A stretch of DNA of 62,988 nt, filler included, from Olpidium bornovanus S191 (Eukaryota; Fungi; Olpidiomycota), in assembly GCA_017911155.1 (NCBI GenBank). It is 34 parts of 34 records of this genome, joined end to end, with 100 filler letters (N's around TTAATTAATTAA, not from the genome) between each part and the next. Parts side by side here need not be neighbours in the genome. Positions count along the whole stretch, not along the records: positions 24,415 to 26,385 come from JAEFCI010004977.1; 33 more parts are not named here. One strand, written 5' to 3'. Shown here one piece after another: positions 1-62,988 of the stretch (its first letter is position 1; the number at the start of each line of letters is the position of its first letter). Made by a program: the position numbers and the translations under genes. Below the pieces are notes generated by a model. It was given only the letters and a program-made list of their open reading frames with translations. It ran no database searches and was not told where the DNA came from.

Positions 1-1175
1 CTTCCCGTACCAAACGTATTTCTCCCCTTTTTTCCTCGCCCTTTTTTTTTTTTTCTTAGCTGTTTGAGCTCTTCACGCAAATTCCTGACACTTTGCGCCG
101 CACGCCTCTTTTCCCTTCGCTTTCATTGCGCTAATCTCCCCGTTCGTTCCCCTCCCCCACCCCACTCTCCAACCCCACCGTCCCTACATCACTTTTTCTA
201 TCTATTCACTAAATATTTCCCACGCCGTACAAATCTTCCTCATTCCCTCATTCTATATAAGTAAGGTTTATATAAACGTAAATACGTAAATAGGAACGCA
301 AGGTAATTTAGGTTCGCATTTTTCCTTCCCGCCTTTCTATGGCGCACCTATCGAATGAAGTAAATAATGACAAGCAGGGGGGACGGTTCCTCCTCTTCTT
401 TCCTCGAAAAATACAGCCCGGTCCCGAGGGTAAAAGGTCCCCGAACGATGCGCGACCGGGCTTTTCTTTGCGACCGTTTAATAATGGTTCAATAGCGTCT
501 CGCGTGAGAGCGCAGGGTGAAAAAAAAATCGTCGTTTCCGCCGCCCCGCTTTCCCGCGACATGAGAGTGCCGTGGCGGAGAAGCCGGATCGCCGTGACCT
601 TAAAGCGGACAAGAGGGAGACTCGGTAAAAATTTCGAATTTTGCCGCCGGCTTTTCGTTCGATTTGGTCATCACAAATTCCATCTGGTCATCCATCTAGC
701 CGGCGCAATTGTCGTCCACGTAAACCGCCATTGCGACGCGAGCGCCGGTCAACCGTCCGGGTCCTGGTTCGTTGCAGCGTACACGCCCGGCTCGGCCGGC
801 CATCTGTTGAGTCCCACGCTCGTCAGCTCCCGATGAAACTGTTGGTTCCGCGGTCTTTCCGCTGCGCTTCAACCACGGAGGGGGCGCGCTCGAGTCGGCA
901 GGCCGTGCTGTCGGGGCCGGCTTCGGACCCCTCGAATTGTTCCACGATCGGCTTCGATGTGGAGTTCTCCATTAAGACATCCCTTCGACGGCTGCTGGGG
1001 CTCCAGTAGTAGGAAACCCAGGTCCTGCGTCTGCACGGCGGCACGAATCATCCGCGAGGGTGTCGCGAGCTACACCCCGCCCCACACGAATTCCCGCTCG
1101 CAGTCACACGTGTCTCGTCATCCGCGCCGGCTTCGTCATCGCTCCTTCCTCCCGCAGTAGCGGATTCGCAGGTCC

Positions 1176-4100
1176 ATGGGGTGCCGGGTTGGGAGGTGTC
1201 CCTGCGGGAAGGGGGGACGCGCGGCTCCGGCGGGTGGCGGGGGTGAGGGGGTGAGGAGGGACGAGGGGTACGCGGCCGGAGGCGCCCAGGACAACACACC
1301 GAATCCCCTGCGGAGCCCGGACGCCCAGAAGACACTCCGGAAGAACCAACCCGGTCTCTGCCCGGAAGAGCGGCGGCGTATCAGCGGAGCACTTCTGGCC
1401 GCGCGGGGGTGTGCGCGCGCGGGGGGCCTTTGGTTGTCCTGTGCAGGCGTGCCAAGGAAAAATCGAACTGCCAGGGCGGCGTACGATGGCGGCCAGGGCG
1501 ACCGCGCCGTCGGACCCGGAGATCGGAAAGTCGACCGTCGAAGGGACATGCCTCCCGCTGACCGCTGCAAATCTCAGGGCGCACAGCCGGCGGCTCGAGG
1601 GCGCCACCACACCGGTTCAGGACCTGGCGGGGAGGGTTGCCTCGTTTGCCAGGAGCCAGGCGGAGAATTTAAAGCGTCGAGCGTCGGCTGCCTTTCCCCC
1701 GCACGACGGGGGCGAGAATTGCGGACAAGATTTTGGCGCATTCGATCGTGAAGATCGACTTCGCACCGCGGAAAGCGCTGCCGTGTCGGCCGATCACGAC
1801 GATGCTCCGCTCCAGGTACGGCGCGGAAGGAGGAAAAGGCAGGTCGCGCTTCGCGGAGACGAGGGAAGCGTTTCAGTCCAACAGGCCGGCAGGAATACTA
1901 AAGAAACGCGCGGAGTTGAAAACGCCGTCGACGAACAACGTCGAATCCAAAAGAAGCCGCGCGTCGTAGAATCTTTACGGCCCAAAGAGCGCACGTGAGT
2001 ACTTTGGGTACATAATATAACCTGCGACGTTTTGCGGGGAAAAAGATATGACACGGTATTTAAATGCATGCTGCCGTTCCGTTCTTCGTCCCTGCAGCAA
2101 AGTGGACGGCCCAGAGGCGAGACGGAAACTCCAATTGAATGCAAGGGAACGTCCGCGGGGATGCTCGCGGAAAACGAAACAAGGTAAGACAGCCTGCAGT
2201 TCTTGTTATAAAGCAGATTCTCTACGGTGGTATGTTCCTGACGTGCGCCAATGTAATCGACACACTTCCTTAAGATTCGGCTAATAGTGCACTAAATGCG
2301 CATCAATCTGCGCCTCCGGCACTTACGGCAGCCGTTGAAGAGCGGGACGTGGTGCAAAACAATCAGCGGGAATTGCCAAAAACGAAGTCTACTAGGATGA
2401 ACTCCAAATTAGCTCGGGTAAGCTAACTGCAACTACTTAATTTGCAATCATGTTCTCACGGCTAACGTCCCTGGAGTTCGCCAGAAATTCGATCCACCAA
2501 ACATCATCAAGTCACGTAGAATCACGGTATTGTAGTAATCGAACGTGGGAAGCTGTGTGCAGTCGCGCCAACCGCTAATGCCGCCGAAAAAATGTCCAGT
2601 TGAAACCTACGGTGATCGAGAAGAACAGCGGTATGTTTCAGCACGGAAAGGCTTCTCGAAAGGTCGTGTCAAAAGGCGGTGAGCAAACAGTAAAGAATCC
2701 TTTGGGGGGGCTGTTTGAATTTCATTTTTAAATGCGGCCATTTGTTTTACGTCCTTACGAACGCCGCACGCGCTTTTCTTATCTCGCGACGGTCGACAGT
2801 CCCGGACCTGACATTTTCCGAGGACGCATTCCTTAATCGGCGGAGTCCGTTGGTTGTCAAGAGTGCGAAAGTCCCGTCAGCCACGAAAGAAGATGTTGCA
2901 TGTGGCTCCTGTCGGACTTCAGATCGCACTCCCGCGTGTTCTTGGTCGTCTTCCCTGCTCCAAACCAAGCCGCGGAAGGACTCGGACGGGAGCTCTACGT
3001 CGTTGGCCCGTAGTCCCATCGTAGTCATAGACACACGAAAGCGCATTGCGAGTAGGCTAAGACCTGCCGCGGCCAAAACCGCGTCAACAACAGCCGCTGT
3101 CCACTCGACCGGGAAGATCTCCTCCTTTTTTCCGCCGCCGGAGCAACCCACGATAAGGTCTGCCTGCGGCGAGGGAAAAGGCTCGTCCTCCCCTGCCGAA
3201 TCTGGCGTCTCTGGCGACCATGCGCCAACGCCCATCCGGAGAGCCACAATGGACTGTCAAATGCGCCAGGATGGAAATCGGCGTAGGCCACGCCATGGAG
3301 ATCACCAACTTGGCCGTATATCCGACAAATTGTCTGCAGTTGAGTCTTGACATCAAGGCAACGTTTTTGATCCAGAAACCTCGATTCCCGGCTAACCTCG
3401 ATTATGCCCTGCGAAAGGCTGGAGAAGTAGACTCGGAAGATCCGAAGGACCCTCAGCTCGGAGCTACATACAACGGAAAGCCACCGGGCGACGATGCCGT
3501 TGACCGGATGGGGCCTGCTTCGGGTAATCCGGTGGAATGGGAGCTTTGGTCTCCGAGGGGCTCAAACACGGTTGACAGCGATGAGTCGATCCCGCAGCCG
3601 GACGTGGAGCACGACCATCTTCTCCGCGACTTGGAGGATTACCTGCATCTAAGAAACGCGCCAGATTCACGTCGTGCCCGAGGAAAATCTGGGCCGCAGG
3701 ACGCGACCCGCGCGCTACCGCCGCAGCTCGCGGTGGGTCCCAGGCTGCCTTTCGCGTCCTTTTTAAGCGAAAGGGCGCGAAAAGCGAACGACGGCTTTCC
3801 CAACCCGTCTTTCGCAGGCGGAGCGTCGGAAAACTTTACACAGGAGATTGGATCGTTCGGCGACGCGTACCACGATTTTGAGGAACCGGCGGGGCTCGCG
3901 CGGCGGGATTCGGAGGTCGAGGACCATCGGCCGTGGAACGAGAATTCAGGCGGATTACTGCGCGACCGCGGCGAGAACGTCTACGGCGGACAGGCTTTTA
4001 CCGGCGAGCCGGTCGCGGCCCCTGGCCCGGAAAAGCCGGCGACAGGCTGGGCGTCTATTCCCTGCGCTCCCGTTTTCGGCGCGGCGGTTATGGATTCTCG

Positions 4101-4509
4101 GCGGCCTGAGACCGCCGCGATGGTGACGGGGGTCGGCGCCGACGATCACGTGCTGATCTCGAGGCAGGCTCGCGCGGTACGGTTCGCTGAAGGTCATCTC
4201 GGCTGGCCGGTCGAAACGGAATACGCGATGTCCTGCGGCGCTGGAGACCAGTTCACCAGTGGCCTTGACGAGGCCTTTTGTCCAACGCGCTACGCGACGG
4301 CGGGCAGCTGGGACAACGCAAACCCTGCAGGTTCGTTCCCAGAAGCGGAGCAGGCTCCATCTTCACCCCGCAGACGCCCGTTCGCGATGGAAACGAGGCC
4401 AAGAACGGGCCTACCAACGCGGCTCCCAAATTATGTTTTGGAGGGAGACAACACAGAGCATTCTACGGAGCAGTCCCGGTTCACTTGGAGACCTCGAAGA
4501 CTTTACTAA
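1176..4509 (+). CDS. Probable multi-exon hypothetical gene, largely low-complexity/disordered
   Basis: Chain of + strand ORFs (1411-1998, 2715-3350, 3220-4509) with GT-AG-like boundaries (gcac|gtgagt ~1994, ctgcag| ~2097, aag|gtaaga ~2183). No recognisable domain, and I could not reconcile all exon phases. Confidence 0.35.
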
Positions 4510-5332
4510 AGGGCGTTTGCAAAAATCACCGGTTAGATAACCTGCATCCACGTTTGCTCACACTTCGACTTAACAATACCCCGGTCCTAGCGTCGGGGCA
4601 AATTCCAAGCTGACCCAAACGCCTACCGAACTGCTGAAGCTTTCGCTGGCCTCACCGACAAGTTCGACGTCGGCGCCGAACCAGCTCGTACTCGTAGGAT
4701 CAATCGCTCTGGCCGGTCTGGCCGTTGTTTCGGCGCTTGGCCCTCGCCAAGACTGTCCGGCTGCGGAAGCGGCGGAAACGAGATTAGCCTTTCGCCAAGT
4801 GGATTTTGGCCGCCGCGGTGGAACTTACGACCGCAAGTCGCGTTTTGGAAGTGAGAAAGGCGACAATGGCGGGGCCCTCCGCGTTACCTCGGGACTGGCA
4901 AAGCCACGCCCCAGGTCTCACTACGGCTCGATTACAAAACCAGCCTCGCACCTTAGGACCGTGGCCCCGCCTGACACGCCGGAGACAGGAAAGCTCAGCC
5001 CACTCTACCCTCGGCCAGCAGCACGGAAGAGTACGGCAAACCTCAGGAAATAACGGCAGGCGCCGTGCCGGTTGTGCCCATTATTACCTTCAGGCTTCGC
5101 CGCCGGCTCTCGGCTTGGGGTCACATTGGTTTCCTTGCAGGTCGTCCGCGCCAGGAAGTGTAACGCGAAGCAAATGGCTTTCGGGATGACCATTTGCAGC
5201 CAGAAGGTCTCCCAATCGCGAGTCTGATGCCAAACCAAAGCAGGTCGGTTCCGATTAACCGTGCAGCCGGCAGGAACAGGTCGAGCAGGGTTCCAGGCGT
5301 CCGGGCCCACGCATAATAATAATCTACATGTC

Positions 5333-5432
5333 NNNNNNNNNNNNNNNNNNNNNNNNNNNNNNNNNNNNNNNNNNNNTTAATTAATTAANNNNNNNNNNNN
5401 NNNNNNNNNNNNNNNNNNNNNNNNNNNNNNNN
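5333..5432. other. Artificial 100-nt contig-joining linker (N44-TTAATTAATTAA-N44); first of 33 copies
   Basis: Identical linker starts at 5333, 7574, 9632, 10897, 12243, 13594, 15427, 17439, 20187, 21994, 23133, 24315, 26386, 27546, 28651, 30821, 32883, 34086, 35929, 37403, 39636, 41164, 42985, 45007, 46746, 48448, 50357, 51855, 54642, 55819, 57504, 59995 and 61572. The 12-mer is palindromic and gives stop codons in all six frames. Genes break off abruptly at linkers. Confidence 0.99.
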
Positions 5433-7573
5433 ACGTCCATACGCAAATGCGCGTTGCCCTTGTACGTGGATCGGTCAATCGCGGGTGACCAGTCTTCAGA
5501 GAGGCCACTGGCAGTAACGACTTTGACGGACAAGAATATCGCCTGCTTACATGTGCTGCTCAACGTGGCTAACTTTCTCGGGAACGTCCTTCACGAGGGC
5601 TGGTACCTTGTCCTAGAAACTCTTCAGCAGGCAGACTATCTGATTTTTAGCGGCAACCCTGTGAAAGCTTCTCGGTTGTCGCCGAAGAAATTGGGGCCCG
5701 GCGGTATCTCAATCACAACTACCGGCATCCCTGGCGGCACGGGGACCCCTGGATCTGGCTCGCATCGGGCATCCGTTGGTTCCAATTCTGGATTCACCGT
5801 CGGCGAAGCTGCCACGCAGTCCCTACAGTTTCAGTTTAAGAAACTCTTCGAACTGGCGGCAACGACTTTGGAGGACCCGGCGTTACAGTCGTTCACTCGC
5901 TCCATGTGCCGCCTCTCCGCCGACCTGACCGGTGTTCCGTTCGATGCCGAGCCCAGAACAAGCCCTGCTGGCGGTGTGAAGGGGCTTGCGCCTCGCCCTG
6001 GTGTGGTGGGTAGATAAGCGGGGATGTCTGATCGTCTCCAGTTTTCATGGCGACGCTTTTTACTGACTCCGCGAGCGCGCAGCGAACAGGCGAAAAGTCG
6101 TTTGCGGTCGAGAAACTACGGGAGGTCGCGCTGACAAACATTTCACGGTTTGCAAACAAAGACAACCCGGTCGTTTGGGAGATAGTGATACCCCACTTGG
6201 TTGACACGGCAAACTACGTGGGTGCGCCTCAGGCGATCCGAGTGCAGGCGTGCTCCGGCGCCCTGGACATCGTGAGCGCGTCAATCGCCCACGCGGAGGA
6301 ACATGGGACTTTTTCTGTCGAGGCTGTCCAGATGCGACTGCTAAAGCCGCTCAGTAGCCTGATTTCCGGACGGGGCCGCCATTGCGGAGCGGAGCACAGG
6401 GATACGAAGTTCAGCTCGAACTCGGACGTCCAGAAACTGGCCTTGGAGACGCTGGAGAAAATCCTTCAAACATCCGGGCACTCGCTCTCGTTCGGTTGGA
6501 GCATAATATTTGTCATTATCAAAGGTGTCTGCGCCAAACCGGCCAATGAAACCGACGGCACCGACGCGAACGCAGCAGAAAGTTCAGAACAGGCCGCTTT
6601 CGGCGGCGAGGCGGTGGCGCCAACGGCCGTCGAGTTGAAAATCGAAGAGATGGTTACCGCCTCGCCGGGCACAACGGCCACATCGCCGCAGCAGTTGCAG
6701 GCTCGCTCGGCGTCATCTTTGATACGCGTGGCGTTTTCCTGTCTGCAGCTTATCTGCACGGACTACCTCGCTCTCCTGTCACCGGAGTGTTTACGTCAGT
6801 GCATTGGCACACTCGGGACTTTCGGCTTGGTACCCGAGGATATCAACATCAGCCTAACGGCCGTCGGGCTGCTCTGGAACGTGTCTGATTATATTCAGAC
6901 CAAAAGGCAGGAGTTTCGGACGTCCGGTTTGCCGGAGGACAGTGTCGATGCCTCAGAACCGAAAGAAGAAGACTTCAGTTCTGGAAAGAGCCTGCAACTT
7001 TTGCTGGGAAATCAACTTGACACCAGAACTTCGAATATTTTGTGGCTGCTTCTTTTACTGCAGCTGTCCGCTCTGTGCTCGGATCTTCGACCAGAAGTCC
7101 GAAATGGCGCAAACCAGACGCTGTTCCGGACGATACGGATCAACGGGCCACACATGACGCCTGGGATATGGGAGATAACGCTCTGGAAAGTACTTTTCCC
7201 GTTGCTTGAAAGCGTGAAAGCTGCTTCGTCGAAGGCGCTGAAACAGCCGGCCCAACCGCCGAAAAAGTCTTCGATCTCGGTCGGCATGATGGTCCATCAT
7301 TCCCGGGACAGCGCGCACAAGCAGTGGGATGAGACCAAAGTTCTCGTGCTATCCGGTGTTGTGGGCACCTTCCGAGAGTCGCTGGCGAATTTGACGGATC
7401 TTCCTAATTTCGACAAGGCGTGGCGGCTCCTGCTGGCCTGCATACGGGATTACATGATCAACGCGAGCCCCGAGGTCGCCATTGCGTCCGTGAAGGGGAT
7501 GAAATCCCTGATGAGTCTTCCGCAGGACGACCCGAAGGCGCTTCGGCAGATGGAGCAGAAAATTTCGAAGATG
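5433..7573 (+). CDS. MON2: Mon2 (Sec7-family Golgi/endosome scaffold), internal fragment, one intron near 6000-6040
   Basis: Motifs FLGNVLHEGWYLVLETLQ, SFAVEKLREVALTNISR, LIRVAFSCLQLICTDYL, EDINISLTAVGLLWNVSD, DLRPEVRNGANQTLFRT and KQWDETKVLVLSG are typical of Mon2. Confidence 0.93.
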
Positions 7574-7899
7574 NNNNNNNNNNNNNNNNNNNNNNNNNNN
7601 NNNNNNNNNNNNNNNNNTTAATTAATTAANNNNNNNNNNNNNNNNNNNNNNNNNNNNNNNNNNNNNNNNNNNNCATGCAGTGGTCCGGATTCGCAGGAAA
7701 TCGGAGCAAGGGGTGTTTCGCGCCACGGGCCGAGTCGCGCCCTTGCTTAATCCGACTATACGACGGTGTACCTGTGAAGGCAGGCCGACCACAGGCACAT
7801 TTAGGCGATCGTGCGATCAAATCCCCACCTCCGGTACCATTCAAAATCCCGGGTGAGGGGCGGTGATAGTATTACTGCGTTAGGACATTGTCCTCGACG

Positions 7900-8870
7900 G
7901 TCCTTCCTTCCGGTGAGAAAGTCGGGTCCGAAGCAATCCAAGATGTTAACCACGAAGGGGCCACTGGCATAGCGGGCGCGGCATCTGAAAGGCCAGATGG
8001 AGTGTACGCCAATTTTCAGTAATTTTTTCCAGAGCTTGCACGCCAGGTGGCATAGAGCTCTTTGCAGGTCTTTTACTCACTTGCCGGTAAGGGCTGCCGC
8101 CCGGGGCCTGCTTTCAGGGAGTCCCAGGTTAGGGCGACCGACTTCCTGGTGAGATGGAACCAAAGGGTCGAAATTTCTCTCCAGATCTCGGCCGCGGTCG
8201 AGCATTCAAAAAAGAGATGGCGGGGATCTTCCGTGCCAAAACCGCATATACACGGGAGGAATAAACCGTCCTGGACACGTGGGATTAGGCGTTGGATCAG
8301 GAAAATCCACTTTTGTCTGTTGACAGCGGACATCTAAGCGGGGGCGCCACAGCCACTCGAATGTACGCGCAATTGGGACGGTTTCTTTTTTTGTCAGAGC
8401 CTCGATGGGGGGTAACAGAGACCCTGCGGTCTCTCTTCAGCAATCAGGCGTGAGCCCATCGAACAGTCATCGACTGTGCGGGGGTCGTTCCGATGCTTAG
8501 TGCCGTTGCCCACGAGGAAACTGACCCATCCGGGCCGGGCCTCGGGTACAATGCACGAACTGCCGAAGGGCACTTATCTTGTAAGACCGTGAGGTATTGG
8601 CATAGGCCCCTGGCAAGGCGAGTACGTTTGTTATCTTGGGCGATCTGTCTGCACCCCGCACCGGCGGCCCGTACGGCGGCGGGAAGGCCGCCCAAGGTGT
8701 GCACTCCGAGGAGTGATAGGACGCGTGGCCCGTACGCGTTCCAGCGGCCTCGAGGGGCGGGGGGAACGGCCAGGTTGCCCCAAAGAGGGATTTGGTCTAC
8801 TAGGCACTGTGCAAGGGGCGGTCCCGCACGCTGATGGGGAACGTTTCCCGCACCAGGTGAATCCACTGGG
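7900..8870 (-). mobile_element. Degenerate non-LTR retrotransposon (L1/Tx1-like) ORF2 3' region with zf-RVT domain
   Basis: Minus strand, across frameshifts: FEWLWRPRL...KWIFLIQRLIPR, CICGFGTEDPRHLFFECSTAAEIW (zf-RVT C-x-C...E-HLFFEC...IW), then LWKKLLKIGVHSIWPFRCRARY (IW-x-x-R-C/N motif). Confidence 0.7.
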
Positions 8871-9903
8871 AAACGAGCGTCGGGACGTTGCGGAAGTCCG
8901 CGGGTTTGATGCCCGATTGGACCCAGATATTAGATACAGACGCATCCTCTTCTTCGTTCCTTTCATTTCTTTATTTATGTTTCGCCCAACGCTCAAATGT
9001 TTTTGGTGCGAGGGGGCCGGGAGGAGGTGTTGCTGTCTAGTGTGGTGCAGAGCATTTGGCCCCTATACGGGAATAATGGAACATAATGCGTAAACCGCAG
9101 ATTACAAGGGGCCTAGACGGACAAAAAAAACGTTCCTGGCGGTGAAGCGAAAAGAACTGCTGCGTTGCAGTTGTAGGCCGCGTTTGTAAGCATTCTTAGT
9201 TGTTTCCGTTTGGTGGCTCTGTGGAAGCCCGTCTTCGGAATTCGAACGCACGGCGTCCACTGGACTATCGTCGGAGGTGTGCCGGTGCGAAGGGAGGGTG
9301 GTGCCGGGTGGTGCCGGGGGAGGTGAGGTGTGCAGGCCCGAACAGGGCGATCGGCGATCTGCAATCGACTGGTTCTGGCTCTGGATTTTAGATCTGGATC
9401 TAGATTTCTGGAAGTTCCGGGGATCTCGGCGTATTAAGTGCGTTTTAACTCATTATATGGTGCAGGTCGCCTAGACTCAACAATTGTTTCAATTTCGTTT
9501 CAAAAAAATTTTTTTTAGGCCAAAACTTCAACGTTTCGGAGGTTGACGGTCCCTTTTACAACGACAGAACGCTCCCCAAACGCCCACTTTTACACACACA
9601 CACACACACCTGTTCCTGCCGTCTTCCATGANNNNNNNNNNNNNNNNNNNNNNNNNNNNNNNNNNNNNNNNNNNNTTAATTAATTAANNNNNNNNNNNNN
9701 NNNNNNNNNNNNNNNNNNNNNNNNNNNNNNNCCCGGGACACTCGAACACAGGCCGTCCACTGGACTAACTCAGTTTGCGAGTGGAGCCACTGGGAAGGAC
9801 TGGTCGGCAGTGATCAGTGTGTGCAAAGACTTCACTAGCCGACCACACGCTGACTCTCGGCAACGGGCTGTCTGGAAACAGCTGCGGCCGCCGTTAGGCT
9901 TTA

Positions 9904-10260
9904 GGAAAATGGGGAAAATCGCCATCGACTCGGAGGCTGAATAGCACGGGGCTGGTTACCCGCCTAACAGCTACTCGTTTCGAGGTGTATCCACATATGC
10001 AAGAGTAGTGTCTGCACTGCGAACAGGGTACGGCCAGGCTGCCCACCACTGTCAAACAGGGAAGACGTAGAGGGCCGACCCATTCGTGCCAGGTTTGCTT
10101 GGAAAAATGGGAAAACGCCGCCGACTCCGAGGCTGAATACGGCCAACAGATTCGGGGGGTAGCCACATATTCCAGGAGCAACGTCTGCACAGCGAACAGG
10201 CTACCGGCCATGCCGTCCACCACTGTCGAAATAGGGGAAGGAACATAAAGGACTTACCCG
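9904..10260. repeat. Diverged tandem duplication, two units of about 160-200 bp
   Basis: GGAAAATGGGGAAAATCGCCATCGACTCGGAGGCTGAATA...TGTCTGCACTGCGAACAGG...CCACCACTGTCAAACAGGGAAG is repeated as GGAAAAATGGGAAAACGCCGCCGACTCCGAGGCTGAATA...CGTCTGCACAGCGAACAGG...CCACCACTGTCGAAATAGGGGAAG. Confidence 0.8.
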
Positions 10261-10627
10261 GACATTCGCGGCGGAAGGAACACGCGTCATTCGTGGCGGA
10301 CTTGTCCAGAAGAACGCGCACCCACCAGCGGGGCATGTTTCGGGGAGGGGGGTTGGAGGGAACGTGAGGAAGGCGCGGGGCTGCGTAGGGTGGAGGGAAC
10401 GGGGAGGAAAGCGGCGGGGGAGGGCTTTTTTGTGGGGCGGGGGAGGGGACAGATGTGTCAGACAGTCCCTGGGCTCAAACGTCGGCGGTCCCGTCGTCCT
10501 TAACCTGAAGCGGACGCGGGACCGCAGGACTTCGGACGCAGGCTCTCTCTTTATTTGCTTTGCTTTGCTTTTACGGAAGGTGTACGGGAAGGTGGGAGGG
10601 GCGGAAGGCTTGCAACACGGGGGAAAT

Positions 10628-10684
10628 GCCATTCATCCGCCGTTCATCCGCCATTCATCCGCCGTTCATCCGCCATTCATCCGC
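10628..10684. repeat. 11-bp minisatellite (GCCRTTCATCC) x5 with strictly alternating A/G
   Basis: gccattcatcc gccgttcatcc gccattcatcc gccgttcatcc gccattcatcc. Confidence 0.95.
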
Positions 10685-10775
10685 ATCTCACCATTCATGC
10701 GCACCCCAGGCCATTTATGCACCCCCCCCCCCCGGCCATAAACGCCAACCACAAAAGACAAGACCAAAAAAAAAG

Positions 10776-10896
10776 ATGACGAACTGGGCTTCAGACGCCG
10801 TGAAGGACCTGCTAAAGCAGCCGGTGCCAGAAGGCGGAAGACTTGCGGCCGCCCAGAAAAAAGTCCAGAATTTCAACCTCCAAAAATATATGACGC
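10776..10896 (+). CDS. Possible 5' coding end of an unidentified gene, truncated at the linker
   Basis: ATG after an A-rich leader, open to the contig end: MTNWASDAVKDLLKQPVPEGGRLAAAQKKVQNFNLQKYMT. Confidence 0.3.
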
Positions 10897-10997
10897 NNNN
10901 NNNNNNNNNNNNNNNNNNNNNNNNNNNNNNNNNNNNNNNNTTAATTAATTAANNNNNNNNNNNNNNNNNNNNNNNNNNNNNNNNNNNNNNNNNNNNC

Positions 10998-11786
10998 ATG
11001 TTCTTAAACAGGAAGGACGCCACTATGCGGGAAATCGGCAACCTCATCAAGTCCAGCTCGGAAACGGCAGCGTCCGTGCCGTTTGTTAGGATGTCATTTC
11101 GACTGATTTTCCGGAACAAGACCAGCGGCAAGTTCACTGTGAAGGACCTGGGCGTCGTAGTCCCCGGGCGGAGCCCTAGTCGCGACGAAGAAAAGACTCT
11201 GAGTGACGTACGGTTTGAAATTGGGGACTACGTCGACGTGGCATTTTTCTCTGGCACCGAGCGCAGGCCAGAGATGCCCGGCCTCGGGTTCGGCGCGTCC
11301 GCCGGCGGGCCGCTGAGGGACGGTGGCAATACTGGACGCGATCCGTTCCCCGACCGCGGTGCCGGTGGACTTGGCCGGTTTCCCCCTCGCGGAGGTGACT
11401 CGTGGGACCGTGAAGCTAGGGGCGGAGGCGGAAATGCGAGGGACGAAGGATGGGGCGCCGGCCCGCGCGGCCTCGCCCGAGACGACGGTTGGGGCGGCAA
11501 CCAGCGCGGAGCCTGGCGGGATTCCGGGGACAGGAGCGGTGGATCGTGGAGGGATCGACCGAACGCCGCGGGTGCTTCCGGTAACTCCGGCCGGAACGGT
11601 GGCGGAGGAGGTGCCCCGTCTTCGATGGAGGGCTGGGGCGCTCCCCGGGACCGCAGAGACCGCGACGACTTTAGCCGCGGATTTGGAGGAGGCAACGGGG
11701 GCGGTGGAGGTGGACCTGACCGCCGTGGCTCGTTCACCCGCGAGACCAGGCGCTTCGAGCCCTACCGCGACAACCGGGGCCGCTGA
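10998..11786 (+). CDS. SAP18: SAP18 (Sin3-associated/ASAP complex subunit), 5'-partial, with long RG/RD-rich tail
   Basis: KDATMREIGNLIK...SFRLIF...VKDLGVV...KTLSDVRFEIGDYVDVA matches the SAP18 ubiquitin-like fold (DATLKEL...TL...F.IGDYLD.A). Confidence 0.9.
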   Translation: MFLNRKDATMREIGNLIKSSSETAASVPFVRMSFRLIFRNKTSGKFTVKDLGVVVPGRSPSRDEEKTLSDVRFEIGDYVDVAFFSGTERRPEMPGLGFGASAGGPLRDGGNTGRDPFPDRGAGGLGRFPPRGGDSWDREARGGGGNARDEGWGAGPRGLARDDGWGGNQRGAWRDSGDRSGGSWRDRPNAAGASGNSGRNGGGGGAPSSMEGWGAPRDRRDRDDFSRGFGGGNGGGGGGPDRRGSFTRETRRFEPYRDNRGR

Positions 11787-12629
11787 TGGTTGCAGGCTCA
11801 AAACGCGGGCTTGGACGTCATCAACAAGCTTTTTGATGGCGACTTCCCTTTGGCTTCCTTTCTATCATACTACGCAGTTCCCTGCTCATCCGAGATTCGA
11901 ACCTTTTAGATCGCTGCTCCGTTCATAGCATCCTTCTTCGATAAGGCTTCGTTGATGTGAATATGTGCGGTTGCCCTCCCATATGGTATCTTCCCAAACG
12001 GCACGCCTGAGGTAACCCGCAATGGTCAACCCTGGATCTTGAACTGTCGCCTAGTGCGGGACTGCTTCTTCGCTGTGGCGGAGCAAATTTCAAAGGAGTG
12101 TCTTTACATTTGTTGCACCGGCCACCTCACATTTTCTGCAACACCAACGCACCTGGCTCGCTGCAGCAAACCCTGGTCCTGTGTCTTCCATATAGGATGA
12201 GCGGGCAGGTTCCTTGTAACCAGCGAATGTATGGAAACATGANNNNNNNNNNNNNNNNNNNNNNNNNNNNNNNNNNNNNNNNNNNNTTAATTAATTAANN
12301 NNNNNNNNNNNNNNNNNNNNNNNNNNNNNNNNNNNNNNNNNNCATGCCCATACGGCTTCTGTATGGCGTACGCTAGTTTGTTTTGTTATGTGTATCTACA
12401 TTAATTATCGAATTGGTATATAATAATTTTTCTTATGTTTAAATTAGCAGTTGTTGTCCTCGTTTATATAGAATTAGTCGCCCAATCCCGCGGCTACTTC
12501 ACCAATTTCTGGGGTTTTTACCCCGATTTTAAGGGTTTATTCTTTTTTTTCCCAGAAAAACAAATGGTGAAGGGAGCTTGTCAATCACCTCCACGCGGCG
12601 CTCCCTGGGCAACGGAATCTGTTCCTGTA

Positions 12630-13560
12630 GAACCGGCTGAGTGTGACATCTACGAGGGAATGCCTCACTCTCGTAGGATAATCCCGGAAAAAAAAAAAAA
12701 AAACAAAACAAAGGTTACCACCCGTCACGCGGAGGGCGAGGCGCCAGGAATCTGAACTGGGCAAACAAGCGAGAAACTTCGGCCAACAGATCGTCTGGAC
12801 GACTGACGCGCGCAACGAAATCTGTAGTGGTCTCGAAGGCCATTGCACTCAGCTGTCCTTGGATGACGTCGGGCAGCCTGATAACTTGGGCAGCACGGTT
12901 GCTGACGGTTGGGTAGGGGTTGATGGACATTGCGACACACCCGACAAGCCAGCTGATCCACCCGACGCCGTTGTATTATTCGTTAGTGGACAGCCCCGGG
13001 GAGAACCTTGTTTGGGTGTTCAGCGCCGCCGCTGCATTCTTCAGCCACGTCTCCGAGGAGGACCCGCCGAAAGCGGTCATCTACTTTATCCCCCAGAAGG
13101 TGCGCCTGGAGAAGCTCCGGACTCTCCGTGACCTCGTCGCCGACGCAAACAGCCGGGATGCCCCGGAGCACGAGGAGCCTTTTGAGCCGGTCCCGGACGT
13201 TCCCGAGGAAATCATCGACGACGGGACTATCCGCGATTTCTTGAAAGAGATACAGTCTTCGCTGTTCTGGTCCCAGAAGAAAAAAAAAAAAAGCTTGTGC
13301 CGGGAAAGAGCTCGCGTGCGGCGCTGTCGACGTTGGCAAAAGAGAGTGTTTCATTTTGTTGGGCTAAAGGCAGAGTGGAATGCGGACACTGGCCTCCTAG
13401 CCGGTTCCCTGGCCGCTTTTCCTGCAGCCGAAAACGGCCCCGCTCACGCGTTTTCTCGCCGCAAGGAGCGGGAAGCACAGACGATGACGTGCGATTGCCC
13501 TCGATGGATACGCGGATGGGCTGGATGGCCGTGAAGCGGAAGGCGCACAAAAGATATTAA
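12630..13560 (+). CDS. Hypothetical multi-exon protein, 3' part
   Basis: Exon-like segments IVWTTDARNEICSGLEGHC..., LVDSPGENLVWVFSAAAAFF...IRDFLKEIQSSLF and ...MGWMAVKRKAHKRY* with GC-rich codon usage. No family recognised. Confidence 0.5.
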
Positions 13561-13705
13561 ATTACCGCCGTCATCTCTGCAATGACGATTACANNNNNNN
13601 NNNNNNNNNNNNNNNNNNNNNNNNNNNNNNNNNNNNNTTAATTAATTAANNNNNNNNNNNNNNNNNNNNNNNNNNNNNNNNNNNNNNNNNNNNCATGATT
13701 CGTCA

Positions 13706-14885
13706 TCAGGCGTCGTCGTCGTCGTCGTCATAACGCGCCCCGGCTGCATATAGGCCGCTCCGACTTTTCAGACAGTGCGCCACGGGAAGCGGTACATTAC
13801 CCAGAGCCCAGAGGATGGAACCGACGATCATCCCGTTCCGGACGTGAAAGGCCAAGCGACCGTCGGCCAAAATTGCCTTGACGAGGGAGGCAACCGAGTA
13901 CACGAGCACCAAAGCGAATAGCGCAGACTTGGCGACGGCGAAGGCGAGGAACGGTTTGGAACGGAGCTGAGCGGTGGAACCGTCGGTGCCTGTACCCAGG
14001 GGTGGTGGCGGGGTGCGGTGGGGATAAGTGGGGCCAGACGTTTTTTTTTTTTTTGGTTTGGAACGCACTTTTAGCGGGTTCCGCTGACGAAGTAATCACC
14101 GTCACTGACAATTCGCCCCGCGGTAGTGACCGCGGCAAAAAGAGAGCCGGAGAGCCGTTGATCACCAACCTCATGACGAGGTCTGGCGACACCCGGCAGA
14201 CCCACTTACGGCTGGTGACAGTCAAGGTCAGTGTCCCGTTTTGGCCGTCACCGGAGGCGTCCATGGCGTCTAACAGCGCCTCCATGGTGACGTCGTCCAC
14301 GCCGGTCATGATCACGCGGCTGCTGTGAAAAGACGCGAAGAACGCGCTCGGCGCCAGAAAAAACGGGTCCTTGCAACACGATTCTGAGAGCGGGCTGTTT
14401 GAGATGATCGCCACGTCCGGGACCTGGATCACCGGCATCGCGGCGCCGTTCGCGGCGCCCTCGCCGCTGCACCCGGAGCCTTTGCCGCGGCGGCCGTCGC
14501 CAGGGGCCGGGCTGCTCCAGCAGTTTGATCTCATTAGGTGTTTGTAGGCGCGGCAGCCCGCGGCCCGCGCCTCCGCCCACGGGACCAGCAGGGCGAGCTT
14601 CGGGGCGGCCGGCGCCCGCGGCTCCGCGGCCGTCACGCCGCCGAGCTTGCAGGCGGTGAAGCGGTCGCCCCGGGTGAGCGGGCGGAACATCGCCCTGGCC
14701 ACGGTCACGTTGGACATGCCGTACTCGTCGACGCTCAGGTTCGGGAAGTCGACGTTCTTGTACTCTTCCCCGGTCAGCTCGTTGTGTATGGCGGCCAGCG
14801 CCGCGACCGCCGCGGAGACCGCGACGACGATCCCCGCGCGCGCGGAGGCCGCGAAGGCGGCGCGCCGCGCTCTTTTCGCCGGCAT
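13706..14885 (-). CDS. Hypothetical membrane protein: N-terminal hydrophobic segment, Cys-containing (PA-like?) ectodomain, two C-terminal TM helices
   Basis: MPAKR...AGIVVAVSAAVAALAA; ALLVPWAEARAAGC; hydrophobic FLAFAVAKSALFALVLVYSVASLV and MIVGSILWALG. One intron near 14000-14070. Confidence 0.6.
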
Positions 14886-16159
14886 TTCAGGAGCGCCGCG
14901 GATCGAAGGGACGGATACGGAGAGGAACGGGCACCCGCTCCACCCCGGCGGACGGCGAACGAAACGAAACGAAGCGAACGACGGCGGCGGCGACACGCGG
15001 GTGACGCGCGGGCGACGTGCGGGCGACGCGCGGGCGCAAAAGGGGGGCGCAGCAAAGGGGGGTGGGCGGAGGAAACATCGTAATTTTTTCTTCGCGGCGC
15101 ACGCGTTCCCCCTTCCCCCCCCCCCAAGGAGAATAATGCGTGGTTTGGGCTAAATTGCTTCCACATCTCAAACCACCCCTGGTCGCCCGCACGCGCGCAA
15201 ACAGGCACGCACGACAGCAGCAACAATCGTTTTTCTTCCTCCGCCGCAGCTTCCCCGGAAGGGTATCCGGCCTCACATTAACGTTTCAAACAAAAAATGC
15301 ACACGACGTGAATTTCGGCCTTCCCACCACCATCGCTCCCCTCGTGCCGAGTCAAATTGTTTTATTTTCACGTTTACGGAAGTTTAATGGCCGGCGGGGG
15401 GTATGCGGGTGGGGGGGGAAAGCGGGNNNNNNNNNNNNNNNNNNNNNNNNNNNNNNNNNNNNNNNNNNNNTTAATTAATTAANNNNNNNNNNNNNNNNNN
15501 NNNNNNNNNNNNNNNNNNNNNNNNNNCTCTAACCACCTCACATCGGGCCTTAGTAGTCTGACTACCAGGTGGTTGTCTCCAATTACGCAGTCAGGGGCAT
15601 AGATCCCGTCTACGTAATGAGTCGTAATCATCATTTTACTTTACATGTGCGAAGTGCATATCTTCCCGCTAAGTTTCAGAAGAGGAACAAGCTGCCAATT
15701 AAGAGGAAAAGCAAGCTTGGCTGGCCGGCGTTGAAGCAGCGAGTCATCCATTCTGAGTTTGTTCCCCACCGGAATCCCCTCTCGTTCACGGGCGCTTACC
15801 CTGAGCGTCTCGGAGATGTGAGGGAGCATATTATCCAGGCCAGTGCCGCAATCCGTTGAAACAGAAACAAGAAAAAACAATTGAAAGAGGTTACCCACCT
15901 TGCGCTAAACGTTTTCTCGCGAAAGCGCGAACTGCGTTGTAAGGCGGGGTTGTTGGTTTTCTGGGGAAAAGGTGGATGGAATGTTTCGCCTCTGGGAACC
16001 AGCCAACGCAGCCGGGTGGGTGGGTGGTGGGATGGGCGGGAGGGGGAAGTTGGAGATCGGCTCCCGGCGCACCCCTTCTGCCGAGCACATCCCACGCGCT
16101 TCCCCGGCGGACTGCCGAGGCGACAAAAGCGCGTCCCGGTCCACGTCCCGTTCCCTCCC

Positions 16160-16895
16160 ATGGCAATAGAAGACCACGCGCTTGCCGCAGGGGGTGCGTC
16201 GGTGGCCTACGTGACTTCTGAAGACACGCGCTTCCCGGCAGATGCGGTCCTCGACGGGTACGGCCGACGCAGACAATCCTTGCGCCTCGCGCGGCTCTTG
16301 CACCGCGCAACACACATCTAGGTGTCCGGCCGACCGTGTGGGCCCTACAGCCCTGCTGACTCACCGGACCGCGTTTCGTGACGCTCCGGCAGGTCTACAA
16401 AGACCTACTGGGTGAGCACGGGGCTGTACCCCCAAGAGATCGTGATCACGCTGCCGTACCCAGTCAAGATCACAAGGATCGGGATATGGTCTCTGAGAGG
16501 TCTGCAACTTGCGCGCCGGCGGTCAACGGGAGGGGCCGGTTAAGCCTCTCACAACGAAGGGCGAGCCGCAGAGTACTGACGCGCTGCCGCGCGCGACCGG
16601 GGAATGGAAAAAAAAAACAGTCCACAAGATCACAATAGAAAGCACTGCGGATGTCAAACCCGGCGCGTTCGAGAGTATTGCGGAGACGGAGATCGCCCCG
16701 CCGGACCCGTTCTCGTCTTCTCACGATCACGACCACGTCCAGGTGGTATCGCTGCGGCCGTCGAGGGAGGCGTCTGAGCCCGCCCGGCAGGTCAGGTTAG
16801 TCATCAGCAGCGGGTTCTCGGACATCTGCGGAATATGCAAGATATTGATAGGTGGGGACAAGGTATCCGTCGAGAGCCCGCCGGCGCGAGAATAG
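16160..16895 (+). CDS. IFT25: Intraflagellar transport protein 25 (IFT-B; HSPB11), 3 exons, apparently complete
   Basis: MAIEDHALAAGGASVAYVTSEDTRFPADAVLDG|STKTYWVSTGLYPQEIVITL...|VHKITIEST...VRLVISSGFSDICGI matches the IFT25 pattern (ATSSDEKHPPENIIDGNPETFWTTTGMFPQEFII...RFIIVSAFDHF). Confidence 0.9.
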
Positions 16896-18335
16896 CGGAC
16901 GTTTTAGTTCCCAGGGCGGGGCTCAACGAGAAAGGCGGGAGAAATCATTTGCGCTGCGGGTTTGCCGCGGCAACGGCCCGACAGACCCGTGCCCCGGGAT
17001 TTCTGCAATGTGGCCGCAGGTCGGAGAGGACGGATGCGCAGAAGAATTTTATTTGAAGCAAAAATTCGAACAGCGTACCGTTGCTTGAGACCTGTGGAAA
17101 GTTGTACTGAGTTTACACCCAGCAGGCATTCTCCACTTTGCAAAAGGTGTTGACTGCTGGTCAGCACCAAATGTTGCGATGCGACCTGGCCAGTTAAATA
17201 CCCCCGTAAGATATCTTGAGAGTGCCGTGGTTAAATACTGCATTTTATCCGTTGCGACCTCGCTTGACACGTGTTTGAATATGTGCGCAGCTGCCGTCTG
17301 CAATCACCGGTTGTTTTTTTAACCATTCAGTACGCTGTTGGTGCTTCGCCCACTTCAGCTCCGCACAGCAGCTCGCGGCTCAGAGATTTCAGGCCATATT
17401 ATCCGTTTCAGAAAGCAAGAGAGAAGGAGTAAGCATGANNNNNNNNNNNNNNNNNNNNNNNNNNNNNNNNNNNNNNNNNNNNTTAATTAATTAANNNNNN
17501 NNNNNNNNNNNNNNNNNNNNNNNNNNNNNNNNNNNNNNAGCAGAGCAATTTGCACTATGCTGGGCGTCTCTTCCGGCAGTATACATAATCAAAAATTACA
17601 TCACGGCCAAGACAGAGCGCTAAGGCTATATCTGTGGAAAAGCGGGATGCGAATTCATGCAGGAATTTATCATGGCCTGCAAGACATCGTGGCCGCCGTG
17701 AAAACAAACCTGCAAAGGATTGGAAAGCGGGTTGCCCTCCCATCTTTATTCATGGCCAGCTTCATACAGAGTCCCGGGCATGGTTTGCCGTGGGTATCTT
17801 CCGGGGGCAGGAATGCCCGGCGGGTTGTTGGCATAGTCACGCGGATCGGAAGAAGGGAGCGCCTGTCCATGGCAGTTCCTCTCTCTCGCGTGGGAAAAGC
17901 GCCGACGGGCGGGGTTTTGTTCCCTTTTTTTGCCGCCGGCGGGGCGGCTGTCTCCTTTGTGCCCTGCGCCGAAGACGGCTTTTATGTGCCGTTGGGCAAA
18001 GGTCTCATTTTTACGCCGACGGGCGGCGATCTCTTGCGTCGAGGTTGGCGTCTTTTTTCCTTTTTGCGCCGACGGCAGCGGCTTCTACGCACCGACGGAC
18101 GGCGATTGTGTGCGCTGCGCCGGGGTTTGCTTCTTGTGCGCTGCGCCGAGGGCGGGGACCTCGTGAATTTTTTTTTTTTTTTTTTTTTTTTTGCGAGTTA
18201 CATGTTTGTGTTTTTTCGGGACGGAAAGACAACCGGTCGGGCTCATGAACCTGCTGAATTCGGGATTTTCGGGTTCGGAAGAAGTCCTCCGGGAAGCTGC
18301 TCTCTGTTCCGAGATCCTGCGCTCTTTTTAGTTGC

Positions 18336-20186
18336 ATGAGAGGAGGATTTCAGCGCAGCGCTCTGTCTCCCTCGCGAGCGCCTGAACCCTGCGTTTCAGC
18401 ATGCCTGCCGCCGTACGTCACGAGACGCGGCGGCGGTTTCCACGCTTCTTGGCCTTGCTCGCTTAAGATGCCGAGCTTCCCCGCCGGCAGCAGAGACGGT
18501 TCATCGTCGACGTGCTCTGAGGGTCATTCGCCCGGGCGCTTATCGCCCGTCCCTCCCGGCTTGGTCGCGCGGTACCCGTCGCGTTCACGCGCGGCGCCCG
18601 TCGTCCCTCCTGCCCTCGGACATTATCTCCCTGGGCACCCCCCCCTCCCCTCCTCCGCCCACCCCGAGCGCCTCCGCGGGAGGAGTGTCACCGCGCCTAC
18701 GCGAGATCCAACCGAACGAATGTCTGCTGGCCCCAGAGATTCCGCGACGCCGTCCGCAACCCGCGCAGACGCCGCCGCGGACGTCGTCCTCGACCCGTCT
18801 TCCAGCCTCAAGGGCCAATCGGACTGCGCCGCGCGCGTTGACCTCGACGGGACGCCGTCTGCTCATACACAACGGCGGCGGCGCGGCGGAGCCCGCGACG
18901 CAGCGGAGACGACCGGCGACGCCGACGTGTTTGGCGGCGTTCCCAGGGTTAACGGTGAACGTTTCGGGAAACCTGCCGGCGCGGAGACATCGACCGAAAA
19001 CAGGCAGTCCCGGAGGTGTGCAGCGTGCAAACATCGTTTTACAAGTCAGGGCCCGGCCGGCGTGCCAGATGCGAACCGCACTGGTCAGGCAGATCGTCCG
19101 GCGTCGTTCTCTGCCAAGCGCGTTTCTGCATCTGCGAACTGCCGTGCACCGGCCAAGCGCATCCGCCTGCCGTCTTCGCTCACCGACGAGCCGCAGCAGC
19201 AAGACCATCCGGCAGCCCGGGAGCAGGTTGCCAAGCAGTACCGCAAGGTATACGCGTTCGGCCGAAGTCGGTTCGGGTTTTGACCTGCCGCTCTGTCTGC
19301 CACTGTGTTTGACGCGTGTCGCAGTGTCCCGTATGCGGCGCGCCGTGCGCAGTCGCCTTTTTCTCGGGCCCGACGCTCGCCGAACCCCGTCGACCGTCGC
19401 GCGGCGCCGCGCGCAGAAAACAGAACCAAAGCCCTTCCGGAACGTCGAAGCGCTCGACGCGCAGCGCGTCGCGGAGCAGCTTCTGCGTCTCCCCGCCGGA
19501 CTTCTCGTTTGTCCTCGAAGACTTCGACCCGCTGGCGCGCGCGGGATCTCCGTCGCCTATCCCGCCACTCGTCGGCGGGGTCGAAGCGGAACAGCCTGCC
19601 GGCTCTAACGGTCGGAGAGCGGACCCCGAAGCCGTTAACGGTGCGCGCCCACCAGAGGCGGCGGACTTATCAGTACAACTGCAAGGGAAGCAGCAGGACA
19701 AGCGGCCGCGTTATTCCCTCGGAACGGAAATGTCCCACCTTACCGTCGACGGGGCGAATTTTCCGAGTTCCATCCTGCCCGTCCAGACCGAAGAGATTTC
19801 CTCTGCTGCAGCACTTTCGGCACCGCCAGCGGAGAGCCAAACTCAAACGTCGGAACGCGGCTCCCGCACGTGCGTGGACATGAAGGCCGGAGCCACGAAA
19901 ATCGGCTTTGACAGCGACGGAGACCGGCGTGGTGATGCCGGCGCGGGGATCCGTGATGATTCGAGGGATTTCCCTCTCCTGACGCGGAGTGAGCACACAC
20001 TCGGACGCGTACGGCAGCCAACAGGTCACCATGTGGCTGAAGGCTAACTGGGCTCTTCCCCTAGGCATGCTCTATCATACCGCAGAAGCCTCCGACGTCA
20101 CAAGGATGTATAGGCCGTTGGTTCGAAAGAGAGTGCGGACTGCCCTGGGCAGGATTCTCCGCGCGCTGCGAGGGCAGGCCGGTTTC
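18336..20186 (+). CDS. Hypothetical multi-exon protein with CxxC pairs (CAACK, CPVCG), 3'-truncated
   Basis: Long consecutive ORFs 18336-19283 and 19316-20047, and a globular-looking terminal segment VTMWLKANWALPLGMLYHTAEASDVTRMYRPLV. No family recognised. Confidence 0.4.
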
Positions 20187-20466
20187 NNNNNNNNNNNNNN
20201 NNNNNNNNNNNNNNNNNNNNNNNNNNNNNNTTAATTAATTAANNNNNNNNNNNNNNNNNNNNNNNNNNNNNNNNNNNNNNNNNNNNCATGGTGAGCGGGC
20301 TGGCTCCGGAAAGCTGAGCTCAGGGGTCCCGAATTGGACAACGTTGTTAGAGGTTACAGGAAGGTCCCGGCCATATTGTCGAAAAGAGCGCCCAGACAGG
20401 CAGTCGCACTTCACGTTGGACTGACCAACGCAGATAGGCCGCACGCGCATCACGCCGCGGGGCGTA

Positions 20467-20532
20467 TCACGTGACGAGTGTCGCCGCCGCCGGGCGAGCG
20501 TGCAGCGGGGAAATCCAATTGGGTCACGTGAC
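20467..20532. promoter_or_regulatory. Two E-box/CDEI-type palindromes (TCACGTGA, GTCACGTGAC) flanking a CCAAT box
   Basis: TCACGTGA at 20467-20474, CCAAT at 20515-20519 and GTCACGTGAC at 20523-20532 in a GC-rich non-coding contig. Confidence 0.55.
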
Positions 20533-20682
20533 CGGGGCGGGAGCGGCGTGTGTGCCCGGCCGGAGACGTGCGTGCCATTTTAGACGCGCGCGAAAACCAA
20601 GGAAAAAAAAACAAAAAAACGGTAACTTTTCAGAGCTAAATTAGACTCGGCGCCTTCTTTCCCCGCGGAGACGCGGACGCCG

Positions 20683-20684
<2 letters not shown>

Positions 20685-20728
<44 letters not shown>
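20685..20728. repeat. (GA)n microsatellite
   Basis: About 22 uninterrupted GA units. Confidence 0.97.
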
Positions 20729-20733
<5 letters not shown>

Positions 20734-20753
20734 CCTCCCCGCGCTGGGAAACA

Positions 20754-20888
20754 TACGTGGTAACAAAGCACACGTACGCCGGCCGAGAGGACGAGAAAGC
20801 CGACGCTGCCCGCAGAACGCCGCTTCCCTGGCCCCGGAGAAAAAGGGCGGGAGGGAAGCGGGAGTACGTGGTAACGCGGCGCACGTAC
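20754..20888. promoter_or_regulatory. Two copies of the spaced palindrome TACGTG-GTAAC-N6-CACGTAC
   Basis: 20754-20777 tacgtggtaacaaagcacacgtac and 20865-20888 tacgtggtaacgcggcgcacgtac: same arms, same GTAAC, same spacing, different N6. Confidence 0.6.
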
Positions 20889-22479
20889 CAAGGCCTGCGG
20901 TGCCCGAGGGGCGGGCGCGCGGGCGCCGCCCGAGAAAATTAACAATGCCCGGGGCCGGACGGGGTCGGCCGAAAACTCGCGGCGGGCCGAACGGAGAGCG
21001 CCTCCCGATACGCCGCCGACGAGCCGGAGAAAAAGCTTGGCGTCGTCAACCCGCTTTTTCCCCACCCCTTCCCAACCCCGCAAATACCGCCGCGCAAAAA
21101 CGGTTTTTTTTTGCCCTTGATCGGTTGGGACCGGAGGACGCCCAGGACTTCGTTCGTGTTTGCGTCGTTATATTTTCGCTCCCTTGTTTTTCTTAAAATT
21201 TCTCTCAAATTGCAAAGATTCTCTTCGCTTTTTTTAGGCGGCGCGCGGCTTTGGGACGCGTCCCCCCTCCTCCCCACCCCCTGCGCCCGACGCGCGTTGC
21301 CCCGGCGAAATCGCGCGTTGCCCAGCCCAGCGTCTGGCGGCCTTGTGTCTGAAATCGCCGCGGGGACCGTTTTTACCGTCGATTGCCCGGAATCGGGGTG
21401 GGGGCCACGCTTCGACCCGTCCATCGTTGTCTGCGTCGCGAATCCCTTTATCTCAAATCAAAAAAAAAAAACAATAACGGGGGGCCGGTCTACTTCCGGA
21501 AAACCTCGCAGCCTTTCGGACACGTCCCACCCGCCTCAGCGAAAGATCGGAAACCGGACGGCCTAGCCGACCGAACCAAACGCGCACGCGACAAAATGCC
21601 GCGGAGATCCGACCAGTGCCAGACAACGAGGAGCAGGCAGGGAGGCAGATGTCGAAGCGATGTAAGAAAAACCATTATCGGGGACGGAGCGGTCAGGCCC
21701 AAAAAGCCGGCCGGCATCACCTCCTTCATAATATTCCGATACCAGGCTCAATCGCATCGCCGATGCACAGACAGTTTACCCGCCGTCGACAGTTGGTAAA
21801 CTGCCTTTGTCGGAAGGAGCGTGTGCCGGAGGGAGGGGCGAAAAGGGAGGGGGGGGGGGCGCGGGCGGGGGCGGGGGGGGAAATTATTTAGAACGTGGAC
21901 AGAGTCGAGTAGAAAAAATTTTCTTTTCGGGCGCGGCAACAGGTTGAGCAGGGAATAGTTTGTCACGCACCTGGCAGACAAGCCGGGCGAGGANNNNNNN
22001 NNNNNNNNNNNNNNNNNNNNNNNNNNNNNNNNNNNNNTTAATTAATTAANNNNNNNNNNNNNNNNNNNNNNNNNNNNNNNNNNNNNNNNNNNNCATGTGT
22101 CTCCGCGGTCAATCGTACGGTTTCGGACGTTACAAATTGATCCGCTTCTTGGCTGCCTTTTAGGCAAGACGTCGCGCGCGCACGAAACACAACCCGGCCC
22201 AAGTTGTATCGTGATATCAAACAAAAGGTACCGAGACCTACGTCATCCTCGGGGTCGCAAGGCGCAGATAGAAGCCACGATCGGGCAGGCGGCTTTGAAA
22301 ACTCATAAAATAGGGGTGACTGAGCAAAGGAGACAACGAAACCAAAAAGGAAAAAAAAAAAAAAAAAAAAAAAAAGACGACGGAAGGCGGGCGTGTTAGT
22401 AGTCGACCGTGCCGTTTTGAGCTTTCCCGGGAGGGGGAAGGGGTGGGGGTGGTGTGTGTGTGTGTCGGTGGGAAATGCC

Positions 22480-23132
22480 TACTTTCATAGAAAAGGGCGA
22501 CGTTTGTGCTGTGACCTTCCCAGCCACGGTTCCCCGACGTCGTAATCATATATCTACAGGTGACATCGATAACTTTTGGCAGCGGAAGTTCCGTCACGGA
22601 AAAGTAAGTCAACGCTGAATGGGTTGGGCAAACGTCATCCGGTCTTATTGGAAATCGAAAACGTTTCTGTTGGGCCGTGTCGGGAAATCGACGCAAAAAA
22701 AAAAAAAAAAAAAAGGCCGAGAAAAGGATACAGATTTGGGAGACGACTCCTCCATGATTGCCCGGCACGATGACGAACGGCACGGGCAATTTGCTTCGGC
22801 CACCTGGGGCAGACCCTTCGGTGGAGCCCATAGTCAGGTTCCAAAGCCGAATGTTGTCGTGCGACGCGCTGGTTCCATCCCACAAATAATGCGCAAATGA
22901 AAAAAAAAAAAAAAAAGGTTGAGCGCTCTGATTCCGCTCCAGAAAACTTACGCCGGCAAGGCTGAAGTGGCAGCCGAGTAAAACCTTACCAGACCAGGTG
23001 CTTGTTGCTCGGCATGGCCGCGACGCAGGACACTGGGCCTGAGTTCGCTGGAAGTCGCAGGCTGCGGACGTACTTGCCTTGGCCAAAGTCATACTCGTCG
23101 ACTGCACGGGACCGGCGAAAACGGGCAGCAGA
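22480..23132 (-). CDS. SPT8: SAGA subunit Spt8 (WD40), C-terminal fragment
   Basis: SASHDNIRLWNL...VPFVIVPGNHGGVVSQI...CRYMITTSGNRGWEGHSTNVALFYE matches the yeast Spt8 C-terminus (VPFLIIPGHHGG...ISTSGNRGWQG.ST). Confidence 0.9.
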
Positions 23133-23250
23133 NNNNNNNNNNNNNNNNNNNNNNNNNNNNNNNNNNNNNNNNNNNNTTAATTAATTAANNNNNNNNNNNN
23201 NNNNNNNNNNNNNNNNNNNNNNNNNNNNNNNNGGGGGGGGGGGGGGGGGG

Positions 23251-23337
<87 letters not shown>

Positions 23338-23808
23338 AGCGGCGCGGGGCGGGCGGGTTTCCTTTTTCTGCCAGGCGCGCGGGGGGAAGACTTCAAACCC
23401 CCCCCCTTCCACCCGCACGCAAGCACGCAGGCTCCACGCAGGATCCCAAAACCGCCGACGCACCTCCCCGCAGGCCGCTGCCCCGGCTCGGCCCGCACGC
23501 CCGCCGGACCGCCCGTCGGGTTTCCCGTTCGACCCCCGCCCCGAAGCGGCCAGCGGACCCCACGCTTTCATACCCACCCCGCGCTCCTCCTCACGAAGGT
23601 GCCCGGGGTTCCGTTCTGACGGAATAATCACCCCGAGCCGCGGGAGGGAACGGGGGAGTTTGGAAAGAACGGGAAAAGGAGAGAAAGAGGAGGGGCGGGG
23701 GGGACGTGGAGGGGAAAGGCGAAGGGACAAAGAGAGGGGAGGAGAAAGGCAGGGGAGGGGGAAAGGGGGGCGAGGTCGGGGGAGGGGCTGGCCCGGCCGT
23801 TCGGCTCG

Positions 23809-24120
23809 ATGGCGTCCGCGGCGAGCCACCTCGCCAACTCGAGGGCGGTTCTGGCGGTGTTCGAGAAGTACCAGAAGGAGCGGCTGTTCTTCGTCCAGAC
23901 GATCGCGGACCACGCGTCCCGCGAGTCGAACATCGAGGTCCTCCAGTCCGCGGGCGTCATGTCCCTGCTCCGCCCGCTGCTGCTGGACAACGTCCCCGCC
24001 ATCCAGCAGGCGGCCGCCCTGGCCCTCGGCCGGCTGGCCAATTACAACGAGGAGCTGGCGGTGGCGGTCGTCGACGGGGACATCCTGCCCCAGCTGGTGT
24101 ATTCGCTGTCTGAACAGAAC
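23809..24120 (+). CDS. SPAG6: PF16/SPAG6 central-pair armadillo protein, first coding exon
   Basis: VLAVFEKYQKERLFFVQ...NIEVLQSAGVMSLLRPLLLDNVPAIQQAAALALGRLANYNEELAVAVVDGDILPQLVYSLSEQN|gtgag is near-identical in pattern to the SPAG6 N-terminus. Confidence 0.96.
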
Positions 24121-24248
24121 GTGAGCGCGGGGGAGCCGGGGAGGGGAGGGGGAGGAAGGAAGGGGTGGGGTGGGTTCGGAGGTGTGCGAGTGGCCAAACC
24201 GACTTTTCGTTTCTTCTCAGAGGAGGCGAAAGCCCCTCCCCCCGCCCG

Positions 24249-24304
<56 letters not shown>

Positions 24305-24414
24305 AAAAACACCANNNNNNNNNNNNNNNNNNNNNNNNNNNNNNNNNNNNNNNNNNNNTTAATTAATTAANNNNNNNNNNNNNNNNNNNNNNNNNNNNNN
24401 NNNNNNNNNNNNNN

Positions 24415-24662
24415 CATGACGGTGATGTTGGGGTTGACCAGCGTGTGGGTGGGGAAAATGCTGGCGTCGGCCACGCGCAGGCCTTCGACCCCGCCGGCGA
24501 CCCTGAGGTGGGGATCGACGACAGCGAGCCTGTCGCTAGACGGGTTTCCCATCTTGCAAGTGCCGGCTTTAAAGGAGGTGGGCGCAGTGGGGGCACGGAA
24601 GTGGGGGTGGAGAGAGGTCAACGGCAGAAACGTCAGGTGGAAACTGTTTCGGCACACCCCCC

Positions 24663-24704
<42 letters not shown>

Positions 24705-26384
24705 CGGGCGGCTGGGCGGGGCGAAACAGGCGCACCTCCTGGCCGGGACTAGTAACCTACCGGGATGGTATACGGTGTTAGAAGTTCTGCGGACGTATTC
24801 GCTGATCGCGCGGTCGGATCGGCAGTCGGGTCCCGGGGCGAGCTCGCGGCTGATCCACTTGCTTAGGGGTTCCAGCCGGGCGATCTCGCGGCCAAGCTTT
24901 ATGCCGTCGATCAAGACCGCTTCGTCGTGGCCCTCGGGGTCCGTGAAGTACCTGAAGTCGATGACGACCGGGTCCGCGGGGTCGGCCGAGCGCAGCCGAA
25001 GAGTGCCCTCACTTTTCGGCTTGGTGACGTTCGGCGTCATGCAGATGCCGCGGCCGACGGGCGGCCGCGGGTAGCCTCCGGGCGTGGTGTGCATGTCGAA
25101 GGCCTCGAGGCCGAAATGGAGCATCAGGTCCGGATACCGGGAGGTGTTCTGCGTGTTGGCGAAGAGCGCCGCCTCGTATTTTTGCCGGACGTTCGCCGGC
25201 ACGGGCCTGGTGGTCTCCCAGCTGATAACGCCCTCCGGGTGGTCGATGAGGTGGTTGCCCACGCCGGGGAGGTCGACCCTGCAGTCGATGCCGACCTCGC
25301 GCAAGTGCCACCTGGGCCCGATGCCGGACAGCATGAGCAGCTTGGGCGAATCGAACGCTCCGCACGAGACGACGACCTCCTCCCTGGCTTCGAAGACTCC
25401 GCGGTCGCTGTCGACTCCGCGCGCGCGTTTATTCCCGTCCAGCAGGATCTCCGTCACATTCACGCCGCACCGCACCGTCAGGTTCTCCGGCAGCTCCTTC
25501 AGTGGGTGCAGGTACCCGTACGAAGACGACGCCCGCCACTCGCCGTCGCAGTTGACCTGCAGGTAGCCCACGCAATCGTTGAACGAGCGCTGGTACCGGG
25601 GGGTGTTAAACTCCACGAGCGGGAAGCCGGCGTTGATTCCGGACTGGACGAACGCGCGGTTCAGCGCGTTGTCGTTCTCCACGACCGGCGTAATCTTGAT
25701 CTTCTCGCGGACTCGGTCAAAGTACTTGCGCGTCGTTTCGGCCTCCCACGAGATGCAGCCCAGCGACGCCCACCTGCGGCGGGCAAGGCAGTTAGGGGCG
25801 GCGAGGCCTTCGATGAAACAGCGGCGTGCTAAAAGTGGTCCCGCCGATCCGTACTCATTCATGTCCGAATCCGGGGCGACGAACGCGATGCACGAGTTGT
25901 GCGACGAGCAACCTCCCAAGCACTTTGCCCTTGAGTGAACCACGGCCGAGTTACCTGCGACCGCGGCGGGCTGAAGTGAGGCGCGAGCCGCCGGGCGAAA
26001 ATCAAACTCTCCCCTTTTGTCGGGAAAGCCGGTTCGGAGACCGCCTTCCGCCTCAGCCCCGCCGGAAATGTCCACACTCACCGCGCGGCTGGTGAGCGAT
26101 CTGGTACGCGTAGTCAAACTCGGTGAACAGGAGTTCCGACCAGCGGCTCAAACGCATTATCTGGTCGTTGCCCTCGTCCACGGGACCAGCCTCGAGCAGG
26201 CACACGGTGGCGGTCGGGTCCTCCGCAATGCGGCGGGCCACAGCGCCTGGGGCCGCACCGAAGGAAGGAGCGTCAGGCGCCGCCCCGGCCCGCCCCTGCC
26301 CCCGGGCCGGGATGCCGCAGCGGTTGCTTACTTACATCCGGCGGATCCGCCGCCGACGACGATATAGTCAAACGTGTGCTCCAT
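24415..26384 (-). CDS. codA: GMC oxidoreductase, choline oxidase (CodA)-type, about 5 exons, lacking only the extreme C-terminus
   Basis: [33 protein letters not shown] (His for covalent FAD), [56 protein letters not shown] introns, e.g. aatga|gtacgg...ccgcag|gtgg. Confidence 0.88.
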
Positions 26385-26603
26385 GNNNNNNNNNNNNNNN
26401 NNNNNNNNNNNNNNNNNNNNNNNNNNNNNTTAATTAATTAANNNNNNNNNNNNNNNNNNNNNNNNNNNNNNNNNNNNNNNNNNNNAACCCAACTGCAGCT
26501 GACTTACACTCTCACCTCCGGATTTTGGGATGTCGATTGTATTACCATCTTCTGAAAGACGAGCGATCATCAAAACTGGGAGATACTGCAGCCGTAAGAT
26601 ATC

Positions 26604-27545
26604 ATGGCAAACGCGGGCGTGGAGCAGCTCGTCGCGCAGATGCGGACAGCCGAGATACGGAGCGTGATCAACCAGTTTGTCGCTGCGGAAGGGCGCTTCG
26701 AGCGCAAAAACGTGACGGAGTACCTCCGTCGTTTCGACGTCGCTGTCAAGTTACTCCGCCTCGCGGACGCGGAGGTGGCAGCGCAGTTTAAGCTAACAGT
26801 TCACGAGGACTTCGACGAGCAGGTGCGGGAAGTCACCGCGGGGAAGACCTGGGGCCGCGCATAGGAAGATTTGCGGGAAACGTTCCGCCGCTTCGACGAA
26901 ACACGCGTGACCGTCGAACGGTTCGTTGCGTGGATTGAGGGGCCGAAGGAGAAGAAGGACCCCGACGATATCCTGCGCGGTTTAGATTGGCGCTTTGGCT
27001 ACCTCGATGCCACCGAACGCGCTTACTTCGCAGAGAAAACGGTGTGGCTCCTGCGAGCGATGCCCGTCGCCATCCGCCGGGAGGCGGCAAAGGCGCTACG
27101 CGAAGGCGACGGCCTCACGTCTGACTGGGCCCGGGTGTTGGACACGGTCCGGACCCTCGCCCGGGTCAACCGCGTGGTCCGCAGGGTGGCGGAGGCCCTG
27201 AAGCCGACGACGACAGAAAAGACGGCCGAAGTGGCGGAGGCTGCGACGCCAGGGGCCGCAACGACAGCGACGCCCGCGCGGAAGGGCGAAGTAAGTGAAT
27301 TGTGCGAGAGGCTCGAATGCCTGTCCCTAAACTTCATTGCGGCCATGGAACGGATGCAGCACTCGGCGGGGTTGGCCCCGGCGCCGCGGCGGTGAGAGCC
27401 GGCGGCACTTAGGCCCGGCCCGGCGCCGAGACAGGCACGCGTGTGCATGTGGTGTGATCGGGAGGGTCACTTGCGTCGAGAATGCGAGGACCTGCGCCAG
27501 GCGCTCGACCGCGGCGAGGTCCGGATCGACGACCGCGGTCTCGTC
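26604..27545 (+). mobile_element. Degenerate LTR retrotransposon gag (Ty3/gypsy-like) with CCHC zinc knuckle
   Basis: One continuous frame interrupted by TAG (26862-26864) and TGA (27393-27395): F..KNVTEYLRRF...W; CMWCDREGHLRREC (CX2CX4HX4C) followed by DLRQALDRGEVR. Confidence 0.8.
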
Positions 27546-28353
27546 NNNNNNNNNNNNNNNNNNNNNNNNNNNNNNNNNNNNNNNNNNNNTTAATTAATTA
27601 ANNNNNNNNNNNNNNNNNNNNNNNNNNNNNNNNNNNNNNNNNNNNACCAGGAGCACGGCACACTATCATAAGGTCTAAGGCGGCCCCCGGCCCCCGGCCG
27701 TCCGGGATAGCCGCCGGGCTCGGAATTCAACGAATAAAGCGCGGGCGCGGCTGACGAAGTGGCGGGTCGGCCGGGCACCCCTCCCGTGGAAACTTTCATT
27801 ACGACTGGAGGAGGGGAAAAGAAGGAGAGGGGATATCAAGAAAAAAGCACCGGTTCATGCCAAGCTGCCTTTGGGCGTTCGCTGCGCTTTCGTCGTGCCG
27901 TTGGCACCTTTGGGTACTCTTCTAGAGCATCTTCCTCTTCCAAAACACAAACAAGTTATTTCTTTCCACCCTTCCACCTTCTCACCCTTTTCCCCCCCCA
28001 CCTCTCCCCTCCCTCTCCTGCCCTCGTCGTCGCCCGCGTCGATCGGTTCTTTTTTTTTTTTTTTTTTCCGGCGTGGCTAGTAAACTCTCTCTGGCTCCAC
28101 TTTTTGGCCACTCCTGTGCGAGGGAAGAGACGTTAATGCCTTTCCAGGGCTCTCATCGCATTCCGAAGTGGAGGGTATCAGCAGCTGTGCTTCTCATTCT
28201 TCCCCCCCCCCCTTCCCCCCCCTTTCATTAATACTTTATAATAACGTAAATCCGCAGCGGAAACGGCGAAATGATGCAGTGCGTACGTGTGCTGGGGTCG
28301 CGGAAGCTGAAATGACTTTCCGCTCCACCCCCACTCCCACCTCTCCCCCCCCA

Positions 28354-28387
<34 letters not shown>

Positions 28388-28532
28388 GGTTCTTCTGCTA
28401 CTTCCTTGTTTTAGTTTGCATACTCTATATAAAGAGCCGGGGAAGGGAGGGGGGGGGGGGGGGAGGAAAAAAGGGTTTCCCGCACCTCCGGGGGACTTTT
28501 CCCGTTGAAAGCGTGCGAATCAATTTTCACAT

Positions 28533-28650
28533 GCCAGACTCCAGCAATTGTTGGCGACGGATATCAGCCTGCCGCTGCGCCTCCTTCTGCGCCTTCGTGA
28601 GCAGCTTGCCCTCTTTGCGGAGTTGTTCACGCTTTGCCTGGAGCGCCGGC
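28533..28650 (-). CDS. FUN12: Probable eIF5B (Fun12) internal exon fragment
   Basis: KREQLRKEGKLLTKAQKEAQRQADIRRQQLLESG resembles the conserved charged segment before the GTPase domain of fungal eIF5B (EQL.KEG..LT.AQ.E). The match is short. Confidence 0.6.
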
Positions 28651-28753
28651 NNNNNNNNNNNNNNNNNNNNNNNNNNNNNNNNNNNNNNNNNNNNTTAATT
28701 AATTAANNNNNNNNNNNNNNNNNNNNNNNNNNNNNNNNNNNNNNNNNNNNCCC

Positions 28754-28814
<61 letters not shown>

Positions 28815-28889
28815 CCCGCCCCCCCCCCCCCCCCCCCCCCCCCTTTCCCCGCTTAGTCGTCCCCCGCCGCCGCCGCCCCACGGGAGATC

Positions 28890-30722
28890 ATGTGCGGTAC
28901 GTCCCGTCCCGTCCCGCGGCCCTGGCTCCCGCCGTCGTCGTGGTAGGCGTTACCCGCCCCCCCGCCGCCGCCGGCACACCCCCCACCCCCCCTCCTCCTC
29001 CTCCTCCTCCTTTCGCGCCGACCTCTCGCTCTCGCACCTTTGCCAAGGCAAAACTCCGTCGCTCTCCTTTCCACCCCGCCCTCCCGGAAAAAAAAACCAG
29101 GCATCTTCGCGTACCTGAACTACTTGACCGAGAAGGACCGGCGCTACATCCTCGACACACTCCTCGGAGGGCTGTCCCGGCAGGAGTACCGCGGGTATGA
29201 CTCTGCCGGTAAGAAGCAGAAAGAGAGGGAGAGAGGGAGAGAGAGAGAGAGAGAGAGAGCGGCAGGTTGGGTTGGGGGGGGGGGTTAGGTGGAAGGTGGG
29301 AGCGTTGGTGAGCGTGAGAGTGCGTCTCGTGCGTGAGAGGAAGGGAGAGTGAGTGGGTGAGATGGACCCGGAGCTGATCGGGCGGCCACCGGTGCGCACC
29401 CGGGGGAAACGAACGTTGCCACACAATGCGAGCGGCGCCGGCTGCCGCTGAGACACACATCCCCCCACCCCGCTTGCCCTATCTTTCTCAGGCATTGCCG
29501 TCGACGGAGACAAGGAGAACGAGGTGTTTCTCTTCAAGCAGGTCGGAAAGGTGAACACCCTCCGGAAGCTTATCGACAGCCACAATGACGTCGACTTCAC
29601 CCGGACCTTTTTCAACCACACCGGTATGGCCCACACCCGCTGGGCCACCCACGGCCAGCCCTCGCCCGTCAACTCTCACCCGCACCGCTCGGATCCGGCG
29701 AATCAGTTCACCGTCGTCCACAACGGCATCATCACCAACTATAAGGAGCTCAAAACCGTCCTCGAGAAGAAGGGTTACACCTTTGAGTCCGACACCGATA
29801 CCGAGGCTGTGGCGAAGCTGGCAAAGTACCTCTGGGATACCCAGAAGGGCGGCAAGCCCCTGACCTTCACTAACCTGGTGAAGGGGGTGATCAAGGAGCT
29901 CGTAAGTGAAAAATACCCCTCGTGGGTGGTGGTGGTGGTGGTGGTGGTGGGGGGGGGGGGGGGTTGGCGGAAAAGAAGAGGGAGGAGAAAAGATCGCACA
30001 TCATGCGGTTTGCAGTGCGTTTCTTTTTGGGAGAATTAGTTGCGGACAAGAAGGTTGCATATCAAGCGGCGGATGGCCGCGTCTTGGGAAAGTCCTTTGC
30101 GACTGCGGATAATTCGGCGGATTGCCGTCTTGGGAGAACCATTTGCGAGCGCATATATATCGGCCGATAGCCCTCTTGGGCGACTCGTTTGCGGCTGCAA
30201 ATACGTCGGCCGGCGGAGTCTGCTCTGTCCCGCGTTGACGGCTCCCCTTCTGCGTTGATGCCGCTTCCTAGGAAGGCGCGTTCGCTTTCATCTTCAAGAG
30301 CGTCCACTTTCCCAATGAAGTCGTGGCCACCCGCCGCGGCTCCCCCTTGCTAATTGGTGTGAAAACTGCCAAGAAGCTCAAGGTCGACTTTGTGGATGTC
30401 GAGTTCGGCCCCGGTGACGCTGAGAAGAAGCGTACGTCGCGATTGCAGTTGGATCGGGCGTCCCCACCCGCCCCGTTTCCGGCTGATGGCCTTTCGGCCC
30501 TCCAGTTGACGAGGGTGCCGAAGATGCCGGCCACGCGCTGAGCCCGAGCGGCATCAATGAGCCCAAGATCCGCCGCAGCGAGTCTCGCGCCTTCCTCAGC
30601 GAGGACGGTATGCCGCAGCCCATTGAATTTTTCCTTGCGTCCGATCCGGCGGCCATCGTCGAGCACACCAAGCGTGTCCTCTACCTTGAAGACGACGATA
30701 TTGCCCACATCCACGAGGGCGG
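28890..30722 (+). CDS. GFA1: Glutamine:fructose-6-phosphate amidotransferase, N-terminal glutaminase domain, multi-exon, 3'-truncated
   Basis: MC|GIFAYLNY...[88 protein letters not shown]. Confidence 0.97.
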
Positions 30723-31183
30723 TGAGTACTACTTTCGAGATGGTCACGTACCGGCTCGTTTTGCGCGTCGCCGATCTGCGCTGAGATGCCAAACTTCGGG
30801 AATTTCAGAGCTCCACATCCNNNNNNNNNNNNNNNNNNNNNNNNNNNNNNNNNNNNNNNNNNNNTTAATTAATTAANNNNNNNNNNNNNNNNNNNNNNNN
30901 NNNNNNNNNNNNNNNNNNNNCAGCAAAGCAGGGAGAATTACTACGTGAGTGCATTACGAAACGCCCTTGCCGGAAACCAGCGAACGGTCGCCAATTCGCC
31001 CACGTTTCCAGTCATTTATCCGGGACCTGATATCCAACATGCCCGAGACGTTGAACGCGCCGGCAGCAAATTCGGAGGGTGAAATAACCGTAAGAGTGAA
31101 CCGGGCCCTTTCATTTCCCTCTGGCCGGCGCTCGTTAACGCTGATTACGATGAATTGCCGGCAATTGGGCATTTTCTAAGGGC

Positions 31184-32438
31184 ATGTGGGCCGACTACCA
31201 AGCGGAAAATGTGACCCTCGAGCAGATCGACAAAGATGTGCGGCGGACGCTTCCGGAAATTGATTTTTTCCAGCGAACAGTCACTCCCACGCCACTTTCT
31301 CCGTTATCGACGCCGTTAGAGTCTTCTGTATTTTCCGGAGAAGAATTATCCGAAGGAAAGCCGCGGATAGTCCCTGAAGCTGAGGACGAAGAATCAGCGG
31401 CCGAAAGCGTCGCGGAAGGCGCCGCTGAGACGGGCTCGTCGACTCCGTCAACGATCGGCGTGGGCGTTGGGCCGCGTGAATCGCAAACAGGCTCTCCAGC
31501 GGGGGACAGGCCAAAGCGGCCAACCGCCAACGTTCTGGGCCTCACGCTCGGGGTTCCCCACCCCACGTACGCTCGAGTGCCTGACAGGCGCAACTTATTT
31601 CGGCGAATAGCGCGCATTCATCCTGATTCTGGCACGCGCAAACATCAAGAAGAAATTCTCGTGCCCGGCCGCGGTGGCCAGGCCGCGGACGCGCGTTCGC
31701 CGAACTCCGCTAGTCCGGGGCCCGCCCTGGTGGTCACCAGCTGGTCCGCTTCCGGGGCGAACGGCGCAAACGCCGGCGGCTCCGCCGTGTGCTCGCAACT
31801 GCGCGACTCGTCGGACACCGATTTCCACTGGGAGGCCGTGGAGCGAATCTTGTACCTTTATGCCAAGCTCAACCCCGGCGTCGGTTACGTCCAGGGGATG
31901 AATGAGCTTCTGGCGCCGATCTACTTTTGCTTAGCCAACGATCGGGAGGACGATGGCAGGGGTATGGAGCCGTGTTTCGGCGGACACGTGATCCGGAGCC
32001 CGGCGGGGAATAATTGCCCGTTGGCAGATTCCGTTCCTGGAGCCGCGCACCTCGTTGGACTGATGCCCCGCCGTCGTGACCCCGCGTTTTCGCCGGCTCT
32101 CAAAAATTCGCGCCAACAGCCCACGCCGAAGCGGACTCGTTCCACGTCTTTACGGTGCTAATGTCCCGGTGCCGGAACAGCTTCCTGCGATCTCTCGACA
32201 CGGACAAGAATCTCGGAATCGGGGCGCTGATGCGGCGGGTTGATGACATTGTCCGTTCCAGCGACCCGGAGCTTTGGCAGCGGTTGGCCGACCAATCCGT
32301 GGTGCCTGAGTATTACTCCTTCCGCTGGCTCACCACGTTATGTGCCAGGGAGTTTGAGCTGCCCGGTGTGCTCAGGCTCTGGGACTCGGTGCTCGCTGAC
32401 CACGAGTTCTTGACCGCGTTCTGCGCCGCGATGGTCCT
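31184..32438 (+). CDS. TBC-domain Rab GAP, TBC1D13-like, partial
   Basis: IDKDVRRT (R finger), HWEAVERILYLYAKLNPGVGYVQGMNELLAPIY (Q finger), EADSFHVF, YSFRWLT...FELPGVLRLWDSVL. Long low-complexity insert between the fingers. Confidence 0.92.
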
Positions 32439-33239
32439 GTGAGTGGCGGGACCTTTATTTGCGGCGCGCCTTCCGATTATCGCGGTTCTTTTTTCCTCTT
32501 TGCGTCCCCTTCCCCCCCCCCCTTCCCCTCCTATCACCACCACCACCACCACCACCAACTCTAATCCTGCGACACAACCACGGTCTGACGGTTTCTGACC
32601 GTTTCGCGTCTCGGCGCCGCTTTACCTGTAATTATCTCATTTGGTTGGTCCACATCTGCCCCACTCCTGACCTGTGAATCCTGCTTAATTATGCGGATTT
32701 TTTTTTCTTGTTTCAACTCTCTTGATCCACTGGATCATCCCAAACCCCGCGGCGTTACATCCATGCACCAAAATATTCCGTGCAGTCGGCTCCAAGTGAA
32801 GTCTGCGATCAAAGCCTGCCTCCAAAGGACACGGGGGCGTGCAAACCATAAGCGCACCATTGATTGCTCTTTACTACGGAGGNNNNNNNNNNNNNNNNNN
32901 NNNNNNNNNNNNNNNNNNNNNNNNNNTTAATTAATTAANNNNNNNNNNNNNNNNNNNNNNNNNNNNNNNNNNNNNNNNNNNNATTTTCCCCCCTCCCCCC
33001 CCCCCCCCCCCCCCCCCCTTCCCCTCACCTCTCTCCTCCCCTCCACTCGACTTTATTTCCCGTTTCCGTTATTTTCCCCTGGGGAATCTGTTCCTCCCAC
33101 GCCGCCGCCTCTCTTCCCGTAACCATCGCTTATATACCACTGTTGATTGACTGCTCGATCTGTATATATGAACAGATTTTTGTCTCAGAAGGGAGGTAAG
33201 TAAGTTTTAAGCCAAACAAACCCCCAAAAAAAACTAACA

Positions 33240-33395
33240 AAGAGAAAGAACCTACCGAGTTTTACCAGGGCACCGGCGCTATGTAATAAGGTGGTAGAAA
33301 AAAAAATTTAACAAAGAGAAAGAAACGACCGAGTTGCAGCAGGGCCCCGGCGCCATGTCCCGGGCGCCGTATAAGGTGGTAGGAAAAAAAAAATT
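33240..33395. repeat. Imperfect tandem duplication of about 75-85 bp
   Basis: AAGAGAAAGAACCTACCGAGTT...AGGGCACCGGCGCTATGT..ATAAGGTGGTAGAAAAAAAAA is followed by AAGAGAAAGAAACGACCGAGTT...AGGGGCCCCGGCGCCATGT...ATAAGGTGGTAGGAAAAAAAAA. Confidence 0.85.
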
Positions 33396-34984
33396 CCCGT
33401 CGGTCCATCCACCCTGCCCCAGCGTCGCCGTAGGCGGTTATGTCCTCCTCTTTGCCACCTGCGAGCACCGCGGGTGAGCCCATCGCCAAAACGTCAAAAC
33501 GTCCCTTTCGAAGGGGCCACAAAGCGGGGGGGGGACCGGGAGAGACGCCCCCGTTTAAACGAGTCTCAATTCAGCCGAGGGAGGCCTGCAAACGAGAGAT
33601 ACGTTCGTTGGCGGCGGCGGCGGCGGCGGCGAACAGCTGCAGATCAGGCGCGGCGGGTGGAGAGAGAGCAGAGAGCAGAGAGGCCAATTGAATTTCTCCA
33701 ACACCGTCACTCCCGTCGGGGGTCACCCCCTCCCCCCCCCGCCCTCCCTTTTCCCGCTCGGCCCCGCTCGTCAAAACGCCAGCCGCAGCCAACCCAAGTC
33801 CGGGCAGAACGGGAAGAGGGCGCAGGAGCACTGCGCGCCCCGACGACATCGGAGAGCCTGACGCCACTCCGTCCGCCGAACGAGGCACGCGCACCCTAAC
33901 CCCTTCCCCGCCGCGACCCGGTAGGAAAAGGCGCCGCCGCCGCGCCCCGCGGCGGGCCGGCTTCCCCCCCCCCCCCCCCCCCCCCTCCTCCCCCCCCCCC
34001 CCCCCCCCCGCCCCGCCCCCCCCCCCCCCCCCCCCCCCCCCTTTCTTCCTCCGCCTCAGGTGGAGCACAAGATCCAGTCGGGTTCNNNNNNNNNNNNNNN
34101 NNNNNNNNNNNNNNNNNNNNNNNNNNNNNTTAATTAATTAANNNNNNNNNNNNNNNNNNNNNNNNNNNNNNNNNNNNNNNNNNNNAGTGCAGCAGAAAGT
34201 CCTTGTCGGAGCACTTGGAAGGCAGAGGGCAGGTCAGCTGGCCCGTCGCGCCCCACGGTTTGCATTGCGATCCCTGCACGTTCTTTGATCAAAAATCTGG
34301 CCCATGTAATTTGAGCGCTTTCGCCAAACCTGGCGTGGCACTGAGCACCGCGTTGCCTCCACGGACTGAAGCTGCCGGCGGGCGATCAAGGTCAGCAGCG
34401 GCAGAAGCAGGCCTTACAACTCCATGGGAAGCGGCCGGGCAGCGTTGTTTTCAACGGCAAAGCCGAAGGTGAGGGTGACAAGCTCCGCTGCCCGGGCAAG
34501 GGAAACGTCCTTGTGCGCCGCGCACAACTTGCGCTGGGTATGGCACGGCAGCATGGAGCAAACGTTGGTGTCGACGGCGAGGGTGAAAAGTGTTGGGTGC
34601 GGAGTGCGGCAAGAAGGGGAAAAGTGGAGCGTGGAGCGTGGTGTGCGCCCGTGAGGATCACGCGGCGTGCTTGGACGGTGTGGCATGCGGATTGGCAAAT
34701 GCGGAGCAAAGGTGCTGACCGTGGAAGGTTTTGACGTGAAAAGCGAACAACTCAGAGTTATGGGTGCCCACATGAATACGAAATCGTAACGGGCGCGCGA
34801 CAACGCCGCCAGCATTTGAAATGTTTATGACACCTACTGTTGTGTGCCTGTCCACCGCGCCTCCCTCGTGTTGCTACACCACACAAGTCGTTAAGCCCAC
34901 ACGGCGCCAAAACCAAAAAAAAAAAAAAAAAAAAAAAAAAAATTCGGACGCGGGCCAGCAAACGCGCCCATTTACGCAGAGGCC

Positions 34985-35928
34985 ATGAGCGTGCGCGTGC
35001 CGTTGCGCGCCCTGAAGGGGCGCCTGCCGCCGGGACGGCCGCTCTGCGCGCCGGCGAAACTTCCTAGCGCGCGGAGGGAAGCCCCTCGCGACCCTCCCGG
35101 AGGTGCGCGGATCGGTGCCCGGGAGTTCAGCTCCTTCGCGCGCTGTCCCGTCGACCGCTCCGCGAAATGCGGGCCTGTGCGGCGACAGGCGCCCCTCGTT
35201 TCTGTTCCTGGGGCCTTCTCCCTTCGACTTCAGCCCGTGCGCCGGAGGCGCCACCCAGGGTCCCACGTCGGCGTGCGGTTCGCCACGACGGCGGCGAAGA
35301 CCACGTCTGTCGTCCGCGTGTGGAATCCGCAAGATGAAGTTGCAGTTATACCCGAGAACGGCATCCCCATCAGACCCAAACCGTGTTTCACACCAATAGG
35401 CACTCTCCTGTTCTGCTTCCCCTTCGTCACCTTCGGCCTCGGCCTCTGGCAGATGTACAGGCTTGGCTGGAAGGAAAGGCTTATCGAAACGATGGAGGAC
35501 AGGTTGGAGCTCCCAATTGTGCGACTGCCTAAGATAATCAGGTGGGCGACAGAAAGAACACCAACCCGTGCGCTCTCGCAGCTGCTCGCACCATTTTCTC
35601 ACTTTTCGGCGTCTACATCGTGAGCAGCGATCGGACGTTTGAAAACCTGGAGTACCGAAGGGTCTACGTGACAGGGAAGTTCCTTCACGAGAGAGAAGTT
35701 CACCTCGGGCCTCGGCCCAAAGAAGACCTCGGGAACGGCTATGACATCATAACGCCGTTGCAGCGTGAAGACGGGTATGAAATCCGATGATTTCGTTTGC
35801 TTTCGAGGCAGTTGCAGTGTCGCTGCTTGGCGCGGTCTCTCACGCCTGTCCATTCCGATATTTTCCTGGCCACCAGCCAGATCATCTTGGTGAAGCGCGG
35901 ATGGGTCACGTCGTGGAGAAAGAACATG
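34985..35928 (+). CDS. SHY1: SURF1/Shy1 cytochrome c oxidase assembly factor, 3'-truncated
   Basis: Arg-rich presequence; FPFVTFGLGLWQMYRLGWK, LEYRRVYVTGKFLHEREVHLGPR, GYDIITPL, ILVKRGWV. Confidence 0.95.
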
Positions 35929-36028
35929 NNNNNNNNNNNNNNNNNNNNNNNNNNNNNNNNNNNNNNNNNNNNTTAATTAATTAANNNNNNNNNNNNNNNN
36001 NNNNNNNNNNNNNNNNNNNNNNNNNNNN

Positions 36029-36932
36029 ACGCGGACTCGTTCGTTTGCGGGTCCGCATAGGACGATTCACCTGCCGGCGTCGTCTTCTCTTTCGGGATTT
36101 TACTGTCTAAAGTCTGGTGGCCAGATAGGCGCTTTTCGGTGCCGTCATGCAGGAGTTCATGCCCGGCGCCGGGCAGCGGCGACGCAGTCGTGTTCGGAGT
36201 TTCTGTCAGGTCGTACCCCGAGCTTGGCGAAAGCTCGTAAGAACTGCTCGAGACCACTTGATCCGGCGGCTTCGGGGAGCATGCGGTCCAACGAAAAAAT
36301 ACGCGGCGGCGACGGACGGGATAAGCAAAACACGTCGACGCCGCGCACATTCCGGATAATCCTTTTGGAAGCGTGCACCAGATCAGAAAAAAATAAAAAA
36401 AAAGTAAAAAATAAATAAAAAAAGAAAGGGGATATGAGGATTGCGTCGAGGGAAAGGGAGGGAGGGGGTGGGGTCGGGCACCTTGTCGCCGCCGCCGTCC
36501 GTCTGAATGGGTGCAAGGGGCGGACGGTCCCTTTCCAGGAATTCTGATAGCTGAAGGTTAGCGGGTAATCTTCGCCATTTATCGGATAATACGCCGTCAA
36601 ATTCGATGATCTCGGTGAAGTTGGCTGGCCGCGTGTGGGGTGGGGAGGGAGGGGAATCCCAACGTGTTGTGACGGGCGGTTGTCGAAGAGATCAGAACTG
36701 CATCTGCACAAATTCACGGATGGTGCAGGCAGGCCCCACAGCCAACGAGTTTCCCTAGCCCCCCACCAGGAAACCATCCTCTGGCATTGGAGTTTGCAAG
36801 GTAGCCGTCCCACCAGCCCGACTCGAGCGTGTTGAGGACTTGTATCACGTCGCCCGTCTTCAGGGACAGGCTCGACGGATCCGGTGTGTCGTAGTCGAAC
36901 ATCGCTTGGACGACAATGTCATGGCGTTGCAT
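36029..36932 (-). CDS. CDC25: N-terminal SH3 domain protein, probably a Cdc25/Ste6-type Ras GEF; 3'-truncated
   Basis: VQAMFDYDTPDPSSLSLKTGDVIQVLNTLESGWWDGYL...RGWFP|SNFV. LESGWWDG near the start Met is characteristic of fungal RasGEF SH3 domains, but the GEF domain is not in the contig. Confidence 0.65.
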
Positions 36933-37297
36933 TTTTTGTTTCTTTCTTTCTCTCGCTCCCAACCCCTCTCCGCTCCCCTCCCTCCTCCTGGCGCGGTGGT
37001 TTCGATGGGCGGGGGCCGCTTCAGGGTTCAAAGCCGAGCGAACGCTCCGGCTCCGGGTTTTCGCCGAGAGGAATATTATCCCGGGCTGCGCGCGGCGCGG
37101 GGCTGGGGCGCAGGCGCTCCGCTGTGACTTTCCGCGTGGGCGGAGGGAGGGGGGGGGGGGCTGAGAGCGGTGGCCAATGGCCCTCCTCTCGCACAGTTCG
37201 GGGAAAGGGTTGGTGTGTGGGTGGTTGCGGTGGACACTGCGGCGGCCGTTTCTCTCGGGCCGGGGGCCGTTCTGGGGGGCGGGGAGTGGGCGAGGCG

Positions 37298-37333
<36 letters not shown>

Positions 37334-38280
37334 AAAAGGGGGGCGGGGGGGGGGGGGGTTTTTTTTTTGGGGGGGGGGGGGGTTGGGGGGGCTGGGGGGG
37401 GGNNNNNNNNNNNNNNNNNNNNNNNNNNNNNNNNNNNNNNNNNNNNTTAATTAATTAANNNNNNNNNNNNNNNNNNNNNNNNNNNNNNNNNNNNNNNNNN
37501 NNACATGTAAACGTCGAATCTGTTTCCGAGATGTGCAAGGCCTAACAGTGCAGAGTGACACCCATAATCGGGTCATTTACACATAACTGGCATTGGATCT
37601 GCCATCAAATCTACCGTCAATCCCCAGAACAAACTCCGCTGCCAAATCGACCTAATGATGCCTCTGATGCGGGCTCACCGAGGTGCAGTGAATTGGCGCT
37701 CACGGCAATCGCCTCTGAGCATCGTACAACTCCCCCCATATTTTTAATAATGGGAGAATGCGCCCCTCCGCCGGCAGCAGGAACGCGCTCTCCTATCCGC
37801 CATCGCAAGGAAAAATACAACGGCAATATAGACGTTTTCAGTCTCCGCCCCTAAACAGATCGTCCTCAACAGGCAGGAGTATGGCGTTTCAAGGGTCCGT
37901 CTTCCGCGCGCTTCCCTCCTGCCAGCGGAAACTTGACTAGCCCGCGAGCTCTCCAATCGACCGGTGGCCAACGACAGCCCGTCGCAAACGAGAACAGGTT
38001 GTGCCGTCACGAGTCCCACAAACGACAAAAGCTCCTGCCGCCCCGGACTTCGGGGATGAGCACGCGGTCCTGACAACAATAAGCGACCCGAGCACCCGCG
38101 GGTAAAGAGAAACCGCGAAATCTGCGCGATTTGCGGTCTGCGCGAGAAGTCTTGTTTGCGAATTTGCATAATCAGCGGGAACTAAAAGCACTGTTTCCCC
38201 GAAAAGGGAGGGGAAGTGGGTGCGTTGCTGTTTTCGAGGTCCGATCCAGTCGGAGACTATCGCAGCCGTAACCAACGCCT

Positions 38281-38966
38281 TTACAAAAAAATGCCGCCGG
38301 AAGAGTTCGCCGCGTTCTGTTTTGCGACTTGCGCGACCTTATTCTGGTAGAATTCTGGAGCCGACGGCGGTCGGCAGAACTCCTCAGACAACCGGTGCTG
38401 GCGGAACGGGGACGGGGGGGGGGGTTTGTCGTCAACATACAAGGCGTCCGTTGAACAGGCGCCAAAACCGGGGGGCGGCCGGAACCCGCGAACGAGGTCA
38501 AGCGCCCTCTCAAGGCGCGTGGTCGCGGGGGCTCACGGCACGCTCGCACACCACCTGGGCGTCGAGAGCCGCCCACCTTGTTCAGCGCCTCGCTTTCGAG
38601 CAACCGGGCGAGGGCCTGGACGTTTGCCTCCGCAGTCTTGATAAGCTCCGCGTAGTCCACCGGCTGCGCAGGGTCGCCGCGGGCCCCGCCGCGCGCGGCG
38701 GCCGCCGGGCCGTTTGCAGCGGCGGGGTTCTCGCCGGCGGCGGCGGCGTCCTCCTCGTTGACGGGGTCCCCGAGCGACGCGCGGAGCATAAGCCGGAGCG
38801 CGGGCTTCGACCTGACGCGGTCGGGCCTGCGGCCCAGGTCCCTCGGCCACTGGCTGACGATCCGCAGGGCGCGCCTGTAGGAGGACCTGAGCGCGGCGCG
38901 CGCCCGCGCGGCGGCGAGCGCTTCGGGCCGTGCGGCGGCTGCGGCGGCGGCGACCGCCTGCAGCAT
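38281..38966 (-). CDS. CBP6: Complex III assembly factor Cbp6/UQCC2-like, 2 exons
   Basis: YRRALRIVSQWPRD...EANVQALARLLESEALNK|YRLSEEFCRPPSAPEFY matches the Cbp6/M19 pattern (WP.D...AL..L..N....KY.LS....P.S.P.YY). Confidence 0.75.
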
Positions 38967-39145
38967 GATTTTATTTTATTTTATTTTATTTTTCTTTTTT
39001 CTTCTCTCTCTCTCCGTCTTCCGGCTCTTCCGGCTCTGCCTGTGCCGGCAAGGCGGGGGCGGGCCTCAACTCCTCCGCGCCTGCTCCTCTCTTCCTTTTC
39101 CGCCTGCGAAAACAGTTTCTCTCGTTTTCAGGCCCCGCTCCGCCT

Positions 39146-39235
39146 CCTCGTCCTGGTCCTCCTCGTCCTCGTCCTGGTCCTCCTCGTCCTCGTCCTGGTC
39201 CTCCTCGTCCTCGTCCTGGTCCTCCTCGTCCTCCT
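39146..39235. repeat. 21-bp tandem repeat (CTCCTCGTCCTCGTCCTGGTC) about x4
   Basis: Read directly, in the intergenic region between the divergent CBP6 and RBM22-like starts. Confidence 0.9.
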
Positions 39236-39270
39236 CCGCCTCCTCCTCCTCCTCCTCCCCTCGTTCACCA

Positions 39271-39369
<99 letters not shown>

Positions 39370-39511
39370 TGCCCCCCCCCCCCCCCCCCGTCACCCCTTC
39401 CGTCCTCCCCCTCTACCGACGCTCCACAGCGCCCGCCGCCCGCCGCCCCCGCCCCCGCCCCCGCCCCCGCCGGCCTAGCCAGAGGAGAGACAGGCGGAAC
39501 ACACCGCGAAC

Positions 39512-39556
39512 ATGACCGCCAAGAGCGACCCCACGAAGCAGGGCTGGGAGGAGTCC
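39512..39556 (+). CDS. Possible first exon of RBM22/Slt11 splicing factor
   Basis: MTAKSDPTKQGWEES|gtgcgt resembles the RBM22 N-terminus (..N(K/R)Q.WE.S-(D/E)FPI.C). Only 15 codons are visible. Confidence 0.45.
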
Positions 39557-39820
39557 GTGCGTTTGCGCCTACCCCCCCCCCCCCCGGGCCCCCCCCCCCC
39601 CCCGGCCCCCCCCCCCCCCCCCCCCCGCCCGGTTCNNNNNNNNNNNNNNNNNNNNNNNNNNNNNNNNNNNNNNNNNNNNTTAATTAATTAANNNNNNNNN
39701 NNNNNNNNNNNNNNNNNNNNNNNNNNNNNNNNNNNAAGCGAGGGAAAAAACGAACGCCCCCGCTCCTTTTCGTCTCTCTGCAGAGCCTCTCTGCACGAAG
39801 GCGCGCTCGGCCGCTCGGCG

Positions 39821-40771
39821 ATGGCAGCTCCACCGTACAGCCCCCTTCCGCCGCCGGCGGCGAACTGGGCGGCGTCCGACGGGGCCGGAGGGATCGACGA
39901 CGAGAGCCTGGACCTGGGCATACCGCCGGTGTCGCGTGAGTCCCGGGAGGAGAGGGGTGAAGAGCGGAGGCGCGACAGGAGGAGCGCCGCCCGCGCTCGA
40001 ACCGCTGCCGTGATAGCATTAGCTTATCCCCGCTGCCCCATACCCCCCCCCCCCCGCCAACTCCCCTTCACCGGCCTGACTCCATCCGCTTTCTCGCCTG
40101 GACGCTTCCCAGCGACGGCAACTGTTCCCGTCATTGCGTCGTCAACGTCGAACGCCGGTCCGATCAGTAGCGTGAAAGTCGGCGCGGCGCAGCCGCCGGA
40201 AAGTCCCCGCGGCTATGGCCCTGTTGGGCGTGTGGGCGCCGCGTCGTCGTTCGGATCGACGGGAGAGGCCCCGGCAGTCAGTGGGAATATTTCCGGCGCG
40301 AGGGGAGGGTACGGCACGCGGCCGTACCCGCCAACAGGCGCGTTTGGGATCGGCTCGGAAGGTTCCGGTGGCACGAAGTTCGCGGCGGACACGCTGGACG
40401 AGCCTGTCGCAACCACACTTGTACGTGCTGTATCGGAAGTTTGGCGAAGCGGGTGTAGACGCAACCAGACGCAATGCGGAACCGAAAATCCATCCTAGCC
40501 AGTCGTCTACTGCGGAGCCTGATGGCTAGAAGAAGCTCAGCAGTGGTTTATTTCTATGTTCTCCAGTTCCGGGACTTGAAGGGTATTTGGTTCAAGCTGC
40601 GGCAGGTACTGCTTCCGTATGGCCAGAAGGACATTCTGAGGGATTGTAAGGAGTTTGCCTCGTCGCTTTTTATCGCCGCTGACATTCACGTCATCACGTC
40701 TAACGCTGAAACTTCTGTGTGCTTGTAGGGGATCTGTGGGGTCCGCTTGTATTCTGCTTGTCACTCGCCAT
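39821..40771 (+). CDS. YIPF6: YIPF6/Yip4 Yip1-domain protein, 5' part
   Basis: DTLDEPVATTL|RDLKGIWFKLRQVLLP..QKDILRD|WDLWGPLVFCLSLAM. Confidence 0.9.
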
Positions 40772-41314
40772 GTGAGGTTCCCACACCTTCGTACCCGACT
40801 CAGCTTTCTTCTCATTTTGTTTTTGAATCTGTCATCTCACGGTTGTCATTTGTCGCGTTGTCGCACGATCCCTTTTTAGCATTTTGAGCTCAATCACGAG
40901 CATGGACCAGTCTTCCACCGTGTTCACGGGAATATTTGTCATTGTTTGGGTTGGCTCCGCGGTAGTGACATTGAACTCTAAATTGTTGGGTGGAAAAGTG
41001 TGAGTTTTTCCTGCGTGTTTAGATCGCCGGAACGAAGGGAGACATGCATCCCTCTATCAAAAGCAAACGGGGGAACGTGAAAAAAAAGGCAGATGTGCCT
41101 GAATATCTTTTGCCTTCTGCACACTACAGCGTTTGGCTACACGAACAGCATCGTTGGTTAGAGNNNNNNNNNNNNNNNNNNNNNNNNNNNNNNNNNNNNN
41201 NNNNNNNTTAATTAATTAANNNNNNNNNNNNNNNNNNNNNNNNNNNNNNNNNNNNNNNNNNNNATCAAGCGGCCGCCGATAGCACCCAGTCCAAAGGGTC
41301 TGGAATCACGTGGA

Positions 41315-42984
41315 GTGCCCGCAGATCCGGCGTCCAGGAATCAATTCGAGTTCAGGATGGCAGACCCCGGCATTTTCAGGCATGCCACCAGGCTGCTCAA
41401 CGCGTACGCTGAATGCGGCATGCGGAACCTGCCGCCTTCGGTGCTGGACATGCTTTCCCTGCTTTATCGGGACTTCTTCTGCGAGTTCTTCTTCCTGGAC
41501 GTGATCGACCCGGAGGATCTGCCGCTTCCGAAAAAAAGGGGACAGCGTCCCAAGTTCGGCGGCCAAGAGGCGGACTATAGGCTGGAAAGCGACGAGCAGG
41601 AGACGGAGGGGCACGTGTTCGACCGCGGGACGCCGAAGCAGGAAGGGGAGCGCCAACCTTCAGGGGAGTGCGCGCCTGCGGATAGCGACGGCGCTGCGGA
41701 GGCGGAGGTCGCTCTCAACTCCGACGTCGACATGGAGGACTCCAGGTCGAACGCTTCGACAGACGAGGAGATGCAAAGCCTGGACTCGGACGGCCGGAGC
41801 GTGAGCCCGCAGTTGTCGTCTCTGCACCACCAGCACCGAGGCGGACCGGTGGCAGGCCACCACGGCGGCGGCCTGGACCTCCGCAGGGACGTGCTGGCGC
41901 GCAACGCCGCCGCCGCCATTCAGATCCGCGGTAACCATCTCGCCGTTGACGGCACCGTCTCGCTTCGTCTCAAGAACGAACCCACAGCCGACGGCGCATC
42001 GGGGACGAGCTTGAGCTCGATCGCCGTCTCCGCCGACAGCGTTACCGCCAGCTCCGTCCCCTCGACCCAACCCAGCGGAGCCGTTTCGCCTGTTTACCCG
42101 CTGCGGGCGGCCTCTCCGGCCGGCTCGCTCCGCGGGTGCGAACAGCGCGAACGGGCGCAGTCGCCCGCGCCGTCGGCCGCCGGAATGCCGCGGAATCTGC
42201 AACCCGTGAAACTCTCCCCGTTCTCGGACTTGAGGGCGGAGGAAACCGGCGGCGCGAGTCTCGGTCCGACGCGCTCGTCGGTGTCACCAGACGGGAGTTC
42301 TTCCACAGCACAGAATGAACGCCCCGCACCCGCCGCCGCCGTCGACGCGACGGCCGGCCCGGGGCCACAACAGCGTTCGGTTCTTTACTGTAACAGCACG
42401 CTGTATTGCTTCTTTCGATTATACGAGGTCCGCCTTACCTTCGGCACCCCCGTTCGCAGCGGGACGGCTTTGCGCGATTTGCTGTTAACGGTTTTTTTTT
42501 CTGCTTCGCAGTTGTTATATTCTCGCATCGAACACATCCGCCGCATCGCCGAGGCGTTCCCGGACACCATCCCGGCCCGCGGGGTATACAGTGAAGCAGG
42601 GAGCGACCTGGGGAAGTCAGAACCGAGTACGTCAAAACGTTTTCTTTTTTGTTAGGCACTCTGCCACTCTATTCACGCCTGTAACGCGCATACCGTCCGC
42701 TTCTCTGATCTAGTCGACAGGGACCTGGATATAGCGAACGGAGAACACTGCTACCGGTACATGCACCACCTCGCAGAGCGGCTGTTCGGCGGTGAAATCG
42801 ACCAAGCTGGTTTTGAGAACAAGTTGCGCGACTGTTTCGGCACTCAGGCCTACCCTCTTTTCCCCCTGGACAAGGTCGCGCAGGCCATCCTCCGGCAGGC
42901 GCAGGCGGTGGTGCAGTCTTCAAAATGCGTGGACCTGTTGGCTCTGTGCGAGCGGCACCGGATGACTGCTGGTCAGACAGGCGA
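41315..42984 (+). CDS. SIN3: Sin3 co-repressor C-terminal region (Sin3a_C), fragment
   Basis: LYCNSTLYCFFRLYE|LLYSRI, and GEIDQAGFENKLRDCFGTQAYPLFPLDKVAQAILRQ (consensus G.ID...FE..LR.MFG..AY..FT.DK). Confidence 0.85.
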
Positions 42985-43084
42985 NNNNNNNNNNNNNNNN
43001 NNNNNNNNNNNNNNNNNNNNNNNNNNNNTTAATTAATTAANNNNNNNNNNNNNNNNNNNNNNNNNNNNNNNNNNNNNNNNNNNN

Positions 43085-44250
43085 CCCGTGGGTAAGGAAT
43101 TCCTTCTGTTAGTCGGCGGAAATCAGTCGACTTCCCGTCAATTTTTACGCCGCTGTCGACAAACTACCCGAAGGTATCTCCAGACGTTGGTAGAAACCGT
43201 GCATGTGCTGCTTAAGTCACTGGAGAAGTTTTCGAAATCGAAGCAACATATGTACGTCCGGAAAAAGAAGGCGAAGCGGAAGAAGAAGACGAATACGGGT
43301 GACGTCGAAGGCAAATATGAGGCAGAAACGCGCAGAAACCTCTGCGTCGCTGCAAGTCAATCTTACCGTTGCCGTCCCTTTTCGCTGGCAGTCAACGACC
43401 GGCAGGGCAATACCTACGTCGAAGCGGGCGAGCAAGGTGGCGCCGGCGATGACGAGGACAGCGACGACGTTGCGGAAGGCGGCGTCGCGGAGCACGACCC
43501 GGGCTTCACCGAAGCCACGTTCGACTTCGGCGCGTATGTGCGGCGCTACGCCCACGAGGCCATCGTGAAGTCGTACCTTCTCCTGCTCGAGGACCAGGCG
43601 ATCCTGCCGGCGTCGGTGGTCAAGTGCATCGCGGCGCTGTTCTTCAGGGTAGTTTTCGATGTCGGAGATGGGGCGGTGTTCTTTTCGCTGTCGACCATGG
43701 AGCTGTTTCGCCGTGTGCTCGACGATCTTTCGGCCACGGGAACCGATAAGACGAGGGCGCACGAGGACCTGGAGAAGGTGCTGCTGCACATCGTTAGGGC
43801 GCTGTTTAAGAAGTTGAAGGAAAGACCCCTCCTTTACGTCGAGGTACGTGTCGGGTGACGTCCGCCAGCAGGTCTTTTCCTTTTTACGTCCGACGGCCGC
43901 AGTAAAGGTCGCGAGGAGCTAATCACCGCACTCCGGAAACCCGCCGCCGTGTTCGTGACAGTTACTATTCCCCAAAACGAGGCCGATCATGAACAGGATT
44001 GACCATGACGAGGATACGCGGGAAGTCACGTCCGCCGCAGAGAGGGGCCGAGCGGCGCTGGCCGCGGAGCGCGCGGCCGCCAGGGGGGGAGGAGACGGCG
44101 GCGACATCGCAACCGCAGAAGATCTGCGCACGGCCGCGGAATCCCCACCCGATGAAAACGACGAATTCCGCGGCGAAGGTCGGGAGCCTGAATCGGAGGA
44201 CGGCGACCTCCAGTCGGAGGAGTTGTCAGATTTCGATCAGGAAGGGCACT
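43085..44250 (+). CDS. TOF1: Timeless/Tof1/Swi1 replication-fork protection protein, fragment
   Basis: YLQTLVETVHVLLKSLEKFSK..MYVRKKK, FDF..Y...YAHEAIVKSY..LL, FFRV, FF.LS.M.LF, FKKLKERPLLYVE. Confidence 0.9.
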
Positions 44251-44794
44251 GATCCGCCGGCAAACGGACCGTGAAACCGGAAATAAAACGTTGCGGCCAC
44301 GGAGCCGGGCAGCAACCTCGGCTTGCCGCAGATGCCGCGGGTGATGGCAAAAAAAAAAAAAAAAAAAAAAAAATTGGACTCTGAGGAGGACACTTTTACG
44401 TTGGGGGAGGATTTAACTTCACATTCTGTTCACGGCACCCTGGGGTGCCGAGCCTTTCTGGGGCGCCGTTATCACCGGCTGTTTGACGTCGAATTTTGTT
44501 TGTGACCCGGGAACCACAGCGTCGGTTCTATTCCAGTTCTAACAGGAACCCGGCTTACCGGGGTGGCCGGGCTCCCGTGCAGCTTCCGACTAGCTAACGG
44601 GATTTTATGTAAAACAGCACGCGGGCGGAATCGGGGAGGCCGGTGGTGTGCGGGTTTCCCGAACCTAGCACGTAGTACAAAACAGCAAGCCCCTCGCCAG
44701 CAAAAAAAAAAAAAAAAACTTTCCTATCGCATCGTTCGCTTCAACCCGGCACTTTCGCATCCCCCCTTTCACACATTTACATCGAAACATCACC

Positions 44795-45006
44795 ATGTCT
44801 GGAAATTCAGCTTCCGCGCCGCGCTGGTCGCCGCGTCTCTGGCCGCACTCGCTGCCCTTCAGGTCACCTCTGCGCAGTCTCCCGGGCACTTTGACGTTCT
44901 CGCCCAGGATTGCAAAGTGGAGAATATAGAGGTCCGCCGTGAACCGGGAACGAACGACGCCGATCGCACGATCCGGGTCATCATTCACGAATACACACTT
45001 TCATGC
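44795..45006 (+). CDS. Probable secreted protein 5' end with an apparent 1-nt frameshift just after the ATG
   Basis: Signal-peptide-like FSFRAALVAASLAALAALQVTSAQ frame is open to the contig end but is offset by one base from caccATG at 44795. Confidence 0.45.
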
Positions 45007-45149
45007 NNNNNNNNNNNNNNNNNNNNNNNNNNNNNNNNNNNNNNNNNNNNTTAATTAATTAANNNNNNNNNNNNNNNNNNNNNNNNNNNNNNNNNNNNNN
45101 NNNNNNCAGACGCCCCCAAAAGGGGGGAACAGGAAACCATCCTCCCATA

Positions 45150-46380
45150 ATTCACCTTCTTAAGTACCAGACCTGAAATACCCAACGGCGACAAACAACG
45201 GGGACCGGCTTCAGCGATCGTGCATGATTCTGGTAATAAAACGTTCGAAATTTGCAGACTGCGAAAACGCACCTGCCAGAGGCACACCACCACGACTACG
45301 ATCGTCTCGAAAAAGGACCACCAGACGACTCGCACGTTGGTGCTCTCTGCCGCTGTTAGCAAGTGCCAAAACACAAGAAGTGCACGGGTCAGCGGCCATC
45401 AACTTTCTCTGTCCATTCTTGTACAAGATCCGGCCCCCCCCCCCCCCCCCCCGCAAAAAAAAACGGTATATGCCGGCCGTTCACGTACTGTCACGGTGCG
45501 CCTTCTCGCGCATGACAATGTACTCTTGATCGTCCTCAACCTGCGCGATTTCCTGGGCGAGCTTCCGGATCTCCTTTTCCAGCGGGTCGGTGACAGCTGA
45601 GGCCCGCTCCGAGGTTTGGCGCCCGCGGCGGTACCGCGTCATTGTCCGAACAACGGGCGCGAAATACCAAGTCCCCCCCCCTCCCCCCCCTTCCCTAGGC
45701 CGGTATTTTGCTCACCGCTGGGGTCGTCGGCCTTGCGCGTCGAGCGGATGTTGAACAGCACCCGTTTTTCGTTATCCGCCCACTTCACGTTACTGAAGCA
45801 GATGTGAAACGTGTCCGCCTTGCTGGCCTCGAACGTACTTTTCATCGTGCGCTGGTCAGCCCCCCGCGCGTCGGGATCCGCGCGAAAAGACTGCGACAAG
45901 GGGAGAACAACGTACTGGAAACCGATCTCCTTGTCCGACTCCCCGACCACCATGGTGCCGTTGTCTGTGGCGACGGAGAAATCTGGGGGAAGACCCGTCC
46001 CGGACGAGCGGGGAGAGAGTAGTCTGGTCAGGTCGGGAGGAGACGTCAGGCGACGGGGGGGGAAGGGAACCGAGGTGATCACCCCACCTATTATACTTTG
46101 ACCGCGTTCGTTGGTCGTCTGGGGGCGTAAAAACGTGTGTTCCGAGTTTCAGTGTGAATCTCAACGGCGGCCCGCGTCGAAAGGAACCACCTCGACTGGA
46201 ACCTGTCCGACGACGGGCCGCCGTGGCGTGTCCGGCGCGTCGGGGATCAGAGTGGGGCCCAGATATCACCTCGAAAGAGAAAGAGATGACGTCTCCGGCC
46301 TCGGCGGACTCGAACAAACAAAAAAAATCGCGGGGACGGAGATCTGGCCGCGTCCCGTGTGATTTTCAGCCAGCGCGGTC
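45150..46380 (-). CDS. EMP24: p24/Emp24 (TMED2-like) GOLD-domain cargo receptor, multi-exon, two apparent frameshifts
   Basis: ISVPA/CLFE..AGDVISFSFEV, HICFSN, DPLEKEIRKLAQEIAQVEDDQEYIVMRE/HRDT|AESTNVRVVWWSFFE...WQ|VWYLRR. Confidence 0.85.
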
Positions 46381-46398
46381 GCGGGGGAAGGGGAGGAA

Positions 46399-46433
<35 letters not shown>

Positions 46434-46455
46434 GGGGGGGGGGGGGGGGGGCGCG

Positions 46456-46492
<37 letters not shown>

Positions 46493-47002
46493 AGGGGGCA
46501 AGGGGCAAAGTCTTCTCGCCCCGGCCGTCTCCTCTAGTGAGGTAGACGCGCTTGCGGCCGCCGCTGCGATACCGCTTCCCGCAGACGAGCCGATGCTCGA
46601 TCTCCCACCGCGCACCGTGCCTGGTTTTGGCTCGGTTGAGGTCCCGCTCGCCCCCACCGTCTTTTCCGTCGCCGACGTCGACCTGACCGCTTTGTTGACG
46701 CTCAAACGTCAACACGCCTCTACGTGGCGTGAGAGCGCGACGACGNNNNNNNNNNNNNNNNNNNNNNNNNNNNNNNNNNNNNNNNNNNNTTAATTAATTA
46801 ANNNNNNNNNNNNNNNNNNNNNNNNNNNNNNNNNNNNNNNNNNNNAGGCCCCCCCCCCCCCCCTTTTTTTTCCCTTTTCCCCCCCCCCCCCCCCCCCGCC
46901 GACAACAATGCACACGACAACAACAAGGGCGATCCCGACGAGACTGGAATCGAATCCGGACCTGCGCGGGCGGACGCGCGGCCGTCGGCCCGGGAACGGC
47001 GG

Positions 47003-48447
47003 ATGCTTCAGCGGGGCGGCGGCCGCTTCGCGGACAACGAGCTTCAGCGGGGGGAGGCCGCGACGTCGCGGCCCGCCGCCTGCTTCGTTTGTCCGCGCCC
47101 CGCCGCCGAAGGTTGCGGCGGGGGCGCGGCGGATGCGCGCGGAGGTGACGAGAGCTCGGCCGGCCTCGCCGGGGGCAGTCGACGACGAGGACCTGCGCCG
47201 CCGTGCGAACGGGACGCCCTGCGTGCGGACGCCGCGGAGACGCCTCGCCCGGCGCTCGTGTTGCCCGCCGCCCACCACGACCACCGCGACCACCGCGACC
47301 GCCACGACCACCACGGCCACCACGGCCACCGCGACCACCACGACCACCACGACCACGACGACGGCCACCACGACCACCACGACCACGACGACCGCCGCCG
47401 CCGCCGCCGCCGCCGCCATCACCACCGCGATCCGGCGGACGAGGCGAAAATGCTGGACCTCACGCTGCTTTTGCGCGCGGCGGACGTCTTTTTGGGCCAC
47501 TGCTGCCAGCAGGTTCCGTCTCCGCCGGACGGGAGGCTGTCCGGACGTGACCAGGTTGGCCTTGCCGTCTCGTTTTTCCCCCGACGCATAAAATTTCCCG
47601 TTCGGGACGGCGGCCGCAGGGGACGACGATCGAAACTCCTTCTTTTATCCCACCTCCTCCTCCTCCTCCTCCCTCCTCCCCCCCCCCCTACGTTTTTCAG
47701 CCGCAGCAGCAGCGCAGGTCGACCTCGCCGCCGGGAGCGGGGAACCCGCGCAGAACGCCTTTCAGGGTGCGCATGGCCGGCCTCCGCGTCAGATCCTTCC
47801 TGGGCGGGTTCCTGGACGTGAAACGCTATTTCCGACAGCGTCAACACTTTGAGCGGCAGTCGAACCTCTGCCGCATGATCGCCGCGCGGGCCCTGCACCA
47901 CCTCGCGTCCGCCGTCACCAACGGCGGGATGACGGCGTTCGCATCTCCCTCTGCCGACGACGACAACGGCGACGGCGGCTGCGACGACGACGGCGACAGC
48001 GACGGCGACGACACAGACGCTGAAAACAACGACAGCGACGAAAACGAAATCGCCGGCGACTTCGCCGCCGCCGCCGTTCTCCAGCGGTACACCTCGACTA
48101 CGACGACGGAGGAACTCGAGGGCTCTCCCGGCGAAGACGCGGAGATCGAGGACGAACCGACTGCGAGACCGAAGGCCGTGACGAGCGCAATGAAGCTCCT
48201 CAGGGTATTTTCGAGATTGGGTAAGCAGACCCAGCGAAAGGATATTGTTTTAACTTTGCTGCGGGCGGGCTGGGACGGGCCCACGCGGCGGAGTCGGGAT
48301 GCGGGGAGAGGAGGTGTTTGTTGTCGCATGGCGAAACGTTCATTATTGTCACTATTATTTTTATTTTTATTTTTACTCATTATTTTTTCCAGACACCGTG
48401 TGCGAGGTTATCACCAGACAGGGAGGCGTCCGGGTCATCGCGGCGGC
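47003..48447 (+). CDS. Hypothetical helical-repeat-like protein with His/Asp-rich tract and acidic tract; partial
   Basis: HHDHRDHRDRHDHHGHHGHRDHHDHHDHDDGHH is in frame with MLDLTLLLRAADVFLGHCCQQ|gtt. Later exons: CRMIAARALHHLASAV, AMKLLRVFSRL|, VITRQGGVRVIAA. Confidence 0.6.
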
Positions 48448-48547
48448 NNNNNNNNNNNNNNNNNNNNNNNNNNNNNNNNNNNNNNNNNNNNTTAATTAAT
48501 TAANNNNNNNNNNNNNNNNNNNNNNNNNNNNNNNNNNNNNNNNNNNN

Positions 48548-48586
<39 letters not shown>

Positions 48587-48587
48587 A

Positions 48588-48637
<50 letters not shown>

Positions 48638-48837
48638 AAACCAACTCCAGCCCCTCTCCCCCGTCAAACCGGTTCTGTCTGCACAGGCTCGATCGCCCCA
48701 TATATTTCTGTCCCTCCCCTCCCCCCTCCCTTCCCGCTTCCCCTCCAAGAATAGAAATAAACGCCCGATTTTACGCTCGCGCGAAAAGTCCATCTGGCTT
48801 TGTTGTAGGCCGGCCGACGCAGGGGGGGTGTTTTTGA

Positions 48838-48862
48838 TTGTTTGTTTGTTTGTTTGTTTGTT
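48838..48862. repeat. (TTTG)n microsatellite; a (TTTA)n tract also lies at about 49608-49633
   Basis: Read directly. Confidence 0.9.

Positions 48863-62988: not shown

Follow-up and report, generated by a model that had tools for sequence, protein, structure and literature searches.

Positions 24415–26384 of the window, a 62,988-nucleotide stretch built from parts of the Olpidium bornovanus S191 genome assembly, carry on the minus strand a gene for a GMC flavoenzyme related to the choline oxidase CodA. The probable explanation, taken as a whole, is that this is a nuclear, expressed CodA-type gene of Olpidium, that it derives from one bacterial compact CodA domesticated in eukaryotes, and that its product is probably imported into peroxisomes. 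The gene is an additional member of a known family and is not specific to Olpidium. Current views are not overturned, the chemistry being that of a well-studied enzyme. The case would provide an example of a bacterial oxidase that, once domesticated in eukaryotes, gained introns and an apparent peroxisomal signal and came to have a very patchy distribution.

Gene structure and splicing

The gene comprises five exons and four introns. With the exons joined in the model, the reading frame runs for 493 codons from the ATG at 26384–26382 to the motif VNPNITVM at the edge of the piece. Exon 1 (26336–26384, minus strand, as are all features described here) provides the start codon and, within an 11-residue stretch, the FAD-binding GxGxxG motif in the form VVGGGSAG. 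The ATG sits five residues ahead of the FDY(I/V)VVGGG motif, and there is no N-terminal targeting sequence. Exon 1 is collinear with the orthologue P0002, an uninterrupted 517-residue protein that is 77% identical to the Olpidium protein, and stops after the first base of the Cys17 codon (phase 1). Intron 1 (26247–26335, 89 nt, GTAAGT..CAG) precedes exon 2 (26082–26246), which encodes the remainder of the FAD-binding fold including Trp52 (26140–26142). Intron 2 (25955–26081, 127 nt, GTGAGT..CAG) separates it from exon 3 (25855–25954), the location of His90 (25899–25901) and Ser92. Exon 3 is followed by intron 3 (25774–25854, 81 nt, GTACGG..CAG) and by exon 4 (24761–25773), whose 1013 nt and 337 full codons encode the substrate-binding domain with His283, Glu285, Tyr304, His324 and Val439-Tyr440-His441. 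Intron 4 (24567–24760, 194 nt, GTAGGT..AAG) holds a 40-nt homopolymer, poly-C on the plus strand (24664–24703). Exon 5 (24415–24566), with His483 and Asn487, is cut at the edge of the piece after VNPNITVM.

All four introns are of the GT..AG type and all four junctions are collinear with P0002. Judged against this orthologue, about 24 C-terminal codons and the stop codon are absent from the piece, and the start codon is present, in keeping with the original prediction of a near-complete gene at this location. All five motifs on which that prediction relied were found, among them a 12-residue motif in exon 3, a 15-residue motif and NTVYHP in exon 4, and VNPNITVM in exon 5.

Transcript contigs account for each intron. 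A single contig of 1658–1710 nt from each of the runs X1–X3, all from one study and classed as RNA by the software's guess, aligns in five blocks and skips exactly 194, 81, 127 and 89 nt. These contigs extend ~94 nt past the ATG end and ~136 nt past the opposite end of the piece. Soil-metagenome DNA contigs of 90–97% identity, on the other hand, span introns 2 and 3 and enter intron 4. The four introns, predicted earlier to be spliceosomal, are thus missing from the X1–X3 contigs and present in the window and in soil DNA. The JGI metagenome contigs contained no exact match to a 30-nt pattern taken from the gene's 3′ end. The Olpidium choline oxidase gene is a nuclear, expressed gene with four introns, and bacterial contamination is excluded because these introns are spliced.

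The public protein, P0001, is mis-spliced. Intron 2 is translated, intron 3 is retained because it is in frame and free of stop codons, and the segment with the catalytic histidine is omitted. Family and residue analyses built on P0001 would therefore mislead, and the gene model corrected here is backed by the transcript contigs.

It is highly unlikely that the contig stems from some other eukaryote in a non-axenic zoospore preparation and was binned wrongly. The assembly was drawn from a 187-Mb metagenome by tetranucleotide binning, on which the assignment of the contig rests (PMC7865070), and the contig is just 1,971 nt long and holds no second gene. Against this, its closest named relative is the fungus Calcarisporiella, at the position expected for Olpidium (100/100), and the related DNA with the same introns comes from soil metagenomes of other studies.

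Enzyme family and active site

The protein contains the Pfam domains GMC_oxred_N (PF00732, 3e-24) and GMC_oxred_C (PF05199, 1e-10 and 1.5e-15), all above the gathering scores. When exons 2, 3, 4 and 5 were searched singly against the PDB, CodA ranked first for each. Exon 4 matched CodA (PDB accession number 2jbv) with 259 bits. The GMC enzyme ranked second (8b7s) reached 104 bits, and an oxygen-dependent choline dehydrogenase (9lq0) 101 bits, 158 fewer than CodA. The matches in NCBIfam, which has no choline-oxidase model, were limited to BetA and MftG models and were all far below the cut-offs. The BetA models TIGR01810 and NF002550 gave ~156 and 177 bits versus cut-offs of 732 and 605, with exon 4, about two thirds of the protein, as the query. 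The earlier assignment to the CodA type rather than to BetA or CHDH is borne out by these scores, and together with the position in the tree they rule out membership of the BetA/CHDH family.

The active site of CodA is retained almost entirely. Conserved CodA residues (Olpidium numbering in parentheses) are Trp61 (Trp52), His99 (His90), Ser101 (Ser92), His310 (His283), Glu312 (Glu285), His351 (His324), Val464 (Val439), Tyr465 (Tyr440), His466 (His441), His506 (His483) and Asn510 (Asn487), of which His441 and Asn487 form the catalytic His/Asn pair of GMC enzymes. The sole change among the CodA catalytic residues checked is that of Trp331 to tyrosine (Tyr304). The covalent FAD linkage in CodA is of the 8-alpha-N3-histidyl type, Glu312 binds the trimethylammonium head group of choline, His351 and Ser101 also lie at the active site, and Trp61, Trp331 and Tyr465 form an aromatic cage. 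The flavin is attached to CodA at His99 (PMC10980864), and His90, which aligns to this residue of the GGCSSHNS motif, is the predicted covalent FAD site in Olpidium. The cage would be made up of Trp52, Tyr304 and Tyr440, so that its three positions all remain aromatic.

From these conserved residues we infer that the gene encodes a CodA-type choline oxidase with choline as substrate and a covalent flavin. By homology to the Arthrobacter enzyme, FAD would be bound covalently to His90 and choline would be held by Glu285 and the aromatic cage. Two hydride-transfer steps would then convert choline to betaine aldehyde and betaine aldehyde to glycine betaine, with His441, Asn487 and His324 acting at the flavin and O2 being reduced to H2O2.

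The Trp331 to Tyr replacement could instead mark a shift in substrate from choline to, for example, a primary alcohol or a different amino alcohol, in an enzyme of the same fold that does not form glycine betaine. In the alignment of relatives the replacement is confined to nearly all eukaryotic members and the bacterial P0108, and in the literature searched no assay was found for any protein of the compact or eukaryotic CodA clade. Yet Glu312 and all remaining active-site residues are kept and tyrosine is also aromatic. In addition, the Calcarisporiella gene adjoins a gene for a BetB-type betaine-aldehyde dehydrogenase, and the sister bacteria have one in the operon. A different substrate is therefore quite unlikely.

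The original prediction also described the enzyme as slightly compact for lack of a segment present in CodA. The shortening is real and amounts to 15 residues, Olpidium 106–148 (43 residues) corresponding to CodA 115–172 (58 residues). It is not, however, a peculiarity of the Olpidium gene, a reading that was rejected since the compact bacterial CodA homologues have the same deletion. It occurs throughout a compact clade of proteins of ~500–520 residues, bacteria included.

Phylogeny and origin

Seven eukaryotic sequences, those of Olpidium, P0002, Calcarisporiella, Balamuthia, the bdelloid rotifers Didymodactylos and Adineta, and P0121, formed a single clade in every tree built. The Olpidium row consisted of exon 4 alone, and P0001 was left out of all trees. 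In the rooted 51-row maximum likelihood (ML) tree the clade received support of 94/87, and 78/81 without Adineta. Its sister is the bacterial P0108 (92/92), whose best reference-genome relatives are Rubrobacteraceae at only 58–59% identity. Next outward lies the group of P0043, P0127, P0044 and P0060 (99/95), and the whole set is placed inside a bacterial clade at 98/96. This nesting supports a bacterial origin, ultimately, of the eukaryotic clade. In the ML tree the protein did not group with any broadly distributed opisthokont GMC clade, the placement named beforehand as speaking against the prediction.

Two origins had been offered originally, an old bacterial transfer followed by intron gain, and a patchily retained gene. 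Of the first, the bacterial source agrees with the nested position of the clade, but the transfer was not into Olpidium or the fungi alone, the clade also taking in Balamuthia, Calcarisporiella and bdelloids. The second is likewise partly right, but not in the form in which it was put. The best reading is a single old transfer from bacteria into eukaryotes, in which the gene was domesticated to encode what is probably a peroxisomal choline oxidase. Metabolic genes commonly pass between domains.

Within the clade, the fungal sub-tree (Calcarisporiella,(Olpidium,P0002)) is supported at 100/100 and agrees with the host being a fungus. In the best tree the rotifers join Balamuthia and P0121, and not the fungi (92/81). 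A very unlikely alternative is a separate transfer from a bacterium straight into Olpidium or its close kin, unconnected with the acquisition by Balamuthia, the rotifers and perhaps Calcarisporiella. The four introns would have been gained later, and the eukaryotic clade would be an artefact of similar donors or composition. Such a history would fit the extremely patchy distribution, the moderate support for eukaryote monophyly with several rows of deviant composition (odd amino-acid composition was flagged for P0108, the rotifers, P0002 and Calcarisporiella), and the finding that Olpidium has no intron in common with any other member. It conflicts with the recovery of the seven eukaryotes as one clade in all trees, and a tree constrained to unite the fungi with the nearest bacterial group, to the exclusion of all other eukaryotes, was rejected with a p-AU of 0.0014 for a group picked after the tree had been seen. 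The Trp331 to Tyr change and PTS1-like ends are common to other eukaryotes, and Calcarisporiella, the sister of Olpidium (100/100), has two introns in common with Balamuthia.

These two introns bear on the history of the clade as a whole. Calcarisporiella, Balamuthia, Didymodactylos and Adineta all have a phase 1 intron at alignment column 64 (GPSDE|GN), and Calcarisporiella and Balamuthia have a second in common, of phase 0, at column 459. The chance of at least two shared positions by random placement is ~4e-5. An intron common to fungus, amoeba and rotifers is the rare kind of character by which a single entry and subsequent spread among eukaryotes can be told from repeated bacterial entries. 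Olpidium has none of the clade's shared introns, and thus the case for common descent made from introns does not bear on Olpidium directly.

The identical position and phase of an intron in one fungus, one amoebozoan and two animals would also be explained by purely vertical descent, the gene, whatever it first derived from, and its GPSDE|GN intron being already present in the ancestor of Amoebozoa and Opisthokonta and lost nearly everywhere, with no eukaryote-to-eukaryote transfer. A tree holding the fungi and the rotifer together was not rejected (p-AU 0.36), and the order of the fungal sub-tree agrees with the published species tree (PMC7865070). Very many independent losses would be needed, however, as the named eukaryotes above the bacterial plateau in a search of 5.8 billion clustered proteins were limited to two fungi, one amoebozoan and two bdelloid genera. 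The grouping of the rotifers with Balamuthia and P0121, away from the fungi, also speaks against it, and bdelloids are rich in foreign genes. On balance a purely vertical history seems unlikely.

Under the preferred reading of a single entry from bacteria, the ancestor would be a single bacterial compact CodA like those encoded in the betB-codA operons of soil bacteria. Introns would have been gained after entry into a eukaryote, one of them persisting in Calcarisporiella, Balamuthia and the bdelloid rotifers, and Olpidium would have lost the shared intron and acquired four of its own. The patchy distribution would have arisen by loss, by eukaryote-to-eukaryote transfer, or by both.

Operon context

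The genes for P0043, P0044 and P0108 each follow immediately downstream of a gene for an aldehyde dehydrogenase in a betB-codA operon, and the aldehyde dehydrogenase of locus L003 passes the betaine-aldehyde dehydrogenase (BADH) model with 731 bits at a cut-off of 593. The BetB-type neighbour of the Calcarisporiella oxidase gene itself has introns, and the C-terminal half of its product shows 53–57% identity with the operon BADH of L003, which is the usual level among BetB-type enzymes. In the Rubrobacter loci a different aldehyde dehydrogenase (~34%) is located downstream of codA. A more elaborate scenario, speculative and on present evidence doubtful, is that the betB-codA operon as such was taken up once from a soil bacterium, either by an early amorphean before the split of fungi and Amoebozoa or by a protist that later passed it on. 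Its two genes would have become separate nuclear genes with introns and the oxidase would have been re-addressed to peroxisomes, giving a compact peroxisomal choline-to-glycine-betaine module that persists in a few lineages. Calcarisporiella would have kept the two genes adjacent, and the GPSDE|GN intron would be a relic older than the split of its carriers.

Probable peroxisomal signal

A PTS1-like C-terminal tripeptide, defined as being of the [SAC][KRH][LM] type, terminates P0002 (-AKL), Calcarisporiella (-SRL), Balamuthia (-ARL, in the corrected frame) and P0121 (-ARL). It is thus found in all four non-rotifer members with a readable C-terminus, and in none of the 116 other, nearly all bacterial, relatives from the first search. 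The C-termini of both rotifer copies are without it. For Olpidium, whose own C-terminus lies past the edge of the piece, a PTS1 is predicted from the orthologues.

These ends suggest a peroxisomal oxidase, for which choline catabolism would fit at least as well as the supply of osmoprotectant to zoospores put forward in the original prediction. The enzyme would probably be imported into peroxisomes via its C-terminal PTS1 and would serve there in choline breakdown, in glycine betaine supply, or in both. The apparent signal places an H2O2-producing reaction beside catalase, which can remove the peroxide. Olpidium is an obligate root parasite, in which the presence of a choline oxidase suggests that host choline is used or glycine betaine supplied.

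Comparison with known systems

Arthrobacter globiformis CodA (PDB accession numbers 2jbv, 3nne, 3ljp and 4mjw) shares with the Olpidium protein the two Pfam GMC domains and ~50% identity over exon 4. P0168 from Dietzia, a representative of the CodA type, is likewise 50% identical to exon 4 and yields an equal score of 259 bits. The Olpidium gene differs from CodA in being eukaryotic, in its four introns, in its shorter ends (~517 versus 546 residues), in the 15-residue shortening and in the Trp331 to Tyr change. Its orthologues end in PTS1-like tripeptides whereas the CodA-type bacterial proteins do not.

The compact bacterial CodA homologues occur in Rubrobacteraceae, Ktedonobacteraceae/Chloroflexia, Gaiellales and soil bacteria, and are exemplified by Rubrobacter xylanophilus P0009 and the operon-borne P0043, P0044 and P0108. 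They exhibit 51–55% identity over Olpidium exon 4, a length of ~495–515 residues and the same deletion relative to CodA. They differ from the Olpidium gene and its PTS1-bearing orthologues in having neither introns nor a PTS1, and Trp331 is kept in all except P0108.

BetA and mitochondrial CHDH have the GMC superfamily and the physiological substrate in common with the Olpidium enzyme, but differ in the scores and in the N-terminal targeting sequence that Olpidium lacks.

The ascomycete choline oxidases are fungal GMC enzymes for which choline oxidation is either annotated or demonstrated and which have a betaine-aldehyde dehydrogenase as partner, as in the case of Aspergillus fumigatus ChoA with BADH (PMC12807369). 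They were represented by the cluster P0211 (Fusarium, Ilyonectria, Clonostachys), which is 36% identical to Olpidium exon 4 with 161 bits, falls outside both CodA and compact CodA in the rooted tree, and has Ser in place of Trp331 and Phe in place of Tyr465 at the cage positions. The link to ascomycete enzymes drawn earlier is not supported, membership of that type being ruled out by the scores and the tree position. Judged from these alignments, the ascomycete choline oxidase is a separate lineage and not the source of the Olpidium gene.

Gene structure and splicing

The piece of the window at 24415–26385 (1,971 bases, 66% G+C) carries a GMC flavoenzyme gene with four interruptions on its minus strand, the first base of the piece preceding the ATG (26384–26382). 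The exon model was derived from three-frame translation and GT..AG boundaries. It comprises five minus-strand exons, at 26384–26336, 26246–26082, 25954–25855, 25773–24761 and 24566–24415, the last of which is cut at the edge of the piece. Introns 1–4 are 89, 127, 81 and 194 nt long and are all of the GT..AG type. The exons amount to 493 codons, the final residues at the edge being VNPNITVM, and the product matches the Pfam GMC_oxred_N and GMC_oxred_C domains. All five motifs quoted in the original prediction were found in the translated gene.

Three runs of a single study (X1, X2 and X3) each yielded one contig of 1,658–1,710 nt that aligns with the piece in five blocks, skipping 194, 81, 127 and 89 nt at the modelled introns. 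The ends of the skipped blocks read CT..AC on the plus strand, i.e. GT..AG on the gene strand. The contigs differ from the window at three bases only (25119, 25370 and 25554) and extend ~94 nt beyond the ATG end and ~136 nt beyond the opposite end. Their RNA nature is a software guess; a contig form without four canonical introns is hard to explain except as mRNA. Contigs from a soil metagenome (X4), 90–97% identical to the gene, cross introns 2 and 3 and enter intron 4, and thus show the introns to be present in the DNA of an independent sample. In addition, the 77% identical protein P0002, encoded by an uninterrupted ORF on a 1,835-nt Logan contig, is collinear with the model over all four junctions. 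The four introns are real, and an intron-containing gene of the type of Arthrobacter choline oxidase (CodA) lies where it was predicted, its introns skipped in the X1–X3 contigs and retained in the X4 DNA.

Intron 4 contains a 40-nt homopolymer (24664–24703), poly-C on the plus strand and poly-G on the gene strand. Reads and contigs break at this stretch and a soil metagenome contig is ~40 letters shorter across it, so its length is either strain-variable or a weak point of the assembly. Zoospores from a non-axenic culture were the source of the Olpidium assembly, which was extracted through metagenome binning (PMC7865070). DNA related to the gene, with the same introns in X4, was also seen in soil metagenomes of two other studies (X4, X7 and X8), and close relatives of the organism appear to occur in soils.

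Among the matches of a word search was the protein publicly annotated on the same contig, P0001 ('MAG: glucose-methanol-choline oxidoreductase, partial [Olpidium bornovanus]', 523 aa). This public model is mis-spliced. Its start is placed inside intron 1, intron 2 is translated where a genuine 22-residue segment should stand, the in-frame intron 3 is kept, and a 16-residue segment holding the catalytic histidine (the NTVYHPAGTCK region) is missing.

Enzyme identity and active site

Single exons served as queries in every search. The best solved relative of each exon searched separately is Arthrobacter choline oxidase (PDB entries 2jbv, 3nne and 3ljp). Exon 4 matches it with 259 bits (E-value 7.5e-76), the GMC enzyme ranked second reaching 104 bits, and exons 2, 3 and 5 yield 7.5e-10, 1.4e-8 and 1.8e-10, respectively, which upholds the assignment as a CodA-type enzyme. 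NCBIfam contains no choline-oxidase model. Its models for the choline dehydrogenase BetA score 156–177 bits against cut-offs of 605–732, and a BetA identity was rejected.

The PDB alignments show that Trp61, His99, Ser101, His310, Glu312, His351, Val464, Tyr465, His466, His506 and Asn510 of CodA are all kept. The FAD of CodA is covalently attached to His99 (PMC10980864), and the references of that paper include work dealing with the catalytic base and with Glu312 and Ser101. With these residues conserved, the chemistry is most likely that of CodA, namely two FAD-mediated oxidations, the first of choline to betaine aldehyde and the second to glycine betaine, in which O2 is reduced to H2O2. The remaining conserved residues would have the roles described for them in the CodA literature. 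CodA Trp331 is replaced by Tyr304 in Olpidium (25176–25178). Of the seven eukaryotes in the clade described below, six have Tyr at this position; among the bacteria checked, only P0108 does, all others having Trp. The substitution may mark the donor lineage or may subtly change the substrate cage. The protein of the rotifer Adineta has Trp at this position and Phe at 465.

The enzyme had been described as slightly compact. Exon 3 ends at CodA residue 113 and residue 44 of exon 4 corresponds to CodA residue 173; 43 Olpidium residues thus take the place of 58 in CodA. The 15-residue gap is therefore real, but it is not peculiar to this gene, as the short form (about 495–520 aa) is common to all of the closest relatives, including the bacterial ones.

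Relatives and phylogeny

A word search with exon 4 found P0002 (77% identity) and Calcarisporiella thermophila (65%), followed by a plateau of bacterial proteins at 48–55% (Rubrobacter, Actinomycetota, Anaerolineales, Gemmataceae MAGs), among which stood Balamuthia mandrillaris (52%). Because the transfer claim turns on which organisms lack the gene, an exhaustive search of 1.84 billion representatives was performed with exon 4. It returned 16,095 matches at E ≤ 1e-3 and only 166 at E ≤ 1e-30, headed by P0002 (625 bits) and the compact bacterial representative P0005 (391 bits), with a steep drop thereafter. The 'choline oxidase' of Dietzia timorensis (P0168), of the classical CodA type, scored 259 bits. 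Profile searches from the eukaryotic sequences added P0121 (JGI metagenome) and two bdelloid rotifer proteins, P0164 (Didymodactylos carnosus) and P0349 (Adineta steineri), and found no further eukaryotic protein above the bacterial plateau.

The four eukaryotes then known were already joined in a first tree of 119 rows (SH-aLRT 95). The final tree (IQ-TREE, LG+C20+F+G4) contains 51 rows, with bacteria thinned at 72% identity, Olpidium represented by exon 4 only and P0001 left out; the ascomycete cluster P0211 serves as its root. The fungi group as (Calcarisporiella,(Olpidium,P0002)) with 100/100 support and all seven eukaryotes form one clade (94/87), whose sister is the bacterial P0108 (92/92). 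The bacterial group (P0043, P0127, P0044, P0060) follows outward (99/95), and the whole set lies inside a bacterial clade (98/96). Composition deviates in several rows, among them those of P0108, P0002, Calcarisporiella and the rotifers, which leaves the precise sister relationships uncertain. A tree constrained to keep the fungi with the bacterial operon group and away from the remaining eukaryotes was 44 log-likelihood units worse and was rejected (p-AU 0.0014), this group having been picked after the tree was seen; a constraint placing fungi and rotifer together was not rejected (p 0.36). That bacterial clade includes neither the classical CodA of Dietzia nor the ascomycete cluster. The proposed link to ascomycete enzymes was not supported, since that cluster (Fusarium, Ilyonectria and Clonostachys, one member being named choline oxidase) reaches only 36% identity and 161 bits and represents a different lineage.

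Annotated exon structures were recovered by exact spliced matching and placed on one alignment as (column, phase). The introns are at (39,1), (94,1), (127,2) and (486,1) in Olpidium; (26,0), (64,1), (381,2) and (459,0) in Calcarisporiella; (64,1), (153,0), (286,1), (356,1) and (459,0) in Balamuthia; and (24,0) and (64,1) in Didymodactylos. The sole Adineta intron is in phase 1 at the same GPSDE|GN site, (64,1), which is thus common to one fungus, one amoebozoan and two animals. Calcarisporiella and Balamuthia also share (459,0); with random placement, at least two coincidences between them are expected in ~4 of 100,000 trials. This argues against separate entries from bacteria into each lineage and for a single eukaryotic ancestor or donor, already carrying introns, through which the intron-sharing genes passed. 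The shared introns are all absent from Olpidium, which is linked to the group by the tree, the 100/100 sister relation to Calcarisporiella, the Trp331-to-Tyr replacement and a predicted PTS1.

Of the proposed bacterial transfer, the ultimately bacterial origin stands. Transfer into Olpidium itself does not, since the event predates Olpidium and is common to scattered eukaryotes. The patchy distribution may reflect massive loss or eukaryote-to-eukaryote transfer; a hint of some such transfer is that the rotifers join Balamuthia and P0121 in one group (92/81). The literature searched, a part of what is published, yielded no description of this eukaryotic clade.

Predicted peroxisomal targeting

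P0002, Calcarisporiella and P0121 end in -AKL, -SRL and -ARL, respectively, which fit the classical PTS1 pattern [SAC][KRH][LM]. In Balamuthia, the annotated end of P0037 ('choline oxidase') is mis-spliced and read in the wrong frame; the end homologous to the others, NPCLTVMLVGEKCADLIKSEPLPARL, lies in another frame (L005 8091–8225, plus strand) and finishes with the PTS1-like -ARL. None of the 116 other proteins of the first search has a PTS1-like end. Peroxisomal placing of an H2O2-producing oxidase makes biological sense. The Olpidium PTS1 is a prediction, because the last ~24 codons lie beyond the piece. The rotifer proteins, encoded at L007 5001–7711 (Didymodactylos) and L010 2510–4080 (Adineta) with the shared GPSDE|GN intron in both, end in -KQE and -KQD, without PTS1. 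An extra N-terminal stretch of ~25 residues in the Didymodactylos protein looks like an organelle presequence.

Genomic settings of the relatives

Introns interrupt the genes of Calcarisporiella, Balamuthia and both rotifers, and the genes next to them are eukaryotic (e.g. Arf, ornithine decarboxylase, a RING/BRCT protein and ankyrin proteins). The intronless P0121 gene (L006 62–1624; JGI sample 3300050371, 46% G+C) lies 93 nt from a convergent, intronless gene (1717–3369) that passes the model of CCT-theta, a eukaryotic cytosolic chaperonin (764 bits, cut-off 456); the source genome is thus very compact and intron-poor. The P0002 contig (L001, Logan SRR31067991) is intronless, with 149 nt 5' and 132 nt 3' of the ORF and 54% G+C, and has the appearance of a transcript from another fungus like Olpidium.

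The nearest non-eukaryotic tree rows come from tight bacterial gene arrangements. L003 has the order betaine-aldehyde dehydrogenase (BADH), CodA, sodium:solute symporter, its dehydrogenase passing the BADH model (731 bits, cut-off 593). L004 has an aldehyde dehydrogenase before CodA, and so does L009, where the distance is 38 nt and a YceI-like gene follows CodA. The Rubrobacteraceae loci carry a different dehydrogenase downstream of codA, ~34% identical to the L003 BADH. The Calcarisporiella oxidase lies 450 nt from a convergent, intron-bearing aldehyde dehydrogenase of the BetB type (L002 8391–10326, minus strand). Two clean exons of this dehydrogenase have BADH as their best NCBIfam family (202 and 176 bits), and its C-terminal half is 53–57% identical to the L003 BADH. 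The pair resembles the betB-codA operons seen in the closest bacterial relatives (L003, L004 and L009), and the two genes may have been transferred together as one module. The Olpidium choline oxidase adds a new member to a well-known enzyme family.
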